A stretch of DNA of 64,000 nt from an uncultured cyanobacterium (lineage in GTDB: Bacteria; Cyanobacteriota; Cyanobacteriia; Phormidesmidales; Phormidesmidaceae). Under the pieces are notes generated by a model. The model saw only the letters and a program-made list of their open reading frames with translations. It did not search any database and was not told the origin of the DNA. Below are positions 1 to 64,000 of the stretch, piece by piece (within the stretch, counting starts at the first letter, position 1; every line of letters starts with the position of its first letter). The stretch spans positions 256,001 through 320,000 of the forward strand of contig CAWBZI010000007.1 of assembly GCA_963793265.1 (NCBI GenBank). Direction: 5' to 3'. The translations under genes and the position numbers were made by a program.

Positions 1-402
1 GCGATTGAGTCTTCTTTTCCACATGCACCGACTGCTAAATTGCTGGTGCGATCGCCTCAAGCTCCGTTCAAATATGCACAGATTGATGAAAGCAGCATTC
101 GCTCTAGCAATGGAAGACTGTTATTATCGCCAACGCTATACGCAAACTTTCCTAGCCAAAGAGAATCTGTTGCCATAGAGCAGCTATTCGCAGGCGAGCT
201 ACCCGTCATCTCTGAATCCTTAGCCGGTCAGGTCATTAACAACACCTTGCCTAGCACCTGGGGCGTACTCCAACGCGACGGCCAAGTCATAGCCGTTGTA
301 CACCTGCAAAGCAGTCGATTCTACGACTTTGTTACCCGCAGCTCGCCTGGCTTTCACCACGATGGGCCAGCGACGCTGATTAGCAGCGGTATTGGGTCAT
401 GA
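1..402 (+). CDS. Hypothetical protein, C-terminal part (5' truncated by the window edge)
   Basis: Frame 1 is open from base 1 to TGA at 400-402; no recognisable motif. Confidence 0.55.
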   Translation, partial: AIESSFPHAPTAKLLVRSPQAPFKYAQIDESSIRSSNGRLLLSPTLYANFPSQRESVAIEQLFAGELPVISESLAGQVINNTLPSTWGVLQRDGQVIAVVHLQSSRFYDFVTRSSPGFHHDGPATLISSGIGS

Positions 403-439
403 ATGAGAATTGTTTTCTCGGATCTTTGATGTGTCAGCC

Positions 440-500
440 GGAGGGCATAAGATCTTATGCCCCTACAATAATTTCTGTAGGGACATAGGGCTTTACGCCC
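440..500. repeat. REP-like palindromic doublet (GTAG-type) between convergent genes
   Basis: Perfect 20-bp palindrome GGGCATAAGATCTTATGCCC (443-462) followed by CTACA. A second degenerate copy, TGTAGGGACATAGGGCTTTACGCCC, lies at 476-500. Confidence 0.6.
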
Positions 501-523
501 GGTTGTGGCAAATACAGTTCCGT

Positions 524-1534
524 TTAGAACAAACTGCTGAACGCGCGCGCCATATTGCTTGGCTGCAAAGCTGCCGCTGCTGCTGTCGGTTCGTAGCCGC
601 AGTGAACCATGCAGTCAGCACACTTGGGATTGCCGCTCTTGAAGCCGTATTCCTCCCAATTTGTGTTGTCTAGCAGTTCTTGGAACGTCTTGTAGTAGCC
701 TTCATTTAGCAAGTAGCAAGGCTTTTGCCAGCCTAAAACGCTGTAGCTAGGACTGCCCCAGGGCGTACAGTCATAGTCTTTTTGACCGGTTAAAAAGTCT
801 AAAAAGAGAGGATTGTGGTTGAAGTCCCAAGCCTTTTTCCCAGCGTTAAAAGGAGCCAAGATCTCTCTAAATAGGGCTTTCGTTTGTTCGCGCTGTAAAA
901 AGTGGTCTTGATCGGGAGCCCAGCGGTAGCCGTAGCCAGGCGACACCATAATGCCGTCTACTTCTAGCTCTGTAAGATAGTCAAATAAGTTTTGAATTTC
1001 TTTGGGATTGGTGCCCTCAAACACGGTGGTGTTTGTCGTAACCCGAAAGCCCTTGGCCTTAGCCGCTCGAATGGCGCTAACGGCAATATCAAACACACCT
1101 TTGCGATCAACGCATTGATCGTGCAGCTCCTTCATACCGTCTAAGTGAACGCTGAAGCTAAAATAGGGCGACGGCGAAAACTTAGACAGGCTCTTCTCTA
1201 GCAGCAGGCCATTTGTACAAAGATAAACAAACTTTTTGCGATCAATTAAGCCTTGAACGATCTCCTCAATTTGAGGGTGTAAAAGCGGCTCTCCCCCTGG
1301 AATAGAAACCACAGGTGCCCCGCATTCTTCTACCACAGCAAAACATTCTTCTGGTGAGAGCTGCTGCTTAAGAATCTCTTTAGTATGCTGAATTTTGCCG
1401 CAGCCCGAGCAAGCTAGGTTGCAGCGAAACAACGGTTCTAGCATCAGTACTAGCGGATACTTTTTGCGCCCTTTGAGCCTTTGAGTCACGAGATATTGAC
1501 CGACTGAAAGCGCTTGTTGGAGATGAATGCCCAT
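524..1534 (-). CDS. hpnH: Adenosylhopane-forming radical SAM enzyme HpnH
   Basis: [23 protein letters not shown] (CxxxCxxC), [13 protein letters not shown] and [14 protein letters not shown] motifs; shc cluster context. Confidence 0.95.
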
Positions 1535-1702
1535 TAACTTATCTGTTCCTCGCGGTTATTTCTGAATTATCTTTAGCAATGACTTACCCTAAGACAGTTT
1601 CTATAAAAATAGAAATCTGGTAAGACCTAATCTTTCAAGCAGCACATAAGCCTTTTACAAGGCTATTACTCTACTCTAGAATCAAATTAATGTTTTTTCA
1701 GC

Positions 1703-1710
1703 GCGATCGC
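1703..1710. repeat. HIP1 octamer GCGATCGC (one example; it recurs throughout the window)
   Basis: Also at 2770-2777, 3246-3253, 12221-12228 and many other sites; a cyanobacterial hallmark. Confidence 0.95.
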
Positions 1711-1852
1711 TCAAACGTTACGCATTTTTTGATACCTATCCCTTACTATTATTCTGATAGATATTCGCTTGTGATAAATTAATCCAACATTAATTTATTC
1801 CGTGTAACAAAGCAGCACAATCGTAACTATAACCGGTGTCTGAGGAAAAAGA

Positions 1853-2686
1853 ATGTTTACTGTTAATTCTGCGACTAATTCTGCTTTAGACTTGCTAAAA
1901 GCAACGAGTCGTACATTTTATATACCTATTAGCCTGCTACCCAAAGGTCTTAAAGAAGCCGTTGCCTCAGCTTATCTATGCATGAGAGCAATCGATCAAA
2001 TCGAAGATCATCCCGATTTGGACTATGTGGTAAAAGCCAAGCTGCTCAGGCAAATTAGCCTCAACTTACAGGCCGGAACCGCCTCGTCTTCAGCCGCAGA
2101 TTTTGCCGCCGGGCTCAGCGATTTTGATTCACACCTCGAAGAAGTCTCGCTCAGAATTGGTGAATGGGCCCTACTCGCCCCTGAAAGCATTGCCCCTCGT
2201 ATTTGGGACGCTACAGCAGCCATGGCTGACAGAATGGCCTATTGGGCCGAGCGTAACTGGCGGATTCAAACCGAAGCCGACTTGAACCAGTACACCTTTA
2301 GCGTGGCGGGCGCAGTCGGGCTCATGCTCTCAGATATCTGGGCTTGGCACGATGGCACCTCTACTAACCGCACGGATGCGATCAGCTTTGGCCGCGGCTT
2401 GCAGGCGGTGAATATTTTGCGCAACCACAGCGAAGATATGACCCGAGGCGCAGACTTTTATCCCGATGGCTGGAGCGATGCCGATATGCAAAGCTTCGCC
2501 CGCGAAAACTTAGCCAGAGCCGACGCCTACGCCGCCTCCCTACCCATTGGCCCGGCGCTGCTGTTTTGCAGAATTCCGCTCGCCCTAGCGCACGCGACGC
2601 TAGATGCGATGTCGCAAGGCAAAGAAAAGCTTACGCGCAATGATGTCTTAGCAATAGTGGCCCCGCTGAGCAAAATCGCGAGCTAG
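1853..2686 (+). CDS. sqs: Squalene synthase (phytoene/squalene synthase family)
   Basis: TSRTFYIPI, AYLCMRAIDQIED, YTFSVAGAVG and FGRGLQAVNILRN motifs; hopanoid context favours squalene over phytoene synthase. Confidence 0.85.
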   Translation: MFTVNSATNSALDLLKATSRTFYIPISLLPKGLKEAVASAYLCMRAIDQIEDHPDLDYVVKAKLLRQISLNLQAGTASSSAADFAAGLSDFDSHLEEVSLRIGEWALLAPESIAPRIWDATAAMADRMAYWAERNWRIQTEADLNQYTFSVAGAVGLMLSDIWAWHDGTSTNRTDAISFGRGLQAVNILRNHSEDMTRGADFYPDGWSDADMQSFARENLARADAYAASLPIGPALLFCRIPLALAHATLDAMSQGKEKLTRNDVLAIVAPLSKIAS

Positions 2687-2752
2687 CCGCGCCGCAGGTC
2701 GCTATAGGCAGACCACTATAAAATAGGGCCATTGTGAAGGCAATATCTGACC

Positions 2753-5524
2753 ATGCGTCTACCTAAGCTGCGATCGCCCCGATTTATCACTCGCTTTACG
2801 AACAGCGCCATTCGAGAGCGGCTGAATATTTCCAGGCTCGCTATCCAGCACTCTGGGCTGACCATTTTCTGCTGGATAGCGATCGCAGTTGCCGGTCTAT
2901 TTGCCTTTAGCTCGCTCAAATACGCCCTTTTCCCCGATATTACCTTTCCGGTTGTTGTCGTTAACGCCACCGCGCCTACGGCTACCGCGCTAGAGAGCGA
3001 ATCGCAGCTCACTAACCCGATTGAGCAACAGCTACAGGCGCTTGATGGTCTAAATGAAATGGTGTCTTCGACGTTTGCCGGGCGCAGCGTCACGAATTTA
3101 CGTTTCAAGGTCGGGACGAATCTGGCTGAAACAACCGCCGCCGTAGAAGCGAATATTGCAGCAGCGGACTTACCGGCCTCAGCAGATGTTGAGGTGGTGC
3201 CGCTTAACCTTAATGAAGAGACAGCGGTGAGCTACGCGATTACAAGCGATCGCCTCTCTACCGATGAGCTAGCTGCCTTGAGCGAGCGGGAAATCTTGCC
3301 TGCGCTGCGTTCAGTAGAAGGCGTACTGCGGGTTGATTTACTGGGTACCGGGATCGCTGCAAATGCCCTAGATGTCAGCAGCGAACCGAGTGAGAACTTT
3401 CTGGCAGATTTGCGCAACTCACCGACGCTCGTCCGGTTTGATGGTGAAGATGCACTGGCGTTTCAGGTTGTCAAGCGCGGCGATGCCAATACGCTAGAGG
3501 TGGTCAGTCGGTTAGAGGCAGAAGTTCAGCAGATTAGAGCGGATTTCCCTGACGTAGCGCTCTCGATGGCGGCTTCGCAGGCTGATTTTATTCGCGCTTC
3601 AACGCGGGCGACGATTGATTCTTTGATAGGGGCCGTTGCGATCGCAGTCTTGGTCATCTTCGGCTTTCTAAAAAGCTGGCGAGCCACCCTCATCACAGCG
3701 CTGGCCATTCCGCTTTCGCTGCTCGGCACCTGCATTGTCATGGCCGTTTACGGCTTTAATTTAGAAACCATCACGCTGCTCGCTTTGGCCCTGGTTATCG
3801 GCATTATCGTAGACGACGCTATTGTCGAAATTGAAAATATTATTCGTCATATCGAGCTAGGCCAAAGCCCGCGTCAGGCAGCGCTGATAGCCACAGATGA
3901 AATTGGACTGACGGTATCGGCTTCTACGCTGACGATTGTGGCTGTATTTTTGCCGGTTGCCTTTATGGGCGGGACGATTGGGCAGTTTTTCAAGCCGTTC
4001 GGGCTCACAATCTCGGCATCTGTGCTGGTATCTTTGCTGGTGGCGCGGACGCTGACGCCTGTACTGGCCGTTTATTGGCTGAAGCCGAAGCAGTACGGTA
4101 ATGGTGCGATCGCGCCTGAGTCTCATGTGAATGAAGAAAGCCTGGAAGAAACAGCGCCCGTATCTTGGTTGGAGCAAGGCTATAGCAGACTATTGTCCTG
4201 GTCGCTGGCCTATCGGTGGGCGGTTGTGGGAATTGCGATCGCTAGCTTCATTGCCGGAGTCGCAATCATTCCACTCATTCCCCAGGGCTTCATCCCACAG
4301 CTCGACCGGGGCGAATTCTACCTTAACTACACGGTGCCCCTACCGCAGGTGCCACAGAATGTCTCGCAAGGCACTTTTCTCGAACAGCAACAGAATCAAC
4401 AAAATTTCTCACAATCGCCTGTTGATCCTAGAGTGCGCTTACTACAACAATCTTTTGCGACCGGAGGAACTCTAGAAGAAACGGTGTTAACGCTGCCAGA
4501 CGTGGAATCAGTTTTGACTACTGTTGGCGGACAGGGTAGGCCAAATCAGGGCAGTTTATACATCAAGCTGAGAAGCGATCGCATGCTCGACACGGCCACC
4601 GTACAATCACAGCTTCGCCAAAAGCTACCCCCACAAAGCGAAGTCACCACCAGCGTAGAAGACGTTCAGTTTATTGATACGGGTGGTGAAAAGCCCCTAC
4701 AGATATCTTTGCTCAGCGATAATTTGGCCACGCTCAATCAGGCCGCTGCTGATGTTAAGTCTCAGATTGAAGATCTCCCTGGCTTTGCCGACGTGCGCGT
4801 ATCGACAGAAGAGAATACTGCCGAAACAACCACTGAAATCAATCATCGCAACGGCCAAAGGGCCGTGTTCATCAGCGCTAACCTGGCTAAAGGAGAAGCC
4901 TTGGGCGATGCCACCGATCAGGTAGTCGCTGTTGCTGAATCTGTTGTTCCACCAGACGTTCGCATTAGCTTAGGCGGCGACTCAGCTCGCATTGGAGAAG
5001 TATTAGGTAGCTTTGCAAGAACGCTCGTACTTGCCGTTTTCTGTATGCTCGCAGTCTTGTTCCTTCCTTTCGGAAGACTGCTAGAACCGGCAGTAGTCGG
5101 CCTTTCTCTACCGCTTTCAATCGTTGGCTCGATGTTAGCTTTGCTGGTCACTCGCAGCGATTTTGGCATGGTGTCTTTGTTAGGATTGCTGTTTTTGCTA
5201 GGCTTGCTCGACAAAAACGCGCTTTTGCTCATGGACTACACCAATCAGCTACGGCGAGCCGGTATGGCACGAACCGCCGCGATCGTGAAAACAGGGCTAG
5301 TGCGGCTACGTCCTATTTTAATGACAACGGCTTCGACCGTTTTAGGAATGCTGCCAATCGCCTTCGGACTAGGTGCAGGTTCCGAGCTGCGTCAGCCTTT
5401 AGCCGTCGCTATCATTGGCGGACTGCTGACATCCACGCTATTAAGCTTAGTCGTAGTGCCCGTCCTCTACAGTTTATTAGAAGATGGCTGGGCAAGAATT
5501 ACACGGCAACGCAAGCGGGCTTAA
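2753..5524 (+). CDS. RND permease, AcrB/AcrD/AcrF family, shortened (923 aa)
   Basis: FPDITFPVVVV, GIIVDDAIVEIENI (TM4), KNALLL (TM10) and RLRPILMTT (TM11). Confidence 0.9.
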   Translation: MRLPKLRSPRFITRFTNSAIRERLNISRLAIQHSGLTIFCWIAIAVAGLFAFSSLKYALFPDITFPVVVVNATAPTATALESESQLTNPIEQQLQALDGLNEMVSSTFAGRSVTNLRFKVGTNLAETTAAVEANIAAADLPASADVEVVPLNLNEETAVSYAITSDRLSTDELAALSEREILPALRSVEGVLRVDLLGTGIAANALDVSSEPSENFLADLRNSPTLVRFDGEDALAFQVVKRGDANTLEVVSRLEAEVQQIRADFPDVALSMAASQADFIRASTRATIDSLIGAVAIAVLVIFGFLKSWRATLITALAIPLSLLGTCIVMAVYGFNLETITLLALALVIGIIVDDAIVEIENIIRHIELGQSPRQAALIATDEIGLTVSASTLTIVAVFLPVAFMGGTIGQFFKPFGLTISASVLVSLLVARTLTPVLAVYWLKPKQYGNGAIAPESHVNEESLEETAPVSWLEQGYSRLLSWSLAYRWAVVGIAIASFIAGVAIIPLIPQGFIPQLDRGEFYLNYTVPLPQVPQNVSQGTFLEQQQNQQNFSQSPVDPRVRLLQQSFATGGTLEETVLTLPDVESVLTTVGGQGRPNQGSLYIKLRSDRMLDTATVQSQLRQKLPPQSEVTTSVEDVQFIDTGGEKPLQISLLSDNLATLNQAAADVKSQIEDLPGFADVRVSTEENTAETTTEINHRNGQRAVFISANLAKGEALGDATDQVVAVAESVVPPDVRISLGGDSARIGEVLGSFARTLVLAVFCMLAVLFLPFGRLLEPAVVGLSLPLSIVGSMLALLVTRSDFGMVSLLGLLFLLGLLDKNALLLMDYTNQLRRAGMARTAAIVKTGLVRLRPILMTTASTVLGMLPIAFGLGAGSELRQPLAVAIIGGLLTSTLLSLVVVPVLYSLLEDGWARITRQRKRA

Positions 5525-5558
5525 AGGACTTAGCTGCTAAATCACAGAGAGACATCGA

Positions 5559-6173
5559 ATGAGTACAGAGATCGTCAGCATTATTCTCGCTGCTATCAGT
5601 GCCTTACTAGGTTGGTTTTTCGGTACTCGCGCGGAGAGAGCAGCCAGAGAGCAATATCGACTAAACGCCATATCATTTGCTAGTAGTTGGTACTCCGACC
5701 TAAGGGCTTGGGCCTCCGAAGTTATTAGCTTGCTGAGCGAAGCTGCTGAACGGTGTGACGATACACAAGCAATTGATTTAAAACAAACGGAAGCTCTTGT
5801 GGTCTGTCGATATAGGCTGTCTGCTTTGATTGATCGCGGACGCTTTTTCTTGCCTAATAGACTGCATGAGACATACGGAACGCATAAGCCTGAAGCTTAC
5901 AAGGGAATTCGACATCCGGCACTTGATTACCTAGTTGCTGCGTATCAGATACTAGATGGCAGCGCAACAGTTTCAGAATTCGGATTTGACAATGAGAAAA
6001 GAGCACTCATTGAACTGAAATACCAATTTGTATCTGCTATTCAAGTTGTATTAGACCCTCGACTTCATACGAAAGAGATCAGCAGTTTAGTAGAAGACTC
6101 TCGTAAGGAAAAACTAGAGAAGGCATCGCCCATTGATAAGCTCCTAAATAAACTTTCCCGAGCAAAAAAATAA
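5559..6173 (+). CDS. Hypothetical protein with an N-terminal transmembrane helix
   Basis: 204-aa ORF with a hydrophobic N-terminus (IVSIILAAISALLGWFFG) and a GAGAG upstream. Confidence 0.65.
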   Translation: MSTEIVSIILAAISALLGWFFGTRAERAAREQYRLNAISFASSWYSDLRAWASEVISLLSEAAERCDDTQAIDLKQTEALVVCRYRLSALIDRGRFFLPNRLHETYGTHKPEAYKGIRHPALDYLVAAYQILDGSATVSEFGFDNEKRALIELKYQFVSAIQVVLDPRLHTKEISSLVEDSRKEKLEKASPIDKLLNKLSRAKK

Positions 6174-6269
6174 GCCATAGCCCTTCTGTTACATAAGTGG
6201 TAGCGATCAGCCCCGAACTTAACCAAATAACGGTCGTTACCCAATCCAACAGCGCTAATGTGAATTACG

Positions 6270-7379
6270 CTATGTTCTCCTAATATCGGGCATGTCATAA
6301 CCCCATTGCTCAATAAATGGTTGCCATCTATCTTTCACCACTTGCATAGCTTCTAGCGAAAAAGCATATTTGTTTTTACGATAGCTTTTTTGAGAATCAA
6401 GGTACGTCTGAAACAAAGGCTCCGCACTCTCCCATCCTGCTATCTCAAGCTGCGTATAAATCTGCTTCAAATGCCCTATCGGATCGGTTTCAAACGTCTC
6501 AAACTGTAGCTCTATAAAATCTTTCTCAGGCAGCGTTTTGGTATCATCAAAAAGCGCCTCCATCATTTTCGGATAGCTCTCTAAAATAGTCTCACTTACC
6601 GGCACATGCTCAAACGATTGCAGCGACAGCTCAGGTAAAAGCTTGTCGTAAAAGTTGAGCGTCGATTGGTAAACAATGTATGGATTTCGATAGATGTGAA
6701 TGAATTTAGCTTGGGGCCATAGCGATCGCAACCGCTCAATCCGACCCGTATACACCGGATTCTTAATCAATAGCTGCCTACCCGGACTTTGCATCCGCAG
6801 CTTCTTATACAGGTGCCTCATAGCATCCTGCCACGCTTCAATTTCTAGATCGTCACAGCCTTCAAAAAAGAGCCCAGCGTTAAAATTCTCAGTGAAGTTT
6901 TTCGGGAAATAAAGCCCGTGATAAAAAGACAAAAGCTGCATACTCGCCAGCGCAATTTCGTCCTCCTGAGGAGAATCTGGATTTACTGCTACTTTGTCAA
7001 TAAAGCGGCCTTCTGGCAGTGCCTTCTCTAGTACCGGACGCAGCAGATTGCCAAGCGTCAAAAAGTCCCACGGTAAACCTGTGGCCAGCGGCGCGATATA
7101 AGAAAACTGGGGAGAACGGCACAGCAGATTGTGCAAAAAAGTGGTGCCGCTGCGCCAGTGACCGACAATGAAGATAGGGGGAATTTGATTGGATTCGGGG
7201 AGAGGCGATCGCGCCACACTCCACCGTTCATACGTCGAGAAGGGCCAGCGCAATAGCGCCACCGACAAAATAATCGCCAGATGAACAGGATACTCACCTG
7301 CGCCGTTATGCCGTAGCAGAGCAAAAAGCGTTCTCAGATTCACACCCATCAACGGATGCAGGTATCGAGGAGAAGTCAT
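6270..7379 (-). CDS. PAPS-dependent sulfotransferase family protein
   Basis: 5'-PSB loop FIVGHWRSGTTFLHNLL, LLIKNP, and 3'-PB motif FIHIYRNPY..S. Confidence 0.9.
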   Translation of the reverse strand: MTSPRYLHPLMGVNLRTLFALLRHNGAGEYPVHLAIILSVALLRWPFSTYERWSVARSPLPESNQIPPIFIVGHWRSGTTFLHNLLCRSPQFSYIAPLATGLPWDFLTLGNLLRPVLEKALPEGRFIDKVAVNPDSPQEDEIALASMQLLSFYHGLYFPKNFTENFNAGLFFEGCDDLEIEAWQDAMRHLYKKLRMQSPGRQLLIKNPVYTGRIERLRSLWPQAKFIHIYRNPYIVYQSTLNFYDKLLPELSLQSFEHVPVSETILESYPKMMEALFDDTKTLPEKDFIELQFETFETDPIGHLKQIYTQLEIAGWESAEPLFQTYLDSQKSYRKNKYAFSLEAMQVVKDRWQPFIEQWGYDMPDIRRT

Positions 7380-7393
7380 ATCTTTTGTTTCAG

Positions 7394-8374
7394 CTAAATG
7401 TAGCCATTATCAACAAACCAATTCACCTCGCGCTGTAAAGCCGCCGAGATTGGCGTCTGTGGTAGCCCCAGTTCGCGGACAGCCTTAGAAGCATCGTAAT
7501 ACATCGTTTTAGTCCCCATCCGAACGCCGTCTAGCGGCACATTAGGCGCTTTGCCAAACCGGGCCAAAATATTCTCTTCGATCCAGGCCACACTCATCGG
7601 CACCGCGACCGGAATCGACTTCTCAGGCGCAGGTGTGCCGGTCATGGCTTCGAGCATATCCAGCATGGCCTTCAGCTTCATATTTTGATTGCCTAGAATG
7701 TAGCGATCGCCTGCCTTCCCCTTTTGCAGCGCCAGCAAATGCCCCCAAGCCACATCCTCAACGTCGATCACATTCAGCCCCGTATCCAAATAAAACGGCA
7801 TTTTCTGCTTCAAAAACCGCACAAAAATATTCCCCGTCGGTGTCGGCCCAATATCCCAAGCCCCAATCGGTGAAGTCGGATTCACAATCACCACATCCTG
7901 ACCGGCCTCAGCCGCCTTCACCGCCTCCTGCTCCGCCCAATATTTTGACTTACGATAGTGCCCAATCAGCTCGTCAACACCCGACTGATGCGTCTCGTCT
8001 ACCGCAACGCCTTTCTCACCTAAGCCAATCGCCGCCGCCGAGCTAGTGTAAACCGTGCGCGCTACACCCGCTCGATTCGCAGCAGCCAAACAGTTCCGCG
8101 TACCCAAAACATTATCTAGCTGAAGCTGATCCTGATCGGTTTGCCAAAGAGAATAGTAGGCCGCAATATGGAACAGCGCCTCGCAGCCCTCCATTTTCTC
8201 CCACAGGTCATCATCGTTCAAATTTCCAGTGACCGTCTCCACCTTAAGCCCCCGCAAATTGTCGAGGCGACTCGTAGGCCGTACTAAAGCGCGGACGCTA
8301 TGTCCCTCTTGCAGCAGCAGGCGAACCACATTTGCGCCAATAAATCCGGTTCCGCCTGTGACAAATATTTGCAT
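7394..8374 (-). CDS. hpnA: Hopanoid-associated NAD-dependent sugar epimerase HpnA
   Basis: VTGGTGFIG, HIAAYYSLW, YRKSK (YxxxK) and PTPTG motifs; cluster context. Confidence 0.92.
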   Translation of the reverse strand: MQIFVTGGTGFIGANVVRLLLQEGHSVRALVRPTSRLDNLRGLKVETVTGNLNDDDLWEKMEGCEALFHIAAYYSLWQTDQDQLQLDNVLGTRNCLAAANRAGVARTVYTSSAAAIGLGEKGVAVDETHQSGVDELIGHYRKSKYWAEQEAVKAAEAGQDVVIVNPTSPIGAWDIGPTPTGNIFVRFLKQKMPFYLDTGLNVIDVEDVAWGHLLALQKGKAGDRYILGNQNMKLKAMLDMLEAMTGTPAPEKSIPVAVPMSVAWIEENILARFGKAPNVPLDGVRMGTKTMYYDASKAVRELGLPQTPISAALQREVNWFVDNGYI

Positions 8375-8466
8375 CGGTTACGATTTTCTGTTGTTTATTG
8401 ATAGTCTATTCTCTTCAGAGAATTGTTACACGCCGAAGATACCCTACACCTTAAAAAAAGATTTTA

Positions 8467-10101
8467 ATGGATCTTATTGTCTTTTTATTCAAATCCTCCT
8501 GGAAATCAGCGGCGATCGCTCTCATCACAGGCATCATCAGCGGCGGCTGTAGCGCCGGACTCATCGCCCTCATCAGCCAAACCGTCGCCCAAAGCCAAGT
8601 CCCCTCAAGCACCACCATTACAGCCTTCATCGCACTAGGGGCCGTTACCCTAGCCGCTGCTACCGCCGCCCGCATTCTCCTCGTCCGCTTCTCCCAGGCC
8701 GTCGTCTTCGATCTGCAAATGCGCCTCAGCCGCCAAATTTTAGCAACCGAACTTAAGCCACTAGAGACAATCGGTCTTCCTCGTTTACTCGTCATTCTCA
8801 CAGAAGATATTCAGGTTGTGGCCACGGCTGTGGGATTCGTGCCCGTACTGACAATTAATATTGCCAGCGCGGCAGGCTGCATGGTGTATATTTCGTGGCT
8901 CTCTTGGCAGGTTTTGGCGCTGGTGCTGCTGCTGACAGCGATCGCAACCGTAAGCTGCCAATGGTTCCTCATTCAGGGCAAACAGGCCCTCGCCGCCGCC
9001 CGTCAGCAGCAAGACCGCCTGTTCCAACATTTTCGCAGTCTCATTGATGGCGTCAAAGAGCTAAAGCTGCAATACAACGGACGCCAAGATTTCCTCAGCG
9101 CAGATCTAGAATGGACAGCGAGGCAGATGCAGCGCTCTAATCAGCGGGGTCTGAGCCTATTAGCAGTGCTCGATAGCTGGGGCAAGTTTATTTACTTTTT
9201 TGCAGTTGGCCTCATCCTATTTTTACTACCCACATGGATTGACATTAGTCTGCAAACTCGCTTTGCCTACGTGCTCACGTTCACTTATCTACTCGGCCCT
9301 ATGGAGAGCCTAGTTAACAAGCTACCGATGTTGAGCAAAGCAGGAATTGCGCTTGGCAGGATTAAGGCACTCGGTTTAAGTTTAAACTCGCCAGATAACC
9401 AGGCCGCACCCAAGCCAATCGTCCAAAGCCCTCACTTACAGCTACAGCAGGTGAGCCATACGTATCGAACCGATCAGGGTGATCGCGAATTTACCCTCGG
9501 CCCCATAGATCTCTCCCTGAAACCAGGAGAACTCATTTTCATCGTCGGTGGCAACGGCAGTGGCAAATCCACCCTCGCCAAGCTACTAACCGGCCTCTAT
9601 CAGCCGCAGTCCGGCTCAATTCAACTAAACGGCCAGACAATAGACAACACCAACCAGGAATGGTATCGCCAGCATTTCTCCGCTGTTTTCTCAGACTTTT
9701 ACCTATTCGAGCGCTTATTAGGTGCTAACAAACCTACTGACGACACTACCGCCTTAAAATATTTGAAACAGCTCCAGCTCGATCACAAAGTCAGCGTTGA
9801 TCAAGGGCAGTTTTCAACAACAGCACTTTCTCAGGGCCAGCGCAAACGGCTCACCCTGCTAAACGCCTACCTACAAAGCCGCCCGATATACCTCTTTGAC
9901 GAATGGGCCGCCGACCAAGATCCCACATTTAAAGACATTTTCTACACTCAAATTTTGGCTAATCTCAAATCTCAAGGCAAAATTATCTTTGTCATCAGCC
10001 ATGACGACCAGTACTTTCATCTGGCCGACCGCTTAATCAAGCTTGACTATGGCAGCATCGTTTACAATGGCTCTCCTGAACAGGCCGCTTATGCCAGATA
10101 A
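8467..10101 (+). CDS. Fused ABC exporter, cyclic-peptide exporter (SyrD/PvdE/YojI) family
   Basis: TM domain plus GVKELKL, Walker A GGNGSGKST, FSAVFSDFYLF, LSQGQRKRL and FDEWAADQDP. Confidence 0.9.
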   Translation: MDLIVFLFKSSWKSAAIALITGIISGGCSAGLIALISQTVAQSQVPSSTTITAFIALGAVTLAAATAARILLVRFSQAVVFDLQMRLSRQILATELKPLETIGLPRLLVILTEDIQVVATAVGFVPVLTINIASAAGCMVYISWLSWQVLALVLLLTAIATVSCQWFLIQGKQALAAARQQQDRLFQHFRSLIDGVKELKLQYNGRQDFLSADLEWTARQMQRSNQRGLSLLAVLDSWGKFIYFFAVGLILFLLPTWIDISLQTRFAYVLTFTYLLGPMESLVNKLPMLSKAGIALGRIKALGLSLNSPDNQAAPKPIVQSPHLQLQQVSHTYRTDQGDREFTLGPIDLSLKPGELIFIVGGNGSGKSTLAKLLTGLYQPQSGSIQLNGQTIDNTNQEWYRQHFSAVFSDFYLFERLLGANKPTDDTTALKYLKQLQLDHKVSVDQGQFSTTALSQGQRKRLTLLNAYLQSRPIYLFDEWAADQDPTFKDIFYTQILANLKSQGKIIFVISHDDQYFHLADRLIKLDYGSIVYNGSPEQAAYAR

Positions 10102-10762
10102 CACACCAAAAGTTCAGGTTATTTTAGTGCCTGCGGGCGCTGAATACTCAGCCGTCAAAAGGGGGCTACGCGGCGTGCAAAACAAACCAGAGCTGATCGC
10201 AATTCCAGCAGGGCCGCAGGGGGTAAGGCAGTTTTTACAAGATCAAACAGAACAGAATTGGACTGATAGCAATGTGCTGATAATGGGACTAGGCGGCAGT
10301 CTTTCTCTAGACTATGGCGTGGGAGATGGCGTTGTTATAGAGAAGATTTGGAATGGATTTGAGGCAGCGCAGACGTATACGTGCAGTTCGGAGTTGACGG
10401 CATGGATTGAGGCAGCATTAGGACTCGATCGCGTGGTGGGGGTGACGTGCGATCGAGTGATCACTCAAGTAAAAGAGAAAATAGAATTAGGCGATCGCTA
10501 TCAGGCCAGTGTTGTAGAGATGGAAGGCGCTATCTTCGCCAAAGCTCTACCAAACTGCGCCATCATACGCGTTATCAGCGATAGCCTTCAGCACGAACTC
10601 CCGAACATTTCACAGAGCATATCTTCAGACGGGTCTATAAGAGTAGGTGCGATCGCCCTCAGCTTCCTCAGCCGCCCTATCCCCGCCATTCGACTCATAG
10701 CAGGCGCGCTCAAAGGACTATCAACACTAACAGCGCTAACTGCCAAACTGTTCAAAGCGTAA
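10091..10762 (+). CDS. hpnG: Hopanoid-associated nucleoside phosphorylase-fold protein HpnG
   Basis: GLGGSL, VVEMEG and RVISD motifs. The likely start is ATG 10091 (MPDNTPK), overlapping the ABC stop. Confidence 0.75.
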   Translation: MPDNTPKVQVILVPAGAEYSAVKRGLRGVQNKPELIAIPAGPQGVRQFLQDQTEQNWTDSNVLIMGLGGSLSLDYGVGDGVVIEKIWNGFEAAQTYTCSSELTAWIEAALGLDRVVGVTCDRVITQVKEKIELGDRYQASVVEMEGAIFAKALPNCAIIRVISDSLQHELPNISQSISSDGSIRVGAIALSFLSRPIPAIRLIAGALKGLSTLTALTAKLFKA

Positions 10763-10773
10763 ATCTTTCCATC

Positions 10774-11943
10774 CTAAGCATCGCTATACACCCGCCCTTT
10801 CCAAGCTCCACCTCTCCCCGCCCAATGAAGCCGAGCCGAATCAACCGTCATCACCGAATACATCAGCGCAATCAACGGCAGCGCCAGCGCTGAAACACGC
10901 GATCCACCATACAGCTTCAGCATCGGCCAGTAAGCGTAGGCCATCAGTAGCCAGCCTGCTAATCCTGCGATCGCGATCCAAAAATTCCCTAACAACAACC
11001 CAAGCAAAAATCCAATCGGTGGCACTAAATACACCAGCACCATCCCAAAAACAGTACCTATCAGCAGCAAAGGCGAGTAGTTAAGCTGAGTGTAGGCGCT
11101 ACGAGTCACCATATTCCAAAGACTGGCCAAATCAGAATACGGGCGCAGGCTGCGAACAGTTGTGCTGAGCCCTAGCCAAATCGCGCCATTCTCCTTAATC
11201 GCCGCCCCGAGTGCGCAGTCATCAATTAGGGCGTGACGAATCTCTTTTAGTCCGTCGATTTTCTCTAAAGCACTAAAGCGTACTAAAGCGCAGCCTCCGG
11301 CAGCAGCAGCCGTTTTCTTAGCAGGATTGTTCACCCACGGAAACGGATAGAGCAGCTGAAAAAAGAAGACGAACGAAGGAATCAACAGATATTCCCAGAA
11401 GCTCTCGCAGCGTAGCTGAACCATTAAGGAGACAAGATCTAGCTCTTCTGTTTCCGCCTTACTTACAAGCTGTTGCAGCGTGTCTGAACTGTGTTCAATA
11501 TCAGCGTCAGTAAACAGAACATAGTCAGGAGGGCTTTGCTGTAGATACTGAAAGCCTTGTTCCATCGCCCAAAGTTTTCCTGTCCAGCCAGCGGGTAGGG
11601 GCTTACCTGAGAGGATAGTTGAGCTTTTTGCGTTGAACTGATTGAGCGTTGACTGCGTGATCGCCCCCGTTCCATCTGTGCTCTGATCGTCAACCAATAC
11701 AATTGAAAAGGAGCCAGGGTAGGTTTGAGTGAGGTGCGATCGCAAAACAACTTCAATCAGCTCAGCCTCATCCCGCGCCGGAATCACTACCGCCACGTTC
11801 GGCCAGGCGTCTCTAGATAGGATCTTTTGGCCCTCTAGCCTTTGATCAGCTCGCCAAAACTGACCCCAGCTCACTAGCATTCCTATCCAAATTATCGCTG
11901 AAACGATAGTCAGTCCACATAAAACGCCTTCCATATTACTCAT
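10774..11943 (-). CDS. hpnB: Hopene-associated GT2 glycosyltransferase HpnB
   Basis: VIPARDEA, VDDQSTDGT, LPAGWTGKLWA, FTDADI, AAAGGCALV, ALIDDCALG, W.MV.RSAYTQL and WKGRVY motifs. Confidence 0.92.
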   Translation of the reverse strand: MSNMEGVLCGLTIVSAIIWIGMLVSWGQFWRADQRLEGQKILSRDAWPNVAVVIPARDEAELIEVVLRSHLTQTYPGSFSIVLVDDQSTDGTGAITQSTLNQFNAKSSTILSGKPLPAGWTGKLWAMEQGFQYLQQSPPDYVLFTDADIEHSSDTLQQLVSKAETEELDLVSLMVQLRCESFWEYLLIPSFVFFFQLLYPFPWVNNPAKKTAAAAGGCALVRFSALEKIDGLKEIRHALIDDCALGAAIKENGAIWLGLSTTVRSLRPYSDLASLWNMVTRSAYTQLNYSPLLLIGTVFGMVLVYLVPPIGFLLGLLLGNFWIAIAGLAGWLLMAYAYWPMLKLYGGSRVSALALPLIALMYSVMTVDSARLHWAGRGGAWKGRVYSDA

Positions 11944-12051
11944 CTGTGTTTTACGCTATGTTGTATGAAATCCTATGACTGATGCCTCGTCCATAGATGA
12001 GAGGTCGGTGAGAGAACCTGAAAACATTGTTGTCAAAGACCTTATTCTAAT

Positions 12052-14001
12052 ATGCAAACAGCAACAAGACCCGTTACCGATCTAGCTAAAGGAATTGCTG
12101 CCGCTCAAAACCACCTGATTTCTATTCAATATCCAGACGGATACTGGTGGGCGCAGCTAGAGTCTAATGCTTCGATTACCGCTGAAGTCGTGCTGCTGCA
12201 TACGGTTTGGGGCACAGATAGCGATCGCTTCCCCAGAAAAAAAACGGAGGCGTATTTGCGATCACAGCAATGCCCCCACGGCGGCTGGGAACTCTTCTTT
12301 GGCGATGGCGGAGAACTCAGCACCTCCGTCGAAGCTTACATGGCCCTTAGACTCCTCGGCATCCCAGCCACCGACCCGGCCCTTCTTCGCGCAAAAGACT
12401 TCATCCTCAGCCATGGCGGCATCAGCAAAACCCGCATCTTCACCAAATTCCACCTTGCCCTCATCGGCTGCTACAACTGGCAGGGCCTCCCCTCCCTTCC
12501 CGCCTGGATCATGCAGCTAGAGCCGCCTTTCCCAGTCAACATCTACGAGCTATCAAGCTGGGCACGTGGCAGCACCGTCCCGCTACTCATCGTCTTTGAC
12601 AAAAAGCCCGTCTACTCACCTAGCCCAGGCTTCAACCTCAATGAACTCTACGCAGAGGGCATTGAAAATGTTGTGTGGGAGCTACCCCAAAATAATGACT
12701 GGAGCGATGCCTTTCTCTGGTTAGACAAAGCATTCAAACTAGCCGAATCCTTCGAGGCCATTCCTCTTCGCGAGGAGAGTCTTAAGAAAGCACAAAAGTG
12801 GATTCTAGAACGGCAGGAAGCGACAGGCGACTGGGGCGGCATTATTCCAGCTATGCTCAACTCTCTTTTAGCGCTGCGAGCCCTAGACTACGACCTCAAC
12901 AATCCGGTTGTACAGCGAGGACTAGAGGCGCTTGATAACTTTGCCGTAGAAGACAAAGACACCTACTGGATGCAGCCTTGCATTTCCCCCGTATGGGATA
13001 CTGCCCTAGTGATACGAGCATTGGCCGCTTCAGGGCTCGAACCAGATCATCCTGTGCTCGTTAGAGGTGGAGAATGGCTGCTCAAAAAACAAATATTAGA
13101 CTACGGCGATTGGGCCGTCAAAAATCCCAACGGTAAGCCTGGCGGCTGGGCCTTTGAATTTGAAAATCGGTTTTATCCAGACGTAGATGACACGGCAGTT
13201 GTTGTCATGGCTTTGCAGGCAGTGCAGCTACCGAATGAAGCATTAAAGCAACAATCTATAGCCAGCGCCGTTCGTTGGATTGCAACGATGCAGTGCGGCA
13301 CAGGCGGCTGGGCCGCTTTTGATATCAACAACGATCAAGACTGGCTCAACGCCATTCCCTACGGCGATCTCAAAGCCATGATCGATCCTAGCACCGCAGA
13401 TATTACCGCTCGTGTGCTAGAGATGCACGGAAAGCTAAAAGGCAAAGAAACTTTAGTCAGTAGCTATAGTGCAGATCTAACACCCTACCGACTTTCACGC
13501 GGCCTCAAGTATTTAAAAGAAGAACAATGTGAAGATGGCAGTTGGTTTGGTCGGTGGGGCGTCAACTACATCTATGGCACCAGTGGAGCCCTTTCAGCGC
13601 TAGCCCTTACCGCGCCGCGTCAGTGCCAGGAGAATATTAAGCGAGGCATTGGCTGGCTAGTAAGCTGTCAAAACGAAGACGGCGGCTGGGGCGAAACCTG
13701 TCACAGCTACAGCAATCCTAAATTAAAAGGCCAAGGCGTGAGCACTGCCTCACAAACGGCCTGGGCGCTATTGGGTCTACTCGACACGCATTTTTATCTG
13801 AGCGATGAGGCCAAACTAGCCGTTCAAAAAGGCATTCAATATCTGTTGAACACACAACAGCAAGACGGCACCTGGGAAGAGAAAGAATTCACAGGCACTG
13901 GCTTTCCAGAACACTTCTATCTTCGCTACCACCTCTATTATCAGCACTTTCCCCTCATGGCACTGGGCCACTATCAAAGGCTTAAAACAACGTTTGAATA
14001 G
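12052..14001 (+). CDS. shc: Squalene-hopene cyclase
   Basis: Catalytic YPDVDDTA (DXDD), multiple QW repeats (QxxDGxW), SPVWDT and WFGRWGVNYIYGT. Confidence 0.98.
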   Translation: MQTATRPVTDLAKGIAAAQNHLISIQYPDGYWWAQLESNASITAEVVLLHTVWGTDSDRFPRKKTEAYLRSQQCPHGGWELFFGDGGELSTSVEAYMALRLLGIPATDPALLRAKDFILSHGGISKTRIFTKFHLALIGCYNWQGLPSLPAWIMQLEPPFPVNIYELSSWARGSTVPLLIVFDKKPVYSPSPGFNLNELYAEGIENVVWELPQNNDWSDAFLWLDKAFKLAESFEAIPLREESLKKAQKWILERQEATGDWGGIIPAMLNSLLALRALDYDLNNPVVQRGLEALDNFAVEDKDTYWMQPCISPVWDTALVIRALAASGLEPDHPVLVRGGEWLLKKQILDYGDWAVKNPNGKPGGWAFEFENRFYPDVDDTAVVVMALQAVQLPNEALKQQSIASAVRWIATMQCGTGGWAAFDINNDQDWLNAIPYGDLKAMIDPSTADITARVLEMHGKLKGKETLVSSYSADLTPYRLSRGLKYLKEEQCEDGSWFGRWGVNYIYGTSGALSALALTAPRQCQENIKRGIGWLVSCQNEDGGWGETCHSYSNPKLKGQGVSTASQTAWALLGLLDTHFYLSDEAKLAVQKGIQYLLNTQQQDGTWEEKEFTGTGFPEHFYLRYHLYYQHFPLMALGHYQRLKTTFE

Positions 14002-14090
14002 CTAAAATAACATCCCACCATACTCCCTCCGACGCAACAATCTAATAATCCCCCAATCCTCCAACATGACAACCCAACAATTCTTTACCC

Positions 14091-15158
14091 CTACAGCCCA
14101 GACCCTCTTATCTCATACCGAATCTCTTCAACCGGCAAACCTTCGTTATCACAATCGCCATAGCGCAACTGCAACCGCTTCTCCCCGGCATGTTCACCCA
14201 AACTTCCCCCATAGCGCTCAGCCTCAGTTCCCAGGCTTTGAATCCGAATTTTGCCATTAAATACCGTCGCCCGCGCTAAATAAATCACCAGATCATCTCG
14301 CGACGGACGATTCACTGTAGTACTCGCCGTCAGGTGGGCAACCCCCCTTTCATCCATCTCCTGAGCTAACGCCATTGCCGTATTGCGAATGCCGGTAATA
14401 GCCACAATCGCAGAGGCGATCGCCATCGTGATATCCACCCCTTCATCCGTAAAAATCTGCTGGCTCGCCAAATACTCAAAATTCTGCTCGCCCAAGTCAT
14501 CACGAATCCGGCGATGAATCAAATTCTTTGGATGGTAGTCCGTCAGCGCCCCTACAATCGCCCCACAGGCCGCACGGGGTTCACGCCACGGAGCCTCGCG
14601 CGTTTTGCCATACACCACGTGCTTACCGCCTTCTCGCAGCCGCCCCACATGCGTCTTCAAATCAATCGCTACCAAAGAGATTGATCGAGGATTACCCGTA
14701 TAAAGCTGTCTTTTTAAGCCCTCGTCTAGCTCGTGAGCAACCGTCACATGCGCCAGCGTCGCTCCATTATCCGTACCGCCGCCCGCTGGGAAAAAAGCTT
14801 CTAGCTTCAGCTCGCCAATTTCAGAAAGGGTTGCAAATCGGGAGGCCACTACGTCGCGATAGCGTTTAGTCGCTTCGCCCTGATGAATGCGATCGCCACA
14901 GTTGGTATAGGCCAGCGTCGTCACCACGCTCGGCAAGCTCAAATCTGCCCCACACGACTTTACCGCCGTCGGACTAGCCGCCGCAAACTGCAGCTCATCA
15001 CGCAAAATTTGCAATCCCTTGATCAGCGCATAGCGGTCTTTTACAATCTCATTCAAATAGTTGTGATAGGCATTTCGCTCCATACCAAAGCTTGCAGGCA
15101 ACTGCCAAAACGTATCTACTCGCTTTTGAGTGGCCTCAGCATCAAAGGGTAATGTCAT
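14091..15158 (-). CDS. Conserved protein, putative LCIB/LCIC-like (theta-type) carbonic anhydrase family
   Basis: Ordered motifs TTLAYTNCGDR ... THVG ... AACGAIVGAL resemble LCIB N(L)CRDE / PHI / CACGAL Cys-His-Cys Zn ligands. Confidence 0.6.
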   Translation of the reverse strand: MTLPFDAEATQKRVDTFWQLPASFGMERNAYHNYLNEIVKDRYALIKGLQILRDELQFAAASPTAVKSCGADLSLPSVVTTLAYTNCGDRIHQGEATKRYRDVVASRFATLSEIGELKLEAFFPAGGGTDNGATLAHVTVAHELDEGLKRQLYTGNPRSISLVAIDLKTHVGRLREGGKHVVYGKTREAPWREPRAACGAIVGALTDYHPKNLIHRRIRDDLGEQNFEYLASQQIFTDEGVDITMAIASAIVAITGIRNTAMALAQEMDERGVAHLTASTTVNRPSRDDLVIYLARATVFNGKIRIQSLGTEAERYGGSLGEHAGEKRLQLRYGDCDNEGLPVEEIRYEIRGSGL

Positions 15159-15295
15159 ACGGTTCCAAGCCCCTATTGCTCAGGCTTTTATGATAGTGTC
15201 TCGCAAATATACAACCATCCTAGTCCTAGAGACAATCGGCCTATCGCTACAAAGTTGCTAGCATTGAGGTAGCAATTTTTAGCAGCACACACTTT

Positions 15296-16975
15296 ATGCC
15301 TCGCTCTCCTATTCCCTCCATGCTGACGCCTAACCTTATCGGGCGTCAGCGCGAAATTGTCGAGGTATTCCTTAAAAACGGCTGGGACTACATGCGGCGC
15401 TTGCTCACGGGCAACGCCCCCGATGAGCCTGAGCTGCCACCGCCTGCCGTGCTGTGCAATATTCTAATTGAGCTAGGCCCGGTATACGTAAAGCTAGGCC
15501 AGCTTCTAAGCACCAGACCAGACTTACTCAGCTCCTCTTATATCGAAGCCCTTAGCGGCTTACAGTCTACGGTGCCCGCTGTACCCGCATCAGAAATCCA
15601 AGGCTATATTCGCACGCACATGCACCGACCCGTTGATGAGGTGTTTGCCGAAATTGACTATACCGCGATCGCCGCAGGCTCTATCGGCCAGACGCACAAG
15701 GCCATACTGCAAAACGGCACCGCTGTGGCCGTCAAAGTATTGCGACCCGGCATCGAAAAGCAGGTCGATCGCGATATGGCGCTCATTAAAGATATTGCCA
15801 GGCTCGTTTCTGCGACCCAATTTGGTCAGCGCTACAACATCACCGAACTGGCCGAAGAATTTAAAAGCGCCATCACCGCCGAGCTAGACTTCACCACCGA
15901 AGCGCGCTACACAGACGAGCTAAGGCAAAACCTGCTCGAAAGCGATTGGGTTGACTCTGACCGGCTAACCGTTCCTCAAATTATTTGGCCGCTAACTAAC
16001 TCAAAAATACTGGTGATGGAATGGCTCAGAGGTCAACCTATCCTCACCGCAAATGTCCCAGTTGCGAAGAAAAATCTATTGGGCACTCAGCCCAGCGACG
16101 AACGCGCTGAAATTACATCGCTCCTGTTTAGAGCCTTCCTATCGCAGTACTTTATCACTGGCTTTTTCCACGCCGATCCTCACCCAGGCAACATTTTTTA
16201 TCTGGAAGACAAGCGCTTAGCCATACTTGACTGCGGCATGATGGGCCGATTAGATCCGCAGACGCGGGCGACGTTGACTGAACTGGTGCTTGCGATCGCC
16301 ACTTCCGACGCCCAGCGCTGCGCCCAGCTCACCCTCCAGCTTACCGAACCGCTCAAGCCCATTAACCTCGTACGCTTAGAAAGCGACTACAGCCGGTTAC
16401 TTAGCCGCTACTACGGCCTCTCCCTCGATCGGGTCAACACCGCCGAAGCATTTGCTGCCGTCATCGAAACCGGCACCAAGAATCATCTACGCTGGCCCGC
16501 CAACATCGGCCTCTTTACCAAATCGCTCGCAAACCTAGAAGGCGCAGCCCGACTGTTCAACCCCGAAGTGAATCTAATGGCCGAAATTCAGCCGCTCATG
16601 CTGGACTTGCTTCGCCAGCAAATATCGGGTGACGATCCCGTACAACTGCTGCTGCGTACCGGCCTAGAATTTCGTAACCTATCTCTATCAGCGCCCCGGC
16701 AGTTCGGCTTTTTGCTCGATCGCCTCAGCGATGAAACCCTCCAGTGGAACCTGCGCATACAAGGACTAGACTCCGTTCAGCGCAGCATGGAGCGGGCCGC
16801 TAATAGGCGGGCCTTTAGCACCGTCGTCGGCGCACTCATTATTGGGGCCGCTATCATCACCACCAACCAAAAGACCGTACAGCTACAGTCTTTGAGCACG
16901 CTGCTATTTGCAGCCGCTTCCTTCTTGGGCCTCTGGCTAATTGTGAGCATTTTACGCTCAGGCCGCTGGAATTAA
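15296..16975 (+). CDS. ABC1/AarF/UbiB family atypical kinase
   Basis: ELGPVYVKLGQLLSTRPD, IAAGSIGQTH, VAVKV, FFHADPHPGN and LDCGMMG; two C-terminal TM helices. Confidence 0.95.
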   Translation: MPRSPIPSMLTPNLIGRQREIVEVFLKNGWDYMRRLLTGNAPDEPELPPPAVLCNILIELGPVYVKLGQLLSTRPDLLSSSYIEALSGLQSTVPAVPASEIQGYIRTHMHRPVDEVFAEIDYTAIAAGSIGQTHKAILQNGTAVAVKVLRPGIEKQVDRDMALIKDIARLVSATQFGQRYNITELAEEFKSAITAELDFTTEARYTDELRQNLLESDWVDSDRLTVPQIIWPLTNSKILVMEWLRGQPILTANVPVAKKNLLGTQPSDERAEITSLLFRAFLSQYFITGFFHADPHPGNIFYLEDKRLAILDCGMMGRLDPQTRATLTELVLAIATSDAQRCAQLTLQLTEPLKPINLVRLESDYSRLLSRYYGLSLDRVNTAEAFAAVIETGTKNHLRWPANIGLFTKSLANLEGAARLFNPEVNLMAEIQPLMLDLLRQQISGDDPVQLLLRTGLEFRNLSLSAPRQFGFLLDRLSDETLQWNLRIQGLDSVQRSMERAANRRAFSTVVGALIIGAAIITTNQKTVQLQSLSTLLFAAASFLGLWLIVSILRSGRWN

Positions 16976-17107
16976 ACCCTATGCTGACTGCTCCGCTCAG
17001 TTCTTTTGTCCCTCAACTCCTGTACAGAGATGGCTTTGCCGTATGATGGAATTATTGAGCACTCGGTTTTGAACCTTACTAATCGCTGGATACATAGCCC
17101 AAAATAA

Positions 17108-17875
17108 GTGGCATTCTTAATATTTGACTTTGACGGCACCATTGCCGATACGCTAGCCGCCATTGTGCGAATTACCAATCGCATTGCCCCGGAGTATGGC
17201 TATTCGCCAACAACACCCGAAAAGCTGACGTATTACCAATCACTCAGTACGCAGGAGATGCTCAAACAGGCCGAAATTCCGCTGTTTAGGCTACCCTTTT
17301 TGCTGCGCCGCGTCCGCAGAGAAATGACGGATGAGCTACCTGAAGTTCCTGTTGCTCAAGATCTGCCTGAAACGCTCAGAGAGCTAGTGGCTGCGGGTCA
17401 TCATCTAATGGTGATGAGTTCTAACTCCAAGCGTAATATCCAGGGCTTTTTGCAGCTTCACGGCATTCATGATGTCTTTGATTCTGTGCAGGGGGGCGTG
17501 GGGCTGCTGAGCAAAGCTAGAGTGCTCAAGCGAATCATACAAAAAGGAGGGCTCGATTTTTCGCAGGTCATCTATGTGGGTGACGAAACGAGAGATATCG
17601 ATGCCTCTAAGCAAGTCGGTATCCTTGTAGCTGCGGTCACCTGGGGATTTAGCAGCCGCGATGCCTTAGCAGCCCAAGACCCTGCGTTTTTAATCGATCA
17701 CCCACGCCAGCTTATCGGCGCTGCGCAAACGCTCGTAAACCCGAGCTGGGTCAGAAGAGACTACCGATCGCCTAACTACACGACTAATCGCAGGCGCAGC
17801 ACAGACGCACCTAACCTTGTTGATTTCAAGATTGATTCCAAGCAGGATGAGAGAGAAGCGCACTCATCGTCCTGA
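17108..17875 (+). CDS. HAD-IA hydrolase (phosphoglycolate phosphatase-like)
   Basis: FDFDGTIADT, MSSN, YVGDETRD and AVTWGF motifs. Confidence 0.9.
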   Translation: MAFLIFDFDGTIADTLAAIVRITNRIAPEYGYSPTTPEKLTYYQSLSTQEMLKQAEIPLFRLPFLLRRVRREMTDELPEVPVAQDLPETLRELVAAGHHLMVMSSNSKRNIQGFLQLHGIHDVFDSVQGGVGLLSKARVLKRIIQKGGLDFSQVIYVGDETRDIDASKQVGILVAAVTWGFSSRDALAAQDPAFLIDHPRQLIGAAQTLVNPSWVRRDYRSPNYTTNRRRSTDAPNLVDFKIDSKQDEREAHSSS

Positions 17876-18767
17876 CGCCTCTCAACTGGTTAGAAAGCGG
17901 AAGATGCGCAGCAGGAGACTTCTCCAAGTCCCAGATAAACTCATTGGGATAGCGCGTCCAAACGCCATCTGTTGACTTCCAGAGAAGCTGTATCCACAGA
18001 CGATCCCAATCTTTACCTAAGCGCACCCATAAGTCTCGCTGCTTACGCCAGCCAAACTTGTCTTCAGAGTACAGCCCCCACATAATGTCGATAGCCTGTA
18101 AGTCGATGACTGGAATCTGGCCGACCTCAGTAAAATAAACCCACTTACGCTCTACTGCATTTGCGCCTGCTAGCTCACATAGCTTTTGGTTTGTCAGTTT
18201 GTCAGCCTGTTCGTATTCTTTTTGAACCAGCAGCATTTGCAGCTCACGGTAGTCAAGATCTTTATCCGATTGAGGGCACACCAGTCCATCTGGAAAGTCT
18301 TCAATCAATGCTTTAGCAGCATCAGAGGCGCTACCCTGTAAAGCTCGAGAATATAAAACCTGATAGGCACTGCCGTGAGCAGCGGTGGGCTCGTCTGGAT
18401 TTTTCTTAGACATGCGATCGCGCACAAACGATGCCAGAGCCTCTTCGCCCTGCAACCTAAGTTCTGAAGCGCCTGATTCTGAAGCGCCTGATTCTGAAGC
18501 ACTTGACTCTGAAGCACTTGATTCTGAAGCACTTGACTCTGAAGCACCTAGTTCCGCCAGTTTCCGAATGGCTAGAAGCTGCTTTTTAAGACTATTAGAA
18601 GACAACCGCGCAACCAAAGAAGCCAGCTCACTCGCACGACCTTCTAAAGTCGAGCTATTGGTAGGTGTTTGACCGCTGTTCTGAGGAAGAGCAGAGGTCT
18701 TATCAGAGACTCTATCAGAGGCTCTATTTTCAGCGAATTGAGCAGATTCTATTGCGTTTGAAGACAT
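17826..18767 (-). CDS. gun4: GUN4 (Ycf53) Mg-chelatase cofactor
   Basis: GUN4 domain DYRELQMLL..EQADKLT..RKWVYFTEV..IDIMWGLYSEDKFG..WTRYPNEFIW..HLPLSNQLRGVR. Confidence 0.88.
   Translation of the reverse strand: MSSNAIESAQFAENRASDRVSDKTSALPQNSGQTPTNSSTLEGRASELASLVARLSSNSLKKQLLAIRKLAELGASESSASESSASESSASESGASESGASELRLQGEEALASFVRDRMSKKNPDEPTAAHGSAYQVLYSRALQGSASDAAKALIEDFPDGLVCPQSDKDLDYRELQMLLVQKEYEQADKLTNQKLCELAGANAVERKWVYFTEVGQIPVIDLQAIDIMWGLYSEDKFGWRKQRDLWVRLGKDWDRLWIQLLWKSTDGVWTRYPNEFIWDLEKSPAAHLPLSNQLRGVRTMSALLSHPAWNQS
18463..18547. repeat. In-frame 15-bp tandem repeat (about 5.7 copies) in gun4
   Basis: TCTGAAGC(G/A)C(C/T)TGA(T/C) units encode (G/S)ASES repeats on the minus strand. Confidence 0.95.
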
Positions 18768-18909
18768 GTTTTACAGATAAACATAGGCATGAAGATTGTA
18801 CTTATGAGTTAAGCAAACCACCACGCCCTATTGTCGTTTTCTTGAGGTGTCGTTAGCTGATGACTTGTCCAATAATAAAGGAATACCGCAAGCTGTGCCC
18901 GCTGCGGTA

Positions 18910-19623
18910 CTAATTGTTTTCTTTTTGAGAGCCTACAGCGGTGCTATGCGCTTCTACCTGAGGCTCTGCTGGAGGATCTGCCTGAGGCGGCTTGTGCCCA
19001 TTCTCAAAGGCGTAGCGAATAAGCTGAGAGCGGTTTTCTAGCGACAGCTTGCTCAATATATTGCTGAGATGCGTTTGAACGGTGCGTGGACTGATAAATA
19101 GGCGATCGCCTATCTTCTTATTGGTAAAGCCCTGCGTTACTTCCCAAAAAACCTTTTCTTCAGCAGGCGTCAGCGGCAAAGGCGTCCGAGGCTTTGCAGG
19201 GGCCTGATCGGCACTAGGCTGTTTTAAGGCCCGATTAATCTCTGAATAGATCCGGCTAGCTCGAGCTAACTGAGCCTCAATCTTTGCAATGAGTTCTCTG
19301 GGATGAAAAGGCTTCACCAAATAGTCGTCTGCACCAATGCTGTGCCCTTGAATCCGATCTTCTAAATCGCAGCGTCCAGAGAGAAATATGAAGGGAATAA
19401 GCTGACCGGGCTCGCTTTCTCTGACTCGGGTACACAGCTCGAAGCCGTCCATTCCGGGCATCACGACATCCGACACAATGAGATCAGGCGTGTCATTGGT
19501 AAAGCTATCGAGCCCCTCCGAACCTGAAGAGGCATTATGTACTGAAAACCCACGATCCTTTAGGTAGCGCGTCAGCGCTGCTCTAAGGGTGCTATCGTCG
19601 TCAACGATGAGAATTTTTTGCAT
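18910..19623 (-). CDS. Response regulator, NarL/LuxR family
   Basis: Receiver ILIVDDD...SDVVMPGMDG...YLVKPF; LuxR HTH LTPAEEKV..TNKKIGDRLFISPRTVQTHLSNILSKL. Confidence 0.93.
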   Translation of the reverse strand: MQKILIVDDDSTLRAALTRYLKDRGFSVHNASSGSEGLDSFTNDTPDLIVSDVVMPGMDGFELCTRVRESEPGQLIPFIFLSGRCDLEDRIQGHSIGADDYLVKPFHPRELIAKIEAQLARASRIYSEINRALKQPSADQAPAKPRTPLPLTPAEEKVFWEVTQGFTNKKIGDRLFISPRTVQTHLSNILSKLSLENRSQLIRYAFENGHKPPQADPPAEPQVEAHSTAVGSQKENN

Positions 19624-19775
19624 TCTGCCAGGGTGCTAACCAAACGAATGGACCGCAAGTAATTGCACTGGCCCGATGGTGATGTCATATAAAAACTATA
19701 TAGCGCTCTGGTCAGACCTTAGGTAATTTTCCTGTAAGGATCTAAACGGAATGCATAATTGTCTATTGCATCTGC

Positions 19776-20771
19776 CTATCGCACCCGGCGGGTTTGCTCT
19801 GGCTGAGTGAAGCTAGGTGGGGTATAGCTATTAGCGTTTGGGAAAGGGGCTGCGGGCACAGGCGCGGCGGCAGGTGCAGCAGGCTCAAGCTGTCTGAAGT
19901 TGTTTCGTGGAATGTTGTTTTGGGGGATGGCCTGATTACCGCTAAAGGGGCCTTGAGTTGGCTGCTGCGGAGGTGCGTTGAAGACAGGCAGGCTAGAGGA
20001 AGCGGGTGTTTGGTAGCCGGTGGTGCCTGGCGGCGGTGACATGTTGGTCGTCGTCGGAATGAAAGGGGTCGTGATGCCACTTGAAGACGGCGCGGGGGAG
20101 GTACTAGAGGGATTGCCGCTGCTGGAGGGAAGATTGCCTGAGAACCCGCCGCTATTAGATCCGCTGCTGTTTATACCGTTGCTGTTAGGTCGTGTGGGCT
20201 GAGAACCCGGCGTACTGCTATTGTTGGCAGGCTGAGTAGCCTCTGAGCTTGCCCTTTGACGGGCAAGTGCGTCCGCTAAGGCGCTACTTGTAACAGCGCT
20301 AGAGCCACTGGCGGGGGCGGGCGTCAGGTTAGCGCTACTGGATGGCGCAGTTGGCGTGATCGCGTTTCGGTTACCTGCGCCTGGAAACTTATACTCTTCT
20401 TCATAAGCCGCAAAAGGATTGTCACGACCTGCTAGCCCGTCGCTGGGCGTTGCACCTTCTGCTGCGCCCGCTTCTGAAGAGGCTGGATCGGTTAGACCGG
20501 CTGTTTCAGGTAGGTTTCCACGCAGCCGAGATCCTTCCATCAATACCTCTAACGTATCTATTTCAGAGAGTCTGGCTGCTTCCTCAGGCGTCAGGTTCGA
20601 CTCCGGTGCGATGTCGTCTACCTGAGCCCGGTTAAACCAGTCAGGATTGCGGTGATACTCCCACAAAAAGGCGCTGAGTAGCGCAAAGATGGTTAGCGGT
20701 GCCCATATCGCCGGAGAGCTGAGTGGCTTGAGACGGGCAGGAAGGTATCTGAGGAAAGTAGGCTTAGCCAT
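19776..20771 (-). CDS. Hypothetical membrane-anchored Ser/Pro/Thr-rich protein
   Basis: N-terminal TM (IWAPLTIFALLSAFLWEY) followed by a long low-complexity tail. Confidence 0.75.
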   Translation of the reverse strand: MAKPTFLRYLPARLKPLSSPAIWAPLTIFALLSAFLWEYHRNPDWFNRAQVDDIAPESNLTPEEAARLSEIDTLEVLMEGSRLRGNLPETAGLTDPASSEAGAAEGATPSDGLAGRDNPFAAYEEEYKFPGAGNRNAITPTAPSSSANLTPAPASGSSAVTSSALADALARQRASSEATQPANNSSTPGSQPTRPNSNGINSSGSNSGGFSGNLPSSSGNPSSTSPAPSSSGITTPFIPTTTNMSPPPGTTGYQTPASSSLPVFNAPPQQPTQGPFSGNQAIPQNNIPRNNFRQLEPAAPAAAPVPAAPFPNANSYTPPSFTQPEQTRRVR

Positions 20772-21145
20772 AAGGGTAAAAACCAGATGTATTTGATTAA
20801 ACAGTTACTTTAATGTTATCAACTTTAGCAAATTGGTTAGATGGGCCCTTTTGACTCTAAGATACCCCGCAAATTAGCCGTTTTGCGACGATGGGTCGCA
20901 ATTGCATTGTGACGGAATCTAAAGTTACTTAAAAATCTTGCTACTTAAATTATTGATAGATTCTAATGTGATTTTTCCTCTATCCAAAGAAGCATTATGC
21001 TGTGAGACTATGATTACTCATCTAATCAAATAGATTCGTTTAGATAGTGAGACAGTGGCGTATTGATCAGGGATATCAGTGATCTTGCGCACATGCTTGG
21101 ATAACTCAACAGCTGGCGGATTTGCTAGTAGCCGTCTTAATTATC

Positions 21146-21847
21146 ATGGGTTTTACATCTTTCAACGCAACTCATTCTTCTGAGCACTTTTCCGGGAGGT
21201 CTTCTGAGTACGGCGGGGTTGAAATTGACGCCATTAGAGCCGTCACCGATCGCTCAGAGTCTATCGTACTGCCGCCAATTCAATCAGAAGCTTTCATCAG
21301 TCAGCGGCACGAGGTCAACCCTGCACTAGCGCTCAATGTGCTTAAAGATATCCATGCGAAGGTCAGCACCTGGCAACTACAGCAGCGGCAGATTGTCCAG
21401 GCCATGCGAGTCCTCTATGAGCAAGGGCCAATGGTTGATGGCTGGCTGCAATCGTCAGCTCAAATGGCTTCAGCTCAGCTAACGCCTGGCTGCGTGCCTA
21501 CACCAACTGTTTTGCGACATGGAGATACCGCTGCCTTGATGCAATATATAGAGGCGATAGAGCGCGATCATGCTGAAGCGGGTTCGTCCTTGAAGAATAA
21601 GCTTCCTTTAGCTAACTCGAATGGTTCGAGCGATCGCCTCAGTCACACGCATCACTATTACCTATGTTCCCTCACGACAGAGGGGAATGTGCGATCGCAA
21701 CCCTGTCCGCCCGCGCAGATGGCGATGGTCAGCACTGCGATCGCCCGCTATCAAAAGTTCAAGCAGCTCGCCAGTCAAAAACAAACCATAGAAAGCAAGC
21801 TTCAGCAAGCCGTAGACTCGCTAACAGCAATTCGCGCGAACCTTTAG
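21146..21847 (+). CDS. Hypothetical protein (coiled-coil, cyanobacterial type)
   Basis: Long ORF with LYEQGPMVDGWL and YYLC..QPCPP..VSTAIARYQK segments; probable start at ATG 21146. Confidence 0.75.
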   Translation: MGFTSFNATHSSEHFSGRSSEYGGVEIDAIRAVTDRSESIVLPPIQSEAFISQRHEVNPALALNVLKDIHAKVSTWQLQQRQIVQAMRVLYEQGPMVDGWLQSSAQMASAQLTPGCVPTPTVLRHGDTAALMQYIEAIERDHAEAGSSLKNKLPLANSNGSSDRLSHTHHYYLCSLTTEGNVRSQPCPPAQMAMVSTAIARYQKFKQLASQKQTIESKLQQAVDSLTAIRANL

Positions 21848-21865
21848 CAGACTTAAACGTGCCGC

Positions 21866-24139
21866 TTAGCCGCCCTGAGATTCCGACCTCCACCGCCTGA
21901 TTGCCTTCTGAGTCGGTTCGTAAGCAGTCGTGCCTGCAGGCACCAAAACAGCCGCCTGAATAGCCGCGCTCTGTCTGCCTTGCGCGGCCCGAGCCTGCGC
22001 GATGCTAAAAATACTTTCGCTCCACTGGTCAGCTAAACGCTGGGCCGATTCGTATTCTGGATGCTCAATGGGGACTTCTCTGAGCTTCACAATGCCTTGC
22101 TGATAGGTGCTAGCTACGCCTAGCTTAGGAATTTTTTGAGCCTCGCTGATGATGTTACGGCTTTGCTGGCGCTGCTGCCAAAACGCAATTCTGTCCTGCG
22201 CTTTTTTATGAAATTCGGCGTTGTCGTATGGCATGACACCAGCTGCGGCGATCGCCCCATCTAAGTTGCCGCTCGTTGCTCTGCCTTCAGCAATATCCAG
22301 AATGATTTGGCTCCAGCCTTGAATATCGTTTTGAGCGGCCTCGTAGTAGGGCTCACCGGGTTGAATGAGTCTGGCTTTCGTGATCGCCTCTGTAAACTGA
22401 GAAGCCTGCGTGGGCTGAATAGCCGTCCGCGCTTCAGTCAGTACAGACGCATTCGCCTGCTGAGCCTCAGCAGCACCCGCCCTAGCGCTAGTCAGCACCG
22501 ACGAAAAAGTTTCATCTCGCAGCGATCTTGGCACTTGCTGCAAAGCAATCAGCGCTTCTGAGAACTGCCTTTGCTCTACAGCAGCTTTGGCCTGATTTAA
22601 TAAGCTCTGAGCCGCTGCCTTTTCGGCATCACTCACGGATTCGCTAGCTGATTCTTCGGCTGACTCACTAGCTGCTGGCTCATCAACAGGTTCACTTACT
22701 ACACCTGTCTTTTCGGCATCACCTTCAGCCTCCTGCACTGACTCAGCAGTTGAGGACTCAGCAGTCAAGGGTTCCGCAACAGAGGGCTCAGCGACAGAAG
22801 CCGCAGAAGGTACAACTGCTGTAGTGTCGGCATTCTCAGCAGGCGGCACCGATTCACCACCAGAGCTGGCTGCAACTGGCGTCTCTGCGCTCCTTGTCCA
22901 CCCTTCCCATGCAGTCTTTACAAACGGCTGCTTTAACAGCACTCCTCCCATCAGCACGGCCAGCGCTAGCAGGCCCCAGTTACGAAGCTTAGCCCCGCCA
23001 ATCTCACGCTGTTGAGACGTATCAACATCTACCATGCTGCGATCTGCTGAAGTAGAGTCCTTTTCCGCTTGTGGTGGCTCGATTAGAGGAGGTTCTAGGC
23101 TCAGACTAGCCGTCTGGCGACCAATATCTGGCACTGTGTCCGCCTGAGCATCTTCTTCTATATCTACGCCTCGCCCAGCGCCTATTGCGACGGGGGGTGC
23201 AATAGACAATCCGCCCGCAGCGACTGCACCAGACGAAACCGCGCCCATTCCGGCCGTGCTCGCCTTTTCTACACTCGGCTTTTCTGTACTTACTACTTTT
23301 TCTTCACCTGCGTCCGGCTCTGCTAGCTCAACGGTTGGCTCAACGGTCAAAGCCTCCGTACTTTCAACGGCCTCAGTAGCCACCGCATAGGATATCTCAG
23401 GCACTACGCTAGCAAGCTTTTGATTGTCAGGAACTAGGCTTACCGGATTTTGCACAGGTCGCCAGTGGTGATCGCAAAGTTCGGGCAGGCGCTGATTGAT
23501 AAAGTCGCTAATTTGATCGATGGTCTTACAGTCTTGATGCAAGGCTTCTAGCAAGGCTGCTGTAAATAGACCGTGACGAACGCCTAAGGTTTCGTGAGAG
23601 TACTGCTCAGGCTGACAGGAAAGCAGCGTCGCCACGTTATGCTTTTGAGCTAGATCGATGATCTGTGTGCCGATCGCCTGGCCCGACATAGCCCCTTGAG
23701 CACGATTGATATCTAAAACCAGCAAGACTTTATCGGTAGGCAAGTGGGCTAGCGTATCGATCAAACCGGCAACCGCAATACCAGTGCTCTCTATTTGCCC
23801 CGGATCGCCATCAATCGGCATTAGGTAGTCTACAGCTTGGCCATTTTCGTTTTTCACCTGCGCTCCATAGCCGCTGAAGAAAAACCACATCACATCGCCA
23901 ATACCTACTTGCTCGGCAATCGTTTGCAGCCCTTGAACGATGGCAGGCTTATCAGGATAGACGGCCTGTTGACCTGCGGACGTGCCCAAATCACTTAACA
24001 AGACGCAGTGATCTGCCGGAGTGTCCGTTTCTGCTGCGAAGAAATAATGGACAAAGCGGGCATCATCTTGCGCGTGCATAAGCGGCTGTAGATGACGGTA
24101 TTGATTGATGCCGATGGTGATGGCCCAGTAGTTAGCCAT
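21866..24139 (-). CDS. Peptidase C14 (caspase-like) protein with a substituted dyad (pseudo-orthocaspase), a TM helix and C-terminal helical repeats
   Basis: WAITIGINQY, FFFSGYG (normally FSGHG), YLMPIDGD, LVLDINR (normally LDAC), LSC and GLFTAALLEAL. Confidence 0.88.
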   Translation of the reverse strand: MANYWAITIGINQYRHLQPLMHAQDDARFVHYFFAAETDTPADHCVLLSDLGTSAGQQAVYPDKPAIVQGLQTIAEQVGIGDVMWFFFSGYGAQVKNENGQAVDYLMPIDGDPGQIESTGIAVAGLIDTLAHLPTDKVLLVLDINRAQGAMSGQAIGTQIIDLAQKHNVATLLSCQPEQYSHETLGVRHGLFTAALLEALHQDCKTIDQISDFINQRLPELCDHHWRPVQNPVSLVPDNQKLASVVPEISYAVATEAVESTEALTVEPTVELAEPDAGEEKVVSTEKPSVEKASTAGMGAVSSGAVAAGGLSIAPPVAIGAGRGVDIEEDAQADTVPDIGRQTASLSLEPPLIEPPQAEKDSTSADRSMVDVDTSQQREIGGAKLRNWGLLALAVLMGGVLLKQPFVKTAWEGWTRSAETPVAASSGGESVPPAENADTTAVVPSAASVAEPSVAEPLTAESSTAESVQEAEGDAEKTGVVSEPVDEPAASESAEESASESVSDAEKAAAQSLLNQAKAAVEQRQFSEALIALQQVPRSLRDETFSSVLTSARAGAAEAQQANASVLTEARTAIQPTQASQFTEAITKARLIQPGEPYYEAAQNDIQGWSQIILDIAEGRATSGNLDGAIAAAGVMPYDNAEFHKKAQDRIAFWQQRQQSRNIISEAQKIPKLGVASTYQQGIVKLREVPIEHPEYESAQRLADQWSESIFSIAQARAAQGRQSAAIQAAVLVPAGTTAYEPTQKAIRRWRSESQGG

Positions 24140-24400
24140 TGATCTTAAGTGTCTCCGAGACTATTAACTTTGTCGTAAACGCCGAGGGGTTAGCAGCTAG
24201 TAAACAAACGACCTATCAAATATAGACGTGTACTGATCAACAGATCCATTTTAAAAACCTACCTACACCTAGTCGATGGTTAAAAAAGCTCAGCTAAGCT
24301 ATGTACGACCCGAAAATATCATAAGGACTGCGCCTTCGTGTCGCTGACTTTTTAGACTGGTTTTTTAGCAAGTGTAGCGAGATCTTCTAAACTGGGAAAC

Positions 24401-25021
24401 TTGATAGGTAGTTCAAACACACCCGATCATCTCAAATCAAATCTAATTTCAGAACTTAAGTTCGAACATAATCGCATGTGGCCAATTCGCTATCAGGCGC
24501 GCCGTCTTAAGCGCGCTCAACTATCTCACGGTGCTTATACGTCAAACGCAGATTTGGGCGTAGATTCAGGCGCAACGCTAATGCTGCGTTCCCGCGTTCG
24601 AGCTGGCAGAAGATCCCGCTCCTGGCAGCGTTCGATTCTATCGGCCGGGTTAGCGGCGCTGCTAGGGGGTACCGGAATTTGGCTGACAGAGGCTTTGATT
24701 GCACCACAGGCTTCTCAGGCTTACACCTCACGTTTGGATTTGTTTTTGACGACCGAAGCCGGAGAAACCTACGATACCTTGCTGCGTAGAGCAGAAATGG
24801 CGGCTAGAGCTGGGGCACAGCGAAGCTTTGATCAAGACCTGCTCATCACTAACGTATCGGTCACGGTCGTAGTTGAAGGAGAAGGCGTTAGCGTGCCGAT
24901 ATTGGCGCTCAGGGTAGACCGCGATCAGTGGCGGACTCGACCCGAAACATACTACTGGGCGACGTATTACCGTGCAGCAGAGGCGCTGCTTAGATCACCT
25001 TCTGGTGCCTTAGGGTTTTAG
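24401..25021 (+). CDS. Hypothetical exported protein (start uncertain, possibly 24581)
   Basis: Signal-like segment ending SQA, then a cyanobacterial-type ETYDTLLRRAE..AQRSFDQD..W..YY domain. Confidence 0.7.
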   Translation: MIGSSNTPDHLKSNLISELKFEHNRMWPIRYQARRLKRAQLSHGAYTSNADLGVDSGATLMLRSRVRAGRRSRSWQRSILSAGLAALLGGTGIWLTEALIAPQASQAYTSRLDLFLTTEAGETYDTLLRRAEMAARAGAQRSFDQDLLITNVSVTVVVEGEGVSVPILALRVDRDQWRTRPETYYWATYYRAAEALLRSPSGALGF

Positions 25022-25031
25022 ATAAGGCTAT

Positions 25032-28000
25032 CTACCATGGGCTACCAATCATGGTAAATGCTGACCAGTAAAAGGGATGAGAAAAATCCCAAGTGCCACT
25101 TTGCTCTAGTTCGGGGATTGTGGCTAATATTTCATTGTTTACGCCATACATTTGGCCATCGCGGATACCGATGTTGCCCTGAATCATATTGATCTGGGCA
25201 GTTCGGAGGGCTTCGGCTCGAATGTCAGCACTCGGCAGACGGTCGTAAAACTGGGTCATAAAGCCTAGTGTGCCTTCGTCACTAACCGGCCATAGGCTCG
25301 CTAAGGCTGATTGAGAACCTGCGCTCACGGCAAAGCCTGCAAACCCATATTCAGAGTTGCGATCGCCCATTGCCGTGCTACAAGCGCTCAAAATAATCAA
25401 GTCGATATTGCTATCTTCGAAATTCAGTTCCTGAAGCTGAGAAAGGCCCATCCGTCGATCCCAGAGCTGAATGTAAGAATTTTCTATATCACCTGTCTCA
25501 AAAACGGCGTGCGTAGCCAGGTGAATTACGCCGTATCGCTGGCTATCGACTTTAGTTTTAAGATTTTCTAGCGTGAAGCTCTCGTTCAAAAAAGCATCTC
25601 CAAGCTGTAAGTCGTCTGAGATAAACGCAAGCTCAGCAGCAACAGCAGGCAGAGGCGGCTGGTCTGCAAACTGAGAAGCGCCCATCGCCAGTACGCGAAC
25701 CGCTTTATCAGCTTCTAAAGCAGCTTGCTCTGAAAAATTCTTTTCCAACCCAAAATCCGTCAGGCTGAAGGTGGGAAGTAAGCCCAGGCTGTACTTTTCA
25801 ACCAAAAACTTATCGCCATCGTGAAGCGCTGCTAAGGGCAGCGTGCGTAGGCCGTCGTCCATAATCATGGCCAGGTTGTTAGTACTTTTCTCCGACAGGT
25901 GAGGCTCTAACGGCGCAATCATCCACTGATATAGCTGCTGGGCCGGTTCAAGATACTGCGCAGGCGTCGAAAATTGGCTTGTAGCCTGACGGCGAAACTC
26001 AGCGGCGACCGTCTCTACTTTTTCTCGAGTAATGCCCCACTGTCGATAGCGAACCGGCTCACCATCAGCGGTGATAAGCATAACTTCTAGCTGGTCGTCA
26101 GGCTGAGGCTCGCGGTCTTTATCTGGCCGTACTGAAGCAATATCAGCAGCATCGGGCACGAAGTAAATATAAATTAGGGCTGAACGCACCCTCTGCGATT
26201 TTTCACTCACCCGATTGAGCGTGTCTTGCACCTGCGATAGGGTTGCAACTTTAGTGGGTGTTTCTCTATTTGTGAGCGATAGGTAGTTCGCAAATTGAAC
26301 CCCTGCGCTTGTCTCTATTTGATTAAACGTATTGGTGATGCTACGGCCAGTGTCGGCATTTGCTAAGACAATATCGAGACTGATGTCGCTGCGATCTTCA
26401 GAGACGGGTATGGTTGTGGCAATAGGCACTGTTACCGTGCGAGGAAGAACGTCTGGCACTTCTGTTAGAACTTCCGCAGGGCTCTCTTCGGACACCTCAG
26501 GGACTTCTGTCAAAATTTCAATATTGCCTTCAGATAAGCTGCCGTCGATACTGATGTTTGCTAAAGAAACGTCCGAGTCAGTAATCTGACCAACTGTCCC
26601 ATTCGTACCAGGCCCATCAGATGAGGCATTGCCTACGACAAAAGGTGTTTCGCCGTTACCACCGTGCCGAACTGTAATTCGACCGTTTGGCGTCGTCTCA
26701 AGGCTAGTGGCTATACCGTCTATTAAAAGGCTTTCGGTTACCAGAACGTTGCCCGCAGAGACAATGCTGATATTGCCGCCGTGTGTAATTTGAGTAGAAT
26801 TTCCAGCGCTGATGTAGCCGGTCGTAATATTGCGGGTACTTGAAAGGTCTATGTCGCCGCCTTGTGAAGTGATGTTGCCGACATTGATGTCGCCATTGGC
26901 CGCAAGCGTCAGGCTGTCAGCCTCAGATACATTAATGTCATTAGCGGTAATTGTATTGCCGCTGAGGGTAAGCGCGGTGTTTGTGGTTAAGTTGTCTGTG
27001 TTGATAGCGATCACACCGCCCGAAGAACTACCGATCTCGATTTCATCGAAGCCGGTGATCGCTGCATACTCAGCATCTGTCAAATTAAACCGACCGGGCA
27101 AATCATCTCCACCAATCTGAATAATGTCATCTGAGGCCGTCTCCCCAAACAGTCTCAAAGTGCCGCCGTCGCCTGATACCTCGTGGGCCTCTAAATCAAT
27201 GTCTTCGCCTGTAAAAATTAGGCTGCCTGAGCCACCTATGATACGTTCGGTGATCTGAGCATTAGCGTTTGCAAAGTGAATAGTATCGTTACCGCTACCG
27301 CCTGCTAAGGTGCCTATCCCAGTAAAACGAAGCCCATTGGCTTCTGAGGGGACGTTCGCTTGGGCGTTAGAGAGAGTGCCGCCGTTTGCCCCTGTTATTG
27401 TCCATAGTGTATCTACATCAGGCCCTACTAATGTTGCATCTTCATTGCCCAGCAGCGTAATGCGAGAGAGTTCATCAGTCTCAGATAATAGGGGATCTTC
27501 AAGTACGGTGATGGTGCCTGTGCCTAAACTACTGCCAATGTTCACTTGGCCAATGGTGGAATCTAAAGCGGCTAAATCTGCACCAGAAACGACCAATGTG
27601 TTGCTGTTTTGAGTGCTGCTGTCGGCTGATACACTGCCAACCTGAATGTTTGTATTTTCATCACTTGGCTGAATGGTGATAGTGGCAGCGCGAACTGAGT
27701 TAGCCTGGCCTAAGTTAATACCGTTACTAATAAGCTTAATATCGCCCCGGCCCGCATTAAGACCTTGAGCACTGATAAAGTTCGCGCTTTGGAGTTGAAT
27801 AGTGCCGTCCGTAGGAAAGCTTTCAGATGCGCTCACATCAATACCACCTACAACAACTTTGCTCTCAGCATTCGCCGCAAGGTTTCCAGCCGCGATTTCA
27901 ACGGTTCCACCTGACACTCGAATAGTATCTTCGAGATCGCTGGCAATGAAGCTTCCCTCATCGTTATCTGAGTCAGCTTGAAAAGTAACGTGGCTACCGG

Positions 28001-29555
28001 GAGAGAATGTCAGTGCGTCGTCGGCCAAATCTTCGAGCGTAATGTCGTGAAGGGTGCTTATTGTGATATTGGTCAACTCTTCTAGGCTCTGTTCATAGAG
28101 GAACGAATCGCCGTAAACATAATCGGCATTAGAAAAGAAAGATTTGATCGGATGTGAGCCCTGGGCCGGTGAAGATTCTGGCTGATCGCCATCTTTAATA
28201 ACCGCGTTGTAAGCACTAAAAAAAATGTTGCCATTATCACCTTGAGGCGCTTCTAGATCAGCCGTGCCGCTGTAGGTAAAACGGTTATTGCTTGCAATCT
28301 CAACATTGCCACCGTCGCCACTGATCGAGCCTCCTTGAGCGCTAAGTTCACCATAAAACTGAGTCGCAACGAGATTAGAGTGCACGTATATCTGGCCGCC
28401 ACTGCCCGCTTCTAGCGCATCAGCCGTCAGTGTCGATTGCCTATCTACGTAGGTTTGATCAGCGGTCGGAATTAAAGCCTGTTCTAGATAGCCGCCGCCA
28501 ATGCGTAAGGTGCCGCCGCCTGTTGTACCAGAAGCCGAAAGATCTGCATCTGTAATGCCTACTTGCGTCCCGATAATATTGATGCTGCCGCCTACGCCAT
28601 TGTTGTTATCAGTTGAAAGATTTCCTGAGGCGATCGCCCGCCCCTTATCCGGCACCGGCACACTCGAATCAATTAGACGAACAGTACCCGTATCATCGAC
28701 AATCAGCGTGTCAGCATAGTCTGCAATGTTGCCAGTAAGTAGCTCGCTTAAGGACTGAGGTGATGAAGGATTAGCTGACATCTCTTCAGATAAAACTTCT
28801 AGAGAGAGGAGGTGGCCTTGCTGGCTAAGACGAACTAAGCTGCCCGGCTGCACTGCGGCGAGATTGAGCGCGCCACCGGGAGCTAGGAGTGTTCCTGCAT
28901 TTAAAACAGAGCCGCCAGCCAAGGAGATATATTCACCCTGATTGACCGATAAACTTCCTGCATTACTTACAGCCCCAGCAGTATCGAACCTGAAAGCCGT
29001 AGGGTTACCAAAGAGTAGTTCGTAATCAGGCAGCGTATAGGGGTCTGTAAAGTCAATCCATTCACCGCTGCTAAAGCCAAAAGCCGTTGCACTCGTCGCC
29101 GTAAAGCTACCGGACAAGTTGAGCTGTGCGTTTGGCCCAAACAAAATTCCGGCTGGATTAATCAGATACAAATTGGCATTACTGCCTTCTATTTGCAGGC
29201 GACCGTTGATACTAGAAGCCTCGCCTGTGATGTGGCTAAGAACGTTTTGAGTCTTAGAACCAGTAATGAAATTAGCCGTTTGACCGGCTCCCAAATCAAA
29301 CTGATCGAAGCTGTGAAACAAATTATGATCGCTAGCAGCTTCACCTGTGCGCTGACCGCCCGTAATATTGAACTGTACGCCCTGGGTTTCAGAAAGGTTG
29401 ACTTCGGTGCTGGTACTTTCGGGGGTAGCGATAATTTGGGCGATCGCACCCGAACTTCCTCCAACTAGCGCTAGTAAAGCGAGTCCTCCTTTGAACGCAG
29501 CATTAAGGCATTTACGAACAATAGCGTGAGTTAATTTGGCTGGGATGCTGCGCAT
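25032..29555 (-). CDS. Filamentous-haemagglutinin N-terminal (TPS) beta-helix protein fused to a C-terminal CHAT protease domain
   Basis: Signal peptide, NLFHSFDQF, NLYLINPAGILFG and G/S/N-rich repeats; CHAT motifs IHLATHAVF, ILSACSTA, ASLWPVSD and HPFYWSAF. Confidence 0.92.
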   Translation of the reverse strand: MRSIPAKLTHAIVRKCLNAAFKGGLALLALVGGSSGAIAQIIATPESTSTEVNLSETQGVQFNITGGQRTGEAASDHNLFHSFDQFDLGAGQTANFITGSKTQNVLSHITGEASSINGRLQIEGSNANLYLINPAGILFGPNAQLNLSGSFTATSATAFGFSSGEWIDFTDPYTLPDYELLFGNPTAFRFDTAGAVSNAGSLSVNQGEYISLAGGSVLNAGTLLAPGGALNLAAVQPGSLVRLSQQGHLLSLEVLSEEMSANPSSPQSLSELLTGNIADYADTLIVDDTGTVRLIDSSVPVPDKGRAIASGNLSTDNNNGVGGSINIIGTQVGITDADLSASGTTGGGTLRIGGGYLEQALIPTADQTYVDRQSTLTADALEAGSGGQIYVHSNLVATQFYGELSAQGGSISGDGGNVEIASNNRFTYSGTADLEAPQGDNGNIFFSAYNAVIKDGDQPESSPAQGSHPIKSFFSNADYVYGDSFLYEQSLEELTNITISTLHDITLEDLADDALTFSPGSHVTFQADSDNDEGSFIASDLEDTIRVSGGTVEIAAGNLAANAESKVVVGGIDVSASESFPTDGTIQLQSANFISAQGLNAGRGDIKLISNGINLGQANSVRAATITIQPSDENTNIQVGSVSADSSTQNSNTLVVSGADLAALDSTIGQVNIGSSLGTGTITVLEDPLLSETDELSRITLLGNEDATLVGPDVDTLWTITGANGGTLSNAQANVPSEANGLRFTGIGTLAGGSGNDTIHFANANAQITERIIGGSGSLIFTGEDIDLEAHEVSGDGGTLRLFGETASDDIIQIGGDDLPGRFNLTDAEYAAITGFDEIEIGSSSGGVIAINTDNLTTNTALTLSGNTITANDINVSEADSLTLAANGDINVGNITSQGGDIDLSSTRNITTGYISAGNSTQITHGGNISIVSAGNVLVTESLLIDGIATSLETTPNGRITVRHGGNGETPFVVGNASSDGPGTNGTVGQITDSDVSLANISIDGSLSEGNIEILTEVPEVSEESPAEVLTEVPDVLPRTVTVPIATTIPVSEDRSDISLDIVLANADTGRSITNTFNQIETSAGVQFANYLSLTNRETPTKVATLSQVQDTLNRVSEKSQRVRSALIYIYFVPDAADIASVRPDKDREPQPDDQLEVMLITADGEPVRYRQWGITREKVETVAAEFRRQATSQFSTPAQYLEPAQQLYQWMIAPLEPHLSEKSTNNLAMIMDDGLRTLPLAALHDGDKFLVEKYSLGLLPTFSLTDFGLEKNFSEQAALEADKAVRVLAMGASQFADQPPLPAVAAELAFISDDLQLGDAFLNESFTLENLKTKVDSQRYGVIHLATHAVFETGDIENSYIQLWDRRMGLSQLQELNFEDSNIDLIILSACSTAMGDRNSEYGFAGFAVSAGSQSALASLWPVSDEGTLGFMTQFYDRLPSADIRAEALRTAQINMIQGNIGIRDGQMYGVNNEILATIPELEQSGTWDFSHPFYWSAFTMIGSPW

Positions 29556-29686
29556 GTAGTGCTGAGTGACGAGGTAACATCAAATGGCCCATAAAATTAC
29601 CCTGGGTCCATTGGATGTAGCTTGCCCAAAAGGGTTTGGCTGCGCAGGTAAAATTTGGTTCTCTCTATGTCGAGCCCACTTAATAT

Positions 29687-30319
29687 ATGGCCCTTTCTAG
29701 CCGTCAATATGCTGCTGCAACTGAACGCAACCGACAGCCGATTCTAGACGTGTTGCAGCGCGTTTTACCGAACACAGGAACCGTTCTCGAAATCTCTAGC
29801 GGGACAGGTGAACATGCAACGTTCTTTGCCCCAGCTTTGAGTCATTTGCAGTGGTTGCCGAGCGATCCTCAGGCGATCGCCCGCCAAAGCATTCAGGCAT
29901 GGCGCGAAGCCCTACCGGCTAAAAACCTGCTGCCACCGCTGAACTTAGACGTGAGTATGCAGCCTTGGCCGGTCGAGCAGGAGCCGGTTGCAACGCAGCT
30001 AACTCAGCCGATTACAGCCATTGTCAATATCAATATGATCCACATTGCGCCCTGGGAAATGTGTGCTCATCTGATGGCAGGAGCCGGACGAATTTTGCCA
30101 GCAGGCGGCGTACTGTATCTGTATGGGCCGTTCATTCGTGAAGGGGAACCAATGGCTCCTGGCAACGAGGCATTTGATGTCATGCTGCGCGATCGCAATT
30201 CAAGCTGGGGCATTCGAGCGCTATCAGCAGTGGTTGCGATCGCACAGCAGCAGGGCCTAACGCTAATAGAAGTCGTTGAGATGCCTGCTAATAATCTGTC
30301 AGTCGTGTTTAAAAAGTAG
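29687..30319 (+). CDS. DUF938 family SAM-dependent methyltransferase
   Basis: ATERNRQPIL, LEISSGTGEH, WLPSD, NMIHIAPW, YGPF and EMPANNL motifs. Confidence 0.92.
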   Translation: MALSSRQYAAATERNRQPILDVLQRVLPNTGTVLEISSGTGEHATFFAPALSHLQWLPSDPQAIARQSIQAWREALPAKNLLPPLNLDVSMQPWPVEQEPVATQLTQPITAIVNINMIHIAPWEMCAHLMAGAGRILPAGGVLYLYGPFIREGEPMAPGNEAFDVMLRDRNSSWGIRALSAVVAIAQQQGLTLIEVVEMPANNLSVVFKK

Positions 30320-30330
30320 TCTTCTCAAAG

Positions 30331-30654
30331 CTAGAGCTTAACGGCGGTTCCAGTTGCCGTAATCAGCATCAATACACCGTGCTCATCAATATTAATGGTG
30401 TCAGTTTTCACTTGAATCCCCACCACCGCATCGGCTCCTAACCGCTTAGCTCGCGACTCTAGTTCCTTGAGCGCATCCTGCTGACCCTTTTCAAAAACGC
30501 GCTCATAAGCTCCCGTTCGTCCGCCTAAAACGTCCCGGATTCCAGCAAAGAAGTCTCGTAAGGCATTACTGCCGTACACCACCTCGGCGGTGACGATACC
30601 CAAATAATTTTGGATATTCTCTCCCTGAATAAGATCAGTTGTTGATAGAATCAT
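30331..30654 (-). CDS. YbjQ/UPF0145 family protein
   Basis: YLGIVTAEVVYG.N..RDFFAGIRDVLGGR..YE, LGADAVVG and ATGTAV motifs. Confidence 0.93.
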   Translation of the reverse strand: MILSTTDLIQGENIQNYLGIVTAEVVYGSNALRDFFAGIRDVLGGRTGAYERVFEKGQQDALKELESRAKRLGADAVVGIQVKTDTINIDEHGVLMLITATGTAVKL

Positions 30655-30780
30655 GAGCTGAACCCGGCGCAGTTAATGTCACAAAGATACTATCGTTCTT
30701 TAGGATGCATAAATAGATAGGTTTTTCCAAATGTGTGTTTCTCATATTTGCTTACTTTAAGTTTTTTCAGGAGATTATCT

Positions 30781-31932
30781 GTGCGCTATCCACACAAGCT
30801 CGCACTTTTACTGACCGCAGTTGGGCTCTCTGGTGCTGCGCTGCTGTCTGAGCCTTTTTCGCAAGGGGCGATCGCGATTGAGTTAACTGCCCGCACCGAG
30901 GGCGTATTAATCGCTCAAACCAGTGATAATCTGAGCGATTCTGAAAAAGAGCGCCTCTCGAATTTAATCGGCGAAGCGCAAAAGAAGATTGATTCAGGAG
31001 ACTATTCAGGTGCGATCGCGCTCTATCAGCAGGCTATTCAGGTTGATCGTGACAACGCTCGACTCTATTCAGGCATTGCCTACTTGCAGGTGAGGCAGGG
31101 CAACTTTGAAGCCGCCGCTGAGTTTTACCGCCAGGCATTAGATCGTGACCCACGCAATCTTTCTTTCCACTACGGGCTAGCGCACAGCCTATTTATGGAT
31201 GAGCGCTACGAAGAGGCTGCCGGAGCCTATCAGGATCTGCTGAGCTTTGATGCCAGAGCGGCGAATGCTTTTGTAGGCTTAGGCGGATCGCTGCTGAGAC
31301 TAGAAAGATACGACGCGGCCCGTGAGGCCTATGAGCGAGCGGTACAAATTGCGCCCAATAATGCTCAAGCCTACGAGGCAATTGGGATGCTTTTCCTGGC
31401 TCAGGAAAACTATGACGATGCGATCAGGCCGCTGGAGCGATCGCTAGCTCTCGATCCTAACCGGGGCAGCGTTCACGCGAATCTTGCAAAGATCTGGCTA
31501 GAGCAGGGCAATGAGTCTAGAGCCTTTGATGCCTTGCAGCAGGCAGTTCGGATCAACCCTGGGAATGCAGAAGCGCAGTTTTATTTAGGCGAGATTCTGC
31601 AAAAGCGAGGCGATATAAATGGAGCGCTCAATCGCTTTGAGCAGGCCGCTGATGCCAATCCAACCCTGATACCTGCCCAGGCTGCTCTGGGTGAACTGCT
31701 GCTCGAAAGAGGGCAGTTTCTACGCGCTGTGCTCGCCTACCGCCAGCTAACCCGCGCCTTTCCCGAAGATCCCGGCATTCGCTACAACTTAGGCTTAGCA
31801 CTATGGGGCCAAGGCAATACGAGAGCGGCCATAGAAACTCTCGATCAGGCGTTGCGTCTGTATGAGCGTCAAGAAGACGGTTCAGGGGCAGAGCGAGCGA
31901 CCGCGCTGCTAGAAATCTGGCGGAATAACTAG
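30781..31932 (+). CDS. Exported tetratricopeptide-repeat protein
   Basis: GTG start after CAGGAG, a signal peptide, and consecutive TPR motifs. Confidence 0.9.
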   Translation: MRYPHKLALLLTAVGLSGAALLSEPFSQGAIAIELTARTEGVLIAQTSDNLSDSEKERLSNLIGEAQKKIDSGDYSGAIALYQQAIQVDRDNARLYSGIAYLQVRQGNFEAAAEFYRQALDRDPRNLSFHYGLAHSLFMDERYEEAAGAYQDLLSFDARAANAFVGLGGSLLRLERYDAAREAYERAVQIAPNNAQAYEAIGMLFLAQENYDDAIRPLERSLALDPNRGSVHANLAKIWLEQGNESRAFDALQQAVRINPGNAEAQFYLGEILQKRGDINGALNRFEQAADANPTLIPAQAALGELLLERGQFLRAVLAYRQLTRAFPEDPGIRYNLGLALWGQGNTRAAIETLDQALRLYERQEDGSGAERATALLEIWRNN

Positions 31933-31939
31933 CCGTTTG

Positions 31940-33214
31940 CTACGGCGTGTCGTCGTCTTGAATGGCAGCGGTGCGCCAGCTTAGCTTAAGGCTAATCCAA
32001 AAATTCCAGACGGCGGTGAGTGCGATCGCAATCAAATTAGCCACGTACACTAGGCTACCGGCAAAGATAAAGTGATAGATCAGCTTCAGCAGCAGCACGT
32101 CTAAAACCAGCCCAATAAAGCAGACAATATTGAACTTGAGCAGGCGCTTGAGGCGCGATCGCCAGCCTCTTTGGCGTCGTGCCATATCTGCAAACGTCCA
32201 GGCATCGTTCCACAGAAAATTATTTACAATTGCAACTTCTGCGGCAATCACTTTGCTTAAGACAATACCTGCGCCAGCCGTCTCTACCAGTAAATAGAAC
32301 AGCGCCATATCTACAAATACGCCGCTGAGCCCAACTAGCCCGTAGCGAATAAATCGCTCAGTCGGAAACGTTGTTTTAGATCTAGAAACGCCACCGCCTG
32401 AACGTAATCTTGCTAGGTGGCCTAGATACTCTACGTATTGCTTCCAAGTAACTTTACTCTCGCCCGACTCGCGCTCTTGAAACACGTAGCCAGCTTCAGC
32501 AATCTCACCGATATTGCCTCGGCCAATCACTTCCAAAAGAATCTTGTAGCCAAGCGGATTGAGATGAGGCCCAGCGATCGCACTTCGGCGCACCATAAAG
32601 TAGCCGCTCATCGGATCGCTCACTCGCCCCACTACTGCCGGACACACTACCAGCCCGAGTAGCTGAGCGCCCCGAGATAGAAAGCGCCTAACAACGCTCC
32701 AATCGCTGACCCCACCGCCTTCTACATGGCGACTCGCCACCGCTAAGTCTGCACCGTCTAAGGTGGCCTGTAATAGCTTTAATAAGACTTCTGGTGGATG
32801 CTGAAGGTCGGCATCAATAACACCTAATATTTCGCCTCTGGCAACCTGCCAGCCGCGAATAACGGCAGAAGAGAGTCCGCGTTCGGTTTGGCGACGCATC
32901 ACCTGTAGCTGTGGGTACTGTTCGGTGAGGGCCTGGGCGACTTGCCAGGTGCGATCAGGGCTATTATCATCTACCAAAATTAGCTCGTAGCGGTTGGGGA
33001 TGAAGCCATCGAGGAGATTGGCAAGCTGAGCGACGATTTTATCGACGTTGCCGCGTTCGTTGTATGTCGGAATAATCAACGAAAATTGTATAGATCGGCT
33101 GGTGCTGGGTAAATTGTGAGGAGATGACGCTTTAGCAAACACCTCTGCTGCGGTAGGAGCGGCAAAGGGCACCTGCAAGGGGCCTTGCGGCGGTGTAAGC
33201 AGCGGATGAGTCAT
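31940..33214 (-). CDS. GT2 polyprenol-phosphate mannose synthase-like enzyme fused to a GtrA flippase domain
   Basis: IIPTYNE, VDDNSPD, IDADLQHPP, SDPMSGYF and GYKILLE; C-terminal RYGLVGLSGVFVD..NNFLWNDAWTF. Confidence 0.9.
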   Translation of the reverse strand: MTHPLLTPPQGPLQVPFAAPTAAEVFAKASSPHNLPSTSRSIQFSLIIPTYNERGNVDKIVAQLANLLDGFIPNRYELILVDDNSPDRTWQVAQALTEQYPQLQVMRRQTERGLSSAVIRGWQVARGEILGVIDADLQHPPEVLLKLLQATLDGADLAVASRHVEGGGVSDWSVVRRFLSRGAQLLGLVVCPAVVGRVSDPMSGYFMVRRSAIAGPHLNPLGYKILLEVIGRGNIGEIAEAGYVFQERESGESKVTWKQYVEYLGHLARLRSGGGVSRSKTTFPTERFIRYGLVGLSGVFVDMALFYLLVETAGAGIVLSKVIAAEVAIVNNFLWNDAWTFADMARRQRGWRSRLKRLLKFNIVCFIGLVLDVLLLKLIYHFIFAGSLVYVANLIAIALTAVWNFWISLKLSWRTAAIQDDDTP

Positions 33215-33408
33215 AGCGAGAGCACGTTGAAGATAAAGTTAGCTGTGAAGAAAGGGTATGCAAACTTAATAGAAGCTTGCCCAACAATTTTTTTTAATGA
33301 ACGCGAAGGCAGTGTAATTGACTACACGTGTTTCAAAAGGCAGGATTAGCTCATCTAGGACGGCTGCTGAATAGCAGCGATCGCACACCGAATATCAGGC
33401 GCAATCTT

Positions 33409-34527
33409 ATGGAGACATTTTCAGGCCCGCAGCCCACAATCCGGCCATCTTCTGCACCCTCTACGGTAGAAAACTCCCCAGTAGAAATTTCTGTGGTGGT
33501 GCCGCTTTACTGTGAAGCGTCTAATATCGACTATCTGTTTAAGCGATTGGAGCGTGTCCTTGAACATTTGGGATGCACCTATGAAATTGTCTGCGTGGAT
33601 GATGGCAGCTACGACAATACTATTGAAGGGTTGCAAGGGCACCGGCAACGTAATTCTCGGATTAAGATTGTGGCGCTTTCTCGTAATTTTGGTAAAGAAC
33701 TGGCGCTAACGGCGGGGATTGACTATGCCTGCGGCGCTGCGGTTGTGCCGATTGACGCGGATTTGCAAGATCCGCCGGAGCTAATTGAGGCGCTGGTAGC
33801 AAAGTGGCGCGAAGGCTATGACGTGGTGTATGCCAAACGGCGATCGCGTCAGGGCGAAACCTGGCTCAAGCGAGCAACGGCCAACTCGTTTTATCGAGTG
33901 ATGGAGCGCATGAGCAAGGTGCCAGTGCCCCGCGATACTGGCGATTTTCGCCTGCTAGACAGACGCGTAGTTGAGGTGCTTAAGCAACTGCCCGAGCGAA
34001 CCCGCTTTATGAAGGGGCTGTTTGCCTGGGTGGGCTACCGTCAAGCCGAAGTGCTCTACGACCGAGAGCCACGCTACAGCGGCGAAACCAAGTGGAACTA
34101 CTGGCGACTGTGGAACTTTGCAATTGATGGGATTGTCTCATTTAGCGTAGCGCCGCTGCGCGTTTGGAGCTATGTGGGTATCACCTTTGCCAGTATTTCC
34201 TTTTTATACGGTGCTTTTTTACTCGTGCGTACGCTAATATCTGGCAACGATGTGCCCGGATATGCCTCATCAACCGTGATTATCCTGTTTTTAGGCGGTA
34301 TTCAGCTCGTTAGCTTAGGCATATTGGGCGAGTATTTGGGCCGTATTTACGAAGAGGTGAAAGGTCGCCCGCTGTATTTGGTCAGAGACGCTTACGGGGC
34401 CGGTAGAAAGCCGACGATAGATCGCTCTAGAGTGCTGATTGAGACAAGTCCTGATCTCATTCAGCCTATTCATAAACAACCCGATCCTAATCAAACAGGC
34501 TTCTCTCCTGCTGAGGAAAATGCTTAG
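33409..34527 (+). CDS. GT2 bactoprenol glycosyltransferase, GtrB/YkcC-like
   Basis: VDDGS, LSRNFGKE, IDADLQDPPE, DTGDFRLLDR and RFMKGLFAWVG motifs, plus two TM helices and GEYLGRIYEEVKGRP. Confidence 0.93.
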   Translation: METFSGPQPTIRPSSAPSTVENSPVEISVVVPLYCEASNIDYLFKRLERVLEHLGCTYEIVCVDDGSYDNTIEGLQGHRQRNSRIKIVALSRNFGKELALTAGIDYACGAAVVPIDADLQDPPELIEALVAKWREGYDVVYAKRRSRQGETWLKRATANSFYRVMERMSKVPVPRDTGDFRLLDRRVVEVLKQLPERTRFMKGLFAWVGYRQAEVLYDREPRYSGETKWNYWRLWNFAIDGIVSFSVAPLRVWSYVGITFASISFLYGAFLLVRTLISGNDVPGYASSTVIILFLGGIQLVSLGILGEYLGRIYEEVKGRPLYLVRDAYGAGRKPTIDRSRVLIETSPDLIQPIHKQPDPNQTGFSPAEENA

Positions 34528-34535
34528 CCCTATGT

Positions 34536-34574
34536 AAAGCACCTATAAAGCACCTATAAAGCACACCTATAAAG
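34536..34574 (+). repeat. Intergenic 11-bp tandem repeat
   Basis: AAAGCACCTAT x2, then AAAGCACACCTAT, then AAAG. Confidence 0.85.
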
Positions 34575-34602
34575 AAGTTGTTATTGGAAGCGCTATCGAC
34601 TT

Positions 34603-36345
34603 ATGAGCTATGTTCCTGCCAATACAGATGCAGAGGCTTCTTTGAGCAGCAGTTCAAAGGATAGATCTATAGGGCTTGACGTGTGTTTGAGTGTAGCGAT
34701 CGCACTTGGCACTATTCTACGAATTGCCTGGGTCGGTAAGCGTGAGCTTTGGTACGACGAAGTGCTCTCTGTGCTATTCGCATCAGGGCAAAAAAACGCC
34801 TACGCACCGCCGATCAATACACCTTTTAAGATTCAAGACATCTCGCAGCTCATCACAGGGCCATCGGTACGAGGACTGAGTTCTGTTGAAACAGTCAAAG
34901 ACGTGCTGAAGGGGACGTTAGGCGATCCCCATCCTCCCCTATTTTATCTGGCTGGGCACGGCTGGACGCGGATATTTGGCACCAGTGAAACGGCGCTGCG
35001 TGCTTTGATGGTGCTCATTAGCCTGCTCGCTCTGGTCGTGAGCTATCACTTAGGTCGCAAAGTATTAGGCCGCAGAGGCGGACTGATTTTTGCAGCGCTG
35101 CTGTCGCTGAATCCATTTTTTCTCGCGCATTCGCTCAACCTACGAATGTACGCGCCGATGGTGCTTTGGGTGCTGGTGAGTGGATGGTGTCTGTCAGCGC
35201 TGATAGAGGTAAATAAAGAGCCTACTCAAAACCATAAAACTCGTCACATCAAAAAATGGATGTGGAGAGGGGGCGTTGCTCTGTCGCTAGCTGCTGGTCT
35301 ATTAACTCAGTATTTATTCGCTTACTGGCTATGTTCGCTGGTAGCGCTGGCGCTTTATTTAGACCGCAACCGCTGGTCACAGTATGCGCTAACTATAGGA
35401 ACCGGTGTGCTGCTGTTCATACCTTGGGGCCTATGGGGCACTCGCCAGCAAATACACAATCGACGAGACGTACTCGATCAAATTTCATCAGCATACGGGC
35501 CGCTAGAGTCGGCTTTGCGCCATGGCAAAGATATCGCGCAAACGCTAGGAAATCATCTTTTGCTGGGACACTCAACAACGAATATGCTGCCCTTTGGAGA
35601 GGATATTAAGCCAACGGCGGTGGCGGTAGGCTGTGGGGTTATTGGCTTTTTGGCAGTGTGTATCGTTGGCCTGTACCGCCGCCGTCAGTATCGAGTCCTG
35701 ATGATCTGTGTTTTGATGGGCTTGCTTCCGCTGGCGGCGGCTTTGGCTGTGGATGTGGCAGCAGGTACGTTTACATTGGGATTTGGCTGGGGCCGCTCGA
35801 TCATCGTAGCGCTGCCGGGGTGTTTGCTGCTGGTGGCAGCTTGGCTAGAGCTAGGGTCTGGGCGATCGCGCACGGCAATGACAGGGCTTTTGCTGGCGGT
35901 GTATTTGGGCGTGAATGTGGTAGATTTTGGCGGGCGCGATCGCCAAATGTTCTACACAATCGATGCTTATCTACCACAATCAGACGAGCCAAGCTTAGTT
36001 GTGATAAATTCTCAGGCTTGGGGGCACGTGCTAAGGCTTGCCTACTATCTAAAAGATTCTGCAAATACTGAAGTGCTGGCAACAGACGCGGCAGATGGGC
36101 CTACGGCTTTGGCAGCGGCGCTATCGGCTAAAGACTATAGCCGGGTGCTATGGCTGCGATCAAACGATCCGGTATGGGGCGTTACTGATGGAGATGCTGA
36201 GGTTGATGTGGCTGCGTTTGCAGACGAGACAGAATCGTTATTGAATGAGCATTACGCTGCGGGAACTAAGCGAGGTATACCTGCCAAGCAAATGTTAGAA
36301 GGCACGATGGATTTAGATTCTTTTACGTTGCAAGTCTACGAATAG
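34603..36345 (+). CDS. GT-C membrane glycosyltransferase (ArnT/PMT, GT39/GT83-like)
   Basis: ELWYDE, DPHPPLFY, SETALRAL and LRMY motifs; multiple TM helices. Confidence 0.88.
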   Translation: MSYVPANTDAEASLSSSSKDRSIGLDVCLSVAIALGTILRIAWVGKRELWYDEVLSVLFASGQKNAYAPPINTPFKIQDISQLITGPSVRGLSSVETVKDVLKGTLGDPHPPLFYLAGHGWTRIFGTSETALRALMVLISLLALVVSYHLGRKVLGRRGGLIFAALLSLNPFFLAHSLNLRMYAPMVLWVLVSGWCLSALIEVNKEPTQNHKTRHIKKWMWRGGVALSLAAGLLTQYLFAYWLCSLVALALYLDRNRWSQYALTIGTGVLLFIPWGLWGTRQQIHNRRDVLDQISSAYGPLESALRHGKDIAQTLGNHLLLGHSTTNMLPFGEDIKPTAVAVGCGVIGFLAVCIVGLYRRRQYRVLMICVLMGLLPLAAALAVDVAAGTFTLGFGWGRSIIVALPGCLLLVAAWLELGSGRSRTAMTGLLLAVYLGVNVVDFGGRDRQMFYTIDAYLPQSDEPSLVVINSQAWGHVLRLAYYLKDSANTEVLATDAADGPTALAAALSAKDYSRVLWLRSNDPVWGVTDGDAEVDVAAFADETESLLNEHYAAGTKRGIPAKQMLEGTMDLDSFTLQVYE

Positions 36346-36368
36346 CGTTAGGTTCAGCAGAGTCAAGC

Positions 36369-36866
36369 CTACTTACTTTTAGTGCGCCAGCTTAGCTTGA
36401 GGTTGATCCAAAAATTCCAGAGGGTTACTATCGCGATCGCAACCACCTTGGCAAAGTACTCATTAGCGTTATCTGCCCAGTCTGCCGCTGTAAACTGCCC
36501 TATAAATATTGGTATCTGCTCGGTCATAGGAATCGCTAAGATTAGTGCCATAATGCCGATTTGCAAGATCGCCCCGATCACACACACGGCATTGAACTTT
36601 GCAAACCGCTGTAATCTAGCGCCCCAACCCTTTTGCTTTTGCGCCAGATCGGCAAACGTCCAGGCGTCGTTCCACAAAAAGTTATTGATAATCGCCGCCT
36701 CGATCGACAGCACCGTACTTGGGTATAGCGGCAGGCCAATTAGCTCACGTAGCAAATAGAACATCACCAAATCGACGAACAGTCCGCTAAAGCCGACGAC
36801 GCCAAACCGCAAAAAGCGCGCAATTGGAAATGCCCGCAGTCGCTGCGCTAAGGAAACTTTCTTCAT
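36369..36866 (-). CDS. GtrA family flippase
   Basis: FLRFGVVGFSGLFVDL, NNFLWNDAWTF and WNFWINLKLSW motifs. Confidence 0.9.
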   Translation of the reverse strand: MKKVSLAQRLRAFPIARFLRFGVVGFSGLFVDLVMFYLLRELIGLPLYPSTVLSIEAAIINNFLWNDAWTFADLAQKQKGWGARLQRFAKFNAVCVIGAILQIGIMALILAIPMTEQIPIFIGQFTAADWADNANEYFAKVVAIAIVTLWNFWINLKLSWRTKSK

Positions 36867-38695
36867 GATGCGATCGCCACTCTATACAGCGGATACTTGC
36901 CATAGGTGCCCAGTTCTTCAAACGCAATTGATCCGCCACTTTCTAAACCCAGCTCACTAGCAGGCGTATCTGGCGTAGGGCAGTCGCGATGAGGATAGCA
37001 CACGTACAAAAACTCGCCCTCGTTTTGGTTGGCTAAAGCCTCTGCTAACTGTTTTACATCAGCAATTGCTTCCGTCCGAAAGAAAACTTTCTCAGGCAGC
37101 GCGTTCCATAGCTGCTGAGCGACGAATTGGTGAGACATTGCAATCCACGGCAGCGGCTGCTGCTTTAGCTGGGCGATCGCAGGTGCAATCGGCTCATAGT
37201 TAGCGGCTAGCGAAGTAGACTGCGTTTGTTCATCTTTAAACACACTAAATGCGCCTTGAACTGTATTGGTATGAATGCCAAAAATCAGCATAACGGCAGT
37301 GCCCACTATCGCCAATCGACGCGCCCAGGGCTGAAAGTAGCCCATACGCAGCCGGTCAGCGAGAACCAAAGAAAGTAGGGGTACCAAAATAAGATAGAAC
37401 CTTGGCCCCCACTGTTTGCCACCCGAGCCCGGCGGTACAATTAGCGGTACGCCAATCGCAAAAAGTATGCTTAATGCGAGGACAAAGCGAGTGGGAATAG
37501 GCGCAGTTTTAACAGGGCTGACAATACCTATAGATTCAACATTAGGCGTTTTGAATCCTTTGAATTGATTACCCGTTTTAAGACCAGTTCGGCTAAATTC
37601 TGGCCCCGCTACAACGATGAAAGCGAGTAATATAACGGCTGGAAAGTAGCGTAGGAGTGATCGCCCCATTTGCACATAGCTGTCTTTTGCCTGCGCAACT
37701 TGTGTGCCCACTGACGATTCTTCAACAATCTGAATAGCGTGAATGCCCAGCGGATGACCGTATATGCCGTAGTTAAGCGCAAAGAAAATGCCTATTGTGC
37801 AGGCCATCGCGCCCACCAGAATAAAGACTTTTGCAAAGGTGAGTTTAGGCGCGAGTCGCCAGCTCGGGCGCAGCCAGCTCACGGCCGCAAGAAAACCAAC
37901 AGCGGCTACAAAACATAAAAATTCTGGACGAAACCATACGGACAAACCAATTAAGACGCCGCTATATAGGGCTCGATAGCCAGAGACAATCGGTTTGTGA
38001 GGCGATTCTTCAGGAGTGATTCGAGGAAACAACAGCGCTGTGATGCCCCAAAAGGCAAGCGCTACAGCCAGGGTGTGCTCCCAATACATGCCGCCGTAAA
38101 GACTCAGCGGTGAAGCAAAAATAAGGACTACCAGCCCCAAACACAGGGCAAATGTATCTAAGCTAATTCGTTTGCCAACTTGCCAAAACCTTGCCCAGGT
38201 GGCCCAAAGCGCAAGGATCGGTACGATGTAGAGGCCGCGATCGCCAAAAAGCGCGTAAAAAGGCGCTGTAACGGCAGGGAATGTAAAAGGAAACGTAATA
38301 AAGTATTGCGAGCCCACTTCGTACATGAAAGGCGGCGTGAAAGGATAGAGTCCCTGCTGCCACACCGCATCAATCCACTCAGTACCGCCCCCATCTATAG
38401 GCAAACTCAAAGACATTTTCAGCGGCAAAGTCCCTGCTGAAATTTGTTGTGCGAGTTGTTGGGCTAGCAGCGCCTTCAGTCCACCATCACCGCTGAAGAC
38501 AACGCCGTTTCGAGAAAATCCCTGCATCCATACGGTGAGTAGGATGCCGCCCAAGATCACAATTGCTGGCAGCAGGACTGGCAGTAAGTTTGATGATCGG
38601 CGTGAGCCTATATGCTCTTTCACATTTGCATTCATAGCCAAAGACGGAAGGTGATGGGTCGCGCCATCGAATTCTATAGGGCTATTGGCTACCAA
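36863..38695 (-). CDS. Polytopic membrane protein, probable GT-C glycosyltransferase
   Basis: Many TM helices, FSGDGGLK, YWEH, WFRPE and QWGPRFYL motifs; overlaps the gtrA start by 4 bp. Confidence 0.65.
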   Translation of the reverse strand: MVANSPIEFDGATHHLPSLAMNANVKEHIGSRRSSNLLPVLLPAIVILGGILLTVWMQGFSRNGVVFSGDGGLKALLAQQLAQQISAGTLPLKMSLSLPIDGGGTEWIDAVWQQGLYPFTPPFMYEVGSQYFITFPFTFPAVTAPFYALFGDRGLYIVPILALWATWARFWQVGKRISLDTFALCLGLVVLIFASPLSLYGGMYWEHTLAVALAFWGITALLFPRITPEESPHKPIVSGYRALYSGVLIGLSVWFRPEFLCFVAAVGFLAAVSWLRPSWRLAPKLTFAKVFILVGAMACTIGIFFALNYGIYGHPLGIHAIQIVEESSVGTQVAQAKDSYVQMGRSLLRYFPAVILLAFIVVAGPEFSRTGLKTGNQFKGFKTPNVESIGIVSPVKTAPIPTRFVLALSILFAIGVPLIVPPGSGGKQWGPRFYLILVPLLSLVLADRLRMGYFQPWARRLAIVGTAVMLIFGIHTNTVQGAFSVFKDEQTQSTSLAANYEPIAPAIAQLKQQPLPWIAMSHQFVAQQLWNALPEKVFFRTEAIADVKQLAEALANQNEGEFLYVCYPHRDCPTPDTPASELGLESGGSIAFEELGTYGKYPLYRVAIAS

Positions 38696-38775
38696 TCAAA
38701 CAGCTCCGCCAGAATCACATTTCTCGATAGAGCTGTTTTGTTCTATTCAGTAAAAAATACAGCCAGAGTAGCGAT

Positions 38776-39549
38776 TTACCCTAGCCGGTAGCCAAAACCG
38801 CGTACCGTCTTAAGATATTTTGGGCTGCTGGGCACTTCTTCAAGCTTCTCTCGCAACCAGCGAATATGCACGTCTACTGTTTTGTTGTCACCCATAAAAT
38901 CGTAACCCCACACCTGATCGATAATTTGATCGCGCGACCATACGCGCTTAGGCTGGCTCATCAAAAGCTCTAGAATCTTAAACTCTTTAGGCGACAGGCT
39001 AACTTCTTCACCGGCTAAGAAAACCCGACACTCATCTGTATGTAAGGAGATATCTTCAAACTTACGAACAGCTTTGTCAGCTTGCTGTAACTTAGAGTGC
39101 GATCGCCTCAGCAAAGCCCGACATCGCGCAATCAGCTCTCTCATGCCAAAAGGCTTGGTTAAATAGTCATCTGCGCCCACTTCCAGGCCAAGAACGCGAT
39201 CGGTTTCCGTTCCTTTTGCACTCAAAATTAGGATGGGCACGTCTAGTCCACGGTGACGTACCAAACGACACAGATCCAGGCCATTCATACCAGGTAGCAT
39301 GAGATCTAGAATCACGAGGCCGATGTCTGCGATCGCCCTTTGCACCCCCGGCTTACCCCGCTCAGGGCTACCTAGTAGCATCTCTAATGCCTGCTGTCCA
39401 TTGTCAGCCACAAATACTTCAAATCCTTCGTCTGCAAGCGAGAGGGCCACAGTCTCGCGAATCAGCGCCTCGTCCTCAATGAGCAAAACCTTACCTAGCC
39501 CAATCCGAACGTCTGCTTGGGTGGGTGCTGACTGCAAAGAAGCCATCAA
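38776..39549 (-). CDS. sphR: OmpR-family response regulator, PhoB/SphR type
   Basis: Receiver LDLMLPG..DRVLGLEVGADDYLTKPF; wHTH WG.DFMGDNKTVDVHIRWLREKLE..TVRGFGYR is typical of cyanobacterial SphR. Confidence 0.75.
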   Translation of the reverse strand: MMASLQSAPTQADVRIGLGKVLLIEDEALIRETVALSLADEGFEVFVADNGQQALEMLLGSPERGKPGVQRAIADIGLVILDLMLPGMNGLDLCRLVRHRGLDVPILILSAKGTETDRVLGLEVGADDYLTKPFGMRELIARCRALLRRSHSKLQQADKAVRKFEDISLHTDECRVFLAGEEVSLSPKEFKILELLMSQPKRVWSRDQIIDQVWGYDFMGDNKTVDVHIRWLREKLEEVPSSPKYLKTVRGFGYRLG

Positions 39550-39640
39550 AGGAACCTGTGTCTTTTCGTCTAAATTTTATCAGGAATTACCGCAAGATAA
39601 CAGCACGGTTCCCTTCAAATTAGTGGTTAGCTTTCAGAAG

Positions 39641-39659
39641 GTTAACCCTTCCTTAACCT
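39641..39659 (+). promoter_or_regulatory. Pho-box-like direct repeat upstream of sphR
   Basis: GTTAACCC-TTC-CTTAACCT has an 11-bp period and closely matches the cyanobacterial PyTTAAPyPy(T/A) unit; only two clear units. Confidence 0.55.
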
Positions 39660-39683
39660 CGCAACTTCTTAGTTTATAAACCT

Positions 39684-42286
39684 TCAGACTGCTACGAAAT
39701 TAACCAGCTTATTAGGAACAACAATTACTTTCTTAATTTCCTTGCCTTCCAAATATCGCTGAGCAACCTCCGACTCACGGGCATAGGCTTCCAAAGCAGC
39801 TTTGTCAGCGCTAGCAGGCACCTGCAAAGTCCCTCGGGTTTTACCCATTATCTGAATCACCAAAGTAATCTCATCAGCGACCAAAGCCGCAGGGTCAACT
39901 TCAGGCCAGGCTTGCTGATGCACCGATCCGGTTCCTTCGCTAATTTGTGACCACAGCTCGTCTGCAATATGAGGTGCAAAAGGCGCAATTAACAGCACCA
40001 GTGTACAAACACCTTCTGCATAGGCCAGGGTCGTTTTGTCTGACGTATCGTTGAGCGCATTGCTGAGCTTCATCAGTTCAGAAACGGCTGTATTGAACTG
40101 ATAATCGCCTTCGATATCTTCAGTAATCTCTTTGATGGCGGTATGCGTTGCCTTGCGAAGGGTTTTGTCTTCTTTGTTAAGCTTACTTTGATCGATCTTG
40201 CTAACTTTGCTGACCAAATCGGCACTATCAGACTGAGCAAATCCGGCCACCGTACGCCATACTCTGTTCAAAAAGCGATACTGCCCTTCTACGTCAGCGT
40301 CATCCCACTCCAAATCTTTTTCGGGAGGTGCCTTAAAAAGAATGAACATACGAGCGGTGTCAGCGCCGTATTTCGCCAGCACCTGTGAGGGTGGCACACC
40401 ATTGAACTTAGACTTCGACATTTTTTCATATGAAACCTGTAGCACCTCGCCTGTGTCAGGATCAGTGGGGGTTTTAAGATCGGCAATATTTTCAGGCACA
40501 ATGAACTGGCCTTCAGCATTTTTGTAGGTGATGGCCTGTACCATGCCCTGCGTTAGCAGTCGCTCGAAGGGTTCGTCAAAGTCTAGAAGATTGCGATCGC
40601 GCAAAACCTTTGTAAAAAATCGCGAATACAGCAGGTGCAAAATCGCATGCTCAATGCCGCCCACGTACTGATCGACCGGCAGCCAGTCATTCACCCGCTC
40701 AGGTGTAAAAATGCTCTCTTCATTATTCGCATCGGCGTAGCGCAAAAAGTACCAGGACGAATCTAAAAAGGTGTCCATGGTGTCGGTTTCACGTTTGGCA
40801 GCAGTGCCGCAGCTTGGACAAGGCACATCGACCCAATCAGCCATCTTTGAAAGCGGCGAAGCGCCTTTGCCAGTAAACTCTACATTTTCGGGAAGCTTTA
40901 CCGGCAAATCAGCATCAGGTACGGGCACCGCACCACAGCTCGGGCAGTGAATAATTGGAATCGGCGCGCCCCAGTAGCGCTGGCGAGAAACCAGCCAGTC
41001 ACGGAGGCGGTAATTGGTGGTGCCTTCACCCAGAGATTTTTCTTCGAGGTAGGCGATCGCCTGCTCAACACTTTCACCTTTCCCTTTGCCAGCGATCGCA
41101 CCATCCAACGGCCCCGAGTGCACCATCACACCCGCCCCAACATAGGCAGCTTCCATCGCAGCACCAGACAGATCTTCACCTTCGGGCTGAATCACCTCCT
41201 TAATCGAAATCTCGAACTTGCGCGCAAAGTCAAAGTCTCTTTGATCGTGAGCAGGCACGGCCATAATCGCACCCGTTCCATAGTCCATCATCACGTAGTC
41301 AGCCGTCCACACCGGCACCTTTTCACCATTCACCGGATTAATGGCATAGCTACCCGTCCACACACCTGTTTTCTCTCGACCTTCATCCGTGCGATCAATC
41401 GTACTAAGACTAGCCGCCTTCTCTTTATATGTTTTAACCGCATCAGCCAAAGCATCCGTCGTCAACGTCTCTACCAACGGATGCTCTGGGGCAACCACCA
41501 TAAAGGTCGCACCCCAAAGCGTATCGGGGCGCGTAGTGTAAATGACCAAATCCTCGCCAGCTTCCGTTTTAAAAGTGACTTGGGCACCCGTAGACTTACC
41601 AATCCAGTTAGCCTGCATGGTTTTAACGCGCTCTGGCCAGCCAGGAAGCTTATCCAAATCAGTAAGGAGCTGTTCGGCATAGTCCGTGATCTTAAAGAAC
41701 CACTGACGCAAAAGCTTACGCTCTACTTTCGCCCCAGAGCGCCATGAGCGACCTTCATTATCGACCTGTTCATTCGCGAGTACGGTCTGATCAATAGGAT
41801 CCCAGTTAACAGCCGCTTCTTTTTGGTAGGCAAGGCCCATGTCGAAAAACTGAAGGAAAATCCACTGTGTCCACTGGTAGTAATTAGGGAGGCAGGTGGC
41901 AACTTCGCGATCCCAATCGTAAGACATTCCGAGGATCTTGAACTGCTCACGCATCTGCGCAATGTTTCTAAGCGTCCACTCAGCCGGAGGAATGCCTCTG
42001 TTTATCGCGGCATTCTCAGCGGGCAGGCCAAAGGCGTCCCAGCCAATTGGATGGAGAACACGATAGCCCTGCATCCGACGAACGCGAGCAATTACGTCGG
42101 GATCGTGTAGTTGCGCACGTGTCCCATGTGTAGGTCGCCAGACGGATAGGGAAACATTGCGAGCACATAGTACTTTCCTGCCGCGTTCTCACCATCTTCT
42201 AGCGTCAGGCGTTTTGTTCGTTCGTGGTCGGCCCAGTATTTTTGCCACTTAGTTTCGATGTCTGCTGGGCTATATCGCAATTCCAC
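39684..42286 (-). CDS. leuS: Leucine--tRNA ligase with an apparent 1-bp deletion frameshift near 42100
   Basis: [13 protein letters not shown] (HIGH) in ORF 42092-42286. [36 protein letters not shown] and KMSKS in ORF 39684-42074. Confidence 0.95.
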
Positions 42287-42378
42287 GCCGCTTATTCCTT
42301 GTCTGCTGTCACATTACTAAGGTTGTATTTTAGTAGGTGAAACGGCCTTTCGATGTTTTTTGTAAAAATACAGTTGCT

Positions 42379-42816
42379 ATGACTGCTGAAATTGCTGATC
42401 CTGTAGCCGAACTTTCTGTGTTCGTGTACGGCACCCTAAAGCCGGGCGGTCGCTTTCACCAACGGTATTGCAGTGAGGCGATAGAAATGACTCCGGCCTT
42501 AGTGAAAGGTCGGCTGTACGATTTTCCTCAGCTTGGATATCCAGCGATGACGGTAGGTGATGACTGGGTGAAGGGCTGCTTGATTCGGTTTCAGCAAGAA
42601 TTAGAAACGCAGACGAAGATTCTGCGACGGCTAGATTGGCTAGAAGGCTACAAAGCAGATCGCCTGCCCGCTGAGAACGACTATCAGCGCTGTTGGGTGA
42701 TGATATTTACGACAGACTACAAGCCTGCTGAGGAGGCTTGGGTTTATGTGATGGATGCAGATCGGGTGCGATCGCTCCACGGCATCTACTTACCCAGTGG
42801 AACCTGGCCAAGCTAA
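42379..42816 (+). CDS. Gamma-glutamylcyclotransferase (GGCT/AIG2-like) family protein
   Basis: VFVYGTLKPG, GYPAM, LDWLEG and AWVY motifs. Confidence 0.88.
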   Translation: MTAEIADPVAELSVFVYGTLKPGGRFHQRYCSEAIEMTPALVKGRLYDFPQLGYPAMTVGDDWVKGCLIRFQQELETQTKILRRLDWLEGYKADRLPAENDYQRCWVMIFTTDYKPAEEAWVYVMDADRVRSLHGIYLPSGTWPS

Positions 42817-45398
42817 GTGGGCTCCTGGCTCAAACACTGCGCCGTTTGCCAACTAGGAGAGGACACATCAGGTAAGGCCATAAGCGTTACCTGCCCGTTC
42901 TCATTACGCTGCCAGGCTACGGCCTCTGCAATAGCTTCTTCGGCGGCGATTGAAGCAGCTCGAACTATTGGCGTGTGACTAGCCGCAACTGTTCGAGCCA
43001 GCAGTGGGCGTGTGTCTTGCCAGGGCTGTAGGGACTGTAAAGTTTCACTCGGGTTCACCGAAAGTCCGCCGCGCCCCGAAGCGACGAACTGATTGCCTTG
43101 CGTGTCTGCGCAACCCGCTGCAATCTGCTGATCTTGATCGAGCAGCGTATCTGAAAGCGCTGCCGTGCCTGAACTAGGATCGACCTCGGGCGTACTGATT
43201 TTGACGGTGCCATTGAGGCCGAATTGGGAGCTAGCGGTGATATCGCTTTGGGGGGTGAGGCGATCGCGAAAAGCCGTCCCTAAAATGCTCTGCGTCGTAA
43301 TATCAATGTTGCCACCGTCGCCTTGAACAGCATTAGCAACAATATCACTGTTGCCAACTGCCACAATAGCAGGCGCTGAGATAGAGATGTTGCCGCCATT
43401 GCCGGTACCGTCAGACTCCACCGTTAAGCGGCTACCGTTTCTCATGACCAGCGAATCTTTTAGCTGTAGCTCAATATTGCCGCCTTCACCGTTAAATGTT
43501 CGCCCTCGAATCTCGCCAGAGTTAGCTAGCCGAACTGAATCGGCCACAATCAGAGCATTACCCGCATTGCCTGCACCCACGCTTTGCACATTGATGCCAA
43601 AAGCCCCGTCTATTGATAAAGCTGGCGTGCGAATGGTGACATTACCCGCGTTGCCACCGGGTCTTGAAAAAGGAATTCCTAAAAAAGCCTGCTCGGCTAG
43701 AGAGGGCGTTATCACAGAAGAGGTAATCGCATCACCACGTCGAGTCGTTGCTGAAGGGCCAGAGATATCTAAACGCTCAGCTGCATTAATTTCGATACTA
43801 CCAGCATCGCCATCGGTGATAGAAAGAGCTGCGATCGCTGCTGTATCTGAAATAGACAATAAGCGCGTATTAATCTCAACATTACCCACTTCCCCCACGC
43901 CGTAGTTAGTAACAGATATCGTGCTCGGAACGTCGCTCGCTCTATTTCGGCCTGATAGCGTCAGCGTATCTGCATTTACCTGCAAGTTGCCCGAGCGCCC
44001 TTGCGCAAAATTAATAGAGACAATACCACCACCCGCCGATAAGGTAGTGTCAGTAGCAGTAGCCGTGATGTTGCCAGAGGTTCCGGTTGCACCAATAGAC
44101 GCCGTAGCAATAGTGCTACTGAGGCCCTGATCAATTGCATTTACGCCTTCGATCTGTAACGTCTCAGCGATCTCTACGTTAATAGAGCCACTACTGGCAT
44201 CGGTAAAAGTAAACCCGGTGATACCCGCGCCTTCTTTTATTTGAAGGTTATCTGCCGAAACATGAATATTGCCGCTAGGCATAGCCCCCAACGTTTCACT
44301 GAAGATACCGCTGCGAACAGTCGTTTCAGCCTCGCTACCTATCAGTGAAAGTGTTCCATTCGCACTCACGCTTATAGCTTGTCCTGGGCCTGTCGCGAAG
44401 GAACCGCTTTGCCCTAGCAGCACTGAATTATCTAATAAGTTAATGTCTTCTCCAACGACTTGCGCTCTGCCCTGATCGCTCACAAATAGCTGTAGCGGAG
44501 AATTTGGCCTAAGTGCCATCGGTAGCCCGCTAACGTTAATCAATGACCTATTTACCAAGTCAACCGCAGCAAACGCTTCCACCTGAGCATAGTCAGTCGC
44601 AAACCCGAATGGCGTTTCGACCAAACCTATCTGATTGCCAGCCGCAACACTACCAACCTCCACATTCCCACTGTGCGCCGCCAATAGTCCACCCTCCAAC
44701 CGAACACCCTGGCCAAACAGTCCCAGCGTTTTACCTGGGTTAACCTGCAAGCCTCTGCTTGTCCCAATCTGAACGTGAGGGGCTAATATGCCAGTCTCTC
44801 TAGTACTCGGATTGATTTTAGTGAGATTGTGACCTGTATTGTTAACGGTAATGGCGCTAGAGGAATCGCCCATATTTAGCCCAATGGGCGCGCTCACGGT
44901 CAGCAGCGAAGGGGCCGACATACTCTCAGCACTGAAGACTTCACCATTGCTAAAAATAGCCTGCTCAGCGGTAGTCGCAACAAAAGAGCCTGGCAGGTTG
45001 AGCTGAGCAGTTGGCCCGAATACAATACCTGCTGGGTTGAGCAAAAAAAGATTGGCACCACTGCCAGAAATCTCTAGCGTACCGTGAATTTCAGAGGCAA
45101 TATTACCTGTTACTCTCGAAATAATATTCTCCACCGATGGCGTGGTCACAAAGGTAACTGTATCGGCAGGAGAAAGCGAGAATTGCTGGAAGCTATGAAA
45201 CAGATTTTGACCTGAAGCAGAGTCTCCTGTTGTCCTTCCGCCTGAGATAACACCGCTGTTGTTTTGTGTGCCTAAGCTGCCGTCAGGAATGACCTGTGCC
45301 TGGGTTGGCATTAAGAACCCTGCTATCCACAGCGACAACAAACCAGATTGAGCTGCCATAAATTTTGAGGCAGCAGCGATCACTTTATTTAATTTCAT
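42813..45398 (-). CDS. Filamentous-haemagglutinin N-terminal domain (TPS) exoprotein
   Basis: Signal peptide, QVIPDGSL, NLFHSFQQF, NIISRVTG, NLFLLNPAGIVFG, GNAGNI repeats, SDITASSQFG and C-terminal C..NQFVASGRGGL. Confidence 0.92.
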   Translation of the reverse strand: MKLNKVIAAASKFMAAQSGLLSLWIAGFLMPTQAQVIPDGSLGTQNNSGVISGGRTTGDSASGQNLFHSFQQFSLSPADTVTFVTTPSVENIISRVTGNIASEIHGTLEISGSGANLFLLNPAGIVFGPTAQLNLPGSFVATTAEQAIFSNGEVFSAESMSAPSLLTVSAPIGLNMGDSSSAITVNNTGHNLTKINPSTRETGILAPHVQIGTSRGLQVNPGKTLGLFGQGVRLEGGLLAAHSGNVEVGSVAAGNQIGLVETPFGFATDYAQVEAFAAVDLVNRSLINVSGLPMALRPNSPLQLFVSDQGRAQVVGEDINLLDNSVLLGQSGSFATGPGQAISVSANGTLSLIGSEAETTVRSGIFSETLGAMPSGNIHVSADNLQIKEGAGITGFTFTDASSGSINVEIAETLQIEGVNAIDQGLSSTIATASIGATGTSGNITATATDTTLSAGGGIVSINFAQGRSGNLQVNADTLTLSGRNRASDVPSTISVTNYGVGEVGNVEINTRLLSISDTAAIAALSITDGDAGSIEINAAERLDISGPSATTRRGDAITSSVITPSLAEQAFLGIPFSRPGGNAGNVTIRTPALSIDGAFGINVQSVGAGNAGNALIVADSVRLANSGEIRGRTFNGEGGNIELQLKDSLVMRNGSRLTVESDGTGNGGNISISAPAIVAVGNSDIVANAVQGDGGNIDITTQSILGTAFRDRLTPQSDITASSQFGLNGTVKISTPEVDPSSGTAALSDTLLDQDQQIAAGCADTQGNQFVASGRGGLSVNPSETLQSLQPWQDTRPLLARTVAASHTPIVRAASIAAEEAIAEAVAWQRNENGQVTLMALPDVSSPSWQTAQCLSQEPT

Positions 45399-45589
45399 AG
45401 ATTGTTACACGTTGCGAGAAATTTAGATTCTTATAAAAGTCATTCGACAGTAGGATGCCCTAGCCGTATTCAAGAGAGTCTCAGGTGATAGCTAAGACGC
45501 TAGGAAGACAGGTGATTGTACGGGTGGTTGCCGAAAGAAGCATGGGGGGAATTCTATCGAGGAATGCTGATGGTAGATTTTTGATCGCT

Positions 45590-45619
45590 TTTTGGTTAGG
45601 CAACTTTTAGTTAGGCAAT
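45590..45619 (+). repeat. 15-bp direct repeat just upstream of the TPR-CHAT gene
   Basis: TTTTGGTTAGGCAAC followed by TTTTAGTTAGGCAAT. Confidence 0.75.
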
Positions 45620-45624
45620 AAATA

Positions 45625-48222
45625 ATGACGCGCACTTGGCAATATGTTGTGGCCAGTTTTTTAGGCGCAAGTGCCTTCAGTGGTGGTATTGCAGCAACGC
45701 CTGTTATGGCTTTCAATAGCGCTGATATGGGCGAGGTGCATCAGCAGGTTGCAGAGCGCGCAGTAGATGCAGATGCGATCGCCCACGGACGCCAGCTTTT
45801 TAACGAGGGTCAATTTTCTGCTGCCGCTGAAACTTGGCAAGCTGTTGCTGAAGCGGCTCGCCGCCAAAACGATGTAATAACAGAGACGATCGCACTAAGC
45901 TATAGCTCTCTAGCCCACCAAGAACTAAATCAGTGGGACAAAGCTCAGCAAGCTATCGACAGCAGCGTAGATCTTTTAGAGAACGATGCAGCTAGCAATG
46001 CTGATGCCGCACTATGGGCACAGGCGCTTAATACAAAAGCAAGTTTGGACTACTACTTAGGCCGAGCCGAACCCGCGCTAGAGCTGTGGGAGCAGGCGGA
46101 AGTGTTTTATCAGCAGGCCGATGATAGCGCAGGCGTTTTAGGCGCTCAAATCAACCAGGCGCAGGCGCTGCAAAGCTTGGGGTTTTACCGGCGATCGCGC
46201 CAGCAGCTCGAAAAAATTGCCCAGCAGCTCGGCTCTATGCCCGATTCTGAGCTAAAGATAAACGGCTTTAGAACCTTGGGAACGGCGCTTCAGGTACTCG
46301 GTGACTTATCGGCAAGCAGGGCAGCACTATTCGAGAGCGCTAACATCGCGATCGCTATCGATGCCACCAACGAACTCAGTGCGACCTATCTGAGCTTAGG
46401 CAGAACCGCCGCCGATTGGGGTGATGCTAATGCCGCTATAGATATGTTCGAGCGTGCTCAGTCAGCGGCCAAAAACCCTACCGATAAACTACAGGCTGAC
46501 CTCAGCCGACTGCGATTTTATGCCAACGGCGCTGATGCCGAAAAAGTTGATAGCGTCGCGACTGAAGTCGCACAGCAGCTAGAAGCCCTACCGGCCAGTC
46601 GATTGTCTGTATATGGCACGGTTAATCTTAGCGCCAGCTTAGCTAGATATAACGCCAGACAAAGTTCCAAACAAGATCGAGCAGCGCGATCGATCTCACG
46701 TTCTATCCCAATCGAACAAACAAACCAGCTACTCGCCAAAGCAGTAACAGCGGCCCGAGACTTGAACGACAAACAGGCTGAGGCGTACGCGCTCAATCAG
46801 TGGGGTTCGCTCTATATGCAAACCGAGCAGTGGTCAGACGCGCTTAAGCTTACGGAAAAATCGCTTGAAATTGCGCGCGCTATTAATGCAGATGATATTG
46901 CCTCTCAGTCGGCCTGGCAGTTGGGTCGTATTTTGAAGCAGCAAAACAATACGACCGAGGCGATCGCAGCCTACAGCGAGGCCGTCGATTCACTACAGTC
47001 TTTGCGAAGCGATTTGGTAGCGATTGATCCTGACGTACAGTTCTCTTTTCGAGAAAATGTAGAGCCTATCTATCGAGAGCTGGTGAGCCTGCTGCTCAAG
47101 GGTGACCCCCCCAGCCAAGAAAATTTAATGAAAGCCAGAGAGGTAATCGAGGCCCTTCAGCTTGCAGAGCTAGATAACTTCTTTCAAGAAGCCTGCATTG
47201 ACGCAGAGTCGGCTCAAATCGATCAGGTCGATACGCTTGCAACCGTCATCTATCCGATTATTTTGCCAGACAGGATAGCGGTGATTGCTTCTAGCGCGAA
47301 TCAACCGCTAGAGTACTATTCCACAGCGGTTAGTGCCGAAACGGTAGAAGCTACGCTGAATGACCTGTTAAGTGCGATTCATCCGGTTTCTGATAATCGC
47401 GATCGCCTGGCCCTATCTCAACAGGTCTACGATTGGCTGGTGCGCCCAGCAGAAGACTCTCAGCTAACCGCTAATAGCAAAACCATGGTGTTTGTGCTAG
47501 ACGGAAAGCTACGAAACATACCGATGGCCGCGCTCCATGATGGCGATCGCTATCTGATTGAAAAATACGCAGTGGCGCTCTCACCTGGCCTACAGCTGAT
47601 GAGTTCAAGGTCGCTCGACCAGATCAAAACTGACGCAGTTGTCGGCGGCATTAGCCAAGCCCGTAACGGCTTGAGCGCACTTCCTGCGGTAGAAGATGAA
47701 ATTGCAGATATCAGCCGTTTAGTATCTGCTGATACGCTTATCAATGAAGAATTCACCAGCGATAGCTTAGCCAAAGATATCAAAAATAGTTCAGCGAGCA
47801 TCGTGCATCTAGCCACCCACGGTCAGTTCAGTTCACGGCTCGAAGACACGTTTCTCTCCACCTGGGAAGGCCGCTTAAGTGTAAAAGAGCTATCTGAAAT
47901 TCTGCTGACCAGAGGACGGGCTAATGCTATTGAGCTGCTGGTGCTCAGCGCTTGCGATACTGCTTCAGGAGACGATCGAGCAGTGTTAGGGCTCGCCGGG
48001 CTCGCGGTAAAGTCAGGTGCGAGATCTACCGTTGCAACGCTGTGGCCAGTCAAAGACCAGGCCGCTGCCAAAATGATGAGAGTACTCTACGAAAATATTG
48101 GCGAGCCCAGTGTCAGTAAAGCCGAGGCGCTAAGGCAGGCACAGCTAGCTTTACTCGCAGATCCTGGCTACAGCGATCCGTTCTTCTGGTCGGCCTATAC
48201 GCTCGTTGGAAACTGGCAGTAA
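45625..48222 (+). CDS. Exported TPR-CHAT domain protein (clan CD protease)
   Basis: Signal peptide, TPR repeats, LQLAELDNFF, IVHLATHGQF, LVLSACDTA and PFFWSAYTLVGNW. Confidence 0.93.
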   Translation: MTRTWQYVVASFLGASAFSGGIAATPVMAFNSADMGEVHQQVAERAVDADAIAHGRQLFNEGQFSAAAETWQAVAEAARRQNDVITETIALSYSSLAHQELNQWDKAQQAIDSSVDLLENDAASNADAALWAQALNTKASLDYYLGRAEPALELWEQAEVFYQQADDSAGVLGAQINQAQALQSLGFYRRSRQQLEKIAQQLGSMPDSELKINGFRTLGTALQVLGDLSASRAALFESANIAIAIDATNELSATYLSLGRTAADWGDANAAIDMFERAQSAAKNPTDKLQADLSRLRFYANGADAEKVDSVATEVAQQLEALPASRLSVYGTVNLSASLARYNARQSSKQDRAARSISRSIPIEQTNQLLAKAVTAARDLNDKQAEAYALNQWGSLYMQTEQWSDALKLTEKSLEIARAINADDIASQSAWQLGRILKQQNNTTEAIAAYSEAVDSLQSLRSDLVAIDPDVQFSFRENVEPIYRELVSLLLKGDPPSQENLMKAREVIEALQLAELDNFFQEACIDAESAQIDQVDTLATVIYPIILPDRIAVIASSANQPLEYYSTAVSAETVEATLNDLLSAIHPVSDNRDRLALSQQVYDWLVRPAEDSQLTANSKTMVFVLDGKLRNIPMAALHDGDRYLIEKYAVALSPGLQLMSSRSLDQIKTDAVVGGISQARNGLSALPAVEDEIADISRLVSADTLINEEFTSDSLAKDIKNSSASIVHLATHGQFSSRLEDTFLSTWEGRLSVKELSEILLTRGRANAIELLVLSACDTASGDDRAVLGLAGLAVKSGARSTVATLWPVKDQAAAKMMRVLYENIGEPSVSKAEALRQAQLALLADPGYSDPFFWSAYTLVGNWQ

Positions 48223-48412
48223 CAGAGTTTTGATCAGGGCCATTGTCATCCGTAGCTTGCGTAGTCCACTTAGTAAAAAGTACGCAATCGTTTCAGTAGT
48301 TTTGCACACACCTCTTAGAAGATTTACACAAATTTCCGAAGGGCTACCGTACGCACCGGAAAGGGCAAGTTCTTACTATGGATAACAGCAAGACTGTAAT
48401 TAGGAGCGCGCT

Positions 48413-49423
48413 ATGAAACAACATCGGTTAGCAAAGACTTGGGGCATAGCTGCCTTAACGGCTGTTTCAGCAATCGGCACAGGATGGCGCTATCCAAATG
48501 CTGCCTACGCCGTTACTTTCGAGCCGCCAACAGATCAAGCACCTCATTCAACAACGGGCGGCGCTTCCCGCAGCAGCGTTTTTACCCCACCCAATGACCT
48601 GGCTCCCGTAAACACCACAGGCGGATCTTCTCGGGGTGGATTCTTTACCCCACCCGCTGACAACGCGACGCCTCAAAACGGAACAGCCGGTGCCTCTCGC
48701 GGCAACTTCTTTGCGCCACCTGCTGACAATGCCGCACCTCACAACGCTGCGGGCGGAGCCTCTCGCAGTGACTCATTTGCACCACCGCCTGAGAATGCGA
48801 CGCCTCAAAACACTTCCGGGGGCGCTGCCAGAGGAGAGGGATTAGCTCGGAGTAATGTCTATGGCGTTACCTACTCACCAGAAGGCGTAACTATCCCTGC
48901 CATGATGGCTGTTATGCCTGATACTTTCTATGGCACAACCTTAGAAGCTAGGCCAACTGTTCTTGTCTATACACCGGCTTCTAACGCTGAAGAAGCTATT
49001 TTTAGCCTGAAAGATGAAGCCAAAAACATGGTTTATCAGATGCCAGTCGCTATCCCGGCTGGTGGAGGTGTTATGGCCATCGAACTACCCGCTGATGCCC
49101 CTGAGCTAGCAGTCGGTGAAAACTATCAGTGGTATGTTGCTATGAAGCTAGACAATGAGCTGAGTCCTGCTAGCCCATTTGTAGATGGATGGATTAGTCG
49201 AATTGCGCCCGAACCTCAGCTAACAACAGCATTAAGCCAGGGCGATGCCCTAGCTAAAGTTGAAGCATTAGGGGCCCATGGCATTTGGTACGATACCGCA
49301 GCACAGCTAGCCCTATTAAAAGAGGCTGACGGTAGCGAGGTGATGAGTACTCATTGGTACGAGCTACTGGAGGCTGTAGGGCTCGCAGAGATTGCCTCAG
49401 CGCCTATTGATATTGTTGAGTAG
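48413..49423 (+). CDS. DUF928 domain exported protein with N-terminal repeats
   Basis: Signal peptide (..AAYA); GTTLEARPTVLVY, LAVGENYQW, VDGWISR, GIWYD and W.ELLEAVGL are typical of DUF928. Confidence 0.88.
   Translation: MKQHRLAKTWGIAALTAVSAIGTGWRYPNAAYAVTFEPPTDQAPHSTTGGASRSSVFTPPNDLAPVNTTGGSSRGGFFTPPADNATPQNGTAGASRGNFFAPPADNAAPHNAAGGASRSDSFAPPPENATPQNTSGGAARGEGLARSNVYGVTYSPEGVTIPAMMAVMPDTFYGTTLEARPTVLVYTPASNAEEAIFSLKDEAKNMVYQMPVAIPAGGGVMAIELPADAPELAVGENYQWYVAMKLDNELSPASPFVDGWISRIAPEPQLTTALSQGDALAKVEALGAHGIWYDTAAQLALLKEADGSEVMSTHWYELLEAVGLAEIASAPIDIVE
48518..48835 (+). repeat. Five in-frame 63-66 bp tandem repeats (FxPP...P....GG(A/S)SR-like)
   Basis: Units start at 48518, 48581, 48644, 48710 and 48776. 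Confidence 0.92.
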
Positions 49424-49472
49424 TTGGACAGTGTAGTTAGACATTCACTAAGTATTGACACGAGGATTAAAG

Positions 49473-49505
49473 GCGGACGAGCGTTGAGGCTCGCTCCGCT
49501 TTTTT
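49473..49505 (+). terminator. Rho-independent terminator after the DUF928 gene
   Basis: Hairpin GCGGA-CGAGC-gttgag-GCTCG-c-TCCGC followed by TTTTTT. Confidence 0.75.
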
Positions 49506-49516
49506 CTTTGCCTAAT

Positions 49517-49550
49517 TTTTGACTGGCTTCTTTTGACTGGCTTCTTTTGA
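49517..49550 (+). repeat. 14-bp tandem duplication
   Basis: TTTTGACTGGCTTC x2, then TTTTGA. Confidence 0.85.
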
Positions 49551-49636
49551 ATGGAAGGGCTAAGAGCAACGACTCAATTGTAGGTAGTAGGATAGAGAAA
49601 CAAGCTGTTCTGTGGCGATTGATAGTGGTTGAAAAG

Positions 49637-50833
49637 ATGTCGGTGATTGAGGATATTTTAGAGAGGGCTTTAGCCGGAGACGATATTTCGGTTGCCGATG
49701 GCGTTGCTTTGTTGAAAGTAAAAAATATTGAGCAAAAGGAACGCGTTCGCAGCACCGCAGATACACTCAGGCAGCGACAGGTAGGTGATACGGTCACCTA
49801 CATTCTCAATCGAAATATTAACTACACCAATATCTGCGAGCAGCACTGTAGCTTCTGCGCGTTTCGACGAGATGCCGATCAGTCCGGGGCCTACTGGGTA
49901 GATTGGAGCGGCATTTTAGAGAAGGCGACGGAGGCAGCTCAGTTAGGTGCGACAGAAGTCTGTATGCAGGGCGGCTTGAATCCTCAGGCAAAGATTGCAG
50001 GTACGTCGCTAGGCTATTACCGTAAGCTGGTAGAAACGATTAAAGCCGCTTCGCCTGATCTGCACGTCCATGCGTTTTCCCCTCAAGAAGTGCAGTTTAT
50101 TGCTAGAGAAGACGGGCTCACGCTCGAAGCCGTTTTAGTTGAGCTGCGCGATGCGGGCGTGGGCTCGCTACCAGGAACAGCCGCAGAGGTGCTAGATGAT
50201 AGCGTGCGGCGAATACTTTGCCCTGAGAAAACAACTGCCGCAGAGTGGTTAGAAATTGTTGGCCTAGCGCACAAAGTAGGACTGCCGACCACTAGCACTA
50301 TGCTATCGGGACATATTGAGACGATTGAGCAACAGGTTGTTCATTTAGATTTGCTACGACAGCTTCAACAGCGCTCTCTTGCCGCTGAATATGTTGGAAT
50401 ATCAGAGTTTATATTGCTGCCGTTTGTTGGACAAGAAGCGCCTAAACCGTTGAGACGTAGGGTAGGCCGCGACCAGCCTGTTTTAGAAGATGCTTTGCTG
50501 CTGACGGCGGTGGCCAGGATTTTCCTGGGAAATTGGATTGTGAATCATCAGCCAAGCTGGGTGAAGCTGGGCTTAGTGGGGGCGACTGAGGCTTTGCGGT
50601 GGGGCTGCAATGATATTGGTGGCACGCTGATGGAAGAGCATATTACGTCTATGGCTGGGGCGACTGGGGGAACTTGCCAAAGTGAGGAAGATTTGGTGGC
50701 AGCGATCGCCTCTACCGGTCGGCAGGCAAAGCAGCGAGATACGCTGTATAGCCACAAGCAAAATAATGTTAAGACTGCTGCGGCTGTTGGTCGTGCAAAG
50801 CTTGTAGCAGCGCCACAAGTTCAGTGCGGATAG
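49637..50833 (+). CDS. cofH: FO synthase subunit CofH (radical SAM)
   Basis: [54 protein letters not shown] and [18 protein letters not shown] motifs. Confidence 0.88.
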
Positions 50834-51365
50834 ATTGATGGGTGCAGTCGGCGTCGGGGTGAGGAGCGGTGTCTGGACGCTGGAAGTAGGGGCGATCACC
50901 TGTGAGCTTGCCTTGAGCAATCGCGACTTGCCGCGCAAATTCGTGGAAGGTCGTCGGCTCGGCTAGGATGCTTGCAGTAATTTGAGCTAGAGCAATCAGC
51001 GGTGTGTCGAGCTGACGGCTCACGCGAATGTCTTGGCTAACCCAGCTCTGAAGAGCTGTAGAAAGCGCGCTAGTATTAGGGTTCGCAAGATATTTAAGGA
51101 TGAACCGATTGATCTTAGCTGTAGCCCGTAGCGGGCGCGGAACGGTTGATTCGCCCTTCATAAAGCTACCGCCCTCTCGGCCAATGGCTTCGGCTAGTGA
51201 GAACTTGCGCTGCGCTCGGATTTCTCTTTGGAGGTCGTTTAGATTGTTTGGGGTTGAGTTGGGCTTGGATTCAGGCGGAAGGGGGTGTGATCGCTGCCCA
51301 GGCTGTTGAGAATCTGGGACATTAAAATTCAGATAAAACCATAGCTTTCTAAGAAAAGAGATCAT
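50769..51365 (-). CDS. Hypothetical protein
   Basis: 198-aa ORF with [20 protein letters not shown] and RPYFQ..HPD segments that look conserved. Confidence 0.7.
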
Positions 51366-51467
51366 AAGAGATTTTCGTTATTCGTAAGCAATATTACTTT
51401 TTTGGCGGCAGTGCCTCTACGTACATCTACGGCGGGAACCCTTAGTAGAAAATATATTGAAGAAAAT

Positions 51468-52121
51468 ATGCTGGGTATTAATAAGCAAGCTGGGGTTTCG
51501 CTTTTATGGGTAGGCGTTAACTTCGTTGGGATTTTAGCGGGCACGCTAGTCGCCTTTTTTCTGTACACGTTTCTCACGCTAAACAACAATATTACGCTAG
51601 ATGCCGTAAAACTACTGGCTCAGCTCGCTATCTGCGGTGCCGTTCAAGGGTTCATTGTAGCTGGGCTGCAGACCATTGTTCTGTTGCTTGGCAAGCTAAA
51701 GCTAGTGCAGTGGCTAGTGACTAATATGCTCAGTATGGCGGCTGGTATGGCCGCACCTACCGCCTATGCGATCGCGATTCATCCTAACTTTGAAGCAACC
51801 GTTTCTTTTAACCAATACGTGATGTCTGGCTGGGTGCTCTCTTGGGTGTTGGCGGGTGCTAGCGGTGGCATTGTGCTTGGGCAGGGGCGATCTCAAAAGA
51901 TTCGCTGGGCCACCTTGAACGCAGCCGCTTACCTCTACTGGGGACTCTCAGCAGCTTGGGGGATGCGCTTGCTGGATGCGGCGCTATATGGCGTCTCGAC
52001 ACTATCGACCCGCTGGGGACGTAGCCTACTATTGATTGGACTAATGCTGAGCATAGGCGCTTGGCTGCATAGCTACGTGTTTAGAGGCGTAGCGCGAAGA
52101 CGTAACCGCGTAGAAATCTAG
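51468..52121 (+). CDS. Hypothetical integral membrane protein
   Basis: About six hydrophobic segments; probable start at ATG 51468. Confidence 0.75.
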   Translation: MLGINKQAGVSLLWVGVNFVGILAGTLVAFFLYTFLTLNNNITLDAVKLLAQLAICGAVQGFIVAGLQTIVLLLGKLKLVQWLVTNMLSMAAGMAAPTAYAIAIHPNFEATVSFNQYVMSGWVLSWVLAGASGGIVLGQGRSQKIRWATLNAAAYLYWGLSAAWGMRLLDAALYGVSTLSTRWGRSLLLIGLMLSIGAWLHSYVFRGVARRRNRVEI

Positions 52122-52932
52122 CTAGCGATCATCCTATTGCTACTACACATAAAACAGTTAAAGAGAAGCAGGCGATGAAGGATCATTCCCAAAGTGTGTT
52201 TTAAGATACATATTTGATCCCTCAGTAGTGATGACGAGCTAAAAAGTAGCTACGCGCTAGCTATTTTATCCCTGAAGAAATTTATTTAAGTATTATTTTA
52301 CTAAAACGGTAGAAACCTGCCTTGAGAAAGGGATACAGGCAGATAAAATCTCGCAAGCGATATTCTAAGATAAAGACATACGCTTCCTACATGCCATAAT
52401 GTTTTGATTTTCTGACAATCGAAAGATTGTGTCTAGCAAGAGATATTGAAAGTATTGTCTTTATTTTTCTCTTGACTACTGAACTTCATACAAGCTCGCT
52501 GTTTTCCATCAGTTACTGATGTCTGCTTTTTTTAGAATGCCTCAAACAACTGATATGAAGCAATTGGGTAGCGATTTATCTTGTGAGCATAACCTAGTAC
52601 TAAGCCGAATATCTGACTTAGCTTCACATACATCGCTGAGCATTTTATATATTCTTTAGCCGCTTGAAGTGCTTCTTTTTACAAAGCAAAAACAAAAAGC
52701 TTCAGTATCACGTATGTCTATCATTAAGGAGATGTATTAGCGTCAGGAATCTTACTGATAGCCTGCATACTTGACTCTTTTGCGAATGCGAGATAATACT
52801 GACATCATCTATTAAGAGCGCTGAATGACGATAATATTATGACTTTCTGGCTGTACTGTTGGCGACTTTTGTAAAGAGCCAAAAGATATTTTTATCGACC
52901 TAACAATTTAATTTACGAGCTGAAAAGAATCC

Positions 52933-54021
52933 ATGAAATCATCTCCAGATTCGTTCCCAAACTCACCTCGATCTTCAATCAATTCTTCAGAGGTGCTCTC
53001 GCAATTTTGGGAGGAGATGCTTCTCAAAATTGACGCTGATAAAATTCCCGTCGCACTGAAAAGAATAGAGAAGTGGACAAGCACTCAGCCTGAGCTAACA
53101 AGCGTACTCTGTGGCTATGTTATGCGGTATGCTGAGCAGCTTAAAGGAAATCAGGTAGAGGCGGCTATAGACAGAATCGTTCGACAGCATATTGTTGACG
53201 ATTGGGAGCACGGCGCATTAGCCCTTCATTTTAATAGAATCAAGCAGACGCTTTTAAGTCACGATCGCAAAGATTCCTTGCTAATTGAGTACATCCGAAT
53301 TTTGCAGCGGGGGAGCGTTCCGGCAAACAATACTTCGGAGCAGTTCGTTTTGCTGCGCTCTGGTCTAGTTGAGATAGAGCGAGGAAGCTTGAAGGTAGCG
53401 AACTCTACCTATGCAGAAGTTTTCGATCTGAGCTGGGTAGAGCAGCAAATTCCGGGTATCACTAAGCCTGTGGCTATTATTTCGCCCAGTGCCGCCAGCA
53501 ATCGCCCTTCAGCTTTATCTAAACTGTATTCCAAAGTAGCGATCGCAGCGTGTGGCATTGCCTTATTAGGTGCGGCAGTTTCTTCGTATATGAAAGAATC
53601 AGGCGGACAGGCGATCGCAATTAGCGAATCTGGTAGCCAGCTACTTGTCGATCAGCCGGTCGTTGAATCGCGCATTAGCCAGTCGGAAGAAGCCTCTGCC
53701 TCAGTGCCCGCGCCAATAGTCTCTGAACCAGCAGCCTCTGAATCTGCTAGCACCAGTACGCTAGCGATGACACAGAATACAGAGATACAGAATACAGAGA
53801 CACAGAAAGCATTCTTTGATAATGGTGAGGAGCACGCTAAGAACAGTCGCTGGGTGCTGATGATGAGACAGTTTTGCGGCCTTTCGCCCGATTCTATCTA
53901 TTTTTTACCCGCTCAGAAGCATTTAGACCAGTGGAGCGTTTTGTACCCCGATGATATTCAGATTGCAAAAGATATTGTAATGCAGGAAAAATCGGGAAAT
54001 TGCGCGATCGCTACGGAATAA
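52933..54021 (+). CDS. Membrane-anchored protein carrying the C-terminal helical module of AAA_35-type STAND ATPases, without a P-loop
   Basis: KWTSTQPELTSVLC, IVRQHIVDDWE..HFNRIKQTLL and LLRSGLV..LKVANSTYAEVFDLSWV, then one TM helix. Confidence 0.65.
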   Translation: MKSSPDSFPNSPRSSINSSEVLSQFWEEMLLKIDADKIPVALKRIEKWTSTQPELTSVLCGYVMRYAEQLKGNQVEAAIDRIVRQHIVDDWEHGALALHFNRIKQTLLSHDRKDSLLIEYIRILQRGSVPANNTSEQFVLLRSGLVEIERGSLKVANSTYAEVFDLSWVEQQIPGITKPVAIISPSAASNRPSALSKLYSKVAIAACGIALLGAAVSSYMKESGGQAIAISESGSQLLVDQPVVESRISQSEEASASVPAPIVSEPAASESASTSTLAMTQNTEIQNTETQKAFFDNGEEHAKNSRWVLMMRQFCGLSPDSIYFLPAQKHLDQWSVLYPDDIQIAKDIVMQEKSGNCAIATE

Positions 54022-55546
54022 TGGCGGGGGCGGCCCCTTTTTCTTCCATCTCTATCGGGACTCTCAAGCCCAGTCTGCTGATATGCAGTAAGTAGGTAAG
54101 CAGCGAAACTTTTGTACGGTTCGTTGTGACGTAGCTTGTTTTTATTTTCTCTAGCTGTTGCTTGCTAATTCTTTCAGAGCTAGGGCTTGATATATACAGC
54201 AGTAAGCCTACACAAGTCCACGCTATAAAGCTCAAAGTAGCAACCGTTGCAGAAACGCTGATCCACCCTACAACTTGATACAAAACCTGTGACACCCGGC
54301 GGTAGTTATCTATTTGATATTCGCTAGAGCTAGAACTAGCAAATAACCCGACTGCTAGCGTACCCCAGCCGCCACAAACTAAATGAACAGGAATAGCCCC
54401 GACAGGATCGTCAATTCTCCAATCGGTTAGCCGATTTTCGGCATATAGCACCAGCAAGCCACTGACGGCTCCGATGACAACCGCTATGCCGATACTCACG
54501 TAGGCAGACGAAGCGGTGATGCCAACTAGGCCACCTAAAATGCCATTGATAATAGAGTAGAGCCTGGCTTTACGGTCGGTGGCAAACGGGCTAAAAATGA
54601 CGGCACCCAAGCCACCTGCTGCGGCTGAGAAGAAGGTTGTGGTCAAAATATGAGGGACATATTCGAGGCTAGCTGTTGAGCCGCCGTTGAATCCGAACCA
54701 GCCTAGCCAGAGGATGAGGCATCCCAAGGTGGCTAAGCTGAGGTTGTAGGGCTGAAATCTTTTGGCGTCTTCTACAGCTACAAATTTTTGGGTGTTTGCC
54801 TGATAGCCAAACTTGCCCTGTCTGGGGCCAACTATCAGTGCGCCAATTAGGGCAGCGATGCCGCCGACTGAATGGACGACAGTAGAGCCCGCGAAGTCTC
54901 GGAACTGTATAGGCACGGATGATAGCCAGCCGCCGCCCCAAACCCAGTAGCCTGCAATGGGGTAGATAAAGCCTACGAGCAAAAAGCTGAACAGGATAAA
55001 GGCCCAGAACTTGATGCGCTCGGCTACTGCGCCAGAGACAATGGTGGCTGCGGTGCCTGCAAACACTAGCTGAAAGAAGAAAAGGGCTGCAAATGACCTG
55101 CCGGGCCAGGCGATCGCTAAATTACGAAAGCCCGGTGGAAATGGATTAGGAACACTGGCAGAGGGAAAGGGAAAATCGACTAGGAACCCGATCTGTCCGA
55201 TGACTGCGCTGGTGCTGTCGCCAAACATGAACCTGAAGCCAAATAGCCAGAAGGCGAAGGTTGCAATACAAAAGACGATAAGATTCTTGGCGAGGACATT
55301 GATAGCATTGCGGGTGCGACAGAAGCCGGTTTCGAGCATGGCAAAGCCAGCGTTCATAAAAAACACGAGCGCGGCGGCAATTAGTAGCCAAATGGTGCCG
55401 ACTGGATCAAAGGTATTGGCGATCGCTGTCTCTTGGGCTACAGATTTGCTAGCAAATACAAGCAGCAAAATAACTGATAGAGCCAAGCACGCATTGAAAG
55501 AAACAGAAGCGAGGGCGTTGCGTAATAATTTTCGCGGGCGAAACAT
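54011..55546 (-). CDS. amt: Ammonium transporter (Amt family)
   Basis: LVFFMNAGFAMLETG, FQLVFAGTAATIVSGAVAER, DFAGSTVVH, WLGWFGFNGGS and DDPVGAIPVH; both conserved His residues present. Confidence 0.96.
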   Translation of the reverse strand: MFRPRKLLRNALASVSFNACLALSVILLLVFASKSVAQETAIANTFDPVGTIWLLIAAALVFFMNAGFAMLETGFCRTRNAINVLAKNLIVFCIATFAFWLFGFRFMFGDSTSAVIGQIGFLVDFPFPSASVPNPFPPGFRNLAIAWPGRSFAALFFFQLVFAGTAATIVSGAVAERIKFWAFILFSFLLVGFIYPIAGYWVWGGGWLSSVPIQFRDFAGSTVVHSVGGIAALIGALIVGPRQGKFGYQANTQKFVAVEDAKRFQPYNLSLATLGCLILWLGWFGFNGGSTASLEYVPHILTTTFFSAAAGGLGAVIFSPFATDRKARLYSIINGILGGLVGITASSAYVSIGIAVVIGAVSGLLVLYAENRLTDWRIDDPVGAIPVHLVCGGWGTLAVGLFASSSSSEYQIDNYRRVSQVLYQVVGWISVSATVATLSFIAWTCVGLLLYISSPSSERISKQQLEKIKTSYVTTNRTKVSLLTYLLHISRLGLRVPIEMEEKGAAPAIIP

Positions 55547-55681
55547 AGAAACGATAGTTTTTTGTGAAAGGTGCAGATAGTCAGGAAAGCGGCTATAGCT
55601 TAGGCTCTATAGTATTATGCTGAGCACCCTTAAGCTATTTGAAAGGGGGTATAAATTGGCACTTTGTATGTAAGGCGGCTT

Positions 55682-57016
55682 ATGGAAGTTTTGGAGCAAT
55701 TGAAGTCGGGTCAGCTAGCCGGGCAAAGGGCGCTGAAGATATCGGCTGAGCTAACGGAATTTCCTGTAGAAATTTTTGACTTGGCAGAGTCATTGGAGCT
55801 ATTGGTGCTCTCGAATAATTCGCTAAGCACGCTGCCTGAAGATTTTGGCCGATTGAAAAAGCTCAAGCGTGTCTTTTTTAACAACAATGCGTTTGAAACG
55901 TTCCCGGCGGTACTGGCTGAGTGCCCGGCGCTTTCAATGATTAGCTTCAAGAGCAACAAAATAAAAACAGTTCAAGCAGGCACCTTATCACCGGCTATTC
56001 GCTGGTTGATACTAACGGATAATTTGCTTGAGGCACTACCGGCTGATATCGGTCAGCTAAGTAAACTGCAAAAGCTGATGCTGGCGGGCAACCGGCTCCA
56101 GGCTTTGCCCAACGAGCTAGCGAACTGTCAGAATTTAGAATTAATTCGACTGTCGGCAAATCAGCTTGAGACGATACCGCGCTGGCTGTTTTCACTACCG
56201 CGTTTGTCTTGGCTAGCTTACGCAGGCAATCCTTTTAACAGTCATAAGACTATTGCTGCTGGCGCCGCACAGAGTACTCTACCAGTCGTGCCTGAAGATG
56301 AGGTACCGCTAGGGAAGATTTTGGGAAAAGGCGCTTCGGGCGTTATTTATAAAGGCGCGTGGCGTTCAGACTTGGCGGCAGAAGAGACGGTGGCCGTTAA
56401 GGTCTTTAAAGGAGAGATCACCAGTGATGGTTTGCCAGCCGACGAAATGCAGGCTTGTATGGCAGCAGGAGCGCATCCTAATCTGGTTACGGTACTGGGT
56501 AAGTTGGACAGTCCTGAAAAAGCAGGCTTGATATTTTCTTTTCTCTCCGCTGACTATGAAAATCTGGGCGACCCACCAGATTTAGATTCTTGCACAAGGG
56601 ATACTTACGATGAGACAGTTTCCTTTACATTGCCAGTTGTTTTAAATATTGCTCAAGGCATTGCAGCGGCGGTCTTACATCTTCATACAAGAGGAATTAT
56701 GCATGGGGATTTGTATGCTCACAACATATTGATTGATAAAACTGGCAAAAGTATCTTAGGCGATTTTGGCGCGGCGTCTTTTTATAATGTTGCTGATGAA
56801 AGCATGGGCAAAGCACTACAGCAGCTAGAGTCTAGAGCTTTTGGCTGCTTATTAGAAGATTTGTTGGATCGCTGTGTTTTAGAGAATGACAATTCATCTA
56901 CTGCTTGCTTTGATGGATTGAGACAGTTGCAAGTGGATTGTATGAAACACAAGCCGGATGAAAGACCTTTGTTTTCAACGATTTGCGAAAATATAGACCA
57001 GTTAGAGAGGGTTTAA
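55682..57016 (+). CDS. Leucine-rich-repeat protein kinase
   Basis: LRRs followed by LGKGASG, VAVKVFK, HGDLYAHN and LGDFGAAS. Confidence 0.92.
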   Translation: MEVLEQLKSGQLAGQRALKISAELTEFPVEIFDLAESLELLVLSNNSLSTLPEDFGRLKKLKRVFFNNNAFETFPAVLAECPALSMISFKSNKIKTVQAGTLSPAIRWLILTDNLLEALPADIGQLSKLQKLMLAGNRLQALPNELANCQNLELIRLSANQLETIPRWLFSLPRLSWLAYAGNPFNSHKTIAAGAAQSTLPVVPEDEVPLGKILGKGASGVIYKGAWRSDLAAEETVAVKVFKGEITSDGLPADEMQACMAAGAHPNLVTVLGKLDSPEKAGLIFSFLSADYENLGDPPDLDSCTRDTYDETVSFTLPVVLNIAQGIAAAVLHLHTRGIMHGDLYAHNILIDKTGKSILGDFGAASFYNVADESMGKALQQLESRAFGCLLEDLLDRCVLENDNSSTACFDGLRQLQVDCMKHKPDERPLFSTICENIDQLERV

Positions 57017-57098
57017 TCAGGTCATAAATACTTCGATCCACCGATGAAGTGCTACTTTTTAAGTTGTTTGCCAAGCTGTTTTTCTTTAGAGAGTTACC

Positions 57099-57779
57099 AT
57101 GGAACGCTACGTCAAGGCCGATCCTTATCCTTATCCCTATAACGGTGATTTACGACCTGAAAATACGGTGCTGATCGTCATTGATATGCAAACTGACTTT
57201 TGCGGTGAGGGTGGCTACGTCGATAAGATGGGCTATGACTTGACGCTGACTCGGGCACCGATTGAGCCTCTGCAAAAGCTGCTAGGGGTGATGAGAGCGC
57301 AGGGGTTTCATATTATGCATACAAGGGAAGGTCATCGGCCAGATTTGGCAGATTTGCCTGAGAATAAGCAGTGGCGATCGCGTCAAATTGGCGCAGGCAT
57401 CGGCGATCCTGGCCCCTGTGGCAAGATACTCGTGCGCGGTGAAGCGGGATGGGAAATTATTCCTGAGCTAGCGCCTCTACCGGGCGAGGCCGTTATTGAC
57501 AAACCGGGCAAAGGTGCTTTTTTCGCAACAGATTTAGACCTGTTACTGCGCGGTAAAGGCATACAAAATGTTGTGCTTACAGGAATTACAACAGATGTAT
57601 GTGTACACACAACCATGCGTGAGGCGAACGATCGCGGCTATGAATGCCTGGTACTTTCCGACTGCACGGGCGCAACCGATTACGGCAACTATTTAGCCGC
57701 GCTTAAGATGATTAAAATGCAGGGCGGCGTGTTTGGAACAGTGGCAACTTCAGCAAATCTGATTGAGGCAATCTCCTAA
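57099..57779 (+). CDS. biuH: Biuret amidohydrolase (isochorismatase-like cysteine hydrolase)
   Basis: [50 protein letters not shown] and KMQGGVFG closely match my recollection of characterised BiuH. Confidence 0.85.
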
Positions 57780-57789
57780 CGGTGCTCTC

Positions 57790-58776
57790 TTAATATTGCA
57801 CCTTAAAGCTGTTGCGACTATCCACTGTCAAGGTCGCAGCGCAAAGATCTAGATCGTTCCAGTCTAGCGGCAGATAGTTGCCGCCGAGCTGAAGCGTTAG
57901 GTTAACGTCGCAGCCGTTGCTGAGAGGAACGGTTTGAGACTGGCCGATTGCGAGTGGGCCGTTAAGGACGTTGGCACCGGCTATTTTGAGCGATCGCAGC
58001 TCGACCGTACCATTGTTAACCACCGTGAACTGGCGATCAGCAGCGGCAGCACCTCTAGGGGCGTTGGCATAGTTAATCACACAGACGCTCCGATAGGTCG
58101 CGTGGGTACTACAGCCCGCGCCTGCCATCGCCCAGCTTGGCCGAAAGATGTTTGTTCTATGACCGCGATCGGCAACCCCGTCATCCACAATCAGGTTTAC
58201 CATAATGTCTTGTGCGTCTGTCGGGCCGTAGGCAATGTTCTCACCAACGCCTGCATTTTCGACGTTGAAGCGAGCCACGCGATCAGAAGGTCTGCTGCCG
58301 TCTGAGCCGGTATGACCAAAGTTGCCGTTGCGCTGATCGTAAGCGTGAGCCTTAGCCGCCTGAGCAATGCCATCGGAGGCTGATAATGCGCCGACCGCCG
58401 TTTGATTTTCTAGAAAGCGGATGGCTTCTTCTACAGCGGGCCTACCTTCATTCGTCGTGAGCGTACAGTTGCGCCCGCATCCGTTAGGAATGTTGCCCTG
58501 TCGGTTCATGCTGGCTAAGCGCGCTTCTAGTATGGGAATGTAGCTTTGAGGATTTTGGCGAACGCGGTTGTGCTCAGCAATCAAGTTTTGCTCTACAGTT
58601 GCCCAGTCAGAGGTTTGGGCTTGAGCTGTATTAGTCGATGCGAGTGAATTAAACTGCTGAGCGGGGTAGCCACAGGCAGTCGCAACGAGTGCAGCCGGTA
58701 GCGCTATAGCAAGCTTCCATTTGTGAGGGAGTAGAGCCGATAGCTGGCTAGATAGCTGGGGTTTGAGCACTTTCAT
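57790..58776 (-). CDS. CAP/SCP domain lipoprotein
   Basis: Lipobox-like LVATA-C, EHNRVR, HTGSDGS, GENIAYG and DDGVADRGHRTNIF. Confidence 0.88.
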   Translation of the reverse strand: MKVLKPQLSSQLSALLPHKWKLAIALPAALVATACGYPAQQFNSLASTNTAQAQTSDWATVEQNLIAEHNRVRQNPQSYIPILEARLASMNRQGNIPNGCGRNCTLTTNEGRPAVEEAIRFLENQTAVGALSASDGIAQAAKAHAYDQRNGNFGHTGSDGSRPSDRVARFNVENAGVGENIAYGPTDAQDIMVNLIVDDGVADRGHRTNIFRPSWAMAGAGCSTHATYRSVCVINYANAPRGAAAADRQFTVVNNGTVELRSLKIAGANVLNGPLAIGQSQTVPLSNGCDVNLTLQLGGNYLPLDWNDLDLCAATLTVDSRNSFKVQY

Positions 58777-58837
58777 TAAAAGCAATCTTCTATTTAGGGC
58801 GACTTATGGCGACAAACTAGCATTGTAAATGCACTAC

Positions 58838-58868
58838 AAAAAATTACCAGGATCAACAGTCCGGTAAT
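58838..58868 (-). terminator. Probable intrinsic terminator between the HsdR-like and CAP genes
   Basis: The minus strand reads ATTACCGGA-ctgttga-TCCTGGTAAT-TTTTT. Confidence 0.55.
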
Positions 58869-58930
58869 GAAGCGTCTAGGACAAATAATTTAATGACACA
58901 CTGTTGCCTTTTCTACCGTATGGCATTGCG

Positions 58931-59563
58931 CTATTGAGTAACGATATGCTTTCCTAGCCGCTTCAGAACTTGAAAAACGGAATAGAGTTCATTGCCTGGA
59001 TTGACTAGAGAAAACAGCCTGGAGTTGGCGTATTCTGGACTTGTCAGGCGAGATGACTTAAGGAACAAAAACTCGCTTCCGTTGGTAATCATTCCGAATG
59101 TTGGCTGCTGTCGTTCTGGGTTTGCCAGCATGTAGGCAAGTGCTTGTGGAAGCGCTCTAGTCACTGCAAAATCACTTCGCTTAGATTCAATCACTAGCAG
59201 CCATAAACGTTGCCTTAAGACTAAGACATCAATGCGGCCTCGAATAACAACGCCGTCATCCTGCATTTGGATCTTTGTGCTGGTTTCTGTTTCTATACGA
59301 AAGGGCTGCTGGTAAAAACCACACAGATCTAGAAGGGGTGCGAGCACTACCATCTTGACGCTATTTTCAAGCATCGGCGGGTCGTCCATTAGCGCTATAA
59401 AATTCGACTTTACGCGGTCTAACAGTACTTGTTCTATCTCTGTAGGTGTAGCAGAGGCTTCTGTCCATTCAGGAAAAAAATCAGGATCTTGAGAGGCCTG
59501 CAAACCAAACGCCTGCTTTAGCTGCCGCAAGGTAGCTTCGGTTGCTGGTATTGCTCGCACCAT
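58931..59563 (-). CDS. Stand-alone type I restriction HsdR N-terminal-like PD-(D/E)XK protein
   Basis: GRIDVLV..LVIESKR, PQALAYM and GMITNG motifs. Confidence 0.82.
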   Translation of the reverse strand: MVRAIPATEATLRQLKQAFGLQASQDPDFFPEWTEASATPTEIEQVLLDRVKSNFIALMDDPPMLENSVKMVVLAPLLDLCGFYQQPFRIETETSTKIQMQDDGVVIRGRIDVLVLRQRLWLLVIESKRSDFAVTRALPQALAYMLANPERQQPTFGMITNGSEFLFLKSSRLTSPEYANSRLFSLVNPGNELYSVFQVLKRLGKHIVTQ

Positions 59564-59599
59564 CTGGTTTATCCTGCTTTTGTAGCCTATGAATCTAAA

Positions 59600-60001
59600 T
59601 CATACGTTCTTTCCTGATTTTAATGCTGCCTGATAAGCTCGCCAGCCGCCATACTGCGTGATTTCTTTTTTACCTTCTACTGTCAAAGGTTCACCGATAA
59701 CGCCGAGCACTTCTTCGTTATCCTCTAACGTCAGCTTACCGATGGCAAGGCCGGGCGGTTCTTGGGAAAGGATAATGCCCAAGCCTGCAAGCGGAACATT
59801 CCACACTTCTAAAGCAACAGAAACGCCGCCTTCTTTCACTTTAATCATGGCGGGATAGTCATCGTCTATTGACCAGATTCGATAGCTGGGTTCTGTTTTA
59901 GCTTCTCGCTCAAAGGTAGAACCTACGTTGAGCATGTTTGGGTTGAGCGAAAGACCCTTCATTAGCGTACCGTTGACGGCTAGCTTTAGCGTGTCTGTCA
60001 T
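59600..60001 (-). CDS. Allophanate hydrolase C-terminal-domain-like (GGCT fold) stand-alone protein
   Basis: LAVNGTLMKGLSLN, A.T.PSYR, EVWNVP, PPGLAIGKLTL and EITQYGGWRAY resemble the AtzF C-domain. Confidence 0.8.
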   Translation of the reverse strand: MTDTLKLAVNGTLMKGLSLNPNMLNVGSTFEREAKTEPSYRIWSIDDDYPAMIKVKEGGVSVALEVWNVPLAGLGIILSQEPPGLAIGKLTLEDNEEVLGVIGEPLTVEGKKEITQYGGWRAYQAALKSGKNV

Positions 60002-60003
60002 AG

Positions 60004-61083
60004 TTATGTGGTGTATAGCTTACTTAAGCCTAGCTTAGCGAGTCCTTTTCGATAGATAATAGAGGTTTGGTCAGCTTCGATGTGCGTTTCAGCTCGCAAG
60101 TCGAGTGGGAGATCTTCAGGGTATTGAGCTTCAACAATTACTTTGTCTTCATTAAAGATTTGGTAGTTAAATTCATAGACAGGTTCTAGGGGCTGATCTT
60201 GATCGAAGTTGCGGCAGATAGGGCTAAAAACACGAGTTTTGCGGGCGGAGATAGGAGAGGCGGCGTTGAGGATACACAGACGACCTTCGTTGGGAAAATG
60301 AACCCGAAGCAGAGCGGTGAATGGGAGGAAAACGGTGAAGTCTCGCAGCCATTGAAAGTCTTTAGGCGCGAGGTGCTGAAGGCTTTTGGGGAAGTTGCTG
60401 ACGCTGCTGAGATATTTGGCTCGCAGGCCGCGCGGGGTAGAGGAGACTTCGTAGCGGGGGACGATGGGATTGTTGCGATCGCCAAAAGAGTCTCCATGTA
60501 CCCAGGCAAAATGAGCCACATCTAAAAAGCCCTCCATCTGCCTACCTGCTGCCGCTTCTACCGCAATTGAATCTGGTAGAATTTGCTGGTAGCCCGCGTC
60601 TGTCCATTCAGGGTACACAGGCAAAGCGTCTTTGTTGTTTTGACCCGCTAGCGTTGTCCACACCAAACCATAGGCTTCTTGAACAGGATAGGTTTTGAGG
60701 CATAGCTTGCTAGGAATACTGGCCTGCGGGCTAGCGGGTATGAGCGTACACTGGCCCGTGTTGTTGTAGTGAAAGCCGTGATATCTACAGATGAGCTGAT
60801 CTTGTTCGATCAGGCCCATGCTTAACGGAACGCCCCTATGCAAGCAGATATCGTTGGCAACAGAAATCCCTTCAGCAGTACGCCAAACGACGAGACGCTG
60901 ATCGAGCAGTGTGGCGGCAACGGGCGAGTTTTGGACGTTGTGGCTATAGGCGATGGGATACCAAAAAGGGGCGATCGCATCCCAGTCGGTTTCAGAAAAC
61001 GTGCAGTCTTTAGGATAAGTTGTTCTGATTTCATCGCTCGCTTTGTTTCTTACTTGACTGACCACTCGACTGACCACACACAT
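60004..61083 (-). CDS. Rieske non-heme iron oxygenase alpha subunit (VanA/NdmA-like); start uncertain (61083 or 61134)
   Basis: Rieske CLHRG...CRYHG; mononuclear Fe motif EGFLDVAHFAWVH; IFNEDK. Confidence 0.9.
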   Translation of the reverse strand: MCVVSRVVSQVRNKASDEIRTTYPKDCTFSETDWDAIAPFWYPIAYSHNVQNSPVAATLLDQRLVVWRTAEGISVANDICLHRGVPLSMGLIEQDQLICRYHGFHYNNTGQCTLIPASPQASIPSKLCLKTYPVQEAYGLVWTTLAGQNNKDALPVYPEWTDAGYQQILPDSIAVEAAAGRQMEGFLDVAHFAWVHGDSFGDRNNPIVPRYEVSSTPRGLRAKYLSSVSNFPKSLQHLAPKDFQWLRDFTVFLPFTALLRVHFPNEGRLCILNAASPISARKTRVFSPICRNFDQDQPLEPVYEFNYQIFNEDKVIVEAQYPEDLPLDLRAETHIEADQTSIIYRKGLAKLGLSKLYTT

Positions 61084-61155
61084 CACCTCTCTATCAACAG
61101 CGTTCTTTTTTCGCCAATAGCAGTACCATAACAACTGCGGTTTATTATTTCCACG

Positions 61156-62115
61156 ATGCCTTCAGATGCTTCAGCACCCCTCAAAGATACGGCTGCTCGT
61201 TCAGACGATCTGTCTCAAAAGACACCAGAACAATCATTGATCTTAGGCGCTGGTCTAATTACATTCGGCTTTTTAGCAAATACAATACAGGGCGCTTTGG
61301 GGAAAGTGGCTCAAGAGACAATCGGCCCCGGTCAATTCTTATGGCTGCTAATTTTATTAGCGCTGGCCGTGCTAATGCCCTTTGAAGCAATCAGACGCGG
61401 GCAAGACCTGAAGGCGGGTTTTAACGCCCAGATACTGCCCTACTATCTAATGCGAGCCGTGTTTGGTCTGTGTGGTTTCTATCTATTTATTTGGGCGGCG
61501 GGGTTAGGCAGCTTGGTAAGTGCAAACGTGCTGCTCAATACAACGCCGATTTTTATCCCAGTGATTGGTGCGGTGGTGCTAGGTAAGCAAATTTCACTGA
61601 AGCTGTGGGGTGCGATCGCCATTGGCTTTATCGGCTTACTCCTCGTCGTGCAGCCCAACGCCGAACTGCTCCGAAATCCTGCAAATCTGATTGGCTTAGG
61701 CGCTGGCCTTTCAGCTGCTATTGAGTTTTTGACCGTACGCAAAATCAGCGAAACGCAGTCACCGCTCGGCCAAACGCTCTACTATCTACTCATCGGCGCT
61801 ATTCTCACTGCGCCGATCGCGCTATGGCAATGGCAGCCCTTAGAAACAAGCACCGTAGGCTTCGTCGTTGCTGCCGCTGCTGCTTTTCTCACCTTTCAGC
61901 TACTACTCGTGAAAGCCTACCGCTACGCCGAGCCCCATCAGATAGGCGTTTTTCAGTACAGTAGCGTCATTTTTTCTGCCATCATTGGCTGGTTGTTCTT
62001 TAACGAAATTCCCAACGCCCTTTCTATCGGCGGTATGGTGTTAATAACGGTAGGTGGGGCGCTGGCTATATATCTAGAGCAAAAACCGCAGGTACAAGAA
62101 AGCCGAGGGAACTAA
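61156..62115 (+). CDS. DMT/EamA family transporter
   Basis: About ten TM helices in two EamA repeats; TTPIF and AYRYAE..FQYSSVIF..GWLFFNE motifs. Confidence 0.9.
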   Translation: MPSDASAPLKDTAARSDDLSQKTPEQSLILGAGLITFGFLANTIQGALGKVAQETIGPGQFLWLLILLALAVLMPFEAIRRGQDLKAGFNAQILPYYLMRAVFGLCGFYLFIWAAGLGSLVSANVLLNTTPIFIPVIGAVVLGKQISLKLWGAIAIGFIGLLLVVQPNAELLRNPANLIGLGAGLSAAIEFLTVRKISETQSPLGQTLYYLLIGAILTAPIALWQWQPLETSTVGFVVAAAAAFLTFQLLLVKAYRYAEPHQIGVFQYSSVIFSAIIGWLFFNEIPNALSIGGMVLITVGGALAIYLEQKPQVQESRGN

Positions 62116-62160
62116 GTGGTCAGCTTAGAACCCCTCAGCGGTTAACCGTCATAGGCAAAA

Positions 62161-63921
62161 TCACGGCAGTAGGGCCGGATTCCTGACGTTTGAGCCGATA
62201 CTTGCAGATTGAGAGATTAAGTCAGCGAGTAGGCGGTTGAGGGCGCTGGTGACGGCGTAGAAGGAGGCTGTGACAATGCTGGTGTGGATGCCAATGCCGT
62301 AGCTAGCGCCTTGGGGCGTCGTGATTTCGATTAGGGCGATCGCCTGACTTTGGCTACCCTTGGGCAGATCGCCCGGACGAGTCGGCAGGGCCATTTTCAG
62401 CGATCGCTCCTCATACCCGCTCACCTGCATTTGGCCGAGGCGATCGCCTAGTTGGCTACCATTCAAAGCCGCTACCAAAGCGTCAATTGGCCCATTGCCT
62501 TCACCTTCTAGCGTATGCTCACAGCCCTCAATCTCGACACAGACCGCTATCTGCGTGCTTCCTGCTTTTGTTGACACGCACTGATGAGAACAGTATGTCA
62601 ACGGCCCGGTAGCTCGAAGATATTCTGCCTTGAAAATCTGCCAAATCACGTCAGCAGTGACCTCTTTCCCACTATCTTCTACGGCCCGCTGCACTATCCG
62701 ACTGAACTCTATTTGCAGCCGTCTAGGAAGCACCACCCCATAATCTCTTTCTAGCAAAAAGGCAATGCCTCCTTTGCCCGACTGACTATTTACCCGCACA
62801 ACAGATTCGTAAGAGCGCCCCATGTCCGCTGGGTCTATGGGTAGGTAAGGAACCGCCCATGTATCTTCAGGCTGTCTTGCAGCAAAGCCCTTTTTGATGG
62901 CGTCTTGATGAGAGCCTGAGAAAGCAGTAAAAACAAGTTCGCCTGAGTAGGGGTGGCGTGAATGAACCGGCAGCTGGGTACAGTCTTGGGCAACTTGAAC
63001 AATGTCGTCTATACGAGAAAAATCTAGACCCGGCGAAATGCCCTGCGTGTACAGATTCATCGCTAGCGTCACCAGATCGACATTTCCCGTCCGTTCGCCA
63101 TTGCCAAATAAGCAGCCCTCTACCCTCTGCGCGCCAGCCATTTGAGCCAGTTCAGCAGCAGCCACGCTACAGCCCCGATCGTTGTGAGGATGCACGCACA
63201 GCACCACGGCCTCGCGGTAGTCAAGGTGGCGATGCATCCATTCCACCTGATCGGCAAAAACATTAGGGGTGGATACTTCTACGCTGGCTGGAAGGTTGAT
63301 GATTGCTTTTGCTGCAGATGTAGGCTGCCACACGGCCAGCACTTCATTGCAAATCGCTTTGGCAAAAGGCAGCTCGGTTGAGGTAAAAACTTCGGGAGAG
63401 TACTGAAATCGCCAGGCGGTTTCATGTTGGGCAGTCGCTAGCTCTTTGATGAGGGCAGCGGCATCGGTTGCTAAGCGAATAGTGCCTGAGCGATCGAGAT
63501 TGAAAACAACTTTTCGGAAGGTGGGCGCAGTGGCATTGTATACGTGAACGATCGCCTGCTTAGCGCCTTTTAGAGATTCAAACGTACGGCGAATAAGGTG
63601 ATCTCTAGCAGGGGTAAGAACCTGTAGCGTGACATCGTTAGGAACTAGATTTTGCTGTATGAGGTGGCGAACAAAATCGAATTCTGTTTGAGAAGCACCA
63701 GGGAAACCGACTTCGATTTCTTTGAAACCAATATTGATCAAGGTGTGGAACAGGCGCAGCTTGCGAGCGATACTCATGGGCTCAATGAGCGCTTGATTGC
63801 CATCACGTAAATCGGTACTGAGCCAGGCTGGCGGCTGCGTGATGGTTTTGCTCGGCCAGGTGCGATCTGCGAGATTAATAGGCGTAAATGCGGCGTACTT
63901 GCTATTTGGTTGAGTCAACAT
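62161..63921 (-). CDS. leuA: 2-isopropylmalate synthase, yeast/actinobacterial type
   Basis: DRTWP, WLSTDLRDGNQAL, EIEVGFP, YSPE, HPHNDRG, FGNGERTGNVD, AFSGSHQDAIKKG and RVNSQSGKGG motifs; regulatory domain GNGPIDA. Confidence 0.93.
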   Translation of the reverse strand: MLTQPNSKYAAFTPINLADRTWPSKTITQPPAWLSTDLRDGNQALIEPMSIARKLRLFHTLINIGFKEIEVGFPGASQTEFDFVRHLIQQNLVPNDVTLQVLTPARDHLIRRTFESLKGAKQAIVHVYNATAPTFRKVVFNLDRSGTIRLATDAAALIKELATAQHETAWRFQYSPEVFTSTELPFAKAICNEVLAVWQPTSAAKAIINLPASVEVSTPNVFADQVEWMHRHLDYREAVVLCVHPHNDRGCSVAAAELAQMAGAQRVEGCLFGNGERTGNVDLVTLAMNLYTQGISPGLDFSRIDDIVQVAQDCTQLPVHSRHPYSGELVFTAFSGSHQDAIKKGFAARQPEDTWAVPYLPIDPADMGRSYESVVRVNSQSGKGGIAFLLERDYGVVLPRRLQIEFSRIVQRAVEDSGKEVTADVIWQIFKAEYLRATGPLTYCSHQCVSTKAGSTQIAVCVEIEGCEHTLEGEGNGPIDALVAALNGSQLGDRLGQMQVSGYEERSLKMALPTRPGDLPKGSQSQAIALIEITTPQGASYGIGIHTSIVTASFYAVTSALNRLLADLISQSASIGSNVRNPALLP

Positions 63922-64000
63922 AGGATGGCTGTGAATAATTGTATTGGGGTGGTTTTTGTTTGTGCATAGATGAGGCGGCAGCGATGCAGCGAGTAAGCGC

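What the first reader, a model, noticed from the sequence alone, without database searches (positions are those of the whole stretch)
6270..8374. Sulfotransferase apparently co-transcribed with hpnA: candidate sulfated-hopanoid pathway
Seen: an intact PAPS-binding sulfotransferase starts 14 bp after the hpnA stop, in the same orientation, inside an hpnH/sqs/hpnG/hpnB/shc cluster. Known: canonical hpn clusters (hpnA-H, hpnN, hpnP etc.) do not include a sulfotransferase. Inference: it may sulfate a bacteriohopanepolyol or its glycoside, giving a lipid class I am not aware of being genetically explained, analogous to sterol sulfates.
Basis: partly seen in the sequence, partly recalled or inferred. 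Interest (0 to 1): 0.8.

Follow-up and report, generated by a model that had tools for sequence, protein, structure and literature searches.

The report
Sulfotransferase for a hidden hopanoid sulfate
A sulfate-transferring enzyme gene sits among hopanoid (bacterial sterol-like lipid) genes here and in bacteria of several phyla and is found almost only in hopanoid-capable genomes, so it likely makes a sulfated hopanoid, a predicted membrane lipid that routine analyses would probably miss.

Summary
Observation confirmed: an intact 369-aa sulfotransferase starts 14 bp after hpnA in a cyanobacterial hpn cluster. The exact hpnA-ST pairing is local, but the hopanoid link is broad. The enzyme belongs to one clade (SH-aLRT 99); 66 of 68 clade genomes have shc against 3 of 10 outgroup genomes. 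In 201 evenly drawn cyanobacteria, 21 of 21 carriers have shc against 100 of 201 overall. Core hpn genes lie in 30 of 68 clade loci and 0 of 10 outgroup loci. It is a full-length but non-orthologous homologue (33%) of the Bacteroides gene syntenic with cholesterol sulfotransferase BT_0416. Azospirillum brasilense Sp7 carries the gene in its hpn cluster and is the only one of 48 producers in PMC12583986 showing adenosylhopane alone, with no Rohmer products; this fits a hidden product but also low expression. Best reading: O-sulfation of the C35-hopanoid side chain (inferred). Co-transcription, activity and product are untested; my searches found no sulfated hopanoid in print. The scan noted the same idea on three other genomes.

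The parts
6270..7379 (-). Sulfotransferase (369 aa) of the hopanoid-linked clade; likely PAPS-dependent
   Evidence: PF13469 110.8 bits; invariant motif residues; model pLDDT 95.5, closest solved folds Stf9 2z6v TM 0.71 and Stf1 2zq5 TM 0.62; clade and synteny
7394..8374 (-). hpnA, hopanoid-associated NAD-dependent epimerase/reductase (326 aa)
   Evidence: TIGR03466 450.6 bits above cut-off; stop 14 bp before the ST start
524..1534 (-). hpnH adenosylhopane synthase
   Evidence: TIGR03470 547 bits above cut-off
1853..2686 (+). squalene synthase-like gene
   Evidence: best match TIGR01559 77 bits, below cut-off; 73-81% identical genes at the same place in relatives
2753..5524 (+). AcrB-type RND permease conserved in cyanobacterial hpn-ST clusters; candidate hopanoid exporter (inferred; no hpnN found in this genome)
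   Evidence: RND families; family in 11 of 80 loci; hpnN query without match in the genome
8467..10101 (+). ABC exporter of the cyclic-peptide-export type, conserved in the cluster
   Evidence: TIGR01194 454.6 bits above cut-off; family in 12 of 80 loci
10043..10762 (+). hpnG-like nucleosidase/phosphorylase
   Evidence: TIGR03468 54.7 bits, below cut-off; PF01048
10774..11943 (-). hpnB glycosyltransferase
   Evidence: TIGR03469 552 bits above cut-off; strand checked
12052..14001 (+). shc squalene-hopene cyclase
   Evidence: TIGR01507 876.8 bits above cut-off

Best explanation
The gene encodes an intact sulfotransferase of a hopanoid-linked clade that likely uses PAPS to O-sulfate the polyol side chain of an extended (C35) hopanoid, which would give an anionic bacteriohopanepolyol sulfate. 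Inferred route in this genome: Shc makes diploptene, HpnH adenosylhopane and the HpnG-like protein ribosylhopane (established functions of these families); C35 is then reduced to bacteriohopanetetrol, possibly by HpnA (unproven, disputed); the sulfotransferase then adds sulfate. In relatives the same clade sits beside an HpnO-like aminotransferase and would sulfate aminobacteriohopanetriol. Because one clade pairs with both partners, the site is more likely a hydroxyl common to both products than the C35 group; C32 or C33 is favoured only by the A. brasilense data, since a sulfate there would block periodate cleavage (inference from periodate chemistry).
For: Shown: (1) shc in 66 of 68 clade genomes, 3 of 10 outgroup genomes. 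(2) Even draw of 201 cyanobacterial genomes: 21 of 21 with a clade gene (48% identity or more, one split) have shc, base rate 100 of 201; in families f3 (1 of 5), f4 (1 of 14) and f30 (1 of 3) the only shc genome is the only clade-ST genome, and in two of these three the ST lies within about 1 kb of shc. (3) In the genus sample, 18 of 21 shc-positive and 0 of 15 shc-negative genomes have the clade gene, while 33-37% homologues occur in three shc-negative ones. (4) Core hpn gene in 30 of 68 clade loci (29 of 53 loci of 10 kb or more); core hpn gene, HpnA-like SDR within 1.6 kb or HpnO-like gene within 400 bp in 51 of 68; 0 of 10 outgroup loci; gene orders differ among Cyanobacteriota, Pseudomonadota, Bacteroidota, Balneolota, Planctomycetota and Thermodesulfobacteriota. 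(5) SDR near in 35 loci, HpnO-like near in 7, both in 0 of 68; the aminotransferase is 53% identical to the one ending a Streptomyces hpn operon. (6) 33% identity over 316 aa (E 2e-53) to the Bacteroides finegoldii gene behind cysQ-SLC13-cysC-cysD-cysN, the order described for Bt_0411-0416, whose product sulfates cholesterol (PMC9417993 passages). (7) APS kinase present in the genome. (8) A. brasilense Sp7 has SDR-hpnM-ST-PON-hpnN-shc-hpnG-hpnH; in PMC12583986 it gave no Rohmer products and 100% adenosylhopane, the only such case among 48 producers in Table S6. The LC-MS method cited there was run in positive-ion mode with an inclusion list in a sister paper (PMC11844350).
Against: No sulfated hopanoid has been observed: none of the 63 structures in PMC12583986 is sulfated and paper searches found none. 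No activity or expression data. The BT_0416-type genes fall outside the clade, with the non-hpn outgroup, so substrate cannot be transferred by orthology; that outgroup also sits by polyketide synthases, so the wider family takes varied acceptors. 17 of 68 clade loci, 10 of them 10 kb or longer and including all four Acetobacteraceae/Acidisoma loci, show no hpn-linked neighbour by my cut-offs, and 2 of 68 clade genomes gave no shc match. The A. brasilense result is a single strain that also showed no C30 hopanoids, so low pathway flux explains it equally; Skermanella aerolata and Microvirga massiliensis also gave no Rohmer products yet had ordinary BHPs, and I could not test the other 47 producers for this gene. 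The three genome samples overlap and kin are not independent. HpnO and HpnA exclude each other within the genus but not generally: 7 of 11 HpnO-positive genomes among 50 also have an HpnA-family gene at E 4e-70 or better.
Confidence: 0.55

Rival explanations
1. The product is still a sulfated hopanoid, but the acceptor is a further-modified one: the sugar of an HpnB glycoside, or a side chain oxidised or epimerised by the dedicated HpnA-like SDR and opened or trimmed by the paraoxonase-like protein.
For: The HpnA-like SDR paralogue lies within 1.6 kb in 35 of 68 loci and a paraoxonase-like gene (PF01731) in 15 of 68; among 61 relatives the paralogue (67% or more to the query) was found only in 5 clade-ST genomes; hpnB is present here and in 13 of 80 loci.
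Against: This genome has neither the SDR paralogue nor the paraoxonase-like gene. Paraoxonase-like proteins start with hydrophobic leader-like stretches (read by eye), so they likely act outside the cytoplasm, away from PAPS.
Confidence: 0.17
2. Sulfation is a transient activation step: the sulfate leaves in an elimination, decarboxylation or ring closure that gives a neutral hopanoid (for example an anhydro or shortened side chain).
For: Sulfotransferase folds used this way are among the structural matches: CurM and olefin-synthase ST domains, retinol dehydratase, sorghum LGS1 (their chemistry recalled, LGS1 from its entry title). An SDR plus lactonase could give a C35 acid with a beta-hydroxyl at C33 (inference).
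Against: These matches are weak (TM about 0.33-0.39) compared with Stf9/Stf1 (0.71, 0.62). The closest characterised homologue type makes a stable sterol sulfate. No anhydro product was reported for A. brasilense.
Confidence: 0.1
3. The enzyme sulfates a non-hopanoid lipid (quinone, carotenoid, glycolipid or envelope glycan) that is useful in hopanoid-containing membranes and is therefore inherited with hpn genes.
For: JGI names three homologues 'omega-hydroxy-beta-dihydromenaquinone-9 sulfotransferase' (P0101, P0176, P0207), the Stf3 activity (PMC6469627 passage). Many Elainellaceae-type loci have the gene away from hpn genes.
Against: No carotenoid, quinone or glycan gene family recurs beside the clade in 80 loci, whereas hpn families do, in different orders and phyla; near-complete dependence on shc.
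Confidence: 0.13
4. Chance neighbourhood: an exopolysaccharide-type or orphan sulfotransferase that landed beside hpnA.
For: The genome holds 12 PF13469 matches in 10 reading frames; the hpnA-ST junction and the AT-rich 204-aa gene next to it are peculiar to this genome among the loci seen.
Against: All co-occurrence and synteny counts above; this is the only one of the genome's sulfotransferases with a strong match to the BT_0416 type (E 6e-47, next 1e-4).
Confidence: 0.04

Closest known systems
Bacteroides cholesterol sulfotransferase BT_0416 (Le et al. 2022, PMC9417993)
   Same: Same length class (367-369 aa) and full-length homology to its syntenic equivalents in B. finegoldii and Parabacteroides distasonis (33% and 30%); acceptor would likewise be a polycyclic isoprenoid alcohol.
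   Different: Separate branch of the tree; BT_0416 lies behind PAPS-synthesis genes and acts on dietary sterol, this clade lies with hpn genes and would act on a self-made lipid. BT_0416 itself was not aligned, only the syntenic genes.
Mycobacterium Stf3 (Rv2267c) sulfomenaquinone sulfotransferase; Stf1/Stf9 structures
   Same: Homologues carry the Stf3-type name from JGI; best solved folds are Stf9 and Stf1; sulfation of an isoprenoid lipid.
   Different: Stf3 works with the P450 Cyp128 on a menaquinone; no P450 family recurs beside this clade. The Stf3 sequence was not obtained or aligned.
Canonical hpn clusters (hpnA-hpnR, shc) of Rhodopseudomonas, Burkholderia, Zymomonas, Streptomyces
   Same: shc, hpnH, hpnA, hpnB pass curated cut-offs; hpnG-like gene present.
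   Different: A sulfotransferase is not mentioned in the main text or the 8 supplements of the 2025 Alphaproteobacteria survey, which states that no further candidate genes were evident near the clusters. hpnI, hpnN, hpnM, hpnL and hpnO were not found in this genome with the queries used.

Membership tests
PAPS-dependent sulfotransferase (PF13469) | Profile match above the curated cut-off | tested here: met
   110.8 bits, cut-off 27
PAPS-dependent sulfotransferase (PF13469) | Intact cofactor-binding motifs and sulfotransferase fold | tested here: met
   G73/W75/R76/G78/T79/T80, R231, S239 invariant in 85 sequences (motif roles recalled); model pLDDT 95.5 matches Stf9 at E 1.6e-10
PAPS-dependent sulfotransferase (PF13469) | Sulfuryl transfer from PAPS to an acceptor | not testable with these tools
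   needs an assay
BT_0416-type cholesterol sulfotransferase | Full-length homology | tested here: met
   33% over 316 aa, E 2e-53, to the syntenic B. finegoldii gene
BT_0416-type cholesterol sulfotransferase | Orthology and position behind cysQ-SLC13-cysC-cysD-cysN | tested here: not met
   separate branches in a quick tree; neighbours are hpn genes
Stf3 (Rv2267c) sulfomenaquinone sulfotransferase | Orthology to Rv2267c | not tested
   sequence not obtained; only JGI names on homologues
Stf3 (Rv2267c) sulfomenaquinone sulfotransferase | Operon with a Cyp128-type P450 | tested here: not met
   no P450 among the window's neighbours or the recurrent neighbour families that I annotated
hpn hopanoid biosynthesis cluster | shc and hpnH above cut-off | tested here: met
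   876.8 and 547.1 bits
hpn hopanoid biosynthesis cluster | hpnG | tested here: inconclusive
   best match TIGR03468 but 54.7 bits against 187.1; conserved in the cluster in relatives
hpn hopanoid biosynthesis cluster | Hopanoids made by this organism | not testable with these tools
   no lipid data

The most novel reading that the evidence does not exclude
A widespread clade of hopanoid sulfotransferases makes bacteriohopanepolyol sulfates, a bacterial counterpart of sterol sulfates, in about a fifth of hopanoid-capable cyanobacteria (21 of 100 in the draw) and in marine and soil bacteria of at least five other phyla. Sulfated at C32 or C33, these lipids would escape both positive-ion LC-MS and Rohmer degradation, forming an uncounted hopanoid pool and explaining why Azospirillum brasilense seems to stop at adenosylhopane. 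The paired HpnA-like SDR is a candidate for the missing ribosylhopane reductase.
Probability: 0.45. Interest if true: 0.85.

Novelty: new variant of a known kind. Interest (0 to 1): 0.72.

Why it matters
Hopanoids are major bacterial membrane lipids and geological biomarkers, and their inventory rests on two methods that a side-chain sulfate could defeat. A sulfated class would add an anionic hopanoid, a new step to a well-studied pathway, and a possible sulfur-bearing precursor pool for sediments. The idea is cheap to test: a cultured, tractable carrier exists (A. brasilense Sp7) with an unexplained lipid profile, and the expected ions are calculable.

Tried and rejected
Conserved hpnA-ST operon: rejected as a general feature; canonical hpnA is 4.8-5.1 kb from the ST in the four closest loci that have it. 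My recall that Le et al. 2022 found BT_0416 through Stf3 was wrong: the text has no Stf3 or Rv2267c. General mutual exclusion of hpnO and hpnA: holds in the genus sample (5 of 6 subclade-B genomes have the aminotransferase and 0 of 6 an HpnA-type gene; 14 of 15 subclade-A genomes have an HpnA-type gene and 0 of 15 the aminotransferase) but not in 50 wider genomes, so it is not used as proof that HpnA is the ribosylhopane reductase; PMC5462960 already raises that idea and cites a mutant study against it. Sulfation at C35 was my first guess; it is disfavoured only if the A. brasilense result reflects a hidden product. RNA runs: no RNA holder listed. Promoter scan: 0 sites, uninformative. Checking Skermanella or Azospirillum names among 120 homologues of an Azospirillaceae ST: none listed, so the two other Rohmer-negative strains remain untested. 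ESM Atlas gave only generic sulfotransferase clusters. No solved structure of a close relative. HpnP not identified: one B12 radical-SAM gene is the slr0320 type, another had no NCBIfam match at 1e-30. Paper search returned only unrelated papers; PMC8776678 and PMC12858407 mention sulfotransferases only for polyketide clusters. The careful tree did not finish; both ST trees are quick trees without bootstrap, and fragments under 280 aligned residues were left out. No complex prediction was run.

Full report
Observation. The two genes are as described: hpnA at 7394-8374 (-) and a 369-aa ORF at 6270-7379 (-), 14 bp apart. HpnA passes TIGR03466. The ORF passes PF13469; the residues I read as its PAPS-binding motifs are invariant in 85 homologues, and a confident model (pLDDT 95.5) is closest to mycobacterial Stf9 and Stf1. 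The model has three N-terminal helices, the second moderately hydrophobic, which may contact the membrane (inference). The block from 524 to 14001 holds hpnH, a squalene synthase-like gene, an RND permease, an unrelated 204-aa gene, the ST, hpnA, an ABC exporter, an hpnG-like gene, hpnB (minus strand) and shc. The closest proteins are from cyanobacteria. Co-transcription is plausible from spacing only.

Is the link more than chance? I fetched the best 80 of 304 genomic loci encoding relatives, mapped their genes and built a quick tree with relatives from the window's genus. One clade of 90 rows has SH-aLRT 99. After dropping two same-genome duplicates it covers 68 loci; 10 loci fall outside. 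A core hpn gene lies in 30 of 68 clade loci (29 of the 53 that are 10 kb or longer); counting an HpnA-like SDR within 1.6 kb or an HpnO-like aminotransferase within 400 bp raises this to 51 of 68; the outgroup scores 0 of 10, and four of its loci follow a polyketide synthase. Seventeen clade loci show no such neighbour, seven of them on short contigs. At genome level shc was found in 66 of 68 clade genomes (one in two pieces below cut-off) and 3 of 10 outgroup genomes. Because those loci were picked by similarity, I also used draws not picked by me. Among 36 genomes of the genus, 18 of 21 with shc and 0 of 15 without have the clade gene. Among 201 cyanobacterial genomes, 100 have shc and 21 the clade gene, all 21 with shc; seven more have only 34-37% homologues, five of them with shc. 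In three families where a single sampled genome has shc, that genome is the one with the clade gene. These samples overlap and kin are not independent, so I give no p-value; the repeated, differently ordered linkage in six phyla is the stronger argument.

What is and is not conserved. The hpnA-ST junction is local. The closest relatives have hpnH directly upstream. More widely the ST is flanked by a distinct HpnA-like SDR (246-358 bits on TIGR03466, below cut-off) in 35 loci, often with a paraoxonase-like gene (15 loci), or by a class III aminotransferase in 7 loci (an eighth at 1.7 kb), never both. That aminotransferase has no dedicated NCBIfam model hit, but is 53% identical to the one ending a Streptomyces hpnE-shc-hpnH operon, so I call it HpnO-like. 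Within the genus, aminotransferase and HpnA-type genes sort with two ST subclades; in 50 wider genomes 7 of 11 aminotransferase carriers also have an HpnA-family gene. This genome gave no match to the SDR paralogue, paraoxonase-like, HpnO-like, hpnN, hpnM, hpnL or hpnI queries (completeness 99%), and has APS kinase. Its likely acceptor is therefore BHT or an HpnB product.

Closest characterised enzyme. A plasmid-collection search returned Bacteroides finegoldii and Parabacteroides distasonis genes that follow cysQ, an SLC13 permease, cysC, cysD and cysN. Le et al. 2022 (PMC9417993, passages read) describe Bt_0411-0415 as PAPS-supply genes before BT_0416, which sulfates cholesterol in vitro and in vivo. 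The window protein aligns to these at 33% and 30% over most of its length and is the only strong match in its genome. They branch outside the hpn clade: same family of lipid sulfotransferases, not orthologues. JGI gives three homologues the Stf3 name; Stf3 itself was not compared (function from a review passage, PMC6469627).

A possible footprint in published lipid data. Azospirillum brasilense Sp7 plasmid p1 carries SDR, hpnM, ST, paraoxonase-like gene, hpnN, shc, hpnG, hpnH in one block, and its ST falls in the clade. In Sinninghe Damste et al. 2025 (PMC12583986; I read the abstract, passages, sections 3.3, 4.1.1 and the first part of 3.4, all of Table S6 and the first of 45 parts of Table S5) this strain gave no Rohmer products and 100% adenosylhopane, the only one of 48 producers to do so, though it has hpnG. 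The paper notes that Rohmer cleavage needs vicinal hydroxyls. The LC-MS method it cites (Hopmans 2021, not seen) is described as positive-ion with an inclusion list in PMC11844350 (passages). A sulfate at C32 or C33 would prevent formation of bishomohopanol and ionise poorly in positive mode (my inference). Against this, the strain also showed no C30 hopanoids, two other strains were Rohmer-negative for reasons the authors put down to detection limits, and I could not check the other strains for the gene. It is a lead, not support of the same weight as the genomics.

Mechanism. Shown: intact ST gene, clade, linkage to hopanoid genes, homology to a sterol sulfotransferase type. From established family functions: diploptene, adenosylhopane, ribosylhopane (PMC12583986). 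Inferred: C35 reduction or amination by the neighbour, PAPS-dependent O-sulfation of the side chain, export by the RND or HpnN transporter. The enzyme that reduces ribosylhopane to BHT is stated to be unknown; HpnA has been proposed and questioned (PMC5462960 passages; Schmerk 2015 not seen). I put 0.55 on direct side-chain sulfation, 0.17 on a further-modified hopanoid acceptor, 0.10 on transient activation, 0.13 on a non-hopanoid lipid and 0.04 on chance.

Novelty. Searches for hopanoid with sulfotransferase (14 papers listed, none on this by title and abstract start; two opened), bacteriohopanepolyol with sulfated (0) and six phrases such as sulfated hopanoid and BHT sulfate (0) found no description. 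The library lacks most subscription journals, including much organic geochemistry, so this is not proof of absence. Three earlier notes of this scan reach the same idea on other genomes; I saw them after forming my reading and do not count them as evidence. I class this as a new variant of a known kind: a known enzyme family in a known pathway, predicting an undescribed lipid class, with a direct test available.

Noticed in passing
window 5559-6173 (+): 204-aa gene with low GC (0.437, GC3 0.36) and no Pfam or NCBIfam match, convergent with the ST; no match in any of the 80 loci or elsewhere in the genome, so likely a recent insertion into the cluster.
   Followed up: partly
window 14091-15158 (-): 355-aa gene after shc with no Pfam or NCBIfam match and no match in the 80 loci.
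   Followed up: partly
window 2753-5524 and 8467-10101: An AcrB-type RND permease and a cyclic-peptide-type ABC exporter are conserved inside cyanobacterial hpn clusters that show no hpnN; candidates for an alternative hopanoid export route.
   Followed up: partly
24 genomes outside the genus: All 14 shc-positive genomes have an HpnA-type gene and none of the 10 shc-negative ones does; five clade-ST genomes have the SDR paralogue with no second HpnA-type match, suggesting it replaces hpnA.
   Followed up: partly
L039:11059-12234 and 14 other loci: Paraoxonase-like (PF01731) genes with leader-like N-termini in or near ST-SDR blocks of Alphaproteobacteria and Bacteroidota; function unknown.
   Followed up: partly
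L018:505-1665: A second, very divergent sulfotransferase (34%) at the far end of the same hpn cluster.
   Followed up: no
L066, L070, L071, L080: Outgroup sulfotransferases of Verrucomicrobiota and Ca. Moanabacter directly follow large PKS or PKS-NRPS genes.
   Followed up: no
G032:C1:4394307-4395461 and G290:C1:4392683-4393769: The clade gene is split in two frames in two single-contig genomes; frameshift or sequencing error not resolved.
   Followed up: no
window 17826-18767 (-): Protein with a short tandem peptide repeat (SESSA/SESGA units) near 18385-18560.
   Followed up: no
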